This document shows, in pieces, positions 1-64,000 of a stretch of DNA of 64,000 bases. Origin of the DNA: a virus; the IMG/VR virus record IMGVR_UViG_3300045988_126562; one strand, given 5' to 3'. The position numbers and the translations under genes were made by a program. The first letter of the stretch is position 1; each line of letters starts with the position of its first letter. The notes beneath the pieces are model-generated. The model was given only the letters and a program-made list of their open reading frames with translations, searched no databases and had not been told where the DNA came from.

Positions 1-646
1 TTGCCCAAGCTTCTAATGCTAGATAATTAGCGTTATCATATCCATATTGTGCTCCATGAAACATAAACCATTCATGTGGATGAGTTCCTATTGGAGTTAA
101 ATTGTATTTCATCGCCAAATAACAATTGGATGTTCCAGTCAAGGAATGTCTGGCATATTGAGCTAAATGTTTTACTACAGCGTCTTGTACTGCAAATGAA
201 GCTCTTCTTCGTGTTCCAAATTCACTAAACTTAATACCACTATTATCAGCTAAAGATGCTTTAGATACAGTCTTGGCTATAGTTGTAGCAAGATTTATAG
301 GGCTTTGACTCCTAGTTAATACTTCACTGACAATTGCCAAAATTGGAACTTCCCATAGTGTAATCCTATAAAGCAGTCCTGTAGCCTTTATATGTAAATG
401 ATTGTTTTCATCCAACCAGATATTTACTTCTTTTCTATCATATTTGTATCCAGATAACCATTCAAAATAGCATGGAGGAATGTAATAACAAGAATCAATC
501 ATAAACTTACGCTCTTCTTCGGTAAGTTTTAAAGAATCCATGTGAGTAATTTCCATACCTATTTGTTGTAATTGCTCTTTTGTGTATTCAGTGTTGTTTC
601 TGTCTACAAACTCAAACGTTCCTATCGCATGTGGATATAATTTCAT
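1..646 (-). CDS. pncB: Nicotinate phosphoribosyltransferase (PncB-like); C-terminal part cut off by window edge
   Basis: Manual minus-strand translation from ATG at 646 (MKLYPHAIGTFEF...) stays open to position 1. It contains the FGTRRR, TGTSN and PIGTHPHEWF motifs typical of NAPRTase. Absent from the ORF track because no stop lies in the window. Confidence 0.75.
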   Translation of the reverse strand, partial: MKLYPHAIGTFEFVDRNNTEYTKEQLQQIGMEITHMDSLKLTEEERKFMIDSCYYIPPCYFEWLSGYKYDRKEVNIWLDENNHLHIKATGLLYRITLWEVPILAIVSEVLTRSQSPINLATTIAKTVSKASLADNSGIKFSEFGTRRRASFAVQDAVVKHLAQYARHSLTGTSNCYLAMKYNLTPIGTHPHEWFMFHGAQYGYDNANYLALEAWA

Positions 647-695
647 ATACGCATAGGAAGTAGTAAATTTATATAAATCGTTATCTAAAATTGAA

Positions 696-908
696 TTAAT
701 TATCATATATTGCTTTTATGTTATTTGAAATTGTCAAAACTATAAATATAAATGTTATAAATATATTAACTATAGGAATTAAAGTCATAGTTACCATCAT
801 TCTAATATCTGATAAGCTTCCTATTTCTTCTTCTGGAATAGATCTAGTAAAGAGTAAAATCAGACATATACTCATTGGAATTAGCCAGATTGCAAGGAGT
901 GTTGTCAT
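696..908 (-). CDS. Small hydrophobic (2-TM) protein, unknown function
   Basis: 70-aa minus-strand ORF between pncB and pncA with two hydrophobic stretches. No motif recognised. Confidence 0.4.
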   Translation of the reverse strand: MTTLLAIWLIPMSICLILLFTRSIPEEEIGSLSDIRMMVTMTLIPIVNIFITFIFIVLTISNNIKAIYDN

Positions 909-1465
909 ATCTTCTTTAAATTATTACATTCTATCAGTCCATTTAATTTTATCCCTCCGTCTATAGAGGCTATGCAGTCAGTTAAAACTATTATATTAGA
1001 GAATCCCAATTTTAATAAATTTACAGTAGTATCGTATACGCAGTAATCACCAGCTACACCACATATATAGATTGGGTCAGATAAATTTACAATTTTATTA
1101 TAAATATAAGATTGAGGAATATCATATCCAAAAGCTCCATATTCCTCCTTATTTGGTTCACTACCTTTTTCTACTATATCAACTCCTATTCCTCTCTTGT
1201 TAAGTTCCACTAGCATAGAAGAAATATTAGATACGATAGCGGCTCCCCAAGTGTGTTGAATACAGTGTGTTGGCCATTCCCCTCCTTGTGTATTAAAACT
1301 ACAATGATTAAATGGATGCCAATCTACAGTTACTATTACTTGTGTATAATCCCCCATTACTAATTCAGAGACTATATTTTTCATGACTTCTTTAGCATCA
1401 TTTACAGCTAGATTTCCAGAAACAAAATCGTTCTGGGGATCTACTATAATTAAAGTTTTGTTCAT
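905..1465 (-). CDS. pncA: Nicotinamidase / isochorismatase-family hydrolase (PncA-like)
   Basis: Motifs LIIVDPQNDF, WPTHC and CGVAGDYCV (catalytic Cys context). Start moved to Met37 (MNKTLIIVD), which gives an ATGA overlap with the upstream small ORF. Confidence 0.75.
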   Translation of the reverse strand: MNKTLIIVDPQNDFVSGNLAVNDAKEVMKNIVSELVMGDYTQVIVTVDWHPFNHCSFNTQGGEWPTHCIQHTWGAAIVSNISSMLVELNKRGIGVDIVEKGSEPNKEEYGAFGYDIPQSYIYNKIVNLSDPIYICGVAGDYCVYDTTVNLLKLGFSNIIVLTDCIASIDGGIKLNGLIECNNLKKI

Positions 1466-1647
1466 TTTATTGATGTTATTACGACGATTATTAATAATAT
1501 GATAATACCTACAAAGGCTGGAATCCAAATTGGACTTAACACCCAAATCCAAGACCATGTTATCACATGACATAACTTTAGTACTATAAACACAATGGTA
1601 AGGAGTCCGAAGAATTCTATGCCTCCTGAACTTTTAGATTCACTCAT
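1462..1647 (-). CDS. Small membrane protein
   Basis: 61-aa ORF, almost entirely hydrophobic, start/stop-coupled to its neighbours. Confidence 0.4.
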   Translation of the reverse strand: MSESKSSGGIEFFGLLTIVFIVLKLCHVITWSWIWVLSPIWIPAFVGIIILLIIVVITSIK

Positions 1648-2351
1648 TTCTCTATTTCAATTATAAAAGGTTCGTATGTAGAGTTATAACGCTCATTATT
1701 TAAACTTACATTTACAACTTTTCCATCCATAAATTCTACTGGTCTATGATCTCCGCTATGTATGTGACCACAAAATAACCATTTAAATTTAGTCTTTTCT
1801 AGTTGTTTTCTTAGAGGGTAGTTGCCGTGATGTTCTGGCCCCACCGAACTACTGCGAGGATTTTCTAGAATACAATCACACCAACCTATGCCAAATGGAG
1901 GATCATGACTTACAATTATATCTACTGTTTCTGGAATAGATTTAAATTTCTCTTCTAATACCTCCTCCGATCTCATAAATGGCCAGTTACCAAATTGGTG
2001 ACAATATGGAGTGCCAAATATGTTCCATGTTTTCCCTTCATCATCTATGTATTCTGAAGAATTGTTCTTCAAATATACTAATTTCTGAGAAGATAGAAAT
2101 GACAATTCTGTAATCAAAGTATTAGAACAGGATTCAAAAACAGCATCGTGATTTCCAGCTACTAAATAGACTTTTTCCACATCCAAATGTTTTACCCACT
2201 GCATAAAATCATTCTTTAGCCACTCTTTCATAGCTGGCTTATTAAATTGTATATGCAATGGACTAATATCTCCAGCCACTACTGCAATATTAGCTTTTAC
2301 GTCTATTACTGGTAAATCTCCATGCAAATCGCTTATTGCTATTATTTTCAT
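1644..2351 (-). CDS. Calcineurin-like metallophosphoesterase
   Basis: Motifs SDLHGD, GDIS, GNHD and GHIHSG in canonical order. Confidence 0.7.
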   Translation of the reverse strand: MKIIAISDLHGDLPVIDVKANIAVVAGDISPLHIQFNKPAMKEWLKNDFMQWVKHLDVEKVYLVAGNHDAVFESCSNTLITELSFLSSQKLVYLKNNSSEYIDDEGKTWNIFGTPYCHQFGNWPFMRSEEVLEEKFKSIPETVDIIVSHDPPFGIGWCDCILENPRSSSVGPEHHGNYPLRKQLEKTKFKWLFCGHIHSGDHRPVEFMDGKVVNVSLNNERYNSTYEPFIIEIEK

Positions 2352-2523
2352 AACTTATTATTTTAAAATATGCTTGTCCAAAGTTTATACTCCTAAACCC
2401 CAATAAATCATGGCATATAGCTCCAGGATCATTTATTATTTCGTATAATTGATCTGGAGTAATAGTAAATTCTTCTGAATCTTCGTATTTAAAATTTGGA
2501 TTGATACTAACTAATACTACCAT
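2290..2523 (-). CDS. Hypothetical protein
   Basis: 77-aa minus-strand ORF in a co-oriented array. Its 3' end overlaps the next gene, so its extent is uncertain. Confidence 0.3.
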   Translation of the reverse strand: MVVLVSINPNFKYEDSEEFTITPDQLYEIINDPGAICHDLLGFRSINFGQAYFKIISYENNSNKRFAWRFTSNRRKS

Positions 2524-2782
2524 TTTTACAAGATTCTATCCATTTATTAAATTCCTCAAAGTTTTTGAACTGAGGAAATTCATCCCTGTTCATTACAAAG
2601 TATGTATTTACTGGTTTTAATAAAGACTTTCTATAATTATTGTATTTATCCAATAAGTATTGAAATTGCATAAACTCTGAGTAAGATTCACAAGCCTTAG
2701 CTAAATCTTCTATTTTTATTACAAAGTATTTACAATCTCTATCTTTATACCATTCTATTATATTTTTAATCCAACTTTTCAT
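2507..2782 (-). CDS. Hypothetical protein
   Basis: Intact minus-strand ORF in a tight co-oriented array. No motif recognised. Confidence 0.4.
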   Translation of the reverse strand: MKSWIKNIIEWYKDRDCKYFVIKIEDLAKACESYSEFMQFQYLLDKYNNYRKSLLKPVNTYFVMNRDEFPQFKNFEEFNKWIESCKNGSIS

Positions 2783-3002
2783 CTTCCAAATACCTTTTTG
2801 GCGCGAGAAATATAAAATATATAAACAGTACTATTATTGTTATTACTATTAAGAGAGGAATTAATAATAAAGTTGCGGGTAATAATATCACCCACACTGG
2901 TATAGGAAATATGACCTTTAATAGCAATAACAATATAGTACTATATAATAAAAAACTACTAAGAATTTTTAGTATTTTTACCTGAATTAACATGTTCTTC
3001 AA
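2766..3002 (-). CDS. Small membrane protein
   Basis: 78 aa with two long hydrophobic helices. Confidence 0.4.
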   Translation of the reverse strand: MKNMLIQVKILKILSSFLLYSTILLLLLKVIFPIPVWVILLPATLLLIPLLIVITIIVLFIYFIFLAPKRYLEDEKLD

Positions 3003-3330
3003 ACATAGTTAGTACAATATCCTGTAAATGAGATACATCTCTAACATATATCTCATCATTTTCTACATCCATTCTTGCGCTTATATTGGCATACATATTA
3101 TCAACAGCATGAATACATTCGTGCAACACAACTTTTCTAGTATTGTCTTTTCTTAACACAATATATATGTATTCACCTACTTGCTGACAATAAGCATCCA
3201 TTTTTTCATCTTCTCCTTCTTCCCACGGTAATGTATTTTCTAAACAGCATTCTTTTAGAGTATCTCCTATTACCACTTTTATCCCTTGTTCATATGTAGG
3301 GAAATATATTGGATTACTTACGTATACCAT
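2959..3330 (-). CDS. Putative zincin-like metallopeptidase (HExxH)
   Basis: LHECIHAV contains an HExxH motif. Nothing else recognisable. Confidence 0.4.
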   Translation of the reverse strand: MVYVSNPIYFPTYEQGIKVVIGDTLKECCLENTLPWEEGEDEKMDAYCQQVGEYIYIVLRKDNTRKVVLHECIHAVDNMYANISARMDVENDEIYVRDVSHLQDIVLTMFEEHVNSGKNTKNS

Positions 3331-3916
3331 TGTAATATGCTAACACAGGACTATTTTTATGTATCTCTGGAGGTTGCATATCTTTAAAGGATTGGGAATA
3401 TTTTAAGCAATCAAATGGTTTAGTTATTAAATGATAGCCATTTATTGTAGGAATAATATCGCATACTCCAATATTTGGAGGGCAATCTTCTACAATTTTA
3501 ATAGTAGTAGCTACTTCATCGTAGTTAGAAGTATCAATGTCTATCATCCAATATTTAGTTCCAGGTACTAAAGCTTCTTTGCCCCCAGAAATAGTTCTAG
3601 ATAGTCTGTGTACTTTATACTCATCACTAAGCAATCTCTTACTTATTTCGTGCATAGAAGCTATAGCCATCTTTCGGAAACTTCTAGCAGTTGGATGAAA
3701 ATATACTCTAGCATTAAAAAATTTACTTAACTCCACTATTTCATTTTTTAGTTGATCTAGCTGTTCCGGAGTTTGAATGTAATAATCCTTTATATACTTT
3801 TCACATCTTGGAAGGTCGGAATTATCTTTCCTTCTAGCTATTATCTGCAAAAACCAATAATAGTCTGGATTTGGAACTATATATTTTTTTATTACGTTTA
3901 GGTTATCAATTATCAT
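3314..3916 (-). CDS. Hypothetical protein
   Basis: 200-aa intact ORF, overlap-coupled to neighbours. No motif recognised. Confidence 0.45.
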   Translation of the reverse strand: MIIDNLNVIKKYIVPNPDYYWFLQIIARRKDNSDLPRCEKYIKDYYIQTPEQLDQLKNEIVELSKFFNARVYFHPTARSFRKMAIASMHEISKRLLSDEYKVHRLSRTISGGKEALVPGTKYWMIDIDTSNYDEVATTIKIVEDCPPNIGVCDIIPTINGYHLITKPFDCLKYSQSFKDMQPPEIHKNSPVLAYYNGIRK

Positions 3917-4169
3917 TGTAATAATTTACTTGTAAATGAAAAGATATTGCATTAAATCTAGCATCAAGATTATTACCTTTGCAGACCTTTCTGCATTCTC
4001 TAAATAAATAGTTAAAAATTAAATCATCATCCGAATACCAGTCTGAGTTAATGCTTGAAGTCCAATGTTGACCATATTTATCTGGAGTACTTGAGTATTC
4101 AGGCTTTTCTCCAGTTACTATCCATTCTCCACCAGTAGATTCTTCTATTACGTACCAGAATTGCATCAT
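3906..4169 (-). CDS. Hypothetical protein
   Basis: Intact minus-strand ORF in a tight co-oriented array. Confidence 0.4.
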   Translation of the reverse strand: MMQFWYVIEESTGGEWIVTGEKPEYSSTPDKYGQHWTSSINSDWYSDDDLIFNYLFRECRKVCKGNNLDARFNAISFHLQVNYYNDN

Positions 4170-4567
4170 TTCTTCAAATCTCCCATCACTCCTCTATCAA
4201 TTCTCTCTTGAACTCGCTCCTTGCAAGCATCCAAAAACATTTGCAAACCTGCAATTTGTTTTTCATTAGAGGGGTGAGGAAATCTCTCATTAAGCTTCTT
4301 AACTCTATCTAAAAGAATTAAAGCTACTTGTTCGGATTGCAAACCAGGCACTGTTGTTCCGTCTTCTTCCTTTTTAACAAATTGTAGAGTAACAGTTTTA
4401 TCTATATAGTTAGGTGCTCTACGTTTCGAATCGAATCCAGTACATAGCCTAATACGATATCTGTGTGCTCCATTATATTCGTTATCAACTATAGTTTCTA
4501 TTGTGGGTTCACTACTAGGAAATACCAACAAGTCTTCTAATGACGAAAATTTCTTTACTGCTGCCAT
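4166..4567 (-). CDS. Hypothetical protein
   Basis: 133-aa ORF with an ATGA overlap to the downstream gene. No motif I can name. Confidence 0.45.
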   Translation of the reverse strand: MAAVKKFSSLEDLLVFPSSEPTIETIVDNEYNGAHRYRIRLCTGFDSKRRAPNYIDKTVTLQFVKKEEDGTTVPGLQSEQVALILLDRVKKLNERFPHPSNEKQIAGLQMFLDACKERVQERIDRGVMGDLKK

Positions 4568-4568
4568 T

Positions 4569-4847
4569 TTAGCCTAATTTTTTAGTTATTGTTTTTATTA
4601 ATACTCTTTGAGAATTATATACTTTAGTCACTTGAAATCCAACTTTATGTGGATTACTTTCTATTGCACTTGTTACCGCACCAATCAATATATTACCCAT
4701 TCCATTTTGAATCATAGTTATACTATAATCAGGATTATATGGTACAGATGGGTTAATAGCCTTAGCTGCTAATTCCACATATGTAAGTGCATCCTCTAAA
4801 TTCATGATACTACCTGATATCACTTTTTTATATAATTTTTCAAGCAT
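4569..4847 (-). CDS. Hypothetical protein
   Basis: Intact minus-strand ORF in a tight co-oriented array. Confidence 0.4.
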   Translation of the reverse strand: MLEKLYKKVISGSIMNLEDALTYVELAAKAINPSVPYNPDYSITMIQNGMGNILIGAVTSAIESNPHKVGFQVTKVYNSQRVLIKTITKKLG

Positions 4848-5412
4848 TCTGTATATAATTTTTAGTAATTCTTTCTTTTACTTCTTGAAAGGAAAATGGA
4901 CAATAATTGTTATTATCCATTCCTATATTTAATTGGCCAGATGATAGTTTATTAAGCCAATTAGTATTTACTGCATCATTTTGATGAGTATGTCCATATA
5001 ACATCCAACAGCCTCTACTTTGTTCAGGCCATGTTATAAAAGGAAAATGATGCATAAAAACTTTTTGTTCTGGAATCTCCTCATCTCCTTCTACTATAAT
5101 CATTAATTGATCATAGACTCCTTTAAATAAATTTTGAGGAGGATGTTCCATATCATGATTTCCTTTTATTAAGTAAATATCTCCATCTAATTGAGATATC
5201 ATAGATTCCCATTTCTCTTTACCTCCGAAACATACATCTCCCAAATGAAATACAACTCCATTCTTAGGAACGGTTTCATTCCATAATGTAATAATAGCTT
5301 CATTCATTTCATTAACATCATTGAATGGCCTATCACAGTATTTTATAATATTCTTATGGAAGAAGTGAGTATCTGAAGTAAAGAAAACTTTATTATAAGG
5401 AACGCGTATCAT
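4840..5412 (-). CDS. Calcineurin-like metallophosphoesterase
   Basis: Motifs SDTHFFH, LGDV, GNHD and GHTH. Confidence 0.7.
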   Translation of the reverse strand: MIRVPYNKVFFTSDTHFFHKNIIKYCDRPFNDVNEMNEAIITLWNETVPKNGVVFHLGDVCFGGKEKWESMISQLDGDIYLIKGNHDMEHPPQNLFKGVYDQLMIIVEGDEEIPEQKVFMHHFPFITWPEQSRGCWMLYGHTHQNDAVNTNWLNKLSSGQLNIGMDNNNYCPFSFQEVKERITKNYIQNA

Positions 5413-6547
5413 TTTTCAATAATTTATATTGATTATACAATAACATAAAATCCAGAGGGCTATTAACCCATCCAGATTTATTTGGAGTTGGATATTTTTC
5501 TATATATTCTCCAAGTAAATTAAGATTTATATCTATTCTCTTACTTGTTAGAAATGCTAATTGGGGCATAAATAATTCAGAACCATCTCTTAAAGATGTT
5601 TCTAATGATTTGTTAAATTTTTTTACAATTCTGCTTTCATAATTGCCTCCATACCAGGCATTCCCAGCTATGGCTAAACTATAGTAAGAAGTGTTTTTAA
5701 CTGGAAGTTTAAACCATTTGCAAATATATGGGTGATATAACCTGTCTGCCAAAAATATAAATGGCTTGTACCATATACTTGACCAGAAAGTCTTGCTATT
5801 ACCTCCGAAATTATTATATGTCTTTTTAAATCCGTAGGAAAAATACCAATTATTAGCCCCTCTTTTTACTTTAATAGTGTATTTCAACTTTCTATTTCTT
5901 TCACTTATTCTTTCCCAATAAGGTTCAAATATACGAAGATATGTCCAGTTATGATATAAAGCACTATAATATGGATTATATATAACATGTTTGTTTTTAA
6001 TAACATATTCAGTTATATCTTTCCCTAATTCCTTAGCCTTTTCATAGGTATCAGACAAGTAAGACAATATAGGAACTAAATTCCATATTTGATCCTGGCT
6101 TACAAAGGGAGAAAAGCAGGGGTCTTCATCTATTCTTTCTATACCACTAGAATATCCGGTTCTTATACTCTTTAATCCAAATTTAGAAGCTAAACTGCTA
6201 TTGACATCATCTCTTAAAAAGAATCCTGGTTCTTTCTTAAAATACACATTTGGGCATTTGTCTACAAACATCTGATAACATCCATCTATCAATCTTCTTA
6301 GAGTGGACAGTACTTTATTTAATTCTTCTTCTGTAGATTCCCCTAATTTAACACAAGTAAAGATATACTGGATATAGGAAGCTAAATTTATAGTTCCATC
6401 TCCCATTTCTCCACTCATAGAATCAAAGTTGATTCTGGATAGTGGTATATTAGATCCAGGAATATCCGAATTATCATCATATATAAAATTATTATAGAAT
6501 AATTCTTTATATGCTTTGTATTTCTCTTCTTTTGTCATATTTTTCAA
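5393..6547 (-). CDS. Hypothetical protein (384 aa)
   Basis: Long intact ORF. No motif recognised. Confidence 0.5.
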
Positions 6548-6764
6548 TTAAAGCCATATCAATGTCCATACAGCAATTTTTATATTTTTTACCACTTCCA
6601 CATGGACATTTATCATTTCTAGAAGGTATCTTTATTCTTCTTACGGGTTTGGGTTTAGATTGAAAGATATTAGATAAATTTTTCATTGCCTCATTATACC
6701 TCTCCTCTTTTTCCTCTTCCCATTCTTCTATAGTAGTTTTAATATCTAAGTCTGATATTTTCAT
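6507..6764 (-). CDS. Small protein with SEC-C-type metal-binding motif
   Basis: [13 protein letters not shown] matches the SEC-C motif pattern. Confidence 0.5.
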
Positions 6765-6952
6765 TGTGAAATTTCTATTTTTTCAATATCTGCCCATTGA
6801 TTACAATCCCAAATTTCATCTCCCGTTTTATCCAATACCTCTTCCTTTGTAAGTTCCCCATTAAGGTATTTATTGTATAATTCTTCCTCTATTTCTATAG
6901 AGTACTTTTCTCTAGTTTCTATACTTAATGTAGCCATATTTTTACCAATCAC
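6761..6952 (-). CDS. Hypothetical protein
   Basis: 63-aa ORF, overlap-coupled to neighbours. Confidence 0.35.
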
Positions 6953-7313
6953 TAGAATCAGTTATGTCTTTTATGCAACCACAAGAGTTACATCTCACTT
7001 CAATTATATTCCCTAATCCAGTAGGGGTTATAATGTATGAGAAATTGCCTCCTGTAGTTGAAAAAAATTCTTTACCTAAATAGTCGCGACAACAATTCCT
7101 ATGTTCTTCCAAAAACTCATTTATTCCTATGGTTTCATTTGCATTTACTCTAAATCTAAGAGTATTGTCTATTTGCGATCTTTTGGTTTTCAATTCAGTA
7201 AGATAACTAAGAAGTTCCTCATGGTCTAATTTACAAGATTCATTGGCGCATGAATTTATAACTTCTTCACAATGACTTATTGCTTCTTCTAAGCTCATAG
7301 TTCTTCTAACCAC
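6942..7313 (-). CDS. Hypothetical Cys-rich protein
   Basis: 123-aa ORF with CNSCGC and other Cys pairs. Confidence 0.4.
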   Translation of the reverse strand: MVRRTMSLEEAISHCEEVINSCANESCKLDHEELLSYLTELKTKRSQIDNTLRFRVNANETIGINEFLEEHRNCCRDYLGKEFFSTTGGNFSYIITPTGLGNIIEVRCNSCGCIKDITDSSDW

Positions 7314-7480
7314 TGTAAATTAATAAAATAAGCAGAACTTCCAAAATCGTCTAGTCCCTTATCGTCGTTTATTAAATAAGAATTATCTTCAAAACCAGGT
7401 TTATCCATTAATTCTTGAATATCTGGCCACTGTACTACTTTATATAAACCTTTCATATTAGTATTCTTTTTATTTCCCAA
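7295..7480 (-). CDS. Hypothetical protein
   Basis: 61-aa ORF in a co-oriented array. Confidence 0.35.
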   Translation of the reverse strand: MGNKKNTNMKGLYKVVQWPDIQELMDKPGFEDNSYLINDDKGLDDFGSSAYFINLQWLEEL

Positions 7481-7836
7481 GTAAAATCTTTGACTAATGC
7501 TAATATTAATTCTTCTTTGGTCACTTCTATCAGCTCTCCATAATTTATGTCATAAAACCATTCAGGGTAATCCTTACTGATGAGTTCAAATTTTTTAGAT
7601 TGCCCGTACCATACAACTCCATATCCTTGAAGTTCTAACTCATCCATTTCCCCTCTAGCTCCTATACAGTGGAAATATCTAGTACCAGCCTCATACATAT
7701 TTTGAACAAAGTATTTTCCTATATAGTTATATTTGGACCCTCTTTCTTCTAAACTTCTTTTATGGGCTTCTAACTTAGCTAGATTTTTTCTGGCTTCTTC
7801 TATTTCTTTGTCAATATCACTTTTCATACAAGCCAT
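7453..7836 (-). CDS. Hypothetical protein
   Basis: 127-aa ORF in a co-oriented array. Confidence 0.4.
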   Translation of the reverse strand: MACMKSDIDKEIEEARKNLAKLEAHKRSLEERGSKYNYIGKYFVQNMYEAGTRYFHCIGARGEMDELELQGYGVVWYGQSKKFELISKDYPEWFYDINYGELIEVTKEELILALVKDFTWEIKRILI

Positions 7837-8804
7837 CCTCTTTTAATAAATTCCTCGTGTAATGGTTGTGCTAATTCTCTTGCTTGTGGATGAGCATCTT
7901 TGGCATCCCTAAGCTTAAAGAATCCCTTCCATTGGTCAATAGTACCAGTCATAATTAACTCAGTCTTTAGAGAGTTTGGTAATACTGCTCTTGCTTGCTG
8001 AGGTTTCCATCCTGTGTTAAGTAAACCTAGATAAGTATCCTCAGATATTTGTAGAGAACGCATAAAGGCTTCTGTTTCTTCCCAATTTGGATAGTGTCTT
8101 TTATAATCAGTATACTCGCACGGTTTATCTTTAAACCAAAGATTAGAGGAATCATCGTACCCAGCTTCTTCTACTGATAATCCAGCGGTTAATAAAGGAT
8201 TTTGATCCTCCCACATATATTCTCCTTCTCGCAAGCTTAACCAACTTGGAATAACAAAGGTAAGTTCATTATTAAACTTACTTTTAGAATAATTGCAGTA
8301 TCTTGTGCTCTCTTGAGCGAAGCTAAATACGCGATGGCGTACAAATTCGTGAGATACACCCCTATCACATATGAATTTAACAGTTATACGTTTAGTATGA
8401 TATTTTGTAGGTTCACATAAGAACTCTAAGTCCTCTAAACAATCATTTTCCAACAGAACTCTATAATTTGTAGTAACACACCAAGCACATACTTCATTTC
8501 CATATTTGTCAGTAAACACAAAATCATTACATTCATTTACTACAGAGTAGGGATTGTCTATGTAGGTATTAACTGCCTCTGGACAATAAGTAGTCATAGG
8601 TATAGCTAAATACACTGTACCTTGCTCTAATACAGCAGTATGACCTCTATTAATAATCATATCTACAAATTTCTTTGCACTATCTTTTGTTATTTTATCT
8701 TCTGATTTATAGCATGTACGGCCACATCTCTCGATGTGGCGTAGCATACCTTCATAGCTAGGTTCTTGCTCTAATATTTCAAAGCTAGGTTTTACCAACT
8801 TCAT
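7824..8804 (-). CDS. thyX: FAD-dependent thymidylate synthase ThyX
   Basis: The ThyX signature RHRxxSxxxxSxRY is present as FVRHRVFSFAQESTRY. 326 aa. Confidence 0.85.
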   Translation of the reverse strand: MKLVKPSFEILEQEPSYEGMLRHIERCGRTCYKSEDKITKDSAKKFVDMIINRGHTAVLEQGTVYLAIPMTTYCPEAVNTYIDNPYSVVNECNDFVFTDKYGNEVCAWCVTTNYRVLLENDCLEDLEFLCEPTKYHTKRITVKFICDRGVSHEFVRHRVFSFAQESTRYCNYSKSKFNNELTFVIPSWLSLREGEYMWEDQNPLLTAGLSVEEAGYDDSSNLWFKDKPCEYTDYKRHYPNWEETEAFMRSLQISEDTYLGLLNTGWKPQQARAVLPNSLKTELIMTGTIDQWKGFFKLRDAKDAHPQARELAQPLHEEFIKRGWLV

Positions 8805-9247
8805 TTTCCAGTAAATAAATTCTTTATAGGAGATATTATCTCCTCAGTTGATAAGTTATTAATTATCTTGGCATAATTACTAATTATCTCTAAACCTTCT
8901 ACTATAGATTTACCATTAAATCTTAAGGTATCAGAAATCATTTGGATAGACGAAGAAATTAATCCAATATCATTTGACTTAACTGGAATCAGTTGATAGG
9001 TTTCATCCAGTTTGTCTCTAAGTTCTTGAGTAAAACTTGATGCTATACATTGTTTTCTTATAAAAGTTACATTTTTCAAAATGCAAATACTATCTTCCAG
9101 GGTCTTCATATTGACTCCATTGTAGAATCCCAGACCAATTAAATATCCTCCTTTGTATACTTTATATAAGGTATCTCTTTTATATTTATTATTGCACCAA
9201 TTGTAAAATTGTTCGTAATTTAACATATTAATGAATCCAATGATCAC
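8801..9247 (-). CDS. Hypothetical protein
   Basis: 148-aa ORF, overlap-coupled to thyX and the polymerase gene. Confidence 0.4.
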   Translation of the reverse strand: MIIGFINMLNYEQFYNWCNNKYKRDTLYKVYKGGYLIGLGFYNGVNMKTLEDSICILKNVTFIRKQCIASSFTQELRDKLDETYQLIPVKSNDIGLISSSIQMISDTLRFNGKSIVEGLEIISNYAKIINNLSTEEIISPIKNLFTGK

Positions 9248-11414
9248 TTATTTCTATATCAGCATCTAACTTCACTATTTTACAAAATGTATCTCCCGCA
9301 CTTTTCATACATTTTATAAGTATATCTGGAACTGTATCTTTTAATTCTTCTGGAAATTCTATATTTATTTCATCATGAACTGGAATACAATACTTAACTG
9401 TAAATAATAAATTATGTTCTTTTAACCAATTAAAGAATTTTATACTGGCTAATTTAAACATACATGCTCCAGTTCCTTGAATACGATAATTAATAGATTG
9501 CTTTTCAGAGGCAGCCTTTCTTTGGAAATAATGCTTTACAACAGTAGCCATTACAGTATATTCACTTACTTGGTAAGCTTCTGCTAATTCCTCTATTGGG
9601 GTTTCATTTACTGTAAATTCTTCCCACATATATGATTTTTCCGATGGAGTAAGACTATCCAAACTCTCTCTATTGGCTTTATGTACTCTATATTCTGCCC
9701 AAAATTCTGGAGTAAATCTTTTAACAGCAGCCATTAACTTATCATAATCATATATATGGGCTTTATTTTTAACTACAGGATTCAATAATATATAACCTTT
9801 CTGCATTACATCATACCTACAAAAGTCAAAATAGTTCTTTAGCCCAGGAAATGCCTTTAAATAATTATCATATATCATTTCCCCTTCTGCTTTACTAACT
9901 CCCACATTTTGAGATATAGTATTTCCATCTCCCCCATAATTAGCAGCAAATTCTACTTTCTTGGCTATTTGTCTGTAATGTTTAGCTTTTTCCTTTACTT
10001 GGTCTAATGGTATATCTTTCAATTCTTCATGAAAAGTTAATTTGGCAACATAGCTATGCAAGTCACCCAAAGCATCATTGAAGAATGATATTAGATTAGG
10101 GTCTCTGGATACATTAGTTATAATAACTGATTCTTGTCCACTATAATCTGCTGATGCCCATAAATTACCTTTTTCAGATACAAAGCAAGCTCTAGTCTCT
10201 TTATCACTTGGAAGATTTTGAAGATTAAGATATTGTATCTTAGCATCTTTATTTTTTCCCCCACAACTTAATCTACCTGTATCCATTAATTGATTAAATT
10301 GTGTGTGTATTCTCCCACTAACTGGATTTATAGAATCTATAAAGTTTTGTCCATATGTAGAAGTGGTTTTCATAGCTGCCTTGTATTCTAGATATATAGG
10401 AGCTATAGAACTAATATCTTTCTGTGGTTCTATTATATTAGCGTCAATGGATTTTTTCATTTTACCTGCTTCTTTGTCCCAGGTATTTAAATTAAAGCCC
10501 AACTCCTCAAATAAAGGAATTACTTGCTTTCCACTATTCCAGTTTATAGCACATTTAGGTCCACTATATCCAGTAAACAGGTCTCCCTGCATATCATGGA
10601 ATATATATCTAGACCTCTGTTTTATTAGTTGGTCTCTCGGTATTCTGTTGAGTACACTTCCTTTTTGATCCTCTACATTAGGGTTTAACGCCCATTCTAC
10701 CACCCAATCGTTTAATGAAGAAAGAGCTTTGTCTAGCTTATCTTGGTCAGAGGACATCTTTTCTTTCCATTTTTTGACATCTAATTTAACACCACAATAT
10801 TCTATATAAGCTAGTACTTTTACAAACTCATTCTCTAAACTTAAAGCTGTTATAAGGTCTTTTTCCTTTAATACTTCTATTTGTTTTTCCCTTAAAGGAA
10901 TTAAATATTTAACATCGTCACCAGCATATACTATAACTCTTTCTGTTAGACCTTCCCATATTATGTTTCCTCTAACAGATTTGTCTAAGTCTACTCCTAA
11001 ATATTTTCTGGCACAATCTGCTAAACCTAATCCGTGCATTCCTGGGGGATATCCTAAATATATTAACTTCTCAGCTAAAAAAGTATCCCACACATTGGCA
11101 ATAATTATTCTTTTGTGATAAAAGAATTTTAAATCAAATTTAGCATTTACTAAAATAAAAATTCTTTCTGGATTTTCAAAATAATCTTTATATAATAGAA
11201 TATCTATAGTAGAACAATCTATAATTATCTGGAATTCATATGTTCCTAATTGAACAGATAATAAATCTTTTGTATAGGGGTCAAAACCTCTAGTTTCAGT
11301 ATCTAATCCTACTAATTTTAGAGGTTCTAACATGTTTAGAGATTCTTCAACAGATATTACTACATACTGCTCAGAATCAAACAATTCTTTTTGATTCGTT
11401 ACTAAGTATCGCAC
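9228..11414 (-). CDS. Family-A DNA polymerase with 3'-5' exonuclease domain
   Basis: ExoI VGLDTETRG, motif A ADYSGQESVI, motif B RQIAKKVEFAANYGG and motif C PVHDEI. The annotated start is GTG, so the true start is uncertain. Confidence 0.9.
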   Translation of the reverse strand: MRYLVTNQKELFDSEQYVVISVEESLNMLEPLKLVGLDTETRGFDPYTKDLLSVQLGTYEFQIIIDCSTIDILLYKDYFENPERIFILVNAKFDLKFFYHKRIIIANVWDTFLAEKLIYLGYPPGMHGLGLADCARKYLGVDLDKSVRGNIIWEGLTERVIVYAGDDVKYLIPLREKQIEVLKEKDLITALSLENEFVKVLAYIEYCGVKLDVKKWKEKMSSDQDKLDKALSSLNDWVVEWALNPNVEDQKGSVLNRIPRDQLIKQRSRYIFHDMQGDLFTGYSGPKCAINWNSGKQVIPLFEELGFNLNTWDKEAGKMKKSIDANIIEPQKDISSIAPIYLEYKAAMKTTSTYGQNFIDSINPVSGRIHTQFNQLMDTGRLSCGGKNKDAKIQYLNLQNLPSDKETRACFVSEKGNLWASADYSGQESVIITNVSRDPNLISFFNDALGDLHSYVAKLTFHEELKDIPLDQVKEKAKHYRQIAKKVEFAANYGGDGNTISQNVGVSKAEGEMIYDNYLKAFPGLKNYFDFCRYDVMQKGYILLNPVVKNKAHIYDYDKLMAAVKRFTPEFWAEYRVHKANRESLDSLTPSEKSYMWEEFTVNETPIEELAEAYQVSEYTVMATVVKHYFQRKAASEKQSINYRIQGTGACMFKLASIKFFNWLKEHNLLFTVKYCIPVHDEINIEFPEELKDTVPDILIKCMKSAGDTFCKIVKLDADIEISDHWIH

Positions 11415-11437
11415 TAATTTTCATAACAACATGTTTA

Positions 11438-11602
11438 TTACTGCGCATCTTTACATTGCTTGCAGTACTGAGGCTCCAGAGTATTATTCATATAAGCTTT
11501 TCTTTCTTCCTCAGTAAACTGTGATCCTACTTTGATTATTTTATGACACTTGGAACATAATAATGCTAGATTTCCTCCATTAAATTTTACTATAGCTTTC
11601 AT
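11438..11602 (-). CDS. Small zinc-ribbon protein (54 aa; below track cutoff)
   Basis: Manual translation MKAIVKFNGGNLALLCSKCHKIIKVGSQFTEEERKAYMNNTLEPQYCKQCKDAQ has two CxxC pairs. Its ATG overlaps the upstream stop (ATGA). Confidence 0.35.
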   Translation of the reverse strand: MKAIVKFNGGNLALLCSKCHKIIKVGSQFTEEERKAYMNNTLEPQYCKQCKDAQ

Positions 11603-11898
11603 AAAAAAGATAAAAATACTTCGTAAAGTTCATCGTAAGAGTCATATGGTATATTTTCTCCCCTCTCTGCTTCAAATCTGTCTATAGTACTATCAAATAC
11701 ATCATGATATCCACATTCTGGTCCCCATATATCATTTACATAATCTTCCCAGTTGTCATATTCTCTTTCATCGTAAGGATGATCTGATTCATCAATATGG
11801 TATCTTATTTCATTTATCTCATTGATAAGATCAGAAGAACTTTCATTAGTAGATAAATAATGTTTATATTCCTCAATTATGTTATACATCTCCATCAT
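11599..11898 (-). CDS. Hypothetical acidic protein
   Basis: 99-aa ORF, strongly Asp/Glu-rich. Confidence 0.4.
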   Translation of the reverse strand: MMEMYNIIEEYKHYLSTNESSSDLINEINEIRYHIDESDHPYDEREYDNWEDYVNDIWGPECGYHDVFDSTIDRFEAERGENIPYDSYDELYEVFLSFL

Positions 11899-12070
11899 AC
11901 AATCTTAAAATATCTTCTATGCAATCCAATTCTCTTTCAGCTTCCCTAAGATTACCCAATTTATTTAGCTCTTCTAGGTAAACTTCTTCAAAATCATCTT
12001 TATCTATTTTTTCTATTTTATCTTCTTGAGTACTAATTAACTCCGTCAATAATTCCCTTAACTTTCCCAT
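11882..12070 (-). CDS. Hypothetical protein
   Basis: 62-aa acidic ORF in a co-oriented array. Confidence 0.35.
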   Translation of the reverse strand: MGKLRELLTELISTQEDKIEKIDKDDFEEVYLEELNKLGNLREAERELDCIEDILRLYDGDV

Positions 12071-12404
12071 CTCTAAATACTTTTAATTTGGGCTCCCAAA
12101 TTTCTCCTACTTTTCCTTTGTTACATCCTAGACCTATCCACGTAATCTTTGGGAAATATTCAAAAATGTAACATAAGAATTTTACCACTACATCTGGAAT
12201 TTCAAAATCATTGGAATATAGCATTACATATCCATCTTTATCGCTGTAATATCCTCTTATCGTATGGATGAAAGGTATACCTTCATCATTAAACCATTCT
12301 GCATGAGACGAATTCATATGTTTAGCAGAAGGAAACTTTACAAGCAAAGTTTCTGGATGGATATACAAAGGTTTTCTGTTCTTATGAAATTCTTCTAGTG
12401 TCAT
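12033..12404 (-). CDS. Hypothetical protein
   Basis: 123-aa ORF. No motif recognised. Confidence 0.45.
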   Translation of the reverse strand: MTLEEFHKNRKPLYIHPETLLVKFPSAKHMNSSHAEWFNDEGIPFIHTIRGYYSDKDGYVMLYSNDFEIPDVVVKFLCYIFEYFPKITWIGLGCNKGKVGEIWEPKLKVFRDGKVKGIIDGVN

Positions 12405-12483
12405 TTGTATAATATGTTATTTTATTAAATGACATAGAGTAATTATGCCATTTGTTACTTACTACAATATTTATCATATAAAT

Positions 12484-12654
12484 TTATATTCTAGGTACTA
12501 CATCTAAATCTGTCAGATAAAAGGAATGATCATCTATATCTTTTTGTATAAAGTATCCGTTTACTTCTATATTTTCACCCTGGAGAGTATGTATCATAAC
12601 TTCTCTATCAAAGTCAAATTGTTTAAGTATTTCAATTAACTGTCCTACTAACAT
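12484..12654 (-). CDS. Small hypothetical protein (56 aa; below track cutoff)
   Basis: Manual translation MLVGQLIEILKQFDFDREVMIHTLQGENIEVNGYFIQKDIDDHSFYLTDLDVVPRI. Its start overlaps the upstream TAG stop. Confidence 0.3.
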   Translation of the reverse strand: MLVGQLIEILKQFDFDREVMIHTLQGENIEVNGYFIQKDIDDHSFYLTDLDVVPRI

Positions 12655-13031
12655 AATCTACATTTATCATAATAAGATTTTAGACAAAATATATATAATC
12701 TATTAGATGCTTCTACAGGAGTGTGACCATCCCATTCATTAGCCTTTTCTTTCTCTGGAATATCAAATAAATTCCAGTCTTCTACCCTATAATGGTTACT
12801 GATCTGACCTGTAGGTAATTCAGCCATCACAATAAACCAATCTCCTCCGAAACACATTTCTCCATCAGAATGCTTTCTTGACTTGTGAACATCATAGTTA
12901 CCGTGTAAAGAATTAAAAAATGCTGCATTATATAACATACGGTAACGATAAAGCTCATTAAAAGTATGAAATCCGTCTGAAACTTTATCCTCAGGAACAA
13001 ATAAATTTTTAAGTCTTTGTAATAATTTCAT
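12648..13031 (-). CDS. Hypothetical protein (HTFNELY / WDGH motifs)
   Basis: 127-aa ORF abutting the Pnkp gene. Function unknown. Confidence 0.45.
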   Translation of the reverse strand: MKLLQRLKNLFVPEDKVSDGFHTFNELYRYRMLYNAAFFNSLHGNYDVHKSRKHSDGEMCFGGDWFIVMAELPTGQISNHYRVEDWNLFDIPEKEKANEWDGHTPVEASNRLYIFCLKSYYDKCRLC

Positions 13032-13966
13032 TAGAATTTTCCTTCATTAGGTTGTAACACAGTTAAACCTAAATCTCTATACATTTGCACACATTTATAG
13101 TTATCGTCTAGTACAAACCATACATTATACTTAGGTTCGATCTTTTCCTTATAAATTTTCTCTTTAGTTGGAGCACCCTTGCTGTAATCTTTATATGGTT
13201 TAAAGAATATATCATCGTAAGGAATATAGTGATCTTTTAGCCAAGTTTTAGTAGCTTCCATAATATCTGGAGCACCTTCTCTTCCTGTTACAATAAGTAT
13301 CTTAAAGTTTTGCATATGCATAATTTGAACTAAGTCACATATAGGCTTATTTGGAATGTCAGTCAGCATACCTTCTGCTGCACCGTCTCCCCAGAAAGGT
13401 CTTTTAGTAGTATTGAAACAAAGAGTAGAGTCCATATCTACTATAATAGCATTTTCCTTATCATGGCTATATGAATCCTCCATCTTGTTCATATTATCCA
13501 CTACCCTCATTACTTCTTCGTGTATAATAAAATCTCTATATCTTTTCCAAGTATCACGAATAACTTTTTCTCCAACAGGGTTAGGTCTCATAGCATCACG
13601 ACGAATACATTCTTCAACTGGAATAAAGAAATCTTTATATTCAACTTTATATTCCCAGCCATAAATGTAATTTTCGTTAAAATCTTTAACCATATTTTCT
13701 AACTCAGCACAAGTCTTAGGGTTAAGGTTCATATTATCAACCACAATATTATAACCTTTTTCCATACTATTAGCTAGTACAGTATGGTAAGTTGCAGTAA
13801 CTATCTTCTCTCTGCTAGGAACCCAATAGTCTCCTAACATATTGCGAATATCATCATTATTAAACCTAACTCTGTGCTCTGGATCTTCATGGCACCATTG
13901 TTTAGCCCAAGTTGATTTACCAGATCCTTGAATGCCTCTACAAATAATTAATTTTCTTACCTCCAT
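13031..13966 (-). CDS. Bifunctional polynucleotide 5'-kinase / 3'-phosphatase (T4 Pnkp-like)
   Basis: N-terminal P-loop GIQGSGKST. C-terminal HAD phosphatase motifs IVDMDSTL (DxDxT), VTGR and LDDN. Confidence 0.8.
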   Translation of the reverse strand: MEVRKLIICRGIQGSGKSTWAKQWCHEDPEHRVRFNNDDIRNMLGDYWVPSREKIVTATYHTVLANSMEKGYNIVVDNMNLNPKTCAELENMVKDFNENYIYGWEYKVEYKDFFIPVEECIRRDAMRPNPVGEKVIRDTWKRYRDFIIHEEVMRVVDNMNKMEDSYSHDKENAIIVDMDSTLCFNTTKRPFWGDGAAEGMLTDIPNKPICDLVQIMHMQNFKILIVTGREGAPDIMEATKTWLKDHYIPYDDIFFKPYKDYSKGAPTKEKIYKEKIEPKYNVWFVLDDNYKCVQMYRDLGLTVLQPNEGKF

Positions 13967-13977
13967 AATTTTAGTTT

Positions 13978-14457
13978 TTATTCTTTAACTTCCCAGTCAC
14001 TATATCTGTTTTTAGGCACTACTTTTCCATAATCACAAGCAGGAGTATCTATTAACTTTTTAAGGTAATTAGGGATAAACTTCTCAAAATGACATTCAAT
14101 TTGTTCCTGAATATTAACTAGCTCTTGTCTAGATAATTCTGGAACTTTGAACTGACATACAGGAGTGTCTATATAGAATGTATATCCATCCAGTTCTTGA
14201 CTGTTATCAATATTCCATGTAATATCCAACCATTTTATTGGACTAGCTGCCTTTGATCTATTAAAAGGTTGCTTATTATATAAACCACATGATGGGGATT
14301 TTAAATGACTTTCCCTTTTTATCGTCCACCATATCTTAATGAGTTCTCCATTTACATTATAGACCAGACTACAACAATCTGTTATAATAGCTGGAGTTTC
14401 ATATATGAGAGAGAAAAATAGTTTCTTAATATTATCATCGAGATTTTCTAATTTCAT
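13978..14457 (-). CDS. Hypothetical protein
   Basis: 159-aa ORF in a co-oriented array. Confidence 0.4.
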   Translation of the reverse strand: MKLENLDDNIKKLFFSLIYETPAIITDCCSLVYNVNGELIKIWWTIKRESHLKSPSCGLYNKQPFNRSKAASPIKWLDITWNIDNSQELDGYTFYIDTPVCQFKVPELSRQELVNIQEQIECHFEKFIPNYLKKLIDTPACDYGKVVPKNRYSDWEVKE

Positions 14458-14711
14458 ACTTTTCTTTTTTCTTTATATACATTTAATATTTCTATGCTAT
14501 CATTATCCACCGAACCGTATCTAGCCCAGTCGCTTTCTTTTATTATGTTTCTAATCTCATCATTATCCACTACTCCATTAATGTATCCTCTGCCTATATA
14601 TTTTGGAAGTCTTATTTTCGGAGTTATCCAACAGCAATCAAACCATCCTTTTACATGATAAGAAGCATAATATTCGTTAGTATCAATATCGTTTTCCATT
14701 ATGTATAACAA
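14454..14711 (-). CDS. Hypothetical protein
   Basis: 85-aa ORF with an ATGA overlap. Confidence 0.4.
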   Translation of the reverse strand: MLYIMENDIDTNEYYASYHVKGWFDCCWITPKIRLPKYIGRGYINGVVDNDEIRNIIKESDWARYGSVDNDSIEILNVYKEKRKV

Positions 14712-15046
14712 AATCCACTAGCCACTTCAACCATAATTTTTAGAAGATCTTCGTCAGATAATATATTGTTTGCATCAGAAATGACTCTGTTTAATGATTC
14801 TCTAAATTCACTAATTGCATCATTCCTTATTTGTTCATAAATAGCATCAGAGCTAGATAATATATAACTTATTAGGTCACTCATTTGTTCTTCTACAAAT
14901 TCATAACCCCTGTCGTTAAGAAAATCCCTTAAACATTCTTCGGTCAAATTTTCCTCCTTTATAGGAAGTTCTTCGTCATTTGTAGAACACACAAAATCCT
15001 CGGCTAACTCATCGAGTTCGTAATCAGTAGGTATTTTTCTCTCCAT
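14699..15046 (-). CDS. Hypothetical highly acidic protein
   Basis: 115-aa ORF, very Asp/Glu-rich. Confidence 0.4.
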   Translation of the reverse strand: MERKIPTDYELDELAEDFVCSTNDEELPIKEENLTEECLRDFLNDRGYEFVEEQMSDLISYILSSSDAIYEQIRNDAISEFRESLNRVISDANNILSDEDLLKIMVEVASGFCYT

Positions 15047-15047
15047 T

Positions 15048-15554
15048 TTAACCTATATTACATAAAACTTCAGAAAATCCTCCATATTTTAGATTACAAG
15101 TATTTATGAAATCTTGAATAAATTGCAACTGATTCAGGCAATACTCATAATCTTCTAGTTCTTCTTTTGTTTCCTCTATATACCAATCTTCTTCTGTAAT
15201 AGAATTTGTAAATTCTTCATAACTTAAAACTTTAGGAAGACCTTGAAGATACTTAATGTACTCTTCTCTTTTGGATTTATATTTATCTATAGAATCTCTT
15301 AAAGATTTAATTTCTTTTTGACACTCTATAATACAACTATCAATTCCATCTTTTGTTAACACAGAGTATTTTTCTTCTTCACCGGCCCATACAGGATTAA
15401 TACAGTCACTTACTATTCTGTATATCTTACAATTTCTGCTATAGGAATCAAATAGAATAACATCTCCCTGTTTATGATATTCTGTGTCTTTGATTCTTTC
15501 TATTTTATATAGATCAGATCTTACTCTGACATAAATATTTAAATAACTACTCAT
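15048..15554 (-). CDS. Hypothetical protein
   Basis: 168-aa ORF. No motif recognised. Confidence 0.4.
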   Translation of the reverse strand: MSSYLNIYVRVRSDLYKIERIKDTEYHKQGDVILFDSYSRNCKIYRIVSDCINPVWAGEEEKYSVLTKDGIDSCIIECQKEIKSLRDSIDKYKSKREEYIKYLQGLPKVLSYEEFTNSITEEDWYIEETKEELEDYEYCLNQLQFIQDFINTCNLKYGGFSEVLCNIG

Positions 15555-15849
15555 ATATACTTATAATTTCTACTATCTCATTATTAACGAACCATTCTAA
15601 CTGTTTATACAAAGATTCCAATTCTGCCTCAGACAAATCAGGATTGGACATATCAGATAAAAGATCTTTTAGGGAAAAGTCCTTTTCCTCTTCTGAAACA
15701 AATAATCTTCCTAATTCGCTGCTTAATAAAATATCAGCTCTAATAAGCAAAGGGACACTTTCATCATGAATAGTGTCCCTTACAATACCTTCTACATTTC
15801 TTTTTATTCTTTTATAATCAGAGATTATTTCGTGTATGTTTTCTATCAT
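15547..15849 (-). CDS. Hypothetical protein
   Basis: 100-aa ORF in a co-oriented array. Confidence 0.4.
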   Translation of the reverse strand: MIENIHEIISDYKRIKRNVEGIVRDTIHDESVPLLIRADILLSSELGRLFVSEEEKDFSLKDLLSDMSNPDLSEAELESLYKQLEWFVNNEIVEIISIYE

Positions 15850-17210
15850 TATTGTTCAGCCTCAATATCAAATTCCCCTTTGTCCAAAGCTGCTCTCTCC
15901 TTTTCCAAGAATGCAAAACATTTTAGTTTATATACATCAATGTTAAGAGATTCATTTCTAATTACTATGCCTTCATGTGGCACTTTGTTAATGCAACGAG
16001 GACTATACATTTCCATATTAAATCTCTTATCTTTAGATAGACATTCAACGAAGTTATCATTCCAATGGTTTGTTACGTCTAAGTCAGGATATAGATTTTT
16101 TGCATACCCATAATAATATTGTTCTACAGGAGTCCATCCCATTTTTTCACATAATTGTTGAACTTGTCTAGCGCTAAACTCATATACAGCACCGTCAAGA
16201 TTGGTATAAGTAATACGATATACTTCTACTCCATAGTTTTTTCCATATTTCCATTTACTTGGAGATTCTGGTTTTTCAAATCCATAATCCCACTTTCCTT
16301 GAATAGGAGCACCATTAGGCCAATATCCTAGTATCTCGTAATATACAGTCATACCTTTTGGAAGACTACCAAATAAGAGATTATGAATCTCATTTCTTCC
16401 CATAACATCTGCTCCTCCATAATACCCAGATACTCTTTCATTTAGAATTGGATCTTGAATCACTTTTCTAGAACTGCAGAAACTATGGTATTCCTCTATA
16501 TATTTCTGCCTTCTCATTATTTTATCGAAGAATGATTTAGGAAGTTGCTTTTTAATCATTACATTTGCAGAGATTCCGGAGGTTCCATGTACTTTTGCAG
16601 TAATAGAAATCAATGAATCAGGTTTGATTACATAAGGACATTTCTTTAGGAGGGTGGTATCTACGTGATAATGGAACTGTCCTTCTAAAACTTCTGCATC
16701 TGCTTTCTTTTTAGGTTGTTTTCCTTGTTTAGATCCTGAAGTTCCAGGTGTCCTTTGATATTTCGGAACATACTTTTTACATAGCAATTTTCCATCTATA
16801 GTATCAAAATCTACTCCTACTTCAGAGTCATCAATTACAACAGGACTGTCTATAAAACAATTAAAGGATTCTATAGGAATAATAAATCCTTCGCTAATTT
16901 CTCCCTTTAATTTAATAGCCTTTACTCTTCCCTTGTCTTCAAACATCCCGGTTTTGGAATGATCAACATTCATGGAAGCATCTCTAAACAAATTATTTTT
17001 ACCTAAAAATTCTTTGTCTATACAGCACTCTACCGGAAAATAAATATAAAATCCTGGCTTTGAATCTATTCCGGTAATAACATTAAATCCATCTACCTTG
17101 CAGCATTTTAATTTAGTTACTTCTGGATTAGAATGAGAGTGAAATTCTTGGATATTCACGATTTTTGCTGCATAATTAGCATTGAAATTTTTACTTCTTG
17201 ATAAATTCAT
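15849..17210 (-). CDS. RNA ligase, Rnl2-like nucleotidyltransferase
   Basis: Motif I AKVHGTSG (KxHG, as in T4 Rnl2 KIHGTN), motif III-like YYEILGY, motif IV HEGIVIRN and motif V YKLKC. An N-terminal ~190-aa extension is unassigned. Confidence 0.65.
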   Translation of the reverse strand: MNLSRSKNFNANYAAKIVNIQEFHSHSNPEVTKLKCCKVDGFNVITGIDSKPGFYIYFPVECCIDKEFLGKNNLFRDASMNVDHSKTGMFEDKGRVKAIKLKGEISEGFIIPIESFNCFIDSPVVIDDSEVGVDFDTIDGKLLCKKYVPKYQRTPGTSGSKQGKQPKKKADAEVLEGQFHYHVDTTLLKKCPYVIKPDSLISITAKVHGTSGISANVMIKKQLPKSFFDKIMRRQKYIEEYHSFCSSRKVIQDPILNERVSGYYGGADVMGRNEIHNLLFGSLPKGMTVYYEILGYWPNGAPIQGKWDYGFEKPESPSKWKYGKNYGVEVYRITYTNLDGAVYEFSARQVQQLCEKMGWTPVEQYYYGYAKNLYPDLDVTNHWNDNFVECLSKDKRFNMEMYSPRCINKVPHEGIVIRNESLNIDVYKLKCFAFLEKERAALDKGEFDIEAEQ

Positions 17211-17466
17211 CTGTTATTTTTGTTTTAATTTCGTTTAAAGCTTGTTTTAATTCCTCTATAAATTCTTCTTTAGTTAGTACTTCGGCATCAAAACTTATAT
17301 TAGATACATTATCAAACCATTCCATATCTATAGGAATCATCAATTCTGTATCAATTTTTATACCAGCCACAGTACAACCTTCAGCTTCAGTTATATAATA
17401 AAGGCACTGGCAGTCCTTAATATATTTTCCTACCAATGCCTCTCCTATTAGTTTATCTATTGTCAT
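17191..17466 (-). CDS. Hypothetical protein
   Basis: 91-aa ORF in a co-oriented array. Confidence 0.35.
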   Translation of the reverse strand: MTIDKLIGEALVGKYIKDCQCLYYITEAEGCTVAGIKIDTELMIPIDMEWFDNVSNISFDAEVLTKEEFIEELKQALNEIKTKITDEFIKK

Positions 17467-17708
17467 AGCATACTTTCTAAATATTCATAAGTCTTGATCC
17501 CTACTATTCTTTCATTAGGTTTATCCTTTTTGATTATTAGTATAGTAGGAACATTTCTTACAGATTGTGCCCATTCATCAGGAACTCCGTCAGTACAATC
17601 AATTTCTTCGTATTCTATTTCTGGATGATTAGATATTAGTTTATCTACTATCGGTTTCATTACCTTACATGGGCCACACGTTTGAGTATAAAATTTAATT
17701 AGTTTCAT
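17463..17708 (-). CDS. Thioredoxin-like protein
   Basis: Active-site CGPC in FYTQTCGPCKVMKP; 81 aa. Confidence 0.7.
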   Translation of the reverse strand: MKLIKFYTQTCGPCKVMKPIVDKLISNHPEIEYEEIDCTDGVPDEWAQSVRNVPTILIIKKDKPNERIVGIKTYEYLESML

Positions 17709-17893
17709 ATAAGACTATTAATGTTGTCAAGTGTAGTTTTATCCCACACTTTCAGCGTGTTATAGAGTGATTCATATACTCCTTCATATAATTCCTCATC
17801 TTCTCCAGTTTCTTCTGTACCAGAAGCTTCAACTAGTCTTTCTGCTATTTTAGCAGCTATTTCTCTGGCATTTTGAAGCTTATATTTACTCAT
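17705..17893 (-). CDS. Hypothetical protein
   Basis: 62-aa ORF in a co-oriented array. Confidence 0.35.
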   Translation of the reverse strand: MSKYKLQNAREIAAKIAERLVEASGTEETGEDEELYEGVYESLYNTLKVWDKTTLDNINSLI

Positions 17894-18431
17894 AATCCTT
17901 AAATTTCCATATAAATCCTTTATGGGATTTTAATTTACCTCTACAACATTTACTTATAGCAGAATGATCAAATCCGTCAGTTTCAGCTGATTTAGCCGAA
18001 ATCCATTCTTTGATTAGTTTTCCGTCTAAAGAATATTGTAATACACTTTTTGCAACCTTTTCTTTTTCTGGACTTGTTATCTTTTTCCACAAATTGTTTT
18101 CATAATTACTACACCATTCTAGATTATCTATACAATTATTACTAGGATTATTGTCTTTGTGGTTAACTTGTGACAAATTGTTAGGATTTACTAGAAAGAT
18201 TTCTGCCACTAATCTATGTATCAAAAATCTATGAGATTTTCCATTTAAATCAAATAAATCTATTTGGTGATAACCTCTATTATTAATTTTGTGACGTAAG
18301 ATTTTTCCTGGACAAATTCTCACACTCCCTCCTCTACCTAGTCTTTTTCTAGTATAGCTCTTAATATTACCATAATTACTAACTTGATATAGTCCTTCAA
18401 ATTTTGGTATGTCTCTAAATATTTCTTTCAT
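17886..18431 (-). CDS. Free-standing HNH homing endonuclease (NUMOD4/HNH_3-like)
   Basis: N-terminal YQVSNYGNIKS, HRLVAEIF, and NHKDNNPSNNCIDNLEW. Confidence 0.75.
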   Translation of the reverse strand: MKEIFRDIPKFEGLYQVSNYGNIKSYTRKRLGRGGSVRICPGKILRHKINNRGYHQIDLFDLNGKSHRFLIHRLVAEIFLVNPNNLSQVNHKDNNPSNNCIDNLEWCSNYENNLWKKITSPEKEKVAKSVLQYSLDGKLIKEWISAKSAETDGFDHSAISKCCRGKLKSHKGFIWKFKDYE

Positions 18432-18508
18432 AATTTATTTGTTTTAATAAAACACAAAATTATAAAATAATTTAAAGATTTCAAAATAGAATTTAAGTTT
18501 TAAAGGGA

Positions 18509-19687
18509 TTATTCCAAATCATCCCTAAAAGCTTTAAAACTTGGCTGCAAGGGAATTCCGTCTTCCGAATAATAGAAAAATTTACATTCTCCTATTTTTC
18601 CCTTATACTTAGATTCAAAGTTTTCCCAATATTCCTTTTTTAGTTCTCTGTCTCCAAAAGGTTTGGCTTTAAAGCGTTTTCCATCTTGAGTTTCTAAAAT
18701 AAAAACCATATCTTCGGATCCCCTAAGACCAGGCTCTTTATCAACAACTTTAAAGCAATCGTCCAAATATGACTTTACCTTAATCATATCATTAGTTCTC
18801 TTATTGATTCCATATGTCTTACTTGGATTACGTATAACAACTCCTTCAAAGCCTTCAGAAACATACTTATCATGCAGGGTTTTTATTTCACTCCATCCTT
18901 CACATGGGGTATGTTCTACCATAACTACCTTTATATCAGAATCTTGAAAGTATGGAGTTACTACGTCCTCTAACATTTCTAGTCTATCTTCGAATGTCAA
19001 ATTAGGATCTACTACATCATAAATCCAATATTCTAAGGCTTCACATTTACTATAAACATCAGTTTCCAACCTAGCCAGACCACTTATGTATTGTAGAGGT
19101 CTTCCATGTATATACAATTCTCCATCCAGTATTATATCAGGGTTTTCTTCAAATAACTTAATCATATCCGAATGCCCTGTTATATGTTTGGTAGAATAGT
19201 CATAATGTTGCCCTCCTCTGCTAGCTGTATGAACTTCCCCATCTTTGTAGTACATCAAGCATCGCACTCCATCTATCTTACGGCTAGCTAACCATTTTTT
19301 CTCTAAAGCAGAACTAGCTACCTTATTAAAGTCTTTAGCTAACATAGGTTTTACCATTCCGTTAGCATCTGTAGTATCAGTAGGAAGGATTTTATCTAAA
19401 TCCTCCTTAGAATATTTGCTTATCTCTTTGTCTAAAAGTTTATATCCCTTGTCTTGATATTTTTTCAAGTGGGAATTATACTCTAATCTAGCTTGTTCAG
19501 TAACAGTACGTTTAGCTTTTCCTTTACTTATTACTATTTCAGGTTGAGTAGTTATTTTTCCTCCATATTGAGAAGTATATCGTCTAATAACGAATCCATT
19601 ATGATCATCTTCCCATTGATAACTTATTTCTACTACTCTTATCTTACCTTTAGAATCCCTAGAAATTAAAGTATTTTGACCTATCAC
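18509..19687 (-). CDS. ATP-dependent DNA ligase
   Basis: Motif I SRKIDGVR (KxDG), motif [10 protein letters not shown] and motif V IKVK. Confidence 0.85.
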
Positions 19688-20301
19688 TTTTTAGACTTTA
19701 CTGTATTTTTAGACTTAGGTTTTTCAGATAAGATCTCTTCTGCTGTTAAATTAGGAGTTATATTGTCTCTTACTGGTTCTGCTTCTGGAGTAGGTGTGGA
19801 AGATACTCCAGAATGCCCAAATCCTTGCTCTCCTCTGTCTGTAGAGTCTAACTCAATAACAGTTTTCCAAGATATTTGTTCTACTTTACATATAACCATT
19901 TGAGCTATTCTATCTCCTTGTTTAATTTCAAAATTCTCATTTCCTAAATTAACAAGAACAACTCCTACGTTTCCTCTATAATCAGCATCAATAGTTCCTG
20001 GGGTATTTAAACAAGTAATACCTTTTTTAATAGCTAGCCCACTTCTAGGTCTAACTTGAGCTTCGTATCCTTCCGGTAAAGCTATAAATAGATTAGTAGG
20101 AATTAATGCTCTTCCTCCTGGACGGATAGTAACACTTTCCAATACTGTTTTATCTTCATTCCAAGTAGTAAAGGAATTAAATGCCATAATTTTTGATGTT
20201 ACATCAGAAAAATCTGCCATTAAATCACATCCAGCAGAATTAGTTGTAGCATATTCTGGAAGTGAATTTTTTGATTTGTTTAATACTTTTACTTCAATCA
20301 T
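19684..20301 (-). CDS. dut: dUTPase with C-terminal extension
   Basis: Motifs [16 protein letters not shown] and GTIDADYRG, plus a ~50-aa low-complexity tail. Confidence 0.85.
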
Positions 20302-20545
20302 TTACTGAATAATTATTTTTAAAATCATTAGCTTTTAGTACTTTCAAAAGTCTATTATCTTCATCAAATACTAAATAATCTCCATAATCAACATTTTGCC
20401 ATCCATGTCTCTTAGTATTAACTAGTGATTGACCCATATGATCGTCCATATTATCTGGACCTATAGTATCAATTATTTCTGCAAGACTATGAGGTCCAAA
20501 TTGGATAGCTCCTCTTTTTACTGGTTTAGGTGTACACTTAATCAT
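20294..20545 (-). CDS. Hypothetical protein
   Basis: 83-aa ORF in a co-oriented array. Confidence 0.4.
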
Positions 20546-21239
20546 ATATTTTATGTTCTGTGTTAGTATCTATATCTAAAATAGAATTAGTCTCCAAGTT
20601 TAAACTAAATGGCCTTCTTACATCCAAACAAGCTATGTTTTTTGTAATATAGGGGGCACTCTCCAATTGAGTATGCCCCACTATTTGATAATATCCATCT
20701 ATTAACTTATGTCTTTGAGATTCATTAATATCTGCCCAAACACAACTACCTACATCATCAAACCCTCCCCTCCAAGAACTTATATCTTCTAAGAAATTGG
20801 TAGAAAAGTTTTGGGATTTTAAATCATATATAGATATATCATATTTGTCCAACCATTCTTGATGTATTGCAGCATGGGAAAATATGAAATTTTTCTCTAT
20901 ATGGATGGTCTGAAATAAATCACTATTATCTTGAAATAGTTGATTCATTTCACTTCTTTTTCCATAATTCAATCTGGAACAATCCATGAACTGTAGGCTT
21001 ATATAATGCCAATCATGATTACCTTTCAAAAGAATTACCTTGTCCATATTGTCTCTTTTGAATTTTATAATCTCTTTAAAGTTAGAAATGGCAAAATCAA
21101 ATGAGATAACTTCCCAAAAATAAGGATCTAAGTAATCTCCTAAAAATATTACTTTATCGTACTTGTCTATATTGTCTATAGCGTACTTCCAAAATGTTCT
21201 TCCATGAACATCTGGTATAATTAAAATCTTATTTGTCAT
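20538..21239 (-). CDS. Ser/Thr-phosphatase-type metallophosphoesterase
   Basis: Motifs IPDVHGR, LGDYLD, GNHD and VGHT. Confidence 0.7.
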   Translation of the reverse strand: MTNKILIIPDVHGRTFWKYAIDNIDKYDKVIFLGDYLDPYFWEVISFDFAISNFKEIIKFKRDNMDKVILLKGNHDWHYISLQFMDCSRLNYGKRSEMNQLFQDNSDLFQTIHIEKNFIFSHAAIHQEWLDKYDISIYDLKSQNFSTNFLEDISSWRGGFDDVGSCVWADINESQRHKLIDGYYQIVGHTQLESAPYITKNIACLDVRRPFSLNLETNSILDIDTNTEHKIYD

Positions 21240-21535
21240 AGTACTTCGTTATCTATATATTCTAAAATATTTGAAACAGTACATTCTCCTACTTCTGAAT
21301 AGAATGCTTTTATTATTTCTTTATCATCATTATATATTGCACAAAATGGCAATAATCTGGCTCCACAAGACGCTTTTAGTTGCAAAGCATCTTTTCTTTG
21401 TTTATGATGTTCTTCGTTATAAGATACTAAATTAAACTTTATCAAAGAATTTTCATCTCTTTTATCCAAAGCTTTTGTTAATTGTTCTCCTATACTATCT
21501 CCTTGCCCTATTGAATAAACAATTTTGATTGTCAT
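21236..21535 (-). CDS. Hypothetical protein
   Basis: 99-aa ORF with an ATGA overlap. Confidence 0.4.
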   Translation of the reverse strand: MTIKIVYSIGQGDSIGEQLTKALDKRDENSLIKFNLVSYNEEHHKQRKDALQLKASCGARLLPFCAIYNDDKEIIKAFYSEVGECTVSNILEYIDNEVL

Positions 21536-22947
21536 ACTAAAATATAAGCGTCCCCTCTAGTTCTAGATACAGCAACATACTGTAATTGTCTTAACTCTTC
21601 TGAATCTTGAACTTTTCCTATATTACCCATATCAACAAATACTCTATTGTAAGAACTTCCCTGTGACTTATGCACAGTAGAAGCATATCCATAATCAAAG
21701 GTTTTCTTTTTAATTACTCTATTGTCATAGAATAAATTAAACGGTGTAGCAAAACTATTTAAAGTTTCAAAATATCTTTTCCAAGTGTCAGTAGCTCTCT
21801 TGCCTTTAGACTTTAACTCCAATGCTCTTAATCTAGTAGTTTCTATTAAGTTAGATAAATTAATAAGGGTTTGAGTATCATTTTCTCTAGATATAACAAA
21901 TACACTATGAGTACTTTTATAAACAGAATCATATAACTCTAAATTGTATCCAAGTATAGATTCATTCATATTAGGTATCCTTTTACTTATTTGGAAGGGA
22001 TCATTAGTTATTACATAATCTAATGAATTCCAAAATTTATAATTATCATACTCAAAATTATCATATCCAGTTAAAATCTCCCCTTTATTGAACTCTTTGT
22101 CAGAGTCTTTCTCAAATATCACTTTTCTTGCTACGTTATTAAATGAATTAACTCTAGCATTAGTGTATGCTAATATTTTACAATTTAATACGTTTTTTGT
22201 ACTTACTGATTCCTTGAGAAATGGCTGAGCAGCTAACATAAAACCCTTTGCGGAATTATATACGTTAAACGAATCATGTTCTCCTTTCATTGTTTCAAAT
22301 TTAGAAGTAGCATGATCTCTAAGAGTTGATAATATAGATAATACAGGACTATCTTTTGCCTGCCTATATATCTTAGTTAAGGTTATAATATTTGGAAGAT
22401 TAAATACCTTAGAAGTAGTTTTTGCCTTTACTGGCTGAATTTGCTTTATATCCCCCACAAACACTATTTTAGCTTTTACTGATCCACATTTGTCAATTAG
22501 CAATTGAAATAGATCATCATTTATCATTGAAGCCTCATCCACTATAACTATTCCGTTATATGGTATAGTCATACTAAAATTAGGATTTGATTTTGATGTC
22601 TCGAAAATTAACTCTCTATAGTCTAGAGCAAATATTTCTATATTGGGAGACAATGCTAATAACTGATGCACCGTCTGCGCCTCATTGCCAGTAAGAGCTT
22701 CTATAACTAATTTAGCTTTATGTGTTGGAGCAGCTAAGGCATAACTAATTTCTTCATCATCCAAGTAATCAATGAACTCCCTTAATATTGTGGTTTTACC
22801 TGTTCCGGCACTGCCACTTAAAGTAATACATTTTTCCTTATTTGATACAAATTCTTCCAACTTTTTTAAAGCATCTATTTGTTCTTCTCCTAGTTTTACT
22901 GTTTCTATTTTTGGTTTTAATGAAAATGTAAATCCAGCTCCAAACAT
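21532..22947 (-). CDS. Dda/RecD-like SF1 DNA helicase
   Basis: Walker A GSAGTGKTT, Walker B IVDEASMI, and C-terminal TVHKSQGSS / VAVSRTR motifs. Confidence 0.8.
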   Translation of the reverse strand: MFGAGFTFSLKPKIETVKLGEEQIDALKKLEEFVSNKEKCITLSGSAGTGKTTILREFIDYLDDEEISYALAAPTHKAKLVIEALTGNEAQTVHQLLALSPNIEIFALDYRELIFETSKSNPNFSMTIPYNGIVIVDEASMINDDLFQLLIDKCGSVKAKIVFVGDIKQIQPVKAKTTSKVFNLPNIITLTKIYRQAKDSPVLSILSTLRDHATSKFETMKGEHDSFNVYNSAKGFMLAAQPFLKESVSTKNVLNCKILAYTNARVNSFNNVARKVIFEKDSDKEFNKGEILTGYDNFEYDNYKFWNSLDYVITNDPFQISKRIPNMNESILGYNLELYDSVYKSTHSVFVISRENDTQTLINLSNLIETTRLRALELKSKGKRATDTWKRYFETLNSFATPFNLFYDNRVIKKKTFDYGYASTVHKSQGSSYNRVFVDMGNIGKVQDSEELRQLQYVAVSRTRGDAYILV

Positions 22948-23436
22948 TTACTTCCAAAATACTTCTGTTATGTCTTCTAATCCATATATTGGATTACCTT
23001 TTTCATCTAATTCTTTACACATTTTGACTTCGTATAATCTTTGATTAGTGGTAGGACTTTTTAGACCTCCCAGTTCCTCAATATAAGGACCTAATTTAAT
23101 ATAGTTGAATTTGGATATATCTATATTTTTCGGAAGCTCTTGCCTTCCTGAATACCAGGCATATCTTAATCCAGCTATATTCCTTACTAATTCAGAAAAA
23201 TACTCTACTTCCTGTGGTTCAGAATCGCCTCCCATCATAGCTACACAGGTTATTCCTTTGTTCTTTTTAAGCAATTCCAAAAGAGAGTGGGCTGTTAATT
23301 CAGTTCCAATGTCCCCTGCCAAGTAAGAACTATGGCAGCCCTTACAATGGCATGGACAATTGGATATATTTATTGCTAAAGTAGTTTCATTAGGAATTTC
23401 CTGGAATACTACATCAGTGTTTACATATTTCAACAT
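22948..23436 (-). CDS. nrdG: Anaerobic ribonucleotide reductase activating protein (radical SAM)
   Basis: Cluster motif CPCHCKGCH, 162 aa, immediately downstream of nrdD. Confidence 0.8.
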   Translation of the reverse strand: MLKYVNTDVVFQEIPNETTLAINISNCPCHCKGCHSSYLAGDIGTELTAHSLLELLKKNKGITCVAMMGGDSEPQEVEYFSELVRNIAGLRYAWYSGRQELPKNIDISKFNYIKLGPYIEELGGLKSPTTNQRLYEVKMCKELDEKGNPIYGLEDITEVFWK

Positions 23437-25572
23437 TTATCCTTTATAATAATATCGTTTATTTGCTTCCCTTTGTCTAGCTTCACTAAAATTAGATACT
23501 CTTTTTAGATATCCTATAACTCTAGTAGCATAGTCTATATTTTTGCTTCCACAAGATGGACATTCATGTAAATATCTTTTATCTATATGTCCACACTCAT
23601 TACAGATGGTGTTAGGAATGTTAAAAGTAAAATAATTTGTTCCATTCACTGCTGCCACTTTCAGTAGATTTCTATATTGGTCTTTAGTTAAATGCTCCTC
23701 TAGGTTCATATGTAGAGCACTACCTCCATCAAGGTATTTAACATAGTCTCCACCATGTAGCTTGAATTTATCTAACACATTTAGTGTAGTATCCTCTACC
23801 TTATAGAAATAAGAATTATAACATTCTCTAGGTACTATATATCCCGATTCCTTATCCCATTTGGCATGTTTAACTCCAAGAGATTCAGCTGGAACAAATT
23901 CTGTATTAAACATAAGTTCTTTTGTTCTAGCTTTTTTATTTTCTTCACTTATAGAAGATAGAATAGATTGCATAAATTCCTTATATGTAGGATTATCACT
24001 TATGTCTATACCTAGGTATTCGGCTGCTTCTACTACTCCATTTATTCCTATAGTTAAATATTGCTTATCCAAGGAGATAAATCCAGCTTTATACACTGGC
24101 AATAATCCCTCTTCATAAAACTCTTTTAGTAGCTCATTAAAAGCAGTTTGATATTTATGTACTTTTCTAACATTTTCTCTTAGATAATCTAACATATCAT
24201 ATCCATTTCTTACTGCATTTTGCACTAAACGGTTAATATTAAGAGTCATTACTGATTTAGAACCAGTGGCAATACCCCCTGCTCCTAGAGAATAACTAAA
24301 TTGATTTTCAGTTACTTCATTCCTTAGTCTGCAACAACTTGATAAACTATCAGCAGAATCAGACATATAAGTGAAGAAGGAATGTCCTTCTGCGTACATT
24401 TCAGCGGTAAAATCAGCATACTCTTTATCGACTACATCTTGTCCATCTGTTAATAAAGCCATAGTTTCTACTGGAAACGTAAGAATAGTTTTAGTTCTTT
24501 CTTTATTGAACCACTTCATAAATTTCTTTTGAAGCCAATTAAGGGAATCCCACTTTGGTTGAGTTCCATCAGGAAAATAAAACTCTCCAAACATTCCATC
24601 GAAGTAGTTCTTATCAAAATAACTTATATTCCAGAAAATACTTTGAAATCCCCTTGCAGCAGCAGGCTGATTCATGGAATACACTATTTGTTGGAATTTT
24701 TGTTCAATTACTTTTTCTATTGTTCTGGTTTCAGTAAGTTTAGCAGAATTTATAGAATTTAATTGTGCTCCTTCTAGTGTGGTATCAGTTTCAAATCTCA
24801 TCTGGCAGTTAGCATCAGGATATTTATAATAGTCGTCACCCCATTCTTTACGGGCAAAATAATCAAAATACATTAAAAACTCACCAGTTGCTAAAGCTCC
24901 TGCAAACTGAGAACTTACAGCAAAGCACAAATTAATAAATATTCCACAGAAGGAATCTAAATTCTTTGGCTTTGCAGATAACCCTCCTAAGTCCTGTAAA
25001 CCATTTAAAAGAAATGGATACATAGTTATAGCTACACAGTATGGCATGATACTAGTTTCATCATGCTTATACAGCTCATGAGATTCCAATTGCCTAATAT
25101 ATTCTTTAGCCAAATCCTCTCCATAAAGTTCCCTAATTTTATCTACCAACCTAGCCCTATTTAATTTAATAGTATCAGCTTTAAATAATTCTGCATTAAG
25201 AGTAGCAACATTCTTCTCAGTTACGTTAGCATTAGAGTCTACTTTGCTGCCTGTGGCTGCATTAATAGCTCTGGCGTAATCTTTTATAAATTTCTTTTTA
25301 GCAATTATAGCCTGCTTTTCATCTTCCTTATACCTATATATAATAAATGTCTTAGCAACCTCTCCATAGTCATTCATCATGAGAGCGTTTTCTACTTGAT
25401 TTTGTATTTGCTGAGCACTTACTATATTTTGAAAACACATATCATCTACTATTTGATCTATGATTTCATCATCTACAGGTTCATTACAAGCATGAAATGC
25501 TTTAATTAAAGATTGTTCCAGTTTATCCCAATTAAACGGCTCTACTGTATGATTACGTTTTATTACTAACAT
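23437..25572 (-). CDS. nrdD: Anaerobic ribonucleoside-triphosphate reductase
   Basis: 711 aa with a C-terminal zinc site CNECGH...CPSCGS and a glycyl-radical motif RVIGYLKRV. Confidence 0.9.
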   Translation of the reverse strand: MLVIKRNHTVEPFNWDKLEQSLIKAFHACNEPVDDEIIDQIVDDMCFQNIVSAQQIQNQVENALMMNDYGEVAKTFIIYRYKEDEKQAIIAKKKFIKDYARAINAATGSKVDSNANVTEKNVATLNAELFKADTIKLNRARLVDKIRELYGEDLAKEYIRQLESHELYKHDETSIMPYCVAITMYPFLLNGLQDLGGLSAKPKNLDSFCGIFINLCFAVSSQFAGALATGEFLMYFDYFARKEWGDDYYKYPDANCQMRFETDTTLEGAQLNSINSAKLTETRTIEKVIEQKFQQIVYSMNQPAAARGFQSIFWNISYFDKNYFDGMFGEFYFPDGTQPKWDSLNWLQKKFMKWFNKERTKTILTFPVETMALLTDGQDVVDKEYADFTAEMYAEGHSFFTYMSDSADSLSSCCRLRNEVTENQFSYSLGAGGIATGSKSVMTLNINRLVQNAVRNGYDMLDYLRENVRKVHKYQTAFNELLKEFYEEGLLPVYKAGFISLDKQYLTIGINGVVEAAEYLGIDISDNPTYKEFMQSILSSISEENKKARTKELMFNTEFVPAESLGVKHAKWDKESGYIVPRECYNSYFYKVEDTTLNVLDKFKLHGGDYVKYLDGGSALHMNLEEHLTKDQYRNLLKVAAVNGTNYFTFNIPNTICNECGHIDKRYLHECPSCGSKNIDYATRVIGYLKRVSNFSEARQREANKRYYYKG

Positions 25573-26339
25573 TAAAGTTCAAGTATTGTTTTTAATAGTA
25601 AGGTCTTTTCTACCTTATTCATAATATCTTTATCGTCATCAGTTATAATCTGAGTAAAGGCATTATAAACAGTAAACATATCTACTTGGTCCACATCCTC
25701 CTCTATATAATAAGGAGATTTAGCATCTATGAATAATTTTTTAAATGCTGTTACTGGAGAAGATGTAGCTAATTTTACCTTACCATATCCTCCATCATAA
25801 CTTCTAACCATAGAATTATGAACCCATCTTCCTAATTCTCTTTCTAAACTTTCTCTGTCTCTACTAAAAAATGTGTCAGATAATTTTTCTAACCATACTT
25901 TCGCATCATTAGTTTGCTCCATTAAAGTTTTAATTGGTCTATAATCTATGGCTGTATTTGGTTCTAACTCTTGAGTATTTAAAAATGAAGGGTTAAATAC
26001 ACATAGGTTAGTACAAGCCATATTTAAAGCACCTCTATAAATCTTAACGATTGGCTTTCTAACATCCAATCCGTATAAGAATCCTACAACCTCTTGATGG
26101 TTATCAAATATACCTTCTCCTGGCATAACAGCCTGGACCCACACTCTATTATAAGTAATATCCTCTGTGGAATCCAATTTGGTAATCTGATCTGGCAATC
26201 TAACCTCTACTCTAATATCATCTGTGAATTTGCTCATTCGATCTAGGAACGGTTCTACATAGCTTTTAGTTGGAAGATATTCTCTATCTTTAATAATCGT
26301 TCCTTTACCTTTTAATAACTCATCAATACTAATTTTCAT
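25572..26339 (-). CDS. Hypothetical protein (255 aa)
   Basis: Intact ORF abutting nrdD. No motif confidently recognised. Confidence 0.45.
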   Translation of the reverse strand: MKISIDELLKGKGTIIKDREYLPTKSYVEPFLDRMSKFTDDIRVEVRLPDQITKLDSTEDITYNRVWVQAVMPGEGIFDNHQEVVGFLYGLDVRKPIVKIYRGALNMACTNLCVFNPSFLNTQELEPNTAIDYRPIKTLMEQTNDAKVWLEKLSDTFFSRDRESLERELGRWVHNSMVRSYDGGYGKVKLATSSPVTAFKKLFIDAKSPYYIEEDVDQVDMFTVYNAFTQIITDDDKDIMNKVEKTLLLKTILEL

Positions 26340-26344
26340 TCAAA

Positions 26345-26845
26345 TTATATTAAATAGTACCTACTACCGTAGTTAACTAATGAATTTTCCACTACCTTAT
26401 CAACACATTCTAAAGTATCTAATACATAAGATGCTTGAGTTCTAGTCATATCTAAACATTCAGTTAAAACTGAGTAGGCTGCCTCTCTATCAGACTCAAA
26501 TTCTCCAAAATACTCGTCTAAAGCTTCATACATAGCACTCTTTCCTAAAGATATGTTGTCTCCATTCAGGTCCAAGTAAGATAAAATAATGTCTTGATCT
26601 TCTTCATCAAACTCCATTAATTCCCTATATCCCTCAAAAATCTCATCTATTTTTGCACCATCAAAAGACATACACACATCTAGGCTTCCAGTTAACTCTA
26701 TAGTAAAGTCTTCCATAGTTCTATCTATTACTTGGTCTTGGTTACAATCAAGTAATTTCATAAGTCTGAATTTTAATAAATCGTATGTCTCAAACTTACT
26801 TAGAAATAATTCCAGATTTCCATCACTTAGTTTTATATCAATCAT
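26345..26845 (-). CDS. Hypothetical highly acidic protein
   Basis: 166-aa ORF, Asp/Glu-rich throughout. Confidence 0.4.
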   Translation of the reverse strand: MIDIKLSDGNLELFLSKFETYDLLKFRLMKLLDCNQDQVIDRTMEDFTIELTGSLDVCMSFDGAKIDEIFEGYRELMEFDEEDQDIILSYLDLNGDNISLGKSAMYEALDEYFGEFESDREAAYSVLTECLDMTRTQASYVLDTLECVDKVVENSLVNYGSRYYLI

Positions 26846-28238
26846 TATTTTGTAATTCTATAGTGCCATTAAGTAATATATTATCTTCTATTATGTGATA
26901 ATTTACATGTGCAGGAGTGTTGCCATATCCTAACATACAATAATCTGAAGAGCCGAAAAACGATCCAACTTTCCAATATTTGAAAGCTTTTCCTCTGCCC
27001 ATAGCTTCATTATGCAAATCTCCACTAACTATATTTACATTTTTCTTAAGATTTGGCTGAGATGCAATGTATTGAGTTAAAAGGACCTCATTTTTAGGAT
27101 CTAAGTTCATAGGTAATCCTTTTTTCATAAATTTATCATCTTTGCCATGACATATAAAATATGTATATTCATCAACATCATATCTCAAAAAGAATGAATC
27201 AGATACATATACTTCTATATCTGGATATTCCAATTTTAATTGAGCTGCTACTAGATTAGAAGCTGTCCATTCTGTAATACCTCCGTGATTACCGCAGGGC
27301 ACTGATAAAAAGCTATAAGATTCAGCCAGCTTTAAATTTATCATTTCTTGGAACAAATACCTAATAGCCGAAATATATCCATAAACTTGCTCTTTATTAT
27401 CCATATTTTGAGGCATGAAATGATCTCTCCTTGCAGTTTGATTGTCCATTCCATCCAATGCATCTCCCACATTTACTACTACTATTTTGTAAAATCTTCC
27501 CAGACTATACAAATAAGAGATAATAGTGATAATTCTTTCCTGCACTGCCTCCATATCATAGTTGTTTTCATACATAGATCCAGATTCTACTTTAGCTCCT
27601 ATGTGCATATCGGCTAGGAATAAGATCAGAGTCTTAGAGTTGTCATTTTTAATGATTGGAATAGGCTTTCTTTCAAATTCAATATTGGGGTTGTTGACGA
27701 AATTTTCCATAAGAGAATTAAAATACTCCCTAGAATTTTTCAATTCATTGATTTCCGAAGCCATTTTGTTAATGACATTCTTAAAATCCCTCTCTTGTCT
27801 AGCATCTGCACATTTGAAAGCTGCTCTTTCTTTTAGGCTCATTCTATATTCTGATAACTGCTCTTCTGTTAATTCTTCCCCCATGTGAGGAGGGAACCAA
27901 GCACTATCTTTAGTCAATTTGAATGCCCTGAATATCTTCTTTACTTCTGATAAAGTAAATCTTGGAAACTCATTTGTTACATTTCTAGCTGTAACATTAC
28001 CACCATAATAAGTATAAAGTCCAAACAATTTTTCAGCCTCATCCCTAGAAAGCTCTGCATAGAAATCTCTTGAATCTCGTACTTTAACATCTACCTTATA
28101 TTTTACAATCTTTCCTTTTCCAGAATCTAATTTAACAGTATTACTTCTAACGATAGTTACTGATGCTAAAGATTCTGATTCTTTATAATCTTCAACTTCT
28201 GTGCAAATTTCTTCCTTAAATGTACTCATATTTTTCAA
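26838..28238 (-). CDS. Metallophosphoesterase with ~190-aa N-terminal extension
   Basis: Motifs LADMHIG, VGDALDG, CGNHGG and SGDLH. Confidence 0.6.
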   Translation of the reverse strand: MKNMSTFKEEICTEVEDYKESESLASVTIVRSNTVKLDSGKGKIVKYKVDVKVRDSRDFYAELSRDEAEKLFGLYTYYGGNVTARNVTNEFPRFTLSEVKKIFRAFKLTKDSAWFPPHMGEELTEEQLSEYRMSLKERAAFKCADARQERDFKNVINKMASEINELKNSREYFNSLMENFVNNPNIEFERKPIPIIKNDNSKTLILFLADMHIGAKVESGSMYENNYDMEAVQERIITIISYLYSLGRFYKIVVVNVGDALDGMDNQTARRDHFMPQNMDNKEQVYGYISAIRYLFQEMINLKLAESYSFLSVPCGNHGGITEWTASNLVAAQLKLEYPDIEVYVSDSFFLRYDVDEYTYFICHGKDDKFMKKGLPMNLDPKNEVLLTQYIASQPNLKKNVNIVSGDLHNEAMGRGKAFKYWKVGSFFGSSDYCMLGYGNTPAHVNYHIIEDNILLNGTIELQNND

Positions 28239-28276
28239 ATTTCTTTGTTTTACTATAGTTTAATTTGAGAGAAATT

Positions 28277-28675
28277 TTAATCTATTAATTTCTCAATTTT
28301 TTCTTTCAATTCTTCTCCATTATATTCTGATAAGAGCCTCTTTATTTCGGCTTTTAGATCTAAATCAGGAAGCTCGTCAGTATACTCTTCCTTAAATTCG
28401 GTAGTACTTTTAATGACAGTATCAGAAAATATATCCTCTATATTTCTCCTATCAGTATCCCACCTTTTATTAACTACATCATCATATAATTGTACTACTT
28501 CTTGATATAGAGCATTTTCTATATCATGCTGTAGCTTTATGTTTCTTACAGCTTGATATAAGTAGTTACTGGATAAAGAATTGTTAATACATACTTTTTG
28601 CAAACTTATTTTTTGCTGTTTTGCTTCTGTTAATAAATCTATTACTTTATGATATGTATCTAATCTTGTTGCCAT
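28277..28675 (-). CDS. Hypothetical protein
   Basis: 132-aa ORF. No motif recognised. Confidence 0.4.
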   Translation of the reverse strand: MATRLDTYHKVIDLLTEAKQQKISLQKVCINNSLSSNYLYQAVRNIKLQHDIENALYQEVVQLYDDVVNKRWDTDRRNIEDIFSDTVIKSTTEFKEEYTDELPDLDLKAEIKRLLSEYNGEELKEKIEKLID

Positions 28676-28687
28676 AAAATTTTACTT

Positions 28688-28733
28688 ATATAAAAAAATA
28701 AAGGAGGACTATCTGTAATCAGATAACCCTCCT
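28688..28733 (-). terminator. Rho-independent terminator downstream of 28760..29299
   Basis: Hairpin AGGAGG(A)CTATCTG-TAAT-CAGATA(ACC)CTCCT at 28702-28733. On the minus strand it is followed by TTATTTTTTTATAT. Confidence 0.5.
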
Positions 28734-28759
28734 ATAAAGATATTGCGAGAGAAGTAAAA

Positions 28760-29299
28760 TTAGTCTTTCTCGATTCCGAAGAAGATGTAATGACCTTCTT
28801 TTGAACTCTTAGACGGAGCATAATCCATTGTAAATGCAATTGGTTCACCCTCTGCAACTTCCTTAGTATAATTGCAAATTACAGAACCTCTGTATCCACC
28901 TTCTGTATACAGCTTCTTAGCTAGTTCTTTAGCCTTAGCTTTGTTTTCAGTTGTCTTTGCTAGTTCTTCTCCAGTTTCTTTGTTCTTAATAATATAAGTA
29001 GTTACATACTTACGTTTTCCTTTTTCATTTACTACATCATTCATTTTGTAAGGACGTTCCCTTGTATCAGCAGACCCCGGTTTATAAGTGATGGAGCAAG
29101 CTGTTCCTGGTGCATTCTTCGTGTGCTTCTCTAAATAGTTAGCACAAAATGTCTTAAATTCCTTGTCTAATGGAGAAGGCTCTCCTGCTTTCTTCCATGC
29201 CTGTGTAGCATCACGTTGTACGAAAAATGTGTCCTTTACTCGTTCTACTGCTTCTGCTCTAGTAAATGCTTTTACTTCTACTCTCTTAAAATTAGCCAT
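28760..29299 (-). CDS. Hypothetical Lys-rich protein in a monocistronic, probably highly expressed unit
   Basis: 179-aa ORF flanked by two promoter-like motifs upstream and a strong hairpin terminator downstream. Confidence 0.5.
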   Translation of the reverse strand: MANFKRVEVKAFTRAEAVERVKDTFFVQRDATQAWKKAGEPSPLDKEFKTFCANYLEKHTKNAPGTACSITYKPGSADTRERPYKMNDVVNEKGKRKYVTTYIIKNKETGEELAKTTENKAKAKELAKKLYTEGGYRGSVICNYTKEVAEGEPIAFTMDYAPSKSSKEGHYIFFGIEKD

Positions 29300-29360
29300 A
29301 ATTATTACAATTTAAAAATTCATTAATTCATTATCCTTGATCTCGTTGCTTTTTGTACTA

Positions 29361-29368
29361 CAAAGATA
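29361..29368 (-). promoter_or_regulatory. Bacteroidota-type -7 promoter box (TATCTTTG), proximal copy
   Basis: The minus strand reads GTACTATCTTTGTAGTAC, matching TAnnTTTG, with a TTTG about 22 nt upstream. It lies 62 nt upstream of the start at 29299. Confidence 0.4.
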
Positions 29369-29449
29369 GTACTTTTAGGTGAGTCCACCAAATCTTTTTG
29401 TGTTAAATTTTGTAGTTTTGAACTACTCTTTCTTCCCGAAAGAGTGATA

Positions 29450-29457
29450 CAAAGATA
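29450..29457 (-). promoter_or_regulatory. Bacteroidota-type -7 promoter box (TATCTTTG), distal copy
   Basis: The minus strand reads GTAGTATCTTTGTATCAC, with a TTTG about 22 nt upstream. This near-duplicate of the proximal box is separated from it by a CTCTTTC/GAAAGAG hairpin. Confidence 0.35.
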
Positions 29458-29557
29458 CTACAAAAACTTGATCTGACCAAATGGTCTGTGGATAAAAAAA
29501 TCTAAAATTGTAATTTTTTGATCTGGCTTTTCTTGTTTATATAAAAGTTATTAATAC

Positions 29558-29767
29558 TTACTTCCTATGATTCATCTCATAATAAGTATCAACACTTTCT
29601 CTGAACCACAATTCTGGAGTATCCTCACAAATACCCAGATTTATAAGAGCTTGCCCAAATCTTAATTCAGGATACTCTTTTAACATATTAGATAGCTCGT
29701 CAAGAATTTTAATATTATATTCATTTCTGCAAGCTATTTTTTCATTTACATTCAAAATGGGAGCCAA
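29558..29767 (-). CDS. Hypothetical protein
   Basis: 69-aa ORF in a co-oriented array. Confidence 0.35.
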   Translation of the reverse strand: MAPILNVNEKIACRNEYNIKILDELSNMLKEYPELRFGQALINLGICEDTPELWFRESVDTYYEMNHRK

Positions 29768-30102
29768 TTGTCTAATATATTATTTATTTGAGTTATCATT
29801 TCCTTAGCGGACTTGCATCCACAGGTATTAAATGTTTTTACACCATACATGAAGTCTTCACATACTATAGATAATCCTCTAACATACTCCTGTGGAAAGT
29901 GTCTTCCCTCAGTCACTTTCATTATTACTTGATAACAAGTGGCATCTGGATTTTTTTGTCTAGCTTGATAAGTCAAAAATCCTACTAAGGAAATAAGACC
30001 AAATTTGTTATTTATATCTCCAGCTATACCTCCCAAACTAAAGTACTTAGAATATATTCCCTTTAGTTCCTCATAATTCGGGTTGTTCAATATCGTATCC
30101 AT
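29752..30102 (-). CDS. Hypothetical protein
   Basis: 116-aa ORF in a co-oriented array. Confidence 0.4.
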   Translation of the reverse strand: MDTILNNPNYEELKGIYSKYFSLGGIAGDINNKFGLISLVGFLTYQARQKNPDATCYQVIMKVTEGRHFPQEYVRGLSIVCEDFMYGVKTFNTCGCKSAKEMITQINNILDNWLPF

Positions 30103-31111
30103 ATTGTTCGTGATATGCTACTCTTTTAAGTAATTCAGAAAATTCATTCATGCCTCTCTTTATATGAGTATCTAGTACCTTAAATACTCCAGAATTATAA
30201 GGAGGTATTGTAGATACTAATAACATATTAGATTTCATACTCAATTTTTGATCTTGACCAAGTAACAAGAATAGTAGCCAACTATACATAGCCATCTGTC
30301 TATAATAGTGGTACTTATAAAAACTATTTTGAAACTCAGAGATTTCGTGCCCAGTAGTTTTTAAATCATTAATGACCAATTCCCCTATTGATTCATCCCA
30401 AGTATAATTATCTATCTTGGCTTTCAAAGATAATATTCTTTCTTCTTTACTTGGGTAAATGGCCTTTACATCTAAGAGAATACATATCTCATTCTTTGAT
30501 TCTGGTTCTGACAATAAACTATCAGGATTTAATAGTTTTTGTATTTCCTGATTATTTTTTACTGATTTTAAGCATTCTCTTAGCTTAAATCTAGATTTCT
30601 CATCTAAATAAATAGGCTCTTTTAACTCATTAAAACTACTTCCATTTTCATAGGCTCTCCTTTGAGAATGATAATCTTTACATTTCAACCTCAAAGCATC
30701 AGCCTTTTTATCATCCATTTTCCCCTTATAGTAGTCTATTTTGTCTGACGCTTTAATTATATCATCAAAAGTTATATCCCCATTTTTAATAAATATAGGA
30801 TATAATTCGTCTGCCATAAACCCAGCTTTAGCTGTAGGTCTATTTACATTTTCTATAAGAGTAAAATCATCTGGCTGCAATATTAGTTGATGAACAGCAC
30901 TTCCAAACACCATAGAATCCATGTACTTAGGATGAGCACTCAATCCCTCATAGTATAATTGAGGACTACCTCCTTGTTCGGGATTTATAAGAGATAGACT
31001 TGAATTACTTATGTATTTTTTGTATTCTTGGCTAAAATACTCCTGATCAGATATATCTAATGCTTTTATAGATTCTAATATAGGAATTATTTTTATATCA
31101 CTCAATTTCAT
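30071..31111 (-). CDS. PD-(D/E)XK (RecB/Cas4-type) exonuclease
   Basis: Motifs D...VINDLKT (D-(D/E)xK) and a downstream YYRQMAMY (QxxxY). Confidence 0.6.
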   Translation of the reverse strand: MKLSDIKIIPILESIKALDISDQEYFSQEYKKYISNSSLSLINPEQGGSPQLYYEGLSAHPKYMDSMVFGSAVHQLILQPDDFTLIENVNRPTAKAGFMADELYPIFIKNGDITFDDIIKASDKIDYYKGKMDDKKADALRLKCKDYHSQRRAYENGSSFNELKEPIYLDEKSRFKLRECLKSVKNNQEIQKLLNPDSLLSEPESKNEICILLDVKAIYPSKEERILSLKAKIDNYTWDESIGELVINDLKTTGHEISEFQNSFYKYHYYRQMAMYSWLLFLLLGQDQKLSMKSNMLLVSTIPPYNSGVFKVLDTHIKRGMNEFSELLKRVAYHEQYGYDIEQPEL

Positions 31112-31319
31112 GTATAAGAAAACTTAGTTCATATTCTACACAAGTATCTAAGTTTTCATATATCTTTATAATCCCATTTGAATAATCCATAAGTATAGAG
31201 CTTACCTTATCTCCTTTTTTATACTTTCCAACATCAGTATTAAAAGTACAATTATAAAACTCTACCACTAGAAAATCCATTTCATCCCAATCTTTCCAAT
31301 CAAAAAGTTGTTTTTCCAT
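31098..31319 (-). CDS. Hypothetical protein
   Basis: 73-aa ORF in a co-oriented array. Confidence 0.35.
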   Translation of the reverse strand: MEKQLFDWKDWDEMDFLVVEFYNCTFNTDVGKYKKGDKVSSILMDYSNGIIKIYENLDTCVEYELSFLIHEIE

Positions 31320-31815
31320 TCAATATTCTATATGCTTCAACAATTTCATCTATGTCCAAACTATATATTCTGTATTCTGGGCCAGCATATTGATTATGAG
31401 GTCTATCAATTAATAAAGCTGGAACTCCAGATTGAATACATTTATAAACATTAGATACAGAATCGTCGATTAGTACATCACATCTTCCTTTAATCAAATC
31501 AGCCTTATTCCCGTGTTGGTATATCATTTGATATATAGGTCTATCTGGAAAACCATTGTCAATCAACCATTTTCTGCTCCAAGATTTAGGATTTATTCTC
31601 TTAGTGCAGTACATTTCTGGAATAAAGTTAATCCAGTCTATTTTAGGAAGACTTAACCAGAAATCTCTATCTCTTCTTAATTTATAAACATTTCTAGTTA
31701 TTATATATCCTTCCATTACCTTAGGGTTTTTATCGGCATTAAATTTTTCTTTATATGCCTGATAAAAACCTCCTAATGTGTCGTCAATGTCTAACGCAAT
31801 TCTTAATCTATTCAT
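31300..31815 (-). CDS. 5'(3')-deoxyribonucleotidase-like HAD phosphatase
   Basis: N-terminal RIALDIDDTLGG (DxDxT-like) and a later LIDDS motif; 171 aa. Confidence 0.55.
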   Translation of the reverse strand: MNRLRIALDIDDTLGGFYQAYKEKFNADKNPKVMEGYIITRNVYKLRRDRDFWLSLPKIDWINFIPEMYCTKRINPKSWSRKWLIDNGFPDRPIYQMIYQHGNKADLIKGRCDVLIDDSVSNVYKCIQSGVPALLIDRPHNQYAGPEYRIYSLDIDEIVEAYRILNGKTTF

Positions 31816-31824
31816 CTTATTTGT

Positions 31825-32034
31825 TTAAAATTCAGATATTTCGTAAAAATTTCCTATTGCATATCCTGCTTCTTCCATAATGGCTACAAAGTCTTCCCAG
31901 TCTGCTGGAACATCCTCATCACTTGGAAGATATAGATCAATAAATCGATCCTCAGCAGATGCTAAACTTCTGGCTGTAATTTTTTCTATAAAAACAGAGC
32001 TTCCATCGAAAACAGGTATCAAATAAGTATTCAT
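31825..32034 (-). CDS. Hypothetical acidic protein
   Basis: 69-aa ORF with an ATGA overlap. Confidence 0.35.
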   Translation of the reverse strand: MNTYLIPVFDGSSVFIEKITARSLASAEDRFIDLYLPSDEDVPADWEDFVAIMEEAGYAIGNFYEISEF

Positions 32035-32831
32035 TGTTGTTTGATGAAATTATCGAAATCATTAATAACCTTAATCATCTCTTTTGGTAATATTTCCAGA
32101 GCGTAGTCTTTCATATCTTCATTCATTTCTTTCCAATAAGCATATGCTATGCTTCCAGATATTGCTCCTATTGTATCTGCATCCCCACCTAAATATATAG
32201 CATTTCTAATACAACTCTCATAGCTGGTAGATTCTAGAAAACATCTAATAGCCTGGGGCACAGACCCTTCACAACTAGAGTCAAAGGTATATCCTTTTCT
32301 TACTTTTTCAATAGGTGCATCAAAATCATAGTTTGGGTAATATTCAGAAGCAATATCAGTTAATTCTTTCTTTGTGTAACCTTCACGAGCAGACCATATC
32401 AAATCAGCTACACAATTAGCTCCTATAATTCCTTTCTTATGATTATGTGTTATTTCTGCTTGTTTGGTAGAAAAATAAAGAACATCCTCATATTCATACA
32501 AATATCCGCATGGACTAACCCTCATTGCCGAGCCATTACCATAACTACCATAAGGTTCTTTCTTGTCAGAAACTATCCATTTTTTAAATAATTTGCCGTA
32601 TCCAGCATATGGATACTTACTACACCACTTTGATACAAAAGTTGTAAAATCAGGATTCTTTGGATTATGAATAATAGCTTCAGCTACACCTATTGTACAT
32701 ACTGTATCATCAGTGAATTTCCCCTTATTTTCGAATAGGTCAAAACATGGACTATTTTGTCTAGATTTTTTAAATTCATAGGGCTGACCAAATATATCTC
32801 CTACTATTGCTCCTAATAATAAGTTATTCAT
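32031..32831 (-). CDS. ADP-ribosylglycohydrolase (ARH/DraG family)
   Basis: Motifs GAIVGDIFGQPYEF, FTDDT and GGDADTIGAISG. Confidence 0.8.
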   Translation of the reverse strand: MNNLLLGAIVGDIFGQPYEFKKSRQNSPCFDLFENKGKFTDDTVCTIGVAEAIIHNPKNPDFTTFVSKWCSKYPYAGYGKLFKKWIVSDKKEPYGSYGNGSAMRVSPCGYLYEYEDVLYFSTKQAEITHNHKKGIIGANCVADLIWSAREGYTKKELTDIASEYYPNYDFDAPIEKVRKGYTFDSSCEGSVPQAIRCFLESTSYESCIRNAIYLGGDADTIGAISGSIAYAYWKEMNEDMKDYALEILPKEMIKVINDFDNFIKQQ

Positions 32832-33106
32832 GATTGAGTTTTTGCATATTTTAAATAAGACCCTGGAAACCTATACTGTAGTTTATTATAAAATACTATT
32901 AAGTCATTTGTATTAGAATCACTACATAATGATGCTCCATTAGTAGCCGTTTCTAGCTTATAGGAATCAGAGTCCAAATCGTACAATATTACTCCTATAA
33001 AATCTCCATTTTTACTAAATACTAGAAATAAACCTTGATCTGCATTTCCATCACATAAATCTACCGTTTCATGAGAATCAGGTAGAACTACATCTAACAT
33101 TTTCAT
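32828..33106 (-). CDS. Hypothetical protein
   Basis: 92-aa ORF, overlap-coupled between the radical-SAM and ARH genes. Confidence 0.35.
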   Translation of the reverse strand: MKMLDVVLPDSHETVDLCDGNADQGLFLVFSKNGDFIGVILYDLDSDSYKLETATNGASLCSDSNTNDLIVFYNKLQYRFPGSYLKYAKTQS

Positions 33107-34053
33107 AAGTTGATTTCTTTGATTGGTTTTAGGTTAAATGAGCTGGGAGTTATTTTTACACAATCCTTAGTTAGAATAATATTCTTACTAAGAGATTCTG
33201 CTGGATACATCCAGGTTTTAATTTTATTACTCTTTTCTAGTTGATTAATAAAATGAGCACCAAAGGACACATTTTTATATTTCCAAGGATCTTTATACAG
33301 AACATCTTCTAGATACTCCCATGTTCCTTCTTGTAATCCTTCTTTACTTCTACCAGATGGCATCAGTGGTAATAACACATGATAATAAATATTTTTACCA
33401 TATTCTTCTACCACTTTTAAAAACTCATCCACTGACTTATTATCTGATATAATGTGGTGTATGTTCACTTTTACATCAGATAAAGACAATAAATTGTTTA
33501 CGGCTTTTGTAGCTCTTTCCCTTAAAACCGGGTTACTAAAGCTAACAGCTACTCCACCACAATATTTAGATGTATACTCCAATATATTTCTAGCCAAAGA
33601 AGTAGACTCATCCGATAATACAATTCCGTTAGTAGTATAATTAGGGACTACTCCGCTATCATATACTGTTTTTAGAAACTCACAAAATTGAGGATGAATA
33701 GTAGGTTCTCCAGTAGAACCAATTGCTATTTGAAAAGGTTTCTCTGTAACAATAACATTAGTACTTTCTACCTGTTTATCTTCAGGGAATGTAGCCATCC
33801 ATTTTTTCCATGTTTCACAAATGTCTTGAAAATCAGTTCCTTTATTTGTAGCACTCACATAGCAGAATGGACATTCAGCATTACACCTAGTGTTAATACC
33901 TACGTCATAAAACTCACTTCTGTCAGGTTCCAATTCACTAGCTACCCCTTTACCTAATCTTACTGTTTTAAGATTATGCCAAATAGCATGATAATTCTTG
34001 TTAGGAAATTTTCTTACTTTAATCTTACTAAATAAATCTTCGTGCTTGTTCAT
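33103..34053 (-). CDS. Radical SAM enzyme, subfamily unassigned
   Basis: CxxxCxxC as CNAECPFCY, a GSTGEPTIHP (GGEP-like) motif and NYTTNG. No C-terminal Cys cluster, so no SPASM/twitch domain. Confidence 0.8.
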   Translation of the reverse strand: MNKHEDLFSKIKVRKFPNKNYHAIWHNLKTVRLGKGVASELEPDRSEFYDVGINTRCNAECPFCYVSATNKGTDFQDICETWKKWMATFPEDKQVESTNVIVTEKPFQIAIGSTGEPTIHPQFCEFLKTVYDSGVVPNYTTNGIVLSDESTSLARNILEYTSKYCGGVAVSFSNPVLRERATKAVNNLLSLSDVKVNIHHIISDNKSVDEFLKVVEEYGKNIYYHVLLPLMPSGRSKEGLQEGTWEYLEDVLYKDPWKYKNVSFGAHFINQLEKSNKIKTWMYPAESLSKNIILTKDCVKITPSSFNLKPIKEINL

Positions 34054-34057
34054 ATTT

Positions 34058-34426
34058 TTATAAAAAATCTATTGTATAATTTCCTGGTATATTATGAGTT
34101 TTAAGAACAGCTTCTAATCCTGCTCTATAAAAGGTGTCACAGTCTTCATATCCAGAACCATATGGCATTGTTATATCAATCCATGCTTCTGGAAGATTAT
34201 TCCACTCTTCCTCACTATACCATATTTTATCCTCATCCTCCTTCTTTCTATAATCAACTACTGGGTGTATTTCTGAATCACCATCTGTAGGTAAAATCCC
34301 ACTCAGTATTTCATAGATAAATTCGCAGACGTCCTTTTCAGCGCTAATAGTGCAAAATACTTCACTACTACTGTTTGTTATTATGTCTCCGAATGATTGT
34401 ATATTAATGCCGATATTCTGATGCAT
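34058..34426 (-). CDS. TNSSSE-signature family paralogue A
   Basis: Start moved to MHQNIGINIQSFGDIITNSSSEVF (Met20 of the track ORF). Shares the N-terminal signature with five upstream genes. Confidence 0.6.
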   Translation of the reverse strand: MHQNIGINIQSFGDIITNSSSEVFCTISAEKDVCEFIYEILSGILPTDGDSEIHPVVDYRKKEDEDKIWYSEEEWNNLPEAWIDITMPYGSGYEDCDTFYRAGLEAVLKTHNIPGNYTIDFL

Positions 34427-34775
34427 AGCATTCACTCCTTGCATTGTCATAGACTTCTTCACATGTAGGAAAATGATCCTCAATCTTTACTATGTATAAA
34501 CCCTTTAAAGTATTAAATTCTTCAGAGTTATTATCTACGATTTCATCCCAATCATCAGTTCTCCAATTATATTTTATAGATAAGTAATTGCAGAACAACT
34601 CATCATATTCACTATGACTTTTTATCCAATCTAAATCTCCTATTGCACAAATATCTATGCACTCATCACTTATATTTCTATAATTGTCCACATAATATGG
34701 ATGCATTAGAAATACTTCCGAACTAGAGTTAGTTATCAAGTCACTGAATGATTGTATAGCACTTATAAATTTCAT
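34404..34775 (-). CDS. TNSSSE-signature family paralogue B
   Basis: N-terminus MKFISAIQSFSDLITNSSSEVF. Confidence 0.6.
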   Translation of the reverse strand: MKFISAIQSFSDLITNSSSEVFLMHPYYVDNYRNISDECIDICAIGDLDWIKSHSEYDELFCNYLSIKYNWRTDDWDEIVDNNSEEFNTLKGLYIVKIEDHFPTCEEVYDNARSECYASEYRH

Positions 34776-35302
34776 TGTTCTATTTTATTACCGTCATCAT
34801 CTACTATATAATCGTCTTCATTCCAGCTCAATAGCTTTACTACTCTCCCCTCTTTGTTTCTCGCTACTGGGCACTCGCAATCTACTACAAACAAATTTTC
34901 CAAAATCCAGTCTATAGTATGTGTAAACCCATGATCAATATCCACACTTATTTCCTTTTCTAGTTCTTCTAAAGGCTTCTTATTACCTATAGCATGTACT
35001 TCCTTAGTATATAAGTGTTTTTTGTTTTCGGGTATATAAGACAAATATTCTTGATAGTAATCATCAAAGGTTTTAACTTCTAATATACCTCCCATCCCTG
35101 AACTAATGTCATATTTTTCTTTTTCTTCATCTGACATTTCTACCCAATTTTCCCAACTTCCATTATACTTAAATTGGGAATGCACCTTCTCTATCAAGGA
35201 CTGTAATTCTTTTTTAGGCATATCAGTCCTAATACTGAATATTTCTGAACTGGAATTAGTTATTACATCTGAAATTGATTGGACTTTTATACTTAGTTGC
35301 AT
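34772..35302 (-). CDS. TNSSSE-signature family paralogue C
   Basis: N-terminus MQLSIKVQSISDVITNSSSEIFSIRTD. Confidence 0.6.
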   Translation of the reverse strand: MQLSIKVQSISDVITNSSSEIFSIRTDMPKKELQSLIEKVHSQFKYNGSWENWVEMSDEEKEKYDISSGMGGILEVKTFDDYYQEYLSYIPENKKHLYTKEVHAIGNKKPLEELEKEISVDIDHGFTHTIDWILENLFVVDCECPVARNKEGRVVKLLSWNEDDYIVDDDGNKIEQ

Positions 35303-35574
35303 ATCTCTAGTACTTTTAATTGTTTATTTATAAGAGGAAGTTCTTCCTTATCTATAGATACCCAAATAGACCTTTTCAAATCTGACAGAAGAGAATCATA
35401 AGATAAGGAAAAAATTTCTTCAGTGGCTAAGTTCCTCTTACTCTTTTTTACTGAATTTTTATACTTGGAAAACATTTCTCCAAATGTATATGTTATTGGG
35501 GAATATCCTAATAACTCCTTTAGAAGATTTAGAACATTATCACTATACTCAACAATAGCTAGCATCGTAATCAA
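35293..35574 (-). CDS. Hypothetical protein lacking the family signature
   Basis: 93-aa ORF interposed between paralogues D and C. Confidence 0.35.
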   Translation of the reverse strand: MITMLAIVEYSDNVLNLLKELLGYSPITYTFGEMFSKYKNSVKKSKRNLATEEIFSLSYDSLLSDLKRSIWVSIDKEELPLINKQLKVLEICN

Positions 35575-36073
35575 ATAAGCCGTTGATCTTATTCAGGATA
35601 GCTGCATTATGTATGTTACTTGGATCCTTTGATTTAATAACATAGGAAGAATCATAATACCACTCTGGATCTGATTCATTATGTGATTTAGCAAATTCAT
35701 CCAAGCTTAAACTACCACAATTATTTACCATATAGTGGTATATTTTCTCTTCTACATCGGACGCATCACTCCAGAGTCTTTTAGAAACTTTATCATCATA
35801 ATTTTTTAATAATTCCTCAAGATCTGGATGTTTACCAGGATTTTCTTCTATTTCCTCTTTAGCTTCATCAACATACCATCCATCTGTATCTCCAACTTCC
35901 AAATTATATTCCACTTTTATAGTGAATAGATCGTCGCAGGTTAAATCAGATCCAGCAGATTTTAAAACAGCATTTATAATCTCTTTTACAGCTTCTGGGC
36001 TAGTAGCCCAAGTAAAGACGGATGTAGAGCTATTTGTAATTAAGTCTACGTATGATTGTATAATGTATTTCAT
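35549..36073 (-). CDS. TNSSSE-signature family paralogue D (variant TNSSTS)
   Basis: N-terminus MKYIIQSYVDLITNSSTSVF. Confidence 0.6.
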   Translation of the reverse strand: MKYIIQSYVDLITNSSTSVFTWATSPEAVKEIINAVLKSAGSDLTCDDLFTIKVEYNLEVGDTDGWYVDEAKEEIEENPGKHPDLEELLKNYDDKVSKRLWSDASDVEEKIYHYMVNNCGSLSLDEFAKSHNESDPEWYYDSSYVIKSKDPSNIHNAAILNKINGLFDYDASYC

Positions 36074-36086
36074 TTTACTTGTGTAT

Positions 36087-36749
36087 TTATCCCAGATGTA
36101 TATGGAATCCGTTTAGTAGTTCTGTGATTATATCAAAGGTATCATAAGGAATAGAATTGTCTTCTGTACTTATTATAAGAATTTTTCCATCTAAGTATTG
36201 TAAAGTTTCTTCTTCCTTTGGATTCCACCATGACGGTAATGGTTTTCCGGATTTTTCATATTCCTGAAAAAAGATTTTGCATTTTTCTAAAGCTCCTGGA
36301 ATTTCCATCACATCATAATAATCACACCCTCTTTTTCCTTCCATTTTATATCCTAATCCCTCTAAAAAATCGAAATATTCTATAAGAAACATATAGGTAT
36401 TTTTATAGTATTTTCCATCAAGATTAGATGCACTCTCCATTCTATACCTCGCTAAAGCGTATTCGTCTTCTAAATCTATAAACCATCCTTCTACTGTGCC
36501 ATAGTAACTTCCATATCCCCAATTTCCTTTATACATTAAAGTGTATGGGTCTGCTGGTCTATTATAAAAAGCCTTTCTGTAGTCATTCAAAGAAAATCTC
36601 ATAGGTTCTTCAAACCCAGTGGTTATTTCTTTAAGAACATTAAATACTTGCTCTTCAGTTAATTTCGTATCAGTTACGAATAATTCTGAAGAAGAATTGG
36701 TCACTACGTCACTAAAGGATTGTACAGGTATAATTAGCAAATTAACCAT
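36087..36749 (-). CDS. TNSSSE-signature family paralogue E
   Basis: N-terminus MVNLLIIPVQSFSDVVTNSSSELF; 220 aa. Confidence 0.6.
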   Translation of the reverse strand: MVNLLIIPVQSFSDVVTNSSSELFVTDTKLTEEQVFNVLKEITTGFEEPMRFSLNDYRKAFYNRPADPYTLMYKGNWGYGSYYGTVEGWFIDLEDEYALARYRMESASNLDGKYYKNTYMFLIEYFDFLEGLGYKMEGKRGCDYYDVMEIPGALEKCKIFFQEYEKSGKPLPSWWNPKEEETLQYLDGKILIISTEDNSIPYDTFDIITELLNGFHIHLG

Positions 36750-37047
36750 AATATTCAGATGTTATATTTTGTGAGCCAAATATTAATTTAAGTATACTAG
36801 ATATGTCTTCTCCTACATTGCACATAACTGGATAACTTAATATCAATTCTCCAGGAGACTCTTCATAAATATCTCCAAGAATAGTATCATCGTCATCCTC
36901 TATATTATATCCCCATTTTTTAAGTATTTTATTCCATACTTCTCTGAAGGTTTCTGGAGATACGTCTGTGCGTATAGAAAATATTTCGGAACTAGAATTA
37001 GTTATTATATCTGAGACACTTTGTATATTTACTTTAAATCTTGTCAT
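36742..37047 (-). CDS. TNSSSE-signature family paralogue F
   Basis: N-terminus MTRFKVNIQSVSDIITNSSSEIFSIRTD; 101 aa. Confidence 0.6.
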   Translation of the reverse strand: MTRFKVNIQSVSDIITNSSSEIFSIRTDVSPETFREVWNKILKKWGYNIEDDDDTILGDIYEESPGELILSYPVMCNVGEDISSILKLIFGSQNITSEYYG

Positions 37048-37065
37048 AAATACAAAAAGCTGCCC

Positions 37066-37641
37066 TTATTGGGCAGCTTTAATTAATTGGTAAAAATATT
37101 CTTTAGGAAGGATTACTACTTCCCCCTCACTAGACATATTAACCTGTCCTTCTTTTACATTCTGTTTATTCCAGAATATAACGAGAGGTTTATCTTTTAA
37201 TGGACAAGCCTCTGCTATAGCATGATAAGAAGGAGTAGGTTTAGTACATTTTATTTGAGCATAAAAGGGAAGTCTGCCAGATGGATCTATTAAATCCACC
37301 TTCATGTTATCCATTTTCTTACTTTCTCCAGCCGAAGTTACTAGTTCTGGATATCCCAGTTCTTTTAATTCATTTCTTATTTTATACTCATATGCTCTTC
37401 CCTTATTTTTAGCATATTTTCCTCCTCTTCTTTTGGTTTTTGCTTTTTCCTCATCACATTTAATACATCCGCTTCTTACTAAATGCGATTTTGCTTTTTG
37501 GGTAACTTCCCCATGTATAGGGCAAATAAACGTAAATGGTTCATCTAATCCTTTGTATTCAGAAGAGGAATAGTCATATTTGTCTCCATGTTTTGGTTTA
37601 CATTTTTTCTCGATAAATTCTTCAGTCGTGTATTTAGCCAT
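37066..37641 (-). CDS. Putative endonuclease (N-terminal zinc ribbon plus PD-(D/E)XK-like core)
   Basis: CPIHGEV...CIKCDE Cys/His pairs, then E...VDLID...YAQIKCTK (D...QxK). The 5' end overlaps the primase 3' end by ~97 nt, so the start is uncertain. Confidence 0.45.
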   Translation of the reverse strand: MAKYTTEEFIEKKCKPKHGDKYDYSSSEYKGLDEPFTFICPIHGEVTQKAKSHLVRSGCIKCDEEKAKTKRRGGKYAKNKGRAYEYKIRNELKELGYPELVTSAGESKKMDNMKVDLIDPSGRLPFYAQIKCTKPTPSYHAIAEACPLKDKPLVIFWNKQNVKEGQVNMSSEGEVVILPKEYFYQLIKAAQ

Positions 37642-38621
37642 TGTATTCCGTCATTAATTAACTCGATCGTCTTATCTCTTCCATATTTTTTATAAAAATC
37701 TGAAATATCCTTTGCACCATAATGTTTAGGAATAAAAAGACAGTGACATCCGAATTTCTTCTTAATTTTGAACATGTTACTTATACCAGCTGAATCATTA
37801 TCATAAAAGACTACTATGACTTTAAATTTTCTCTTTAGTACTTCATACTGTTCTTCAGTTAAAAATAAGTTTTCAGAATTTGGAGCTATAGCTGTTATGC
37901 CTAATCCATATAAGCACATAACATCCTTCATGCTTTTAGTAATAACGCATAGATCCCCCGATTCAGGTAATTGTTTACTTCCTTGAATTAATTTAGATGG
38001 CCAATTAGATAAGAACCTAAATCTGGTTCTAAAAGGAAAATACATCCTCCATAATTCCATATTATTTTTGGATCCATAGTAATATCCAAAAATAAAATTA
38101 TTAGGAGATGAAGATGTAAAATAACCTCCATTTAGAAAAACTGATTTGCAAGAATATACATTAAATTTGCTCAGGGTAGATTCCTCTACTCCGTAAGATT
38201 TCCACCATTCCAATTCTTTTTTTGTAAATGGCTGTATTTGAGCTTGTAGAATACAAGATTCTGTTTCTTTAAGTATGTTTCCACTGTACTCTATAAGTTT
38301 TTCATGTTTTTTTAAATCCTTTCTATGTATAATTCCAAAATCATTAGCTATAATTTGTAAAGCTTTATGAAATGAACATCCATATTTATACATTACTAAA
38401 TTAAAACAATTTCCATAAAAATCGCCTCTAAAATCTTTAAAGATTAAGTCTCCACGCTTATTTTTAAAAAAAGCACATGTGGGATTTTCATCCTTCCTTA
38501 AAGGAGAACAAAACAACCCTTTGCCAACATGGACACCTAAATAGTGTTCCATAATGGCTTCTTGGGATAGTCTCTGTAATATTAATTCCTTAGTTATTGT
38601 TGGTTCAATTTGTATTTCCAT
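37545..38621 (-). CDS. DnaG-like DNA primase (zinc finger plus Toprim)
   Basis: CSPLRKDENPTCAF (CHC2-like) and the Toprim motif VVFYDNDSAG. Confidence 0.7.
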   Translation of the reverse strand: MEIQIEPTITKELILQRLSQEAIMEHYLGVHVGKGLFCSPLRKDENPTCAFFKNKRGDLIFKDFRGDFYGNCFNLVMYKYGCSFHKALQIIANDFGIIHRKDLKKHEKLIEYSGNILKETESCILQAQIQPFTKKELEWWKSYGVEESTLSKFNVYSCKSVFLNGGYFTSSSPNNFIFGYYYGSKNNMELWRMYFPFRTRFRFLSNWPSKLIQGSKQLPESGDLCVITKSMKDVMCLYGLGITAIAPNSENLFLTEEQYEVLKRKFKVIVVFYDNDSAGISNMFKIKKKFGCHCLFIPKHYGAKDISDFYKKYGRDKTIELINDGIQWLNTRLKNLSRKNVNQNMETNMTIPLLNTKD

Positions 38622-38658
38622 ATACTATCAATTAAACCACAAAGTTACTAAGAAATTT

Positions 38659-39351
38659 TTATAACTCAAAATCTAATGGATCAGAGTCTTCTGCTTGAAC
38701 AGGTTGTCCTACTGCATTTGGTTTACTTGCTCCTGAGTCTAGGGAAGGCATCTTAGTAGGAGTAGCTGTCTCCATATCCTTCTTCCTATCCAGTTCGTAA
38801 GGAGTAAATCCTAGTTTCTGACCAATACAATTATTTGTAATAACTGCTTCTCCACCTGGCTCGAATACAGACAATAAATAAGGAAAACGAGGTTTATTGT
38901 CCTTATCTCCTATTAACTTAATTTTGGTCTGGAAACCAATTTTTGATTTGGTTTCTGATTCTAAGAACTTACATAACTTCTCAAATGTGGTACTTTTCCC
39001 AGATAATTTATTTAAGGCTTCTGGACAAACCTCAGCTAATAAATGTCCAATGGTTTTAGTAAATACCTCTAGATTAGAAGGATTCTCCATTTCATGTCCA
39101 TTGCTGTTTTTACGGGTAGTTCTTTTCTCATCTCCTGGTTTAGGTGCAAACAGAGTATGAGTAAATTGACCTTCATCGTTCTTGAATTTGATTCTAAGAA
39201 CTTCGTACTTCGCAGTAGGATCTTTCTTACCATCAAATTGTGCATATTCTACACCATCAAATTGTACATCGTGAATTTCCCAAGCTTTTAATAAAGGTAA
39301 AGAAGTTGATACATATTTTTCGTTGGCTCCAAATCCAATATTCATTTCCAT
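38659..39351 (-). CDS. Putative ssDNA-binding protein
   Basis: Located in the replisome module, with an acidic C-terminal tail EDSDPLDFEL. No sequence motif confirms an OB-fold. Confidence 0.35.
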   Translation of the reverse strand: MEMNIGFGANEKYVSTSLPLLKAWEIHDVQFDGVEYAQFDGKKDPTAKYEVLRIKFKNDEGQFTHTLFAPKPGDEKRTTRKNSNGHEMENPSNLEVFTKTIGHLLAEVCPEALNKLSGKSTTFEKLCKFLESETKSKIGFQTKIKLIGDKDNKPRFPYLLSVFEPGGEAVITNNCIGQKLGFTPYELDRKKDMETATPTKMPSLDSGASKPNAVGQPVQAEDSDPLDFEL

Positions 39352-39366
39352 AATTGTGCAAATTTA

Positions 39367-39948
39367 TTAGAGTTCAAATTTAAATTCTTCAGTAATCTCT
39401 TCACTTCCGTCTCCATCTAATGTTGCTTCCATAGGAAGAACTTCTGGAATATCATCTTCAACTACTTTAATCTTTGGATCTACGCGTTTCTTTTTAGAGT
39501 CTTCTACGTAAGGAATATCAACCCCACCGTCCATGATAAATGTATCATTATTTAGTGGAATTAATTTAAATTCTGTACCGTGTTCAGCTAACTTAGTATT
39601 AGCTTTTCCTCTACAAGAAACAGTCTTGCTCTTAGTAAGTTTGTTTCCACTTTTACATCCGAAAACTTCATCCTTACCAATTACAGGAACTAACTTATCT
39701 TCATGTTTTTGGTATATTACAGAAATCCTATCTTCCCATTCTGCCCCTAAAACTTCTACAGCTTTAGAATTAAGAACTAATTTATTCTCTTCCAGAATAA
39801 CTATAGGCTCTGTACTACCATCATCTTTCATTACTGATTTAGCCTTTTTAGGAGTTGCTGCTCCTTCTTCGATTATCTCTCTGCTAATTGGAGTGTAATC
39901 TCCAGTTTCAGGATCAAAATCGAACTCTATCAACATTTTAACCCGCAT
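39367..39948 (-). CDS. Hypothetical protein with acidic ...FKFEL tail
   Basis: 193-aa ORF whose C-terminus resembles that of the downstream gene. Confidence 0.4.
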   Translation of the reverse strand: MRVKMLIEFDFDPETGDYTPISREIIEEGAATPKKAKSVMKDDGSTEPIVILEENKLVLNSKAVEVLGAEWEDRISVIYQKHEDKLVPVIGKDEVFGCKSGNKLTKSKTVSCRGKANTKLAEHGTEFKLIPLNNDTFIMDGGVDIPYVEDSKKKRVDPKIKVVEDDIPEVLPMEATLDGDGSEEITEEFKFEL

Positions 39949-40633
39949 TATACTCGCGTATTTTCTCTATAACGTATTCTAAATCGTTATCTATGTAAAG
40001 ATCTTCAAAACAACCAAATGGACTTTTGGCTGTATTTGTACCATCACTATTAGTCATAAACTTATATGCAATACCTCCATCATCATTTTTTCCAATGACT
40101 GTATATAAAACATAAGTAAATAAACCTTCTAGTACGATTACATTATCCAACATTTTACCTATGGTTTTAATCTTATAATTTGGATTCATTTCGTCCCCAG
40201 CATTCTCACTGTGAGTACAAACCACAAACATAAGATCATCACGCATATTCATAGCTTCTTTAAACACACTATACATATGTTGAGCCATTTCAGTAAACTT
40301 TTCGTAAGACTTTTCTTTAGCCCTATCCATAGCCTCAAACGACATCAAATACTGCATATCATCCAAAACTATAGTTTTAATATTAGGCATTTTACTATTT
40401 ATTAGCTTTAAAACAGTTCCAATTTTATCCACACTACTGGTTACGTAGTAATTACCTTCCCATGCTTTGGATTCTGGATCTTGCTTTAAGCTTTTATATT
40501 TAGCCTTAAATCCTCTAAACGGAAGAGGTTTACCGGTTGTACTTATGATGAAAGTTTCTTCTGGATTTAAATTACGAATAGAGGTGGATTTTCCACTCCC
40601 AGATGGACCAACGATTGCTATTAATTCAGCCAT
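39938..40633 (-). CDS. Sak4/RecA-like AAA ATPase
   Basis: Walker A IVGPSGSGKST and Walker B IVLDDMQY. Confidence 0.65.
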   Translation of the reverse strand: MAELIAIVGPSGSGKSTSIRNLNPEETFIISTTGKPLPFRGFKAKYKSLKQDPESKAWEGNYYVTSSVDKIGTVLKLINSKMPNIKTIVLDDMQYLMSFEAMDRAKEKSYEKFTEMAQHMYSVFKEAMNMRDDLMFVVCTHSENAGDEMNPNYKIKTIGKMLDNVIVLEGLFTYVLYTVIGKNDDGGIAYKFMTNSDGTNTAKSPFGCFEDLYIDNDLEYVIEKIREYNAG

Positions 40634-41746
40634 TTACATTACAAATTGATAATTTTTCTCAGAATTATCTATCTCAACTGGAGTATCTTTCTTTATTATT
40701 TCATCTTTTACTTGTTCTGGCCTACCATTTAAGGTTAAATATGGTTCATAATCATTTATTTCTTTACCTCTAGGAAGTTCTTTCCATACTCCTACATTAC
40801 CATAAAATCCATTGCCTATGGATACGTCTGTGTCTCCATATCTATTTTTTAATACTATTATAGCTCTAAAGGTATTTTCCAGCATACCTTTTATTTTATA
40901 GTCTTTATAAGTAACAAGTTTTTCCCTATGAGGATGAAATACAGCTAGTACTATTTCTGCATCTTCACTAGGTCCTCCACTATCTTTTATATCATCTAGT
41001 TGAGGCTCCTGAAATCCAGCATTTCTTCTATCCATAGAAGAACTTCCTCTATTCATTTGCATTAAAATAAGAGGACTTATACCACATCTGTTTCTAAGAG
41101 TAACTAAGTAATTGGAAGCTAAATCTATTTCTTCTTTTTTAGTTCTCCCTTTATCTTTCCTCATTAGTGCAATATGGTCTATTACTACTAAGATAACTTG
41201 ATTCTTATTATTAGGAATATATATTTTTCTGGTATCTGTTTCTTCAAATCGGCCATATTTACCTAGTTCTTTTAGAAGATGAGCATACATTCTATCAGCC
41301 GTTAAGCTTCTATCATATACTGTTATTATTTCTTCTATTCTATCCAACCAGTTTTTGGCATCTTTTACCAGTTCAAAATCCTCTTCAGAAAGAGTTTTAC
41401 CTCTTTTCTTGGAAAGAAGTTCCTTAAATGATAATTCTTTTCCATATTTTTCCCAAAGGTAGATACTTAAAAGTTTCACAAATAAAGCCTCAGCGGACAT
41501 TTCCAGAGAATAATATATAACTTTAAAATTCTCATTGTTTATATTATCCATTAAAGGCTTATATATATATGCATACAGAGCAAATGAAGTTTTTCCACTT
41601 CCAGTGGAGCCAAATATAAGAGAATATGTAGACTGAGTTACTCCGTCTATTACACTTTCTAACTTCGGTAAACCCATAGGTAAACCCCAGTTTTCCCCCT
41701 TCATTCCTTTCTCTATTTGCTCTAATACAGAATTTACTATCGACAT
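40634..41746 (-). CDS. DnaB-like replicative helicase
   Basis: Walker A GSTGSGKTSFAL, Walker B VVIDHIALM, RecA-fold C-terminal domain pattern. Confidence 0.8.
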   Translation of the reverse strand: MSIVNSVLEQIEKGMKGENWGLPMGLPKLESVIDGVTQSTYSLIFGSTGSGKTSFALYAYIYKPLMDNINNENFKVIYYSLEMSAEALFVKLLSIYLWEKYGKELSFKELLSKKRGKTLSEEDFELVKDAKNWLDRIEEIITVYDRSLTADRMYAHLLKELGKYGRFEETDTRKIYIPNNKNQVILVVIDHIALMRKDKGRTKKEEIDLASNYLVTLRNRCGISPLILMQMNRGSSSMDRRNAGFQEPQLDDIKDSGGPSEDAEIVLAVFHPHREKLVTYKDYKIKGMLENTFRAIIVLKNRYGDTDVSIGNGFYGNVGVWKELPRGKEINDYEPYLTLNGRPEQVKDEIIKKDTPVEIDNSEKNYQFVM

Positions 41747-42367
41747 TTATAATGATTTGATAGCATCCATGTTTATCACTTCGCCATCTCCATTTTGCAT
41801 TGCCTCTAAACTAAGCCAAGCTTGGGCTGATACAAATTCTGCCATACCCATATTTATAAGATTGCGTTCCTTGGCCCAGTCAAGTAAGGACATAATCTTT
41901 TTATGTGTTTCTGGATTATGTTTGATTGCTTTACCATATCCAAATTTTAAATCATCCAAATCTTTGAATTTTCTTCCAGGAGTTCTTAGCATGTGAGTTA
42001 CTCCGTTGATAATCATACTAACTGGATAATTATTGAATAAATCATTCCCCAATTCAGCAGAATATTTAAAATAATTATTTAGGAATATTTTATTAAATTC
42101 TACATCAGCGGGATCAAAAGATTGCCCCCTATCGGGAATTTTATAAGATTTGAGAATGACTCCCTTATTTTGAAGAGAAAGCATGACTTCTCTCAAATCT
42201 TGCCTATCAGATGTGGATAAATATCTAGCTAAATATTCTTTATGGTCTTCCTCCGCACTAGCTAGAAACAATAATCTAACAACTAACCACTCTTCAGCTG
42301 TTAGATGATATTTTTCGAGAACAGATAGCTCATTCTCTATAGTTAAACTTAACTTTTCCAAATACAA
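41747..42367 (-). CDS. Hypothetical protein (possible helicase loader/replication organiser by position)
   Basis: 206-aa ORF abutting the helicase gene. The track start is TTG, so the true start is uncertain. Confidence 0.4.
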   Translation of the reverse strand: MYLEKLSLTIENELSVLEKYHLTAEEWLVVRLLFLASAEEDHKEYLARYLSTSDRQDLREVMLSLQNKGVILKSYKIPDRGQSFDPADVEFNKIFLNNYFKYSAELGNDLFNNYPVSMIINGVTHMLRTPGRKFKDLDDLKFGYGKAIKHNPETHKKIMSLLDWAKERNLINMGMAEFVSAQAWLSLEAMQNGDGEVINMDAIKSL

Positions 42368-42479
42368 TTAGTTTAGATATTACAAAGTAATTATCTATCT
42401 AACTGCAATCAATTTATCCTCCTTTCAGAGTGTTGTCTTGCATATAAATTTGGAACCCTCCTATCAAAGTGTTTAGTTC

Positions 42480-42734
42480 CTATATGTCTCTATCACTTAT
42501 ATACATTCTTTTATTTGCCCAGTCAACGGATTTCTTTACTACATCAAGTAAAGAATCAGATTCGATGTACCAACACCTATACCCATCTTGGGTTATAGTA
42601 GCTTGCCAAATGAACTCTTCTGCACATGGGCCATCATAATCTTCCATATAGTCTAGGCAATTGATTCTTATATTCCAATACCCTATAAATCCTAAATCTA
42701 TAGTTATATCAGAATCTAAATCAGCTTGATTCAT
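42480..42734 (-). CDS. Hypothetical protein
   Basis: 84-aa ORF in a co-oriented array. Confidence 0.35.
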   Translation of the reverse strand: MNQADLDSDITIDLGFIGYWNIRINCLDYMEDYDGPCAEEFIWQATITQDGYRCWYIESDSLLDVVKKSVDWANKRMYISDRDI

Positions 42735-42922
42735 AGTATTAGTAGTTGAGATAGTCTATTACAATCTAATTTAAAATCACCTATACTAGCTTCTAATATA
42801 TTGATTTCTCCTATTTCATAGTCTTTAAGTATAGATAAAAATCTATCCACACTAAGTTCTACATCTTCAGACTTAATCCATTCCCCACTACCTACCCTAT
42901 CATAGTATGTACATCTTATCAT
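42731..42922 (-). CDS. Hypothetical protein
   Basis: 63-aa ORF with an ATGA overlap. Confidence 0.35.
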   Translation of the reverse strand: MIRCTYYDRVGSGEWIKSEDVELSVDRFLSILKDYEIGEINILEASIGDFKLDCNRLSQLLIL

Positions 42923-44172
42923 TAAAACCTAAATGTCATTTGTGTTTCCTTTTCTCGTTTCGGAGTATATTGTTCTCCAGATAAAAGTTTATCTAATCCC
43001 TCTTCATCAATGGTTATATAATTTCCAGTTGATGAATTTTGATACCATTTTTCTTCTACAGTGTTCTTTATTACTAAGGTAAATATAATAGCTTCCTCTT
43101 TCCCTTCAAAGATTCTTAATACTCTACCTAGTCTTTGTTCTTTTTTAGTTTGAGAACTATCGAATCCAAGTATAACTGCGATAGAAGCCTCTGGGCAGTT
43201 AAAGCCTTCATTTAATTTCATTACTGTATTAATAACTCCAGATCCAGGCTTTAAAAAATCTTCTATAGTAGCTCTACCTTGTTTAGCAGATGTTTTTCCG
43301 CTATAAACTTTTCCATAAGCTATCTTTTCAGCCATTTTTATTGTACTACTAAAGGTAATACATTTTTTGTCTTGATAGTGAGATAGTATTTTATTAGTAA
43401 CTTCTATTTTTCTTTGATGGTTTGCTATGAAAGCCTTTCTTTTTTGAAGATTTTGAGAAAACTGAAAAGTCATAGCTGTTACCTGTTTTCTGTAGTCAGC
43501 TTCTAATGCTTTATTTCTACACCTATCTTTTACTAATTGTTCTCTCTTTTTCCAGCCGTCAGGTCCAATTAAACTCATACATAATGAAAAATCATAATCA
43601 AAAAAGGAAAATGCCTCATAAAACTTCTCATTATATTTGTTATATTCAGATAAGTCTACATCAAGTACTACTTTATATTCTCTGAAGGATGATAGCCATT
43701 TATTCTTAATGGCTTCTTCCTTAGTTACAATATCTACTACTGGACAAAATTGTAATAAATAATTATGCATACCATCAACTCTTATAAGAGTTGCAGTTAG
43801 GCATAACAACATTTTATAGCGTACAACTTTAAATACTCTAATCAGAGTGGGAGCTAATATTTTATGACATTCGTCAATTATTAATAAATCGGTTATTATT
43901 TCTTTAGAATCTTTTGAAGACTCGTTCATGGTTACAACCTCGCAATTATAGCTGAATCCCCAATCCAATATTTCCGCATTCCATTGTTTTAATAATGGCT
44001 CATTTGGTACTACTATTAATACCTTCTTACTAGGATTTTTATTTAGGAATCTTTTAATAGCTAATAAAGCACACCTGGTTTTTCCATAACCAGTACAACC
44101 ATGAATTATTCCTTGACATTTGTTATCTACCCATTTTTGAACACTTAAAGATTGTCTTTCATCCCTTGTCAT
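42922..44172 (-). CDS. SF2 (DEAD/DEAH-SNF2-like) helicase
   Basis: Motif I GCTGYGKT, motif II IIDECH, motif III LTATL and motif VI QRLGRVLR. Confidence 0.8.
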   Translation of the reverse strand: MTRDERQSLSVQKWVDNKCQGIIHGCTGYGKTRCALLAIKRFLNKNPSKKVLIVVPNEPLLKQWNAEILDWGFSYNCEVVTMNESSKDSKEIITDLLIIDECHKILAPTLIRVFKVVRYKMLLCLTATLIRVDGMHNYLLQFCPVVDIVTKEEAIKNKWLSSFREYKVVLDVDLSEYNKYNEKFYEAFSFFDYDFSLCMSLIGPDGWKKREQLVKDRCRNKALEADYRKQVTAMTFQFSQNLQKRKAFIANHQRKIEVTNKILSHYQDKKCITFSSTIKMAEKIAYGKVYSGKTSAKQGRATIEDFLKPGSGVINTVMKLNEGFNCPEASIAVILGFDSSQTKKEQRLGRVLRIFEGKEEAIIFTLVIKNTVEEKWYQNSSTGNYITIDEEGLDKLLSGEQYTPKREKETQMTFRF

Positions 44173-44378
44173 AATAAAAAATTCTCCCTAACTGCGCTCT
44201 TGTCATTACGACGTGGACCGTATGCACTATTTTAGTTGGCAAGGAGGGCTCAGGTTTGGAGAATGCTTACTATAGCCCTTTATTCAGCATAATGCTAACA
44301 GCATTGTATATTGTTCTGGACTAAATTTATATATTCCAGAACTATAATACAGTAATTTTAATATTAATTTGTATAAAA

Positions 44379-45233
44379 TCATCCTACAAGATCATATCCT
44401 TTTTCGGAAGCAACCATTTCGATTTGCTCCATTCGTGATTCCCACTGAGAGATATGGAATCGAGCTTCATCGCTCAATGCAAATAAGATGACGTTTCTCA
44501 ACGTTTTTAATTGGTCAGTAGTTAACTCAGAATATTTCTTACTTTTAAGTAAGACCATAGCTCTTAATTGAGTATAACTCAGACCTTTAGGAGTAATATA
44601 AATGTTAATAGAAGGTTTTAGACCCAGCCTTTCTTTCACTACTTCAACTCTGTCCCTAGTAGTTCCGTCCTCATTTTTCACAGTTAAGTCTTTCAACTCT
44701 TGAGGTGAAAACCACAATCCTTGTTTCAATACAAAAGTTAAGGTAATATGTTGTTTATTAAATTTGCCAAGTCTGTCTAGGCATCCATCCATTACTAGAC
44801 TGATGGGTAACTCCTTAAATTCATCTGGACAACCACCTACAATAGCAGAAATAGGAACATTCTTTGTATCAGTGATTGAATCCTTATTATTGTCTAGAAT
44901 AGTTCTAATATCAGATAAAAAGTTAAATCTAGGTTTACCTTTTTCCTGCTCTAACCATCTTAGGAATAGCTCACAGTTACACCTTTCTATCTGATCTTTT
45001 ATGATATCAATTAATACATACCTTCCTGGATTTTGTTTGTCTTGATTGTATAACATAGATCTACAGTGAGCATAAAACGATTTTAGCTGACTTTCACTTG
45101 CATCAATCAATCTAATTTCTTCTTGTACTATTTCGCCATTAATTTCTTGTTTTCTACCTTTCCAGATAAAGCTTTTGATATCAGTTTTTTTGGACGCCAT
45201 TGCTTCTTCCAATCTCTCTCTAATTATTGTCAT
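44379..45233 (-). CDS. Hypothetical protein (284 aa)
   Basis: Intact ORF bounded by intergenic regions on both sides. Confidence 0.45.
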   Translation of the reverse strand: MTIIRERLEEAMASKKTDIKSFIWKGRKQEINGEIVQEEIRLIDASESQLKSFYAHCRSMLYNQDKQNPGRYVLIDIIKDQIERCNCELFLRWLEQEKGKPRFNFLSDIRTILDNNKDSITDTKNVPISAIVGGCPDEFKELPISLVMDGCLDRLGKFNKQHITLTFVLKQGLWFSPQELKDLTVKNEDGTTRDRVEVVKERLGLKPSINIYITPKGLSYTQLRAMVLLKSKKYSELTTDQLKTLRNVILFALSDEARFHISQWESRMEQIEMVASEKGYDLVG

Positions 45234-45304
45234 ATGTTCTCTACTAAATTTTATTTCATCATTTTTTCATCTTGTTATTAATTAATCATCTTGTTATTAG
45301 TAGG

Positions 45305-45601
45305 TTATATCATTATGGTATCAACAACTACTTGTTTTTCTACAAAATCTATAAATTGATCTGAATCGAATCTATAGGGAACAAATATGTTATTGACTGG
45401 ATCATACCAGGTTTCTTTACCTGCAATTATTTCTTTATATTTCAGGTATCCTACAGCACCTAGTTTTATAGGAGGAGAATCCCAATTAGGAAATTTAGTA
45501 CATAATATATATTCACCAGTATCTATATTTTGAAACACATATTTAGTATAATCTCCCATTTCTCCTCTTCCTGCTAGTAATCTAGCATAAATAGTGTTCA
45601 C
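45305..45601 (-). CDS. Hypothetical protein
   Basis: 98-aa ORF in a co-oriented array. Confidence 0.4.
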   Translation of the reverse strand: MNTIYARLLAGRGEMGDYTKYVFQNIDTGEYILCTKFPNWDSPPIKLGAVGYLKYKEIIAGKETWYDPVNNIFVPYRFDSDQFIDFVEKQVVVDTIMI

Positions 45602-45974
45602 GAACTAACTCATCTTCAGAAATTTCACTATCTTCAGAAGTAGCAACTACTTTGTAGGTAATCCAATTTTCTACTTCTTCATTATATCTTTCTGAAATTG
45701 TCTCTTCATCTTTGTCAGTTAATTCATCATCACAATCAAACCCCAATTCTTCAGCACAATCTTCCCAAGTCATTAGCCCATGAGACCCCTCATACATCTC
45801 ATACTCCTCTCTAGCAAGTTGATAGGCGTATTCTAATGCTTCTTCTTTATTGTCAGCCAAAATAGTAGAATAATATCTACTTCCTCCGAATCCCCCTTCT
45901 AATCCTACATAAATATTAAATTCTGTTTTATTCATCACATTCATATTTTCTACATCCATACTTAGCAAAATCAC
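45582..45974 (-). CDS. Hypothetical acidic protein
   Basis: 130-aa ORF in a co-oriented array. Confidence 0.4.
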   Translation of the reverse strand: MILLSMDVENMNVMNKTEFNIYVGLEGGFGGSRYYSTILADNKEEALEYAYQLAREEYEMYEGSHGLMTWEDCAEELGFDCDDELTDKDEETISERYNEEVENWITYKVVATSEDSEISEDELVREHYLC

Positions 45975-46158
45975 ATCTAGTAACCTCTTGCCCTAAGAAA
46001 CATTTATATAATTTACATTTTGTACAACTTCTATCTGGAAATTTCCACTCTTTTCTATGTAAATCAGCTATTTCTTTTTCCTTTGCTTTACCAGTAAGTA
46101 TAACATCATCACTAACCTTTTTAGCCATTTCTCTTTCTTTTCGGTTTATAATTTTCAC
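45928..46158 (-). CDS. Hypothetical Cys-rich protein
   Basis: 76 aa containing CTKCKLYKC...CDFAKYGCRKYEC. Confidence 0.35.
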   Translation of the reverse strand: MKIINRKEREMAKKVSDDVILTGKAKEKEIADLHRKEWKFPDRSCTKCKLYKCFLGQEVTRCDFAKYGCRKYECDE

Positions 46159-46357
46159 AAAAATTAAGAGCCTCTTCTAATGCTCTACTATAAGAGGTGA
46201 AACTACTAAACGTACATCCTTCATCTTTTTTAGAAAGCCAAGTCATTTTATCTTCCTTTCCTATCCTAACTCCAGCAGTCCACTCATGTTTACCCAAATG
46301 CAAAACTGGGAAAATACCAATTCTAAAGCCTTTTTCAGCCCACTCCTCTATACCCAT
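46121..46357 (-). CDS. Hypothetical protein
   Basis: 78-aa ORF in a co-oriented array. Confidence 0.35.
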   Translation of the reverse strand: MGIEEWAEKGFRIGIFPVLHLGKHEWTAGVRIGKEDKMTWLSKKDEGCTFSSFTSYSRALEEALNFCENYKPKRKRNG

Positions 46358-46359
46358 CT

Positions 46360-46782
46360 TTACTTAATTATTAGCAAAAAAATAAGGGATGCACAAACTG
46401 TGCATCCCCCTATAATAAATAGCTTATTCTGCACTTTATACTTTTTCAACTCACCATCTTTTGCTAGTAAGATAGATTCATTGATATTATTTATCTCGTG
46501 CAGGTTACTTATTTGCTGATCCTTTACTACTAGTGATTGCTGTAGTATCGTGTTTGCTTCTTGTTGTAAACCTATTTTTCTTTCTAACTGTGGAATCTCC
46601 AATTTGAGTTTCTGATGTTCTAGAAAGATTAAATTTGTTTTCTTTAATTGAGTCGGAGTTATTACTATTAACGAATCCTGAGTCAATTTTGGATAGATAG
46701 CTTGAGAAAAACTGGGCATCATCGGCAATAGACTGATTAGTAATACTATCAAGACCTTTCTCATACCAATGATCAATTTCAA
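46360..46782 (-). CDS. Coiled-coil protein with hydrophobic N- and C-termini; overlaps upstream gene out of frame
   Basis: Signal-like VLIVLLISLLPMMPSFSQA, a heptad-rich middle and a C-terminal TM FIIGGCTVCASLIFLLII. Confidence 0.35.
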   Translation of the reverse strand: MKLIIGMRKVLIVLLISLLPMMPSFSQAIYPKLTQDSLIVITPTQLKKTNLIFLEHQKLKLEIPQLERKIGLQQEANTILQQSLVVKDQQISNLHEINNINESILLAKDGELKKYKVQNKLFIIGGCTVCASLIFLLIIK

Positions 46783-47014
46783 TTATTATTGAGTCAGATA
46801 CTCCTACTTCTCCTTTTAAACTATCAATCTTACTTGTTAAGTCTATATTTATAGTACTTAATGAGTCATTTACTAGTTTTAAAGAGTCTATTTTGTTTTC
46901 ATAGGGGATGGTATTCTCTACCCTTCCCCAGTTATAGTAACAGTATAAAACTACTACATTAGTTATAGCTAATAAGATAGCTATACTTATAGCAATTTTA
47001 TTAATCTTGCTCAT
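46505..47014 (-). CDS. N-terminally anchored membrane protein
   Basis: N-terminal TM IAISIAILLAITNVVVLYCYY. The C-terminal third is low-complexity and overlaps the next ORF. Confidence 0.4.
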   Translation of the reverse strand: MSKINKIAISIAILLAITNVVVLYCYYNWGRVENTIPYENKIDSLKLVNDSLSTINIDLTSKIDSLKGEVGVSDSIIIEIDHWYEKGLDSITNQSIADDAQFFSSYLSKIDSGFVNSNNSDSIKENKFNLSRTSETQIGDSTVRKKNRFTTRSKHDTTAITSSKGSANK

Positions 47015-47471
47015 CTACTTTCTTACCTTCTGTATTCTTTTTAAGATAGCGTTCCTCCATCTCATTGTATCCTGGAATATATTTACCAGGAGCATATTGA
47101 ATGTCTGACACTACGCAATCTACAATCTGATGAGCCATTCTCATATTAAGAAGCAAAGAATTGGTACTTGTGAACACACAATTTGCCTTATCTTCCTTCA
47201 GGGCACGACCTTCAGCCAAAGTTTTTCCTAGTTCAGATTTAGCCTGATCATGTTCATGACAGAAAGAGATACCAATACGAAGAGTATTTTCCGGAAATTC
47301 CATGAAATCATCATCTTCCTTATGTCTTTGATTGAGCACTCCGTCTTCATTTTGAACTACTGTAGCCATAGTTACTCCATCTTTTTCATCAAGTAATACT
47401 CCACAGACAGTAAATGAACGTTCATTACCTTTAAAATCCTTAAACTTTGCTTCTTTAAAAATCTTTTTCAT
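47001..47471 (-). CDS. Hypothetical protein
   Basis: 156-aa ORF. No motif recognised. Confidence 0.4.
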   Translation of the reverse strand: MKKIFKEAKFKDFKGNERSFTVCGVLLDEKDGVTMATVVQNEDGVLNQRHKEDDDFMEFPENTLRIGISFCHEHDQAKSELGKTLAEGRALKEDKANCVFTSTNSLLLNMRMAHQIVDCVVSDIQYAPGKYIPGYNEMEERYLKKNTEGKKVDEQD

Positions 47472-47492
47472 ATCTTTATTTGTTTTAAAATG

Positions 47493-48158
47493 TTATTTTC
47501 TACCTAGTCCATTGTAAAAATCCAATATAGCATTTTCCTTACGGAGCCATGACGCTTCTTCCTTTGCCATATCAGATATAGTTCTGGAAATTGATTCCTC
47601 TTCTACTTGTTCTTTTACAAGTCTTCCTTCTTCCTCACTTTCTCCATTTAACCACTGAAAGGTAGCCCAATCAGCTTCTTTCAGAGCTTGGTCTACAATT
47701 TTGTTTATAGACATTGTAGTTTCTATTTCCCTATCTACTGTAGCCTCAAAAGGCATTATTCTGTCTTTTATATCTACATTAATAGGTGGAACAGGAGGAT
47801 ACTGAAATACAGCATCATTATCAGTTAAATATTTATATATCCATTCATGATGCAAATATTCCTCTTTAGCTCTGCCTATCCAATATATTTCTAATTTGGG
47901 TAAGCCTTCTACTGCAAAATAGTTAGCAAATGTTCTATACAGGCTATGATTAGCTAATTCTGCGGACATTTGTTTTACTAGCATTTCTATCATAGGAGTA
48001 CTTAATGTGCACTCTCTTCTAGACTTATCTATAATTTTGTTAGTGTAAGTCATAGTAGGTTCAGCTGCAACCGTCATTACTCCTTTATTTGGTGTGTCAA
48101 CCTGTATTGGATTTCCTCTTTCGTCTAGTTTTCTCATTAGTATATTCTGTAAAACCAT
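47493..48158 (-). CDS. Ferritin-like protein
   Basis: ELANHSLYRTFANYF...AKEEYLHHEWIYKYL...EIETTMSINKI...DWATFQWL follows the ferritin four-helix di-iron pattern. The true start is probably an internal Met. Confidence 0.6.
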   Translation of the reverse strand: MVLQNILMRKLDERGNPIQVDTPNKGVMTVAAEPTMTYTNKIIDKSRRECTLSTPMIEMLVKQMSAELANHSLYRTFANYFAVEGLPKLEIYWIGRAKEEYLHHEWIYKYLTDNDAVFQYPPVPPINVDIKDRIMPFEATVDREIETTMSINKIVDQALKEADWATFQWLNGESEEEGRLVKEQVEEESISRTISDMAKEEASWLRKENAILDFYNGLGRK

Positions 48159-48405
48159 TTGATATTAAATAATCTAGTGGAGCTTCTAACCAAGTAACAT
48201 ACTTAGATAAAATAAATCCATCCATTTTACAAAACTGAGGACTCTTATACTTTACAGGTTTGATAGCCGAAAAAAATCGGCTATCTACTATTTCAGACCT
48301 ATCTTTATAGTCTTTATACAGTGTAACTTCGTATAGAAATCGAGGTCCCACCTTTAACACGAGGTCTCCAGTAGGGGATTTCATTAGGTTGGTAGGTTCT
48401 TCCAT
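48097..48405 (-). CDS. Hypothetical protein (overlaps both neighbours)
   Basis: 102-aa ORF; extent uncertain. Confidence 0.3.
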   Translation of the reverse strand: MEEPTNLMKSPTGDLVLKVGPRFLYEVTLYKDYKDRSEIVDSRFFSAIKPVKYKSPQFCKMDGFILSKYVTWLEAPLDYLISNGFTEYTNEKTRRKRKSNTG

Positions 48406-48751
48406 TCCATTGATATTTCAGTAATTTTCTGTTTGGATCTCTTTTTATCCGTAGCAGAATATCTGGAATATCAGCCTGATTGCACTGTATAGATTTGGTA
48501 TTTTCTCCATATACATAAACAATCAATTTACTGTAAACAGGAATGACTGGCTTTTCCCTAGAAGCCCACTTTTGGTTGTAAAACCCTCTTCCCTCTCTAC
48601 GACGAAGTTTTTTTAATTCACGTTTTTCCTCAGCCGTTTTGCTGAAATCACAAATCACTCTATTTTTAGGATGTAATCCTAAATCAATCATTAATTGCTG
48701 ATCATGTACATTTACTGGATCAAGCTCCTTTTTCTTCTGCTGTTTAGCCAT
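48314..48751 (-). CDS. Hypothetical basic protein
   Basis: 145-aa ORF, Lys/Arg-rich. Confidence 0.4.
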   Translation of the reverse strand: MAKQQKKKELDPVNVHDQQLMIDLGLHPKNRVICDFSKTAEEKRELKKLRRREGRGFYNQKWASREKPVIPVYSKLIVYVYGENTKSIQCNQADIPDILLRIKRDPNRKLLKYQWNGRTYQPNEIPYWRPRVKGGTSISIRSYTV

Positions 48752-48782
48752 AATTAATCTAAAATATTAAACAGTTAATAAG

Positions 48783-48868
48783 CTCGGACGGTAGGATTCG
48801 AACCTACGTGAGAGTTTCCTCTCGGCAGTTTTGGAGACTGCTGGCATTAACCACTCGCCCACGGCCGA
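48783..48868 (-). tRNA. Type-II (long variable arm) tRNA with anticodon CCA
   Basis: Hand fold: Ser-type D arm GGC-GAGUGGUUAAU-GCC, anticodon stem GCAGU/ACUGC, loop CUCCAAA, 17-nt variable arm, T arm GUAGG-UUCGAAU-CCUAC and discriminator G. One C-U mismatch in the acceptor stem. Confidence 0.6.
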
Positions 48869-48870
48869 AT

Positions 48871-49143
48871 TTAATCTTCCACCATTTTTTTCAATTCTTC
48901 CACTGCATTTTTATATTCTTTTATATATTCTTTCAATGTAGTAACATCTCCAGTTTTTTTACAAGCTCTATAGTGAGCTATATACTTTAATGCAGTTTCC
49001 AAAGGGATACCGTAACTAGGTTTTCCCATTTCCTCTCTTTCATTTGACTTTCCTTTGTTTACTTTAACAAGTAATTGTAAATCAAAGAAATGTCCTGTGT
49101 CACTAGTAGATTCTAGTATAAAGTCTGATTCTTCTATTCTCAT
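48871..49143 (-). CDS. Hypothetical protein
   Basis: 90-aa ORF between two tRNA genes. Confidence 0.4.
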   Translation of the reverse strand: MRIEESDFILESTSDTGHFFDLQLLVKVNKGKSNEREEMGKPSYGIPLETALKYIAHYRACKKTGDVTTLKEYIKEYKNAVEELKKMVED

Positions 49144-49159
49144 ACTTTTAAGTTATTTG

Positions 49160-49232
49160 AGTCCGGGATGGGACTTGAACCCATGATGCAGGTTTTGCAG
49201 ACCTGTGCCTTAACCAACTTGGCGACCCGAAC
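49160..49232 (-). tRNA. tRNA-Cys (GCA)
   Basis: Cloverleaf GUUCGGG/CCCGGAC, anticodon loop CUGCAAA, T loop UUCAAGU, discriminator U. Confidence 0.85.
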
Positions 49233-49267
49233 AAAAGGAGATTGATTTAACAATCTCCAACTAATTT

Positions 49268-50470
49268 TTATTGTTTCATTTTCTTAGCTACATCCATTAG
49301 CATATTCAAACCAACTGCATCCATTGCACTACCGCTTCCAGAATTGTTACCATTCATCATAATTTCTGGAACCCAACGTACATTAGATTTGCTAAGAGCC
49401 TCTGCTACACCTACAGTAGTTTTATATTGCCACTCAGCTGCTTCCTGAGGAGTTAAACCAGCCTGTACTTTAAGACGATTAGCTTCAGCCTCAGCTTTAC
49501 CTTCCTCAATAATTTTCTTAGCTTTTTCAGCTGCTTCTTTTGCTTGTAATTGAGCTACCTCAAATGCTTGCTGAGCTTTTGTCACCTCTACAGCCTTAAT
49601 TTTTTCCTGCTCCCACTTTGCAGATTCTGCGGCTGCTTTACCTTCCTCTGTAATTTGAATTGTACGCTGTACTGCCTCAGCTGCTTTAGCTTTAGCTGTT
49701 ACAATACTCATATCTGCTTCACGCTGTTTAGAAATCTGATCCAGAGTTGCTTTTTCATATTTCAAATCAGCAATAGATACTTGAGCTACACGTAATCCAT
49801 AGAAAGTAAATGGGCTTTCCTCCTGGCGTTTCAAACCATTTAAAGCAGTAGAATCAGATACTGTTTCTGCTACTTTAGTAATTTGTGTTTCATTAGTTAG
49901 AGGATTAATAGTCTCAATTTCTCTAATTGTAGTTTTATAAATACCGGAATTAAGTTGATCTGTAATATACTGATACAAATCGGTTCTTTTCTCACTAACT
50001 GACTCCAATGAACTCATCAAAGGACCACAAGCAATAATAACCTTTCCGATAGTAGGTTTAATTAAGTCGTTTACCAAACGATCCATTGAACCATAATGAA
50101 TTTGGATTCTTTCCAAATATTTAGGTTCAGTAGGCAACTCAATTCTAAGAGAGCCTAAAACATAACCCTTACCCTTGTCATTGTAAGTGATAGGCATTGC
50201 AGGACTTTCTGCATCATCAGGAATGAACAAATTACCGTTCCCATCTTCTGAAATTTGATTGAACCAAATTTGAGAAGTCTTGTCATAAATAGTTACCGTT
50301 CCCATCTTCTGAAATTGGAATCCCCCATTTGTCCAATATTCTAAAGTTCCAGTAAACGGAATTTGATTGATTCCAATTTGTTTCTTATCCATGTCTTCTC
50401 CTAATTTTGGAATCATACATAAAAATGCGAAAACTACTACTGCAATAAGTGCCAATACACCTTTTCTCAT
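49268..50470 (-). CDS. SPFH/band-7 (prohibitin/flotillin-like) membrane protein
   Basis: N-terminal TM, SPFH-like core, then a long Ala/Glu/Lys coiled coil (AKAKAAEAVQR...AEKAKKIIEEGKAEAEA). Confidence 0.65.
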   Translation of the reverse strand: MRKGVLALIAVVVFAFLCMIPKLGEDMDKKQIGINQIPFTGTLEYWTNGGFQFQKMGTVTIYDKTSQIWFNQISEDGNGNLFIPDDAESPAMPITYNDKGKGYVLGSLRIELPTEPKYLERIQIHYGSMDRLVNDLIKPTIGKVIIACGPLMSSLESVSEKRTDLYQYITDQLNSGIYKTTIREIETINPLTNETQITKVAETVSDSTALNGLKRQEESPFTFYGLRVAQVSIADLKYEKATLDQISKQREADMSIVTAKAKAAEAVQRTIQITEEGKAAAESAKWEQEKIKAVEVTKAQQAFEVAQLQAKEAAEKAKKIIEEGKAEAEANRLKVQAGLTPQEAAEWQYKTTVGVAEALSKSNVRWVPEIMMNGNNSGSGSAMDAVGLNMLMDVAKKMKQ

Positions 50471-50504
50471 AAATCTTAATGTTTTAAAAAGTTATAAAAA
50501 ATAT

Positions 50505-50663
50505 TTATTCAAAAATTACATAATAAAAGGGAATAATAATCCTTCTAAGCTTATATTCTCTATTGGAAATTCTAGGAACTACCCCTCCCATTGATAAAAA
50601 TAACCATACATAATAAATGACTAGTAAAGCCATTAGAAATGGCATTAGAAACTTAAAAATCAT
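50505..50663 (-). CDS. Small membrane protein (52 aa; below track cutoff)
   Basis: Manual translation MIFKFLMPFLMALLVIYYVWLFLSMGGVVPRISNREYKLRRIIIPFYYVIFE. Its ATG overlaps the upstream TGA. Confidence 0.3.
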   Translation of the reverse strand: MIFKFLMPFLMALLVIYYVWLFLSMGGVVPRISNREYKLRRIIIPFYYVIFE

Positions 50664-50947
50664 AGTAATAATAATTCTATATCATTAATTTTTTCTGAAA
50701 TCATTTTACTATACCAATATTCCTTGGCTTTCTTTAATTCTTCTTGTGTTGTAAGATTACCAAAAATGCAATCTCTACAATACATTCCGCTACATGGAGA
50801 AGAATGCCTATTATTTTCATAGGCTACACTATAGTCAGACTCACCATCAGATTTTAGATTACATCTGACTCCTGTTGTATTGAGAAATTTATATTTTCTT
50901 CTAACTTCTTCAATTACTAATCTTGGACGTCTGTATTCTCTTTCCAT
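50660..50947 (-). CDS. Hypothetical protein
   Basis: 95-aa ORF in a co-oriented array. Confidence 0.4.
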   Translation of the reverse strand: MEREYRRPRLVIEEVRRKYKFLNTTGVRCNLKSDGESDYSVAYENNRHSSPCSGMYCRDCIFGNLTTQEELKKAKEYWYSKMISEKINDIELLLL

Positions 50948-51371
50948 ATCTTTTTTCTATTGATTTAACTTTAGCTATATAATTTGGATCCTCTGCATAT
51001 CCTATTCTTTTTAAAAATGCGTAATAGTCTCCTTTTTGATACTTATATTGTACCTTATTTTTATAGGCTTTTACACTAGATTGCCAAGTGTCAAAACGAT
51101 AATATCTCTTATTTCTAGAGTCATATAAACCGAATAGATTATTATGCTTAGTACACCCATCCGACTTATAATGACCAGTTTCTAAGATTGACTGAGCTAC
51201 TACTACATGTGCATGTTGTAATCCATAGTACCTAGCGCATTGATACACTAACTCAGGAGTGGGATTCTTAGCTGTCATAAACTCAGGAACTTTATGTTCC
51301 ATTCTTTTACTATTAGATTGTAAACTGAACATACAAACACATAGTAAAATAGTGAATAAAATTTTCCTCAT
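50910..51371 (-). CDS. Secreted N-acetylglucosaminidase-type peptidoglycan hydrolase
   Basis: Signal peptide MRKILFTILLCVCMFSLQS and an AQSILETGHYKS...NNLFGL motif typical of the glucosaminidase (LytD/FlgJ) domain. Confidence 0.65.
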   Translation of the reverse strand: MRKILFTILLCVCMFSLQSNSKRMEHKVPEFMTAKNPTPELVYQCARYYGLQHAHVVVAQSILETGHYKSDGCTKHNNLFGLYDSRNKRYYRFDTWQSSVKAYKNKVQYKYQKGDYYAFLKRIGYAEDPNYIAKVKSIEKRYGKRIQTSKISN

Positions 51372-51396
51372 TTTATTTAAGTTAAGTTATATATAG

Positions 51397-51468
51397 TGAT
51401 CCTATCAGGAATCGAACCTGAATTTAAAGTTTAGGAAACTTTTGTTCTATCCATTGAACTATAGGACC
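51397..51468 (-). tRNA. tRNA-Arg (CCU)
   Basis: Cloverleaf GGUCCUA/UAGGAUC, anticodon loop UUCCUAA, T loop UUCGAUU. Confidence 0.85.
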
Positions 51469-51474
51469 AATAAG

Positions 51475-51546
51475 TACCCCAACCAGGAATCGAACCTGGA
51501 CTGATTGCTTAGAAGGCAATTGTTCTATCCATTGAACTATTGGGGC
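51475..51546 (-). tRNA. tRNA-Arg (UCU)
   Basis: Cloverleaf GCCCCAA/UUGGGGU, anticodon loop CUUCUAA. Its D and T arms are nearly identical to the adjacent tRNA-Arg(CCU), suggesting a tandem duplicate. Confidence 0.85.
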
Positions 51547-51912
51547 ATTATATAACACAGAATTGCTACACTAATTTTACTTAGTCCCTGTAGATCTAAT
51601 TGCTAGCATAGGTGCTCTACAGATGTATCTCATTCGATTTATCCGGCCGGATTTACGAACTCTTGAATTGTAAGGTGGGTTTCCTCCCACGCTTCCGTGT
51701 TATAAAAAATAAGTAATTACCTAAGATCTCTAACAGATTAATACACTTGCTGTTAAAGATTACCTTAACCACCTCTACGCTTCCGTACCTTCACACCAGT
51801 GTATTGGTGTGGAAGCCTACCTCATTACTTTATTATATCTGCTTTCACGTATCAGACTAGTTCCTTCTTCTTGAAATCACGCTGAGATTCCACCCCAGAT
51901 GCCGGCTCGGAG
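51547..51912 (-). ncRNA. Candidate structured ncRNA of unknown class inside the tRNA operon
   Basis: ~365 nt with no ORF of 60 aa or more on either strand and visibly higher G+C than its surroundings. It has several hairpins (GUGGG-AGGAAA-CCCAC; CUUCCACACCA/UGGUGUGAAG; CUGUAGA/UCUACAG) and a duplicated ACGGAAGCGU element. Confidence 0.4.
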
Positions 51913-51984
51913 TGACCCCACAGGGATTCAAACCCTGATCGACGGATTAAGAGTCCGCAGCTCTAATCGTTGAGCTATGAGGTC
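51913..51984 (-). tRNA. tRNA-Lys (CUU)
   Basis: Cloverleaf GACCUCA/UGGGGUC, anticodon loop CUCUUAA, T loop UUUGAAU. Confidence 0.85.
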
Positions 51985-51990
51985 AATTAA

Positions 51991-52137
51991 TCACGTTTCC
52001 ATAAAGGTATATCGTGATCCTATAATTGCCAAAATACTTAGTATTACAGATTTGACAGTTAATTTTTTAAACACATAATATATTAAAGCAAGACATATTA
52101 AACAAACTGTCAAGCATCCTAAAAGATATGTTACCAT
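51991..52137 (-). CDS. Small membrane protein (48 aa; below track cutoff)
   Basis: Manual translation MVTYLLGCLTVCLICLALIYYVFKKLTVKSVILSILAIIGSRYTFMET. Confidence 0.25.
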   Translation of the reverse strand: MVTYLLGCLTVCLICLALIYYVFKKLTVKSVILSILAIIGSRYTFMET

Positions 52138-52159
52138 ATAAATTATATTTATTTATTTG

Positions 52160-52230
52160 TTGGGCTACTGCGATTCGAACGCAGAAATACAGAACCAAAA
52201 TCTGTTGTGTTACCATTACACTATAGCCCA
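52160..52230 (-). tRNA. tRNA-Gln (UUG)
   Basis: Cloverleaf UGGGCUA/UAGCCCA (U1-A72, as in bacterial tRNA-Gln), anticodon loop UUUUGGU. Confidence 0.85.
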
Positions 52231-52235
52231 AAATG

Positions 52236-52264
52236 GCAAGACTTATTTTTGAAATAAGTCCTGC
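52236..52264 (-). terminator. Hairpin (terminator or processing element) between the 52.3-53.7 kb operon and tRNA-Gln
   Basis: 9-bp stem GACUUAUUU/AAAUAAGUC with a 3-nt loop. On the minus strand it is followed by AUUUU, which runs into tRNA-Gln position 1. Confidence 0.35.
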
Positions 52265-52270
52265 TTTGTA

Positions 52271-52381
52271 TTATTTCTTTAACGATCCAGGTCTAGTAGT
52301 AGACGCTTGGTAATCCTTTGGTTGTTTATCCCACCAATCCTGTCTAGCTTTAAGCCTAGCTACTCTTTTCTTATATTTCAT
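52271..52381 (-). CDS. Small basic peptide (36 aa; below track cutoff)
   Basis: Manual translation MKYKKRVARLKARQDWWDKQPKDYQASTTRPGSLKK, with an ATGA overlap to the upstream gene. Confidence 0.25.
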   Translation of the reverse strand: MKYKKRVARLKARQDWWDKQPKDYQASTTRPGSLKK

Positions 52382-53688
52382 CGTACTGCAATTTTATAAG
52401 TTTTATTGTCTACAACTACAAAATAAACTCCAGAATGTACATTTAAATTTACTCTGTCAGAGTCTGATACTTTGTTATAAATAACTCTACCAACAGTATC
52501 TATTACTCTTATGGATTTCTTAGATACATTACTAACCAAAATATTGCCATTAGAACTGACTACAATGACTTCCTGTAAAGTTAATTCTTCATTAGAAGTA
52601 GGAAATTCAGATTTGAATGTAAATGAAGCCGTGATAGTAGTATCATTAGCTACCACTAAACAGTTATACACCCCATCCATATCTGGCTTTACATATTCCG
52701 AAATAGTTAGTACATTTTTATTTGATTTTACTCCTTCTGGGAGAGTTTTCCCATCTTTGTTCCAAGTATAAGTAATTTTAGTAGGATTCAACGTTTCCAG
52801 TATATTCGTTTCTACTTTTAAGGAGACAGAATCATGATTAAATACTTCTACTTCCAAATCTTTAATGTTAGGATTTTCTACAGTAATAGTTTTACCATTA
52901 CTAGAAGTAGAGTAAATTGTATTGGTTACATCGAATTTAGGATAAACTTCTAGTGTCTTAGTCCAAGTAAAAGGATACTCTCCAGTTTTATTTAAAACCA
53001 CCAAATTAATATCTTCAATAGTTTCATCTGGAATCAATTCAAAGTATCCAGAATCAGATTGTGCTATAATTTCATCATTTGATGATAACATATATTTTTG
53101 GATATCCAAGTCATTAACTGCTTTTACTGTAAATTTCGCAGTATCTCCAGAAGTCAATTTGATAACGTTGTCATCCATTCCATTTACTTGGAATGAACTA
53201 ACTAAGTCAGTAGGATTAGAAACCTTATTTAAATCCTTTAATATATGTAACGTAGCTACAGTATCACAAGTAAATCCATCAAATTCATTCCTACTATAAA
53301 AAGTTCCATATTCATCAGTAACGGATTTAGTTTCAATTTTATGAGTATAAAATAATTCTATGGTTCTAATATTCTGCCACGGATTCCATACATCAGGAAT
53401 TTCTTCCATATGTAGTAGTTTAGTTCCATCATCTAGTGTTGTAATAGCCTCTTTAGGTACTTTTTGAGCACATACTACATGCTTTCCTTGAGATTGGAAA
53501 TCTACTTCTAAATCACCAAATCCACAATACCAATTAACTTCTACATCTTTTAGATATGGATACTTCTCCGTATCTACCTTCAATTCATAATTGCCAGGTT
53601 TTCCTGGTTCAAACAACACCGTGTCTACCTGTGCATACGACATTGCAGTCATAAAGACTGCTACTAACATAAGTAAAAACTTCTTCAT
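52378..53688 (-). CDS. Secreted Ig-like-repeat protein with T9SS-type C-terminal sorting domain
   Basis: Signal peptide MKKFLLMLVAVFMTAMSYAQ. The C-terminus ...IRVIDTVGRVIYNKVSDSDRVNLNVHSGVYFVVVDNKTYKIAVR matches the Por/T9SS CTD pattern. Confidence 0.6.
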   Translation of the reverse strand: MKKFLLMLVAVFMTAMSYAQVDTVLFEPGKPGNYELKVDTEKYPYLKDVEVNWYCGFGDLEVDFQSQGKHVVCAQKVPKEAITTLDDGTKLLHMEEIPDVWNPWQNIRTIELFYTHKIETKSVTDEYGTFYSRNEFDGFTCDTVATLHILKDLNKVSNPTDLVSSFQVNGMDDNVIKLTSGDTAKFTVKAVNDLDIQKYMLSSNDEIIAQSDSGYFELIPDETIEDINLVVLNKTGEYPFTWTKTLEVYPKFDVTNTIYSTSSNGKTITVENPNIKDLEVEVFNHDSVSLKVETNILETLNPTKITYTWNKDGKTLPEGVKSNKNVLTISEYVKPDMDGVYNCLVVANDTTITASFTFKSEFPTSNEELTLQEVIVVSSNGNILVSNVSKKSIRVIDTVGRVIYNKVSDSDRVNLNVHSGVYFVVVDNKTYKIAVR

Positions 53689-53709
53689 TTAAAATAATTT
53701 AATTAAACC

Positions 53710-54204
53710 TTATTTTCTAATAAATTCCAATAATTTCTTTAAGCTGTCAGATATTTTATTCTCTATAGAATTAATTTGAAATATTACTTCTACATCTACT
53801 AAATATTCTGACGAGTAAGAATCTCCTAAACCAGTAGTACCTTCTAAATATCTAGTTCCTTTGGGAATTATACTTTTTACTACTCTAATATTCTGTCTAA
53901 CATTAGGATGAGGATGTGCAATAACTTGGCTATTACTCAAAATCATCATAATTATACTATCGATATTAGAATAAGTGTGTATTCCATCCCTAGTCTCCAT
54001 TTTATCATTTACATGAATGCCTAAAATATTAAAAGGTTCATTAGATTGCCTCTTTTCCCCTATTCGAGGAGCTTTAACATTTCTAATGGGAGTTACCCAT
54101 CTTCCATCATATCTTTCAATATAGAGTTTATAACACTCTACGTCTTCCTCTGATACTTTGAAAGTATCTTCTGTAAAAGACTCTGCTTTAATCTTTAAAC
54201 ACAT
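53710..54204 (-). CDS. Hypothetical protein
   Basis: 164-aa ORF. No motif recognised. Confidence 0.4.
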   Translation of the reverse strand: MCLKIKAESFTEDTFKVSEEDVECYKLYIERYDGRWVTPIRNVKAPRIGEKRQSNEPFNILGIHVNDKMETRDGIHTYSNIDSIIMMILSNSQVIAHPHPNVRQNIRVVKSIIPKGTRYLEGTTGLGDSYSSEYLVDVEVIFQINSIENKISDSLKKLLEFIRK

Positions 54205-54263
54205 AGTTTTATCTAGTTAATAATTAGTGGAGGAGGTGGGAGTCGAACCCACATCTCTGGATT

Positions 54264-54734
54264 TCAATAATGTGATGCGTTCTTACCAGAAAAAGTATCG
54301 GTTTGGGAATGACAATTAGGACATAGTAATCTAAGGTTTTCTATTCTATTATCCTTATTATTTCCATTAATATGGTCTAATTGTAATGATAGAGGCTTTT
54401 CTTGCCACTCATTAATACCACATATACTACACTTGTATTCTAGTAAATTAGATTCCAATAGCCTCTTCTTTAGAGAAGTGTTATTGGTGTAAGTAGAATC
54501 TTCTACTAGAATATCTTCTAAGGACTTATACCTTTCAGGTGAGTGATTTTTAGCATATCTATTAAAGTGGGATGTATCTATATCTAGCTCTCCTATCTTA
54601 TCTTTAATTAGTTTAGTAACTCCGCCTCCCTTTGACCTATAACCAAGCTTAAAAGCTATTTCGGAAACTGTCTCAGATTCTTTAACTATATTACTAAACT
54701 CTTCATCACTAAATTTACTTATTAAAGTTCCCAT
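54264..54734 (-). CDS. HNH homing endonuclease (paralogue of 60624..61130)
   Basis: Contains CSICG...HINGNNKDNRIENLRLLCPNCH. Start moved to MGTLISKF, because the track N-terminus is a read-through of tRNA-Phe. The stop TGA abuts the 3' tRNA half. Confidence 0.75.
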   Translation of the reverse strand: MGTLISKFSDEEFSNIVKESETVSEIAFKLGYRSKGGGVTKLIKDKIGELDIDTSHFNRYAKNHSPERYKSLEDILVEDSTYTNNTSLKKRLLESNLLEYKCSICGINEWQEKPLSLQLDHINGNNKDNRIENLRLLCPNCHSQTDTFSGKNASHY

Positions 54735-54739
54735 ATAGG

Positions 54740-54811
54740 TGGGACAGGAGGGAATTGAACCCCCAACGCCAGGTTCTTCAAACCTGCGCTCTACCATTGA
54801 GCTACTGTCCC
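54740..54811 (-). tRNA. tRNA-Phe (GAA), nested inside the split tRNA
   Basis: Cloverleaf GGGACAG/CUGUCCC, D arm GCUC-AAUGGUA-GAGC, anticodon loop UUGAAGA, T loop UUCAAUU. Confidence 0.85.
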
Positions 54812-54964
54812 TTTTATCTTAAAATCCAGCGCGAACTGACCACCTGCGCTACCCCTCCATTACGAGATCCATACTAATAGCCGACTATATTAGCGGTATC
54901 TCAACCTATCTTCTACTTTGGTCGTTGATAGGATAAAACTCCTCCTCTAGTGTGCATCAATATC

Positions 54965-54972
54965 CAAATTTA
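54965..54972 (-). promoter_or_regulatory. Bacteroidota-type -7 promoter box (TAAATTTG) upstream of the split-tRNA/tRNA-Phe unit
   Basis: The minus strand reads TAAATTTG (TAnnTTTG), about 100 nt upstream of the tRNA 5' end. Confidence 0.3.
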
Positions 54973-54996
54973 GAGAGGCAGTAGAAGGAAATATTT

Positions 54997-55323
54997 TTAC
55001 CAGCCATGACCATGCTCTCTTCTGTAAGCTTCAATTTGAGATTGCTCTCTTTCTATGCGGCAGTCTTTTATAAAGGTATCTTCTTTATCTTTACTAACAT
55101 TTTGTTCAAAAGTATTATTTTCTGGTAAATCAAGAAGATTTAAATCTATGGGAAAATCTGTACTATCAGCTAACCAATATATGTATTGCAAATCATAAGA
55201 TTTTATCCATCTCAAAGTCCTTCCTTTGTACTTTCCAAATTGAAGAGGCGAATCCAAATACGAAGATTTTAAATTTTTCAACTTATTAATTAGTTGAATA
55301 TATTCTTCTGAAGTAACTCTCAT
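54997..55323 (-). CDS. Hypothetical protein with FGKYKGRTL...YIYWL motif
   Basis: Start moved to MRVTSEEY (Met22), 1 nt after the upstream stop. The motif resembles small DUF3820-like phage proteins (from memory; unverified). Confidence 0.4.
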   Translation of the reverse strand: MRVTSEEYIQLINKLKNLKSSYLDSPLQFGKYKGRTLRWIKSYDLQYIYWLADSTDFPIDLNLLDLPENNTFEQNVSKDKEDTFIKDCRIEREQSQIEAYRREHGHGW

Positions 55324-55324
55324 A

Positions 55325-55552
55325 TTAATGTTTATTACATAGACAATCTGGATCGTGAACTGTACCATAATTCGTTCCAGTAGCATTATTCAGCATGAAA
55401 GTTATATAATGATGTCCATTATAATAAAACTCTCTAGTTGTTGGAGCAGAATACACATTACCTGCTTTTACTGTAGTAAAAGAGTCAGAAATAACTATAT
55501 ACAGCATTAACGCTATTGATAAAGCTATTAATATCTTTAAAATCTTCTTCAT
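55325..55552 (-). CDS. Small secreted protein
   Basis: 75 aa with signal peptide MKKILKILIALSIALMLYIVIS. Confidence 0.4.
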   Translation of the reverse strand: MKKILKILIALSIALMLYIVISDSFTTVKAGNVYSAPTTREFYYNGHHYITFMLNNATGTNYGTVHDPDCLCNKH

Positions 55553-55577
55553 ATCTTATATATTTTACTAAATTTTG

Positions 55578-55648
55578 TGATTCCAGTCGGACTCGAACCG
55601 ACGTATTTGGTTTTAGGGACCAACGGATAGCCACTCTCCCATGAAATC
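55578..55648 (-). tRNA. Predicted amber-suppressor tRNA (anticodon CUA)
   Basis: Cloverleaf GAUUUCA/UGGAAUC, D arm GGA-GAGUGGCUA-UCC, anticodon stem UUGGU/ACCAA, loop CCCUAAA (anticodon at 55614-55616), T arm GUCGG-UUCGAGU-CCGAC. Position 33 is an unusual C. Confidence 0.6.
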
Positions 55649-55724
55649 CTGAGGCACTATTTTTGCAGTACAGTGCCAATTCATCTGACTCTTTGGTCAA
55701 CCACTCGCATCCCACCAGTTTGTT

Positions 55725-56036
55725 TCACCTGCCAAAGCCTTGTCCGTTGTAAGAGATTAATTTAAGGTTTTTAAAAAGTTTTCCAGAATCTGTAATTGCT
55801 ATTGCTGTAGTTTTATTATTTAAATCAGGCTCTTTGAATAAAGAAAAATCTCTGTTTAACAAATTTAATTTTTCTTTCCATTCTATTATATTAGCAGACA
55901 GATAGATTAAATACTGATTATTCCATTTTTGGTTAGGATGATCAATAATCCATTGAGCAACGGCATGTCCGCCTTGTACACATCCATATATAGGATTAAG
56001 ATTCTGATCTATCAGAACGTATAATCTCTCCTGCAT
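55725..56036 (-). CDS. Putative PTH2-family peptidyl-tRNA hydrolase
   Basis: The by-eye pattern matches PTH2: LYVLIDQNL..YGCVQGGHAVAQ, LFKEPDLNNKTTAIAI, and a C-terminal NLKL. No alignment was run. Confidence 0.4.
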   Translation of the reverse strand: MQERLYVLIDQNLNPIYGCVQGGHAVAQWIIDHPNQKWNNQYLIYLSANIIEWKEKLNLLNRDFSLFKEPDLNNKTTAIAITDSGKLFKNLKLISYNGQGFGR

Positions 56037-56496
56037 ATTTGTCTACTAAACTATTAACCGAATTAATAAACACCTTACCTAAATAAGTTTTTGAAATGTC
56101 AGATTTAGAATCATATGGATCTAAGCCAAAACCATTCCATCCACTTAGCCATTTAGCATGATTAAGAATAGATTTAATATAGTCCTCACTATTCGAAATT
56201 AAGTTATGTTTTAAAATAAAATAAGTGACATACATAACAAATAACTCATCCCTATTCTTCTTTACTTGGTAATCCGCATTAGTTCTAGTTTTATAGTCAT
56301 TCGATTTTCTGTCTGATTTAGCTTTAATTTGCTTAGCTACTAATTCTTTTATTGCTTGTTTCATTGCTTCCATAATAAGTAATTTAAATTGAGTTTTTAC
56401 AACTAATCTATTGATTTTTGATTTCAAAGGTTCAGGTAAAACTCTTATGGAGGCCATAATTTTCGCAGCAACGTCTACATGTGTTTCATCATTCAT
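55996..56496 (-). CDS. Hypothetical protein
   Basis: 166-aa ORF. No motif recognised. Confidence 0.4.
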   Translation of the reverse strand: MNDETHVDVAAKIMASIRVLPEPLKSKINRLVVKTQFKLLIMEAMKQAIKELVAKQIKAKSDRKSNDYKTRTNADYQVKKNRDELFVMYVTYFILKHNLISNSEDYIKSILNHAKWLSGWNGFGLDPYDSKSDISKTYLGKVFINSVNSLVDKYAGEIIRSDRSES

Positions 56497-56541
56497 AAAT
56501 TTTTAATTGTTTAACATCTGGAAACTAAAAGTTTTAATTTG

Positions 56542-56626
56542 TGTACCCTCTGGGACTCGAACCCAGCGTGGGATTACTCCCTCCGGATTAAAAGTCCGGT
56601 GCAGTAGCCAGCTCTGCTCAGGGTAC
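56542..56626 (-). tRNA. tRNA-Lys (UUU) with a 16-nt long variable arm
   Basis: Cloverleaf GUACCCU/AGGGUAC, D arm GCAG-AGCUGGCUA-CUGC, anticodon stem CCGGA/UCCGG, loop CUUUUAA, variable arm AGGGAGUAAUCCCACG (GGGA/UCCC stem), T arm CUGGG-UUCGAGU-CCCAG, discriminator A. Confidence 0.7.
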
Positions 56627-56720
56627 AGATTACAGGATTCATATAAACAGTCCAATATATCCCTAATATACTCTAGTTTAAATTTGCTGTAAGAATCCTT
56701 ATTTCTTTAATACAGTGATG

Positions 56721-56728
56721 CAAAGGTA
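56721..56728 (-). promoter_or_regulatory. Bacteroidota-type -7 promoter box (TACCTTTG) upstream of tRNA-Lys(UUU)
   Basis: The minus strand reads TACCTTTG (TAnnTTTG), about 95 nt upstream of the tRNA 5' end. Confidence 0.3.
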
Positions 56729-56811
56729 GTAATTCTTTTTTACTATTCCAAAATTTTCTATAAGATTTTTATACTAATAGTATACGTATATACTAAATAA
56801 GCGACCTATTG

Positions 56812-57237
56812 TTATAAGTCGCCTTTCTTTATTTTTTTATACAAAGAATAAGGAATTTCATTAAAATTTTCCTTCCCTTCTTCTCTTAATGCTATCATTT
56901 TTACTCCATTTCTGTAGAATACAGTAGGATCAGATTCCAATACATAGTTATCTTTTATATGATTCTCATTGCAATATTCATGGGAATTAAGAAACGGCAA
57001 AACAAGCTTAACCATCTCTCTTATAGGAATAGTAACTTCCTGCATCATAGGAATCCAGTTTGCACAGGTATTTACTGTATGAAGTGGAACGTTACTACCA
57101 GATATAGTTTGCATTCCAGAATTACCCATAAATCGTACATAATCATGGGCTACTATAATTCTTTTTTCTCTAGAAAAATCTAGATCTTCTAATTCTACTT
57201 CAAATTTTCTTTCACTAATCTGTTTTGTTATCTTCAT
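56812..57237 (-). CDS. Hypothetical protein
   Basis: 141-aa ORF. A GCGAC/GUCGC hairpin spans its stop codon. Confidence 0.4.
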   Translation of the reverse strand: MKITKQISERKFEVELEDLDFSREKRIIVAHDYVRFMGNSGMQTISGSNVPLHTVNTCANWIPMMQEVTIPIREMVKLVLPFLNSHEYCNENHIKDNYVLESDPTVFYRNGVKMIALREEGKENFNEIPYSLYKKIKKGDL

Positions 57238-57253
57238 ATCTTAAAATTTAATG

Positions 57254-57594
57254 TGGACGATGAGGGATTCGAACCCTCGTCCTAACTACTTCTCAATAAC
57301 ATAGTATATGCGAAATTACCTTTTTATAGAAGGCTAACTAGGGGAAGCCGATTGGCATCCACTCCACCACTCCATTATAAGTTGGAGAACTATAGAAACC
57401 AATGGTCATTTCTGTTCCTAAGCTGACTTACACTCGACTCTCTTTGCAATTAAGCAGCGATACGAACTTCGTCGATTTCGCGAGAGAAAGAAATTGCATT
57501 ATTCTTTCCATTTAATTGTTTGTACTTATAAGGTAGTCACAACCTTTTCACCTATGTTACCGTTCGTCATAGCAGTCAAAAGCCTGTATCGCCC
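57254..57594 (-). ncRNA. ssrA: tmRNA (SsrA-like)
   Basis: 5' GGGCGAU pairs with 3' AUCGUCC-A, giving a G3-U70 pair and A73 (Ala identity). The 5' GGCUUUUGAC resembles the tmRNA D-loop analogue, and the 3' T arm is GAGGG-UUCGAAU-CCCUC. An internal frame GCA AUU ... AUC GCU GCU UAA (57450-57497) ends in ..IAA-stop. Length ~341 nt. Confidence 0.7.
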
Positions 57595-57897
57595 TTATTT
57601 GCTATAGAATAAAATTTCTCCGTCAATGGTCTTTACTTCCCAACCACTACTTCTATAGAAATTTTCAACATTTCCTTCTTTATTATCCTGGAATGCTTTT
57701 CTTCTTTTATCCTTCTCGTCTCCACTATATTTAGTAAGTACTGCATCCATTATCTCTTCGGTACTTATACTAATAGGAGCTGAATCAGAAAATCTTTTTA
57801 CTAGAAGATCGTTTACTATTGCTATTACTTCATCATTTGCTAATTTAGCACGCAACTCTCTAGCTTTTCCAGGAGTTATAGGATCAACCTTAGCCAT
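57595..57897 (-). CDS. Hypothetical protein
   Basis: 100-aa ORF whose stop codon directly abuts the tmRNA 5' end. Confidence 0.4.
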   Translation of the reverse strand: MAKVDPITPGKARELRAKLANDEVIAIVNDLLVKRFSDSAPISISTEEIMDAVLTKYSGDEKDKRRKAFQDNKEGNVENFYRSSGWEVKTIDGEILFYSK

Positions 57898-57898
57898 A

Positions 57899-58297
57899 TT
57901 ATAATTCTTTTTGACTAGCTGTTACAGCCAATTTATCACATCTATTGTTATATTTATCATCTTTATGCCCCTTTACCCAAGTAAAAGTAACCATGTGATG
58001 AAACCTCATTGCCTTATCGAATCTCTTCCATAGGTCTACATTTTTTCTTCTTTGCCAACCCTTGACAGCACATCCAATAACATACTGTGAATCAGTTATT
58101 ATATTTAGAGCAGATGGTTCAGAAATGGATTCCATAGCTACTATACATGCCATCATTTCCATCTGATTATTTGTAGTATTAATATATGTCTTACTATATT
58201 CTAATACTTCATATCCATCTTTATCTACAATAATTAAGCCTATTCCTCCTTGCCCTCTGGCATAGGAATAGGCTCCATCGGTATAAACTGTATACAT
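57899..58297 (-). CDS. rnhA: Ribonuclease HI
   Basis: DEDD pattern: VYTDGAY, NNQMEMMA, ITDSQYV, NRCDKLA. 132 aa. Confidence 0.8.
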   Translation of the reverse strand: MYTVYTDGAYSYARGQGGIGLIIVDKDGYEVLEYSKTYINTTNNQMEMMACIVAMESISEPSALNIITDSQYVIGCAVKGWQRRKNVDLWKRFDKAMRFHHMVTFTWVKGHKDDKYNNRCDKLAVTASQKEL

Positions 58298-58863
58298 TAG
58301 TAGATTACCAATGCTGATTTGGTCATATCAGAAGTTTGTAATTTATATACCTGCTTAATTGGAAGAATAATATTTCTATCCTCTATGTAAATTTCTGTAG
58401 TTTTGCCACAGTTTTTTCTTACCAAGTATTGTTGATATAGCCCTTCTCCTATGATATGATCAGAAGAAAAATCGGAAGGAGGGACAATAACATGATTAGT
58501 AGCCTGTTTCAACATCTCATTATTATAAGATAGTGAAGCTGATTCATCATATTCTACTACATTTTTAAACAAAGATCTTACTTTGTTTACTTTAGCAGGA
58601 TTAGCTTTATAGCTCACTCCTAGGAATGTAACATTCTCTGGCTCTTTACGCCATATTGTAGATGCCGTGTTCCAGGTAGCTAAATCAATAATCCCAAAGA
58701 GTAATGTAGATACTGGCCTTCTTACTTCGATGATGTTCTCAGAATTAATTCTTCCAGTTTCTGAAAAGAATAGTACATTGTCAAATGTTTTTACTGCAAT
58801 GCCTAGCACTCCAGTTTTAGTTTTTACTAAATCTCCTTGCTTTGCTACTAACTGCTTATTCAT
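58297..58863 (-). CDS. Hypothetical protein
   Basis: 188-aa ORF in a co-oriented array. Confidence 0.4.
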   Translation of the reverse strand: MNKQLVAKQGDLVKTKTGVLGIAVKTFDNVLFFSETGRINSENIIEVRRPVSTLLFGIIDLATWNTASTIWRKEPENVTFLGVSYKANPAKVNKVRSLFKNVVEYDESASLSYNNEMLKQATNHVIVPPSDFSSDHIIGEGLYQQYLVRKNCGKTTEIYIEDRNIILPIKQVYKLQTSDMTKSALVIY

Positions 58864-58864
58864 A

Positions 58865-59758
58865 TTATTTCTTTATTTTTAATGTTGCGTAATTTTGATA
58901 ATCCTCTCCTCCAATAGGCTGTTTAAATTTAACATATCCGGACACTCCATATATTTCTACTTTTGTATCATTAAAGCATACAACGGATACATCGCCCATA
59001 GAATGATTACTTAAAAATCCAATGAGTTCTGAATATAGTCCTTTTCCTATTGTTCTATTTTCTAGAAAATTCTTAGGAACTACAAGATAGAGTTTATCAC
59101 AAGTTTTAATATTTCTAATATTTTCCTCTTCTGATTTATCTCTATACCATTCTACTACTTCATATCCTTCTTGGGAAAGATAAGTAGCTGTTAAGTCTCT
59201 TCCAAAATACGGAGACATATAACTTACTCCTAAAAAGACTTTCACTTTTTGGATATTCATTCTGCTCCATACTACTTTGTACGAGTCAAATTCTCCAATT
59301 AATACCCCTCCTTCTGGATTTACTACTTTAGTTACTTTCTTCAAAAAGGAATCATTTACAACGGTTACACAATCCTTTGCTGGATTATAAGCCCTGAGCG
59401 TTCCTTTATAAGAGGAGATAACGTAAATACTTCCGTCCTCCAGTTTCACCATTTGTCCCTCAGATATGGAAGGAACATTGTTTTCTACCTCAACATCCCA
59501 AATTCCTTTAACAATCCAAAGAGATGCCTCAATTCCTTTTAAGAAGGAGGATACCATCCACTCCAACCATAAAATATCATCTAGAGTACATGCCATTTCT
59601 CCCTCTTTTAAACGAACGGCTCTTATCTTTTTTCCTAAAGATTTTGCTATAGGAGAAAGAGTTGTTACTATTTCTTCATCATTTTTGCATATGAAGTATT
59701 TACCTTCTAGATGCGTTTTGTAAAATTCTTGTTTAGTCATATTATTTAATTGTATCAT
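58865..59758 (-). CDS. Hypothetical protein
   Basis: 297-aa ORF. No motif recognised. Confidence 0.45.
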   Translation of the reverse strand: MIQLNNMTKQEFYKTHLEGKYFICKNDEEIVTTLSPIAKSLGKKIRAVRLKEGEMACTLDDILWLEWMVSSFLKGIEASLWIVKGIWDVEVENNVPSISEGQMVKLEDGSIYVISSYKGTLRAYNPAKDCVTVVNDSFLKKVTKVVNPEGGVLIGEFDSYKVVWSRMNIQKVKVFLGVSYMSPYFGRDLTATYLSQEGYEVVEWYRDKSEEENIRNIKTCDKLYLVVPKNFLENRTIGKGLYSELIGFLSNHSMGDVSVVCFNDTKVEIYGVSGYVKFKQPIGGEDYQNYATLKIKK

Positions 59759-59777
59759 AAGTTTCTAATTTGAAAGG

Positions 59778-59864
59778 CGGAGAGCACTGGAATCGAACCA
59801 GACACCCATACGGAGTGCAATCTGCTTAGCAGGCAGTCCCTATCACCATCAAGGATTACTCTCC
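59778..59864 (-). tRNA. tRNA-Ser (GCU)
   Basis: Acceptor GGAGAGU/GCUCUCC, anticodon loop CUGCUAA, long variable arm with a CACUC/GGGUG stem, T loop UUCGAUU, discriminator G. Confidence 0.75.
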
Positions 59865-59913
59865 AAGTAAATTATGAGGAAAGCATTATTATGCCCCCCC
59901 CCATTTTCTAGAG

Positions 59914-60156
59914 TTACAGCTTAATCATGTCCTCAAACTTTTTAGCCATAGCACGATTGTCAGAGGCAATCTTATTCAGAGCTTCCATTTCTTCCTGAGC
60001 CTTTTTCATCTCTTCTTGCTTCTTAGCTGCCTGAGCTTGAGCTTTATCAGCTAAATTTAACAACTTAGTAATGGTCTTATTAAATATACTTAAGATTGCA
60101 TTACTTTTACTCAGCATATTAGCTGAACTTCTTGAAAACGGATTTGTAAAAATCAT
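59914..60156 (-). CDS. Hypothetical coiled-coil protein
   Basis: 80 aa, with an Ala/Lys/Glu-rich heptad region. Confidence 0.4.
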   Translation of the reverse strand: MIFTNPFSRSSANMLSKSNAILSIFNKTITKLLNLADKAQAQAAKKQEEMKKAQEEMEALNKIASDNRAMAKKFEDMIKL

Positions 60157-60391
60157 AATCTTCTCTTACTTGTTAATTATTAGATATTATTTTAAATTTT
60201 TTATCAAAGGATAGACTATGTTTCTTTCTCCACATACTGTATCTATCCGGACAGAATCACTTCCCAGTAGGATATGGAAAGTCTTATATGAGTTCAATTC
60301 TCAAACGAGTCAGCGCTTTAAATTAACTCGTCATAGTCTATAAGTGCCTTCAGTGGGACTCGAACCCACACGGCCGAAGCCACTAGATCCT

Positions 60392-61228
60392 CAAGCTATG
60401 AGTCTTAGCTTCGACTATGTCTTAACCATATCTTTCGACTTAGGTTGCTGGTATATAGTCTGTACACATTTATAAATTGGGTTGGGCGTCAGGTGTCCCT
60501 CCGTTGTTTTCAGCCTATGTTTTCAAGGCATCCTTCTTTTAAAACATACGAACAAAAACGAATGTTCCCAATTTAACTTAGCTCGGCGTTATTTACATTT
60601 ATAAGGCTGTAACCTTCACCGAATTAGCCAGCTTCTACTTCAAGAGTTTCCTCTTGAGCACTCAATACCTTTCCTGAATAATTGTCTGTTTGTGCATGAC
60701 AATTTGGACAAAGAACTTGTAGATTTTCTAAACGATTATCTGTATGAATTCCGTTTAAATGGTGTAATTCAAGTGAAATAGGATGTCCTAACCACTCAGT
60801 TAAACCGCAGCATTCACATTTATGTTCTTTTATTCCTTCAGACAGAAGACGATTACGGATATTATGAGAAGTCCATCCTGAATTTTCAATTAAAATTTCA
60901 GAAATGTCTTTCTTTTTGATTGACGGATGTTCTCCACTTTTTAATCCTTTATTCCATCGTGCTCCTGTAAAATGACTCATATCTAAATTTAATTGTTGTA
61001 TCTTCTTTTTTACTGTATTAAGATTACCTCCTTTTGGAGATATTCCGATAATTCTACACACTTCGGCGTAAGAATGTCCTTCTTTTACAGCATTAATAAA
61101 TTGTTCTTCTGTATATTTTTTACTTGCCATGGTATATTATTTTAATACACTATTATACTAATAAAAATTGTATACACAAAAAATAATTTTAACTTAATAC
61201 TTCCAATTAATTTAGATGTAATTTTTTT
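60392..61228 (-). mobile_element. Group I intron carrying an HNH homing endonuclease ORF
   Basis: An R-like element CAGACUAUAUACC (60450-60466) and an S-like element AAGACAUAGUCG (60412-60423). A terminal hairpin AAGCUA..UAGCUU is followed by G at the 3' junction. Insertion position is 34/35, as in the classic tRNA-Leu intron. Confidence 0.65.
60624..61130 (-). CDS. HNH homing endonuclease (intron-encoded)
   Basis: Contains CECCG...HHLNGIHTDNRLENLQVLCPNCH. Alignable along its length with 54264..54734. Confidence 0.8.
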   Translation of the reverse strand: MASKKYTEEQFINAVKEGHSYAEVCRIIGISPKGGNLNTVKKKIQQLNLDMSHFTGARWNKGLKSGEHPSIKKKDISEILIENSGWTSHNIRNRLLSEGIKEHKCECCGLTEWLGHPISLELHHLNGIHTDNRLENLQVLCPNCHAQTDNYSGKVLSAQEETLEVEAG

Positions 61229-61277
61229 AAGTCTAGCGTGTCTACCAATTCCACCATGAAGGCTTTAACTCTTGGGT

Positions 61278-61610
61278 TTACAAGAGTAATAATAAAAATT
61301 CTTCTTCCACCGTATGACTGAAAGATAATTCCAATAGAGCCTTTTTAACTTTTATAAAAGCTTCTGTATCGCTAGAGTTCCATTCTGGCCATGCTCCACC
61401 TCCAGCCCTATATCCATATACTTTACTTAAAAAAGATTGATAGTCTCTTATTCCTAAGTCTTCGAATAATGAACATACTTTTGTACCAGAATGTCCAGTC
61501 ATAATTCTACCATCATTTAGAGTTTTACGCTCAACCACTTCTACGAATACAGACTTCTCCCTTAATTTAAATTCGTAGTGCTTTGTCCTTATTACAAATA
61601 CCTCTTCCAT
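61278..61610 (-). CDS. Hypothetical protein
   Basis: 110-aa ORF between tRNA-Met and tRNA-Leu. Confidence 0.4.
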   Translation of the reverse strand: MEEVFVIRTKHYEFKLREKSVFVEVVERKTLNDGRIMTGHSGTKVCSLFEDLGIRDYQSFLSKVYGYRAGGGAWPEWNSSDTEAFIKVKKALLELSFSHTVEEEFLLLLL

Positions 61611-61623
61611 AAAACATATTATT

Positions 61624-61700
61624 TGGTGTTCCCCACCGGGATTGAACCGATAACCGCCTGATTATGAGTCAGGTGCTCTAACCAATTGAGCTAGGGGAAC
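61624..61700 (-). tRNA. tRNA-Met/Ile2 (CAU), elongator-type, CCA encoded
   Basis: Cloverleaf GUUCCCC/GGGGAAC-A-CCA, D arm GCUC-AAUUGGUUA-GAGC, anticodon loop CUCAUAA. There is no 1-72 mismatch and no GGG/CCC anticodon stem, so it is not an initiator. Confidence 0.85.
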
Positions 61701-61708
61701 TTTAAAAA

Positions 61709-62785
61709 TTACATTATTTCTTTATCACAGTTAAACATAGACAATTCTATTCCTCTGAACTTAGAATATATTGGTTGAAGATCAGAAAAGCTACATTCTT
61801 TTAGATTGTTAATATAAGTTAGTTGGTCTTTGAGATCCCAACAAGTAAAACATATTTTGGAGGAAACGTTTATACCTTCTTTTTCCGTTATAATTCTGTT
61901 ACAATTAATGGAATGGTTAAGAAGATCTAAATCTAATTTAGCGTATTTTAAAGATCCTTGAAACTTATTATATACATTAATTTCTTCAGGATTAACAATG
62001 TTCTCTAGTGGTTCTGATAATATAGGCCCATTTCCATGTCTAGTTATATATATTCTAGATACATAATTTACTATTATATCTTTCACACCAATAGACTTTA
62101 TAATTTTATAAGCATTTTCTCCAGTTGTATTAGAAGGAGTAGTGTGTGGATAGAATCCAAATTTTTGATCTAGTAGTATTCCTTGAGATCCTTCAAATAT
62201 AATATTAGAAAAGCTAGGTTTTAAGAATCCTATTTTATTTCTTTTGAACCAGTTAATATAAGATTCTGCTAATTCTTCTATATTAACACAGGTTTCATTA
62301 TAATACTCTAATATAGAATTTAGCTTGGAGAGCAACACTTTTTTATTTTGACATTCTTCCACTGTAAGGGAGCAGCATTCCATAACTCTTTTAATAGCCG
62401 GCCAATATCCGGTTCCTACGGTTCCATGTTTTAAATTATCCTTATCTTTTCTTTGAAAAGATATATCCATAGGAGTAATTACTTGACATAAGGGATTATA
62501 TATTACCTTTGGAGTTACATTGAACTTTTCTAATAAAATTTTACTTTCAACTATAGCAGACAAGGGGTTTACAAAACAATACTCTGACCAATAAGTAGGA
62601 CATCCTTTAAAAGTTCCACTTCCAAAATTACTGAAAACGTGTTTTTTGTTTCCAGAAATAACTGTATGACCACTTTGTGATCCGCCACTAAATCTTACTA
62701 TAATGGAGTTTGAGTCAGATAGGTTATGCACTATCTGACCCTTGCCCTCGTCTCCAAAAAAGGCTCCTAAAACTATATGTATCAT
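61709..62785 (-). CDS. Short-form adenylosuccinate synthetase homologue (PurA family; PurZ candidate)
   Basis: N-terminal GDEGKGQIV P-loop, GGSQSGHT (compare GGHNAGHT in PurA) and GTVGTG (compare GTTGRG). 358 aa, roughly 70 aa shorter than bacterial PurA. Confidence 0.7.
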   Translation of the reverse strand: MIHIVLGAFFGDEGKGQIVHNLSDSNSIIVRFSGGSQSGHTVISGNKKHVFSNFGSGTFKGCPTYWSEYCFVNPLSAIVESKILLEKFNVTPKVIYNPLCQVITPMDISFQRKDKDNLKHGTVGTGYWPAIKRVMECCSLTVEECQNKKVLLSKLNSILEYYNETCVNIEELAESYINWFKRNKIGFLKPSFSNIIFEGSQGILLDQKFGFYPHTTPSNTTGENAYKIIKSIGVKDIIVNYVSRIYITRHGNGPILSEPLENIVNPEEINVYNKFQGSLKYAKLDLDLLNHSINCNRIITEKEGINVSSKICFTCWDLKDQLTYINNLKECSFSDLQPIYSKFRGIELSMFNCDKEIM

Positions 62786-63675
62786 AAAAACGTGGGAAAA
62801 TCCTCTACTTTTTTAGATATACTTTCTGAATTACAATTTTTAATAGCATTTCCAATAATTTCTGGAATATTTTCTGAGTTAGAAGAAAGAAGATTGTCCC
62901 CTACTAATCTTTCCCATCCGTTCTTTATCCTGCTAAATGGATAACTTCCATCGGTACAGTGAATGTGAAATACGTGATATTGCTCTTGTGCTTTTTCCAA
63001 AGCTTCTTTAGCTGTAATATCACTACATCCATTTTCATATTGTAAATGTCTATGTAGATATGTACTTTTAATGCATTCGTGACAAGGCTCATCACCTATG
63101 GTAAATAAAAATCCTTTCTTTCCTCTTTTGAACCAAGCATCAGTTTCTGTATGATAACCAGCTATAATCCAGGATAAAAGATAACTTTCCCCACCATTTC
63201 CTCCACCACCTCCTTCAATATAGAAGGTCTTAAGAGAATTAACTATTTTTTCACTGTCAATTTCAAATTGGTCTACTTGAATTGGATAAGAGTCAGAATA
63301 ATGGTCTCCAATAGCCATAAATAAAATCTGTGGGTCTTGAACTCCAATTTCTTTTAAATATGACATTAGATGAGGAAATTGATTTTTGATTAGATTTAGA
63401 GGAATCCTACCCATAGATCCAGTTACATCAAAAGCTATAATAATAGGAGTAGTATTAGGATGTTCCTCACTATCTCTACATTCTCTTACTCCTACATTTA
63501 ACATTTCTTTAGGAACAGAAGTATTATGTATCCTGGCTCCCAAATTAAAGTCTGACGATAATTTATTGGTCTGTATATGAGAACTAAAAGTATCTCTGAC
63601 GCTAGAGGATGCAGTAATATTAGCATTCTTTGTAGCCGCCATATATGAGCATTCAGTATAAACTCCGTATCCCAT
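62782..63675 (-). CDS. vWA-like domain protein
   Basis: MIDAS-like IIAFDVTGSMG (DxTGS) and a poly-Gly loop GGGGGNGGE. ATGA overlap with the PurA-like gene. Confidence 0.5.
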   Translation of the reverse strand: MGYGVYTECSYMAATKNANITASSSVRDTFSSHIQTNKLSSDFNLGARIHNTSVPKEMLNVGVRECRDSEEHPNTTPIIIAFDVTGSMGRIPLNLIKNQFPHLMSYLKEIGVQDPQILFMAIGDHYSDSYPIQVDQFEIDSEKIVNSLKTFYIEGGGGGNGGESYLLSWIIAGYHTETDAWFKRGKKGFLFTIGDEPCHECIKSTYLHRHLQYENGCSDITAKEALEKAQEQYHVFHIHCTDGSYPFSRIKNGWERLVGDNLLSSNSENIPEIIGNAIKNCNSESISKKVEDFPTFL

Positions 63676-63677
63676 TC

Positions 63678-63986
63678 TTAATCCTCCTCTTTAAACCATT
63701 CATCGTAAGTATCTTGAGCTAACTTTAACTCAATTTCTTTATTTCTTAACTTCACTTTCAAGTTTTGTACTTGACTTACAAACTCTGATGGATTGAATGA
63801 CTTTGAAGCTAAAGTTAAAGAATCAGACGTTCTAACTGATAAATCTGTTAAAGAAGCCAATTCATTTTCTAATCCAAACTTCTCCTTCTTTAAGTTATTT
63901 ACCAGAGATTGTTGTTCCATCTCTACAATTTGAGCAATCTGATCTGCTCTTTTTACTAGCAAGGCATTGCCAGTTTCTGATAACAT
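63678..63986 (-). CDS. Hypothetical coiled-coil protein
   Basis: 102-aa ORF in a co-oriented array. Confidence 0.4.
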   Translation of the reverse strand: MLSETGNALLVKRADQIAQIVEMEQQSLVNNLKKEKFGLENELASLTDLSVRTSDSLTLASKSFNPSEFVSQVQNLKVKLRNKEIELKLAQDTYDEWFKEED

Positions 63987-64000
63987 CTGCTTAAAATTTC

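Follow-up and report, generated by a model that had tools for sequence, protein, structure and literature searches.

A large crAss-like phage of the human gut carries a tmRNA gene (ssrA) within its tRNA island. Based on the sequence comparisons described here, we assign a probability of roughly three in four to the reading that this gene encodes a functional one-piece tmRNA, and that the phage, a phage of gut Bacteroidales and most likely a member of the Zeta group, thereby brings its own supply of ribosome rescue. The initial annotation had placed a phage-encoded tmRNA at 57254-57594 of the window, which is the whole 64-kb stretch of DNA that we analyzed from a genome of ~176 kb. We confirm this observation, with the correction that the gene lies on the minus strand, and the conservation that we found among related phages argues that it is genuine and evolutionarily maintained.

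In our ARAGORN run, the minus strand gave a one-piece tmRNA at 57253-57594 that encodes the tag GKNNAISFSREIDEVRIAA*. The Rfam family RF00023 matched 57251-57594 on the same strand over its full model (1-374 of 374), with a score of 54.4 bits against a gathering threshold of 47 and an E-value of 1.3e-18 for the whole 64-kb window searched with all 4227 Rfam families. Both of the programs that the initial annotation had proposed as checks, which are independent of each other, call a tmRNA, and the claim is further borne out by covariation across relatives and by conservation of the tag frame. The permuted two-piece tmRNA model RF04321 reached 27.2 bits, below its threshold of 47, and the gene order is that of a standard one-piece tmRNA. 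When folded at full length, the RNA kept its acceptor stem, T arm, and P2 helix (MFE -93.9 kcal/mol, z = -2.8). The parts of the gene and its immediate neighbors are listed in Table 1.

Table 1. Coordinates of the tmRNA gene, its structural parts, and the adjoining open reading frames in the window.
Feature	Coordinates	Strand	Remarks
Upstream ORF, 100 aa	57595..57897	(-)	Stop TAA at 57595-57597 abuts tmRNA G1 (57594)
One-piece tmRNA gene	57254..57594	(-)	341 nt, from G1 (57594) to discriminator A73 (57254)
Acceptor stem 5' strand, GGGCGAU	57588..57594	(-)	Pairs with 57255-57261, AUCGUCC; bears the G3·U70 alanine identity pair
D-loop analogue, ACAGGCUUUUGAC	57575..57587	(-)	Equivalent place in Bacteroidales host tmRNAs is ACUGGAUUUGAC
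P2 connector helix 5' strand	57546..57575	(-)	tmRNA positions 20-49; partner 57282-57315; folds and Rfam alignment
PK1, H-type pseudoknot	57514..57546	(-)	Adjoins the resume codon upstream; sequence inspection and heuristic pseudoknot search
Tag frame	57450..57509	(-)	GGA resume codon 57507-57509, 19 codons GKNNAISFSREIDEVRIAA, UAA stop 57450-57452; ARAGORN
Lineage-specific conserved block, UCCAACUUAUAAUGGAGUGGUGGA	57363..57386	(-)	Includes the CUCCA/UGGAG hairpin of the downstream pseudoknot region; common to all five subtypes
P2 connector helix 3' strand	57282..57315	(-)	tmRNA positions 280-313, then conserved GGAC; folds, Rfam alignment, and covariation
T arm, GAGGG-UUCGAAU-CCCUC	57262..57278	(-)	Sequence and Rfam alignment
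Downstream ORF, 141 aa, pI 6.4	56812..57237	(-)	Starts 16 nt past the discriminator base

The acceptor stem with its G3·U70 pair and A73, the D-loop analogue, and the T arm had all been read correctly at the outset and are present in the minus-strand sequence, and the length is 341 nt as far as the discriminator base. Across the five subtypes of this tmRNA that we identified in related phages, the acceptor stem, T arm, and long P2 helix folded in every case and G3·U70 was invariant. We found double compensatory changes at 19 of 42 consensus pairs, as measured on mini-constructs (when short and long forms were aligned globally with MAFFT, the 5' part of the window's tmRNA fell out of register). 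Acceptor pairs 5-7 (GAU/AUC, UUG/CAA, CUA/UAG, and CUG/CAG) and the T stem (GAGGG/CCCUC, GGCGG/CCGCC, and ACGGG/CCCGU) covary between subtypes, with two to three pair types at each pair, and the P3 pairs covary in part (columns 48-51 with 62-65). P2 pairs likewise show compensatory changes, and their pairing is kept in natural variants, since the window has G44-C285 and U45·G284 where the relative L003 has G44·U285 and C45-G284. PK1 can be drawn in two ways in the window, one of them AAGGU/ACCUU plus UGUG/UACA and the other in a different register, and the arrangement can be drawn at the equivalent place in all phage subtypes and host tmRNAs. In the PK2-PK4 region further downstream, posterior probabilities of the Rfam alignment are low, many of the pairs are non-canonical, and PK2 aligns poorly; two elements, hairpins or pseudoknot-like, are left there, and the stretch from the tag to P2 is ~55 nt shorter than in hosts. 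PK2-PK4 of the Escherichia coli tmRNA are dispensable in vitro (PMC3985003). The gene ends in ...GUCCA followed by CAU, so the 3' CCA is not encoded and must be added post-transcriptionally, as is likewise the case for 10 of the 11 tRNA genes of the phage and 94 of 101 Bacteroidota ssrA genes.

The tag frame had originally been placed at 57450-57497, beginning with GCA. While the frame itself stands, its start does not, and both ARAGORN and Rfam put a GGA resume codon four codons upstream of GCA, with GGA falling on the resume codon of the Rfam model. The context of this codon in the window, AAUUAAAU followed by GGA AAG AAU AAU, matches that of the host, AAUUAAUU followed by GGC GAA AAU AAU. 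The frame has no start codon, is entered at the resume codon, and yields a tag that ends in IAA; a C-terminal hydrophobic-Ala-Ala is the core ClpX determinant in E. coli. The tag had also been described as unusual, which holds only in part. It is less exotic than was thought, with a GKNN start beside the GENN of the host, a hydrophobic-Ala-Ala end, and counterparts of its ending (...RIAA and ...RLAA) in other phage tmRNAs. Other phage tmRNAs have tags as long as 31 aa, and we found RIAA, RLAA, and LIAA endings among phage or bacterial-type tmRNAs. A broad 3'-end pattern, GGACGNNGGTTCGANTCCNNCNNNGTCCAC, retrieved mostly marine permuted tmRNAs and showed that a long tag or an R(I/L)AA ending is nothing rare.

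Across the lineage, the ending V/L-R-(M/I)-A-A is kept despite synonymous codon changes such as CGU to AGA. The V-R-(I/M)-A-A codons are GUU CGU AUC GCU GCU in the window and GUA AGA AUG GCA GCS in the longer forms of the gene, and synonymous differences occur at 4 of the last five or six tag codons between the two. Among contigs with the window type, the tag is identical in 6 of 6, with only structure-compatible substitutions (the loci L001-L004 are four loci from two contigs), and neither frame-disrupting tag indels nor broken acceptor or T stems were seen in the relatives. Together, the covariant stems and the synonymous turnover of tag codons indicate that the RNA is likely both folded and translated.

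We traced this tmRNA lineage to at least 23 related contigs, where it takes the form of five subtypes that measure 341-574 nt. The subtypes were found in 12 contigs from IMG/VR and 11 from gut metagenomes, as well as in 2 fragments in GenBank. The contigs of the relatives measure 105-232 kb and all come from human gut samples, and the tmRNA always lies within a tRNA island and on the tRNA strand. The sibling forms score 63-82 bits with RF00023, and the conserved block, when used as a search pattern, matched only members of this lineage. No tmRNA was found in the 12 kb examined of the relatives L005 and L008, which means that some members of the group do not carry the gene. Neither the tmRNA nor 14 kb of flanking sequence matched any GenBank phage by blastn or megablast, and the only GenBank matches of the long form were two unannotated fecal fragments. 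The long forms, of 530-574 nt, come from related large crAss-like phages (L006/L007, L129, L130-L135, and L131/L132/L136). They share with the window form the block UCCAACnUAnAAUGGAGUGGUGGA, the tRNA-like domain, P2, the PK1 layout, the (V/L)R(M/I)AA tag ending, and their place within the tRNA island. On the other hand, the window form is ~190-230 nt shorter between the tag and P2, its tag of 19 aa is the longest compared to 9-11 aa in the long forms, and this tag ends in Ile-Ala-Ala instead of Met-Ala-Ala. ARAGORN detected the window form but missed all of the long forms.

For comparison with hosts, we sampled 101 Bacteroidota ssrA genes (e.g., from Bacteroides, Prevotella/Segatella, and Parabacteroides). 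As the initial annotation had stated for this phylum, the host tags are of the NYALAA type, GENNYALAA or GETNYALAA, and GE(N/T)NYALAA was present in 97 of the 101 in a sample that was itself selected by that pattern. Like the phage gene, these genes are one-piece, start with GGGC or GGGG with G3·U70, have a D-loop analogue ...GGNUUUGAC, carry GGAC and then a GGUUCGAnUCC T arm, mostly leave CCA unencoded, and place a Gly resume codon after ...AAUUAAnU; the tags of both start with G-(E/K)-N-N and end in hydrophobic-Ala-Ala before a UAA stop. The 3' 33 nt of the phage tmRNA reach up to 94% identity to some Bacteroidota ssrA 3' ends. However, identity is ~67-70% even over the alignable ends, and the pseudoknot-rich middle cannot be aligned; both the middle and the tag of the phage gene have diverged. 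The host tag is 9 aa long and ends in YALAA, whereas that of the phage is 19 aa long, ends in VRIAA, and has a ~10-residue insertion relative to the host tag. The phage gene, at 341 nt, is shorter than any of the sampled host genes (363-425 nt), and unlike them it sits in a phage tRNA island.

The assumption of a Bacteroidota host fits the rest of the window, which belongs to a large crAss-like phage of human gut origin and encodes PolA, NrdD, ligases, and a helicase similar to Dda. Its PolA shares 48-51% identity with Crassvirales sequences from Bacteroides crAss-like phages. Zeta phages are described as 145-192 kb gut phages with ~30-37% GC, many tRNAs, and a complex replication module with RNR and PolA/PolB (PMC7886860, PMC12386605). 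The phage fits this group in genome size, GC content, tRNA count, PolA, NrdD, suppressor tRNA, and gut origin, and we consider Zeta the most likely assignment; membership is defined by TerL/MCP phylogeny, and both of these genes lie outside the window. A diaminopurine ("Z") genome, an idea raised by a PurA-like ORF, is not supported, as this ORF scored 29 bits where the PurZ cut-off is 300, and the PurA cut-offs were likewise far out of its reach.

We also examined the genes that flank the tmRNA. The 100-aa upstream ORF matched no Pfam or PHROG family. As was noted from the start, its stop codon directly adjoins the 5' end of the tmRNA, which implies that the tmRNA would be co-transcribed with this ORF and that its 5' end would be freed by RNase P. 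The 141-aa downstream ORF was considered as a divergent SmpB and rejected, as it had no Pfam or PHROG hit, no tblastn match, and a pI of 6.4 compared to 9.9 for SmpB. It is also absent from the closest relatives, L003 and L004, which are 99% identical to the window, while in L132 and L136 it lies directly downstream of the tmRNA (54-64% identity). In agreement with the earlier claim that no SmpB-like ORF is visible, our search for smpB found none in the 64-kb window, nor in the short pieces of the relatives that were searched.

Altogether, these findings suggest that the phage most likely supplies its own tmRNA and uses the SmpB, AlaRS, and CCA-adding enzyme of the host, such that ribosomes would be kept free during infection. 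The tmRNA gene would be transcribed together with the flanking ORFs and tRNAs, as it has no spacer at its 5' end and one of 16 nt at its 3' end. At G1, RNase P would then free the 5' end of the RNA; the 3' end would be trimmed and completed by the host CCA-adding enzyme. The host AlaRS would charge the RNA with alanine through the invariant G3·U70 pair, and the charged RNA would enter stalled ribosomes with host SmpB and EF-Tu, consistent with the lack of a detectable phage SmpB in the window. Translation would resume at GGA and append (A)GKNNAISFSREIDEVRIAA, after which host AAA+ proteases would recognize the rescued chain by its hydrophobic-Ala-Ala C-terminus. The spacing of the gene, the unencoded CCA, the G3·U70 pair, and the lack of a detectable SmpB in the window have sequence evidence, and the remainder of these steps is drawn from established tmRNA biology. 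A fit with host factors is suggested by the resemblance of the 5' end, the resume context, and the 3' 33 nt to Bacteroidota tmRNAs. The benefit may be a rescue capacity of the phage's own at a time when host transcription falls off, host RNAs become scarcer, and broken mRNAs build up, possibly from phage or host nucleases, tRNA depletion, or read-through by an amber-suppressor tRNA. In the literature, we found no test of this benefit for any phage tmRNA.

Besides the shortened stretch from the tag to P2 with its poor PK2 alignment and the lack of a tmRNA in the examined 12 kb of L005 and L008, what stands against this explanation is the departure of VRIAA from ALAA, which is highly conserved and serves as the ClpX/ClpA determinant (PMC3985003). 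It is conceivable, although we regard it as unlikely, that the (V/L)-R-(M/I)-A-A ending is an adaptation to differ from the near-uniform Y-A-L-A-A of the host, and that chains rescued by the phage tmRNA meet a different fate than host-tagged chains. Such a fate could be slower or no degradation, another protease or adaptor, or a phage-encoded reader. The initial annotation had likewise suggested that the phage may redirect or blunt tagging, an idea on which the sequence evidence is neutral. Maintenance of x-(V/L)-R-(M/I)-A-A through synonymous codon turnover, the uniformity of the pattern-selected host tags, and the ~10-residue insertion in the window-type tag would all fit. However, the hydrophobic-Ala-Ala C-terminus is retained, the occurrence of RIAA, RLAA, and LIAA in other tmRNAs means that the ending is not unique to this phage, and close to the gene we identified neither a protease nor an adaptor of the phage. 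If true, the tmRNA would be more than a spare copy of a host RNA: among the phages that are most abundant in the human gut, it would be a device for proteostasis tuned by the phage, and the distinct fate could be linked to the code switching by amber suppressors in large crAss-like phages.

Code switching bears on a second alternative, to which we give somewhat less credence, that the tmRNA serves mainly to clear ribosomes that have run to mRNA 3' ends after amber-suppressor read-through of UAG in host and early phage mRNAs. ARAGORN and Rfam identified an amber-suppressor tRNA (anticodon CUA) at 55577-55648, 1.6 kb downstream in the same tRNA island. Suppressor tRNAs create substrates for trans-translation (Ueda 2002, cited in PMC3985003), and those of Zeta phages are frequent (CTA/TCA), with CTA suppressors often accompanied by recoding of late genes (PMC7886860; table in PMC12386605). 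The tag stop, UAA, would be unaffected by an amber suppressor. On the other hand, L003 and L004 have the same tmRNA but lack the ~3-kb segment that bears the suppressor in the window, with no suppressor in 12.4 kb around the tmRNA, and none was found in 1-14 kb around the other subtypes. TAG terminates 8 of the 94 ORFs in the window, which counters recoding of TAG within it, and each of the 8 has a back-up stop 0-21 codons downstream, so that read-through would rarely reach the mRNA end.

Could the gene instead be a copy of host ssrA that the phage acquired, no longer functional and either decaying or carried along as a neutral passenger? Its middle cannot be aligned to host genes, it is shorter than those sampled, and its Rfam score is only modestly above threshold. 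However, the higher-scoring siblings, the compensatory covariation in stems, the tag frame that is intact with synonymous turnover across five diverged subtypes, and the identical tag with structure-compatible substitutions in the window-type contigs make this very improbable. Even less probable is that the sequence is an integration-site mimic, in which an attP with ssrA sequence integrates into and restores the host tmRNA gene. ssrA is a common integration target (PMC9004378), the 3' 33 nt closely match some host ends, and a recombination breakpoint between the window and L003 falls exactly at the tmRNA 3' end, but the gene is full-length with its own distinct tag rather than a fragment from the 3' end, the 69 window ORFs scanned yielded no integrase family, and the T-arm and acceptor constraints that two tmRNAs share would give such similarity anyway. 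Finally, we dismiss a tRNA-Ala gene interrupted by a large intron, for although the two ends jointly form an alanine-type acceptor stem and T arm, there is no anticodon stem-loop, what links the ends is the long P2 helix together with a pseudoknot and a conserved frame that closes with a stop codon, no match to group I or group II introns was obtained, and the end-to-end Rfam tmRNA match is the winning model within the tRNA clan.

A functional tmRNA in this phage would extend a known phenomenon. Phage tmRNAs occur in ~2.3% of sequenced phages, including mycobacteriophage cluster C, huge phages, and the pelagiphage- or Melnitz-type with two-piece forms, and they are thought to sustain translation, a function that is presumed rather than shown (PMC9004378, PMC7162821). 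Like these, the gene described here is a complete tmRNA whose phage is large, rich in tRNAs, and apparently lytic. It is similar to the tmRNA found in the phylum of the host and follows the usual pattern in which SmpB is not co-encoded. It differs in belonging to a crAss-like phage, in being one-piece and not permuted, and in having no riboswitch. Our literature search for tmRNA in crAss-like phages or Crassvirales returned tool and method mentions only and no report, and tmRNA goes unmentioned in the crAss-like genome surveys that it found; the methods of Yutin et al. describe a search for tRNAs by tRNAscan-SE only. Phage tmRNAs are already known, and the addition is their occurrence in crAss-like phages with a tag ending of their own. 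Existing knowledge of tmRNA itself is unchanged by this finding. For the large crAss-like clade as a whole, the tmRNA would add ribosome rescue to a toolkit of tRNA arrays, suppressor tRNAs, and RNA ligase, in the form of variants of 341-574 nt with a lineage-specific tag. Most of these variants are missed by ARAGORN, which most pipelines use for tmRNA, and the long forms thus fall into a blind spot of annotation.

The Rfam tmRNA model RF00023 aligned to 57251-57594 (-) over model positions 1-374 at 54.4 bits (gathering score 47; E = 1.3e-18 when the whole window is searched against 4227 families), and together with an ARAGORN call this confirms the tmRNA proposed in the initial annotation, whose strand we correct to minus. 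When the minus strand is read, the acceptor stem with its alanine identity pair G3·U70, A73, the D-loop analogue, the T arm and the length of 341 nt to the discriminator base are all present as described. The gene sequence reads ...GUCCA followed by CAU and holds no 3' CCA, and ORFs flank it at 0 nt on the 5' side, where the reported abutting stop codon was borne out, and at 16 nt on the 3' side. The tag frame is intact and UAA-terminated; its start, on the other hand, had been misplaced by four codons at a downstream in-frame GCA, since ARAGORN, the Rfam alignment and homology with host genes agree on GGA as the resume codon. Its context is AAUUAAAU followed by GGA AAG AAU AAU in the window and AAUUAAUU followed by GGC GAA AAU AAU in Prevotella/Segatella.

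Loci from related contigs (L-numbers, in their own coordinates) include four near-identical copies, L001-L004, which came from searches with an exact 3'-end pattern and with a neighbouring protein and show 4 substitutions and an identical tag. Distant relatives have tmRNAs of 530-574 nt that score 63-82 bits in Rfam and were missed by ARAGORN, so that the practical lesson is that long-form tmRNAs escape this program. All tmRNAs of the lineage share a 24-nt block, UCCAACnUAnAAUGGAGUGGUGGA, which as a search pattern retrieved this lineage only (9 IMG/VR loci and 11 gut metagenome contigs), and five subtypes were found. The long forms exceed host tmRNAs by ~130-180 nt, with the extra sequence, to which no intron family matched, lying between the tag and P2, the connector helix. 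At every locus of the lineage the tmRNA sits inside a tRNA island on the tRNA strand, and contigs with the same or a sibling tmRNA (105-232 kb) come from human gut samples.

Coordinates of the tmRNA genes and of features discussed in the text
Feature	Source	Position (strand)	Details
tmRNA, window / L003 subtype	window	57253-57594 (-)	ARAGORN; 341 nt; tag GKNNAISFSREIDEVRIAA, then stop
Acceptor stem	window	(-)	GGGCGAU/AUCGUCC, G3·U70, discriminator A
D-loop analogue	window	(-)	ACAGGCUUUUGAC
T arm	window	57262-57278 (-)	GAGGG-UUCGAAU-CCCUC
Resume codon	window	57509-57507 (-)	GGA
Upstream ORF	window	57595-57897	TAA stop touches tmRNA G1
Downstream ORF	window	56812-57237	141 aa
tmRNA, L006 / L007 subtype	L006; L007	888-1420; 872-1404	530 nt; tag GNTEVRMAA
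tmRNA, L129 subtype	L129	3001-3564	561 nt; tag AEIAPVRMAA
tmRNA, L130-L135 subtype	L130; L134	10723-11299; 7279-7855 (-)	574 nt; tag ATYSEVRMAA
tmRNA, L131 / L132 / L136 subtype	L132; L136	829-1362 (-); 212-745	about 531 nt; tag GETEGYLRMAA
tmRNA, unrelated viral contig	L105	133-458 (-)	324-326 nt; 78 bits; tag GKQINFRPSFSPMRFAA
Amber suppressor tRNA	window	55577-55648 (-)	anticodon CUA; 'Pyl' in ARAGORN; Rfam tRNA 56.5 bits
tRNA-Trp	window	48782-48868 (-)	87 nt
tRNA-Lys(UUU)	window	56541-56626 (-)	86 nt
tRNA-Tyr(AUA)	L130; L134; L135	6753-6834; 12478-12559 (-); about 4970 (-)	ARAGORN
HNH/NUMOD homing endonucleases	window	54264-54797 (-); 60624-61130 (-)	
RNA ligase	window	15849-17210 (-)	PHROG 968, E = 3e-41
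Adenylosuccinate-synthetase-like ORF	window	61709-62785 (-)	358 aa; Pfam Adenylsucc_synt, E = 8e-39
Pistol ribozyme match	L132	3518-3589 (-)	65.4 bits (threshold 34.5); ~2 kb from tmRNA

Phage tmRNAs as such are already known, occurring in 402 of 18,146 phage genomes (2.3%; PMC9004378) and also in huge phages (PMC7162821). Since our literature search found no description of a tmRNA in crAss-like phages or Crassvirales, the lineage reported here, in crAss-like phages, is newly recognised. Key crAss-like genome surveys do not mention tmRNA, and for tRNA detection Yutin et al. relied on tRNAscan-SE alone.

The match of the window to its 99%-identical relatives stops exactly at the tmRNA 3' end (window 57238-57254; L003 about 7045-7058), and the downstream ORF of the window, missing in these closest relatives, is found instead 3' of diverged tmRNAs in L132 and L136, which suggests recombination at or beside the tmRNA gene. 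The T loop of the L131/L132/L136 subtype reads GGUUUGAUUCC (C56 to U) in several independent contigs, and that of one window-type metagenome copy (L264) reads GGUUCAAAUCC, with the tmRNAs otherwise intact.

For comparison with host tmRNAs, bacterial genomes were scanned with a back-translated GE(T/N)NYALAA pattern, which matched almost only in Bacteroidota (including Bacteroides, Parabacteroides, Segatella/Prevotella, Odoribacter and Muribaculaceae), and ARAGORN extracted 101 tmRNAs of 363-425 nt from the matched loci. The NYALAA-type host tag named in the initial annotation is real, with GENNYALAA in 89/101 and GETNYALAA in 6/101 of a sample selected by that very pattern. Phage and host tmRNAs alike have the GGGC start, the ...GGAUUUGACAG motif and the resume-codon context; identity reaches 94% in the 3' 33 nt and ~67-70% across ~100 nt at either end, whereas the middle is not alignable. 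An encoded CCA is missing from 94 of the 101 host genes, and also from 10 of the 11 tRNA genes of the window phage. The window tag, G-K-N-N...I-A-A, looks like the host G-E-N-N-Y-A-L-A-A with an insertion. The simplest reading of these comparisons would be that the phage lineage captured the gene from a Bacteroidota host long ago and that it has since evolved there independently. It is possible that the tag gives rescued chains a fate different from that of host-tagged chains, as its non-host ending is conserved in the lineage, but the hydrophobic-Ala-Ala end is kept and similar endings are known in other tmRNAs.

A tie between the tmRNA and the amber suppressor tRNA is mechanistically plausible, with a precedent in Ueda 2002 as cited in PMC3985003. 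Two observations weaken this link, however: near-identical relatives carry the tmRNA but lack the 3-kb segment that bears the suppressor, and TAG stops in the window have close back-up stops. The ~3-kb segment, absent from L003 and L004, also holds tRNA-Lys(UUU), tRNA-Phe and an HNH endonuclease, and TAG terminates 8 of the 94 window ORFs.

Every subtype folds with the acceptor stem, T arm, long P2 and the hairpin of PK1, the pseudoknot upstream of the resume codon. When the tRNA-like domain, P2 and PK1 are aligned, 19 of 42 consensus pairs have pairing-preserving changes on both sides and G3·U70 is invariant, while window-type variants at P2 positions switch between G-C and G·U with pairing kept. 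V-R-(I/M)-A-A is encoded as GUU CGU AUC GCU GCU in the window versus GUA AGA AUG GCA GCS in the long forms, differences that are nearly all synonymous, including CGU to AGA for Arg. Together, covariation and synonymous changes indicate that selection acts on RNA structure and encoded peptide alike. This is strong evidence against a relic, a reading contradicted by the covarying stems and conserved tag frame. An attP mimic is contradicted by the full-length gene and by our finding no integrase family among the 69 window ORFs scanned, and a tRNA-Ala gene split by an intron, raised in the initial annotation, by the lack of an anticodon arm and by a match along the whole tmRNA model.

The absence of an ORF resembling SmpB, the tmRNA partner protein, held for the window: Pfam SmpB matched none of 59 SmpB-sized and 10 neighbouring ORFs, and tblastn with E. 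coli SmpB (query validated as SmpB at 194 bits) found none at E <= 1 in the window or 18 related loci. The ORF directly downstream of the tmRNA was rejected as SmpB (pI 6.4, no family match).

Every gene of the window is on the minus strand, GC is 31-35%, and the large ORFs belong to phage replication and nucleotide metabolism (PolA, NrdD, a Dda-like helicase, exonuclease, RNA ligase and DNA ligase), and the second gene upstream of the tmRNA encodes RNase H. The PolA protein shares 48-51% identity with that of Bacteroides crAss-like phages (cr108_1 of the Steigviridae, PhiCrAssBcn and Kehishuvirus), and ARAGORN found 11 tRNA genes between 48.7 and 61.7 kb, one with anticodon CUA. The phage fits the traits of the 'Zeta' crAss-like group (145-192 kb, 30-37% GC, 17-34 tRNAs, frequent CTA suppressors, Bacteroidales hosts; PMC7886860; table in PMC12386605), an assignment made from genome traits, with TerL and MCP outside the window.

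The tmRNA sequence has the alanine identity elements, a host-like tRNA-like domain and PK1. Following established tmRNA biology (PMC3985003), we propose as the most likely route that RNase P and 3' processing would free it from a polycistronic transcript, a host enzyme would add CCA and host AlaRS would charge it with alanine. Host SmpB and EF-Tu would then bring it to ribosomes stalled on broken mRNAs, translation would move onto the tag frame, and the (A)GKNN...VRIAA tail would direct the product to host proteases. The phage may benefit by keeping ribosomes available while the host ceases to make RNA and damaged mRNAs build up; the same rationale of sustained translation has been given for other phage tmRNAs (PMC9004378, PMC7162821), and a parallel idea, that phage tRNA islands replace host tRNAs, has been put forward (PMC10264068).

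Within the tRNA island of the window, homing-endonuclease genes are scattered, and tRNA-Trp and tRNA-Lys(UUU) have long hairpin-forming, class II-like variable arms that are unusual for these isoacceptors; the tRNA islands of 574-nt-subtype phages hold a tRNA-Tyr whose anticodon, AUA, is unusual. The RNA ligase in the replication module could repair tRNAs. The adenylosuccinate-synthetase-like ORF is divergent, scoring ~120 bits against a PurA cut-off of ~400 and 29 against a PurZ cut-off of 300 (NCBIfam). The compact tmRNA of L105 (31% GC) encodes another long tag that starts G-K and ends ...FAA.
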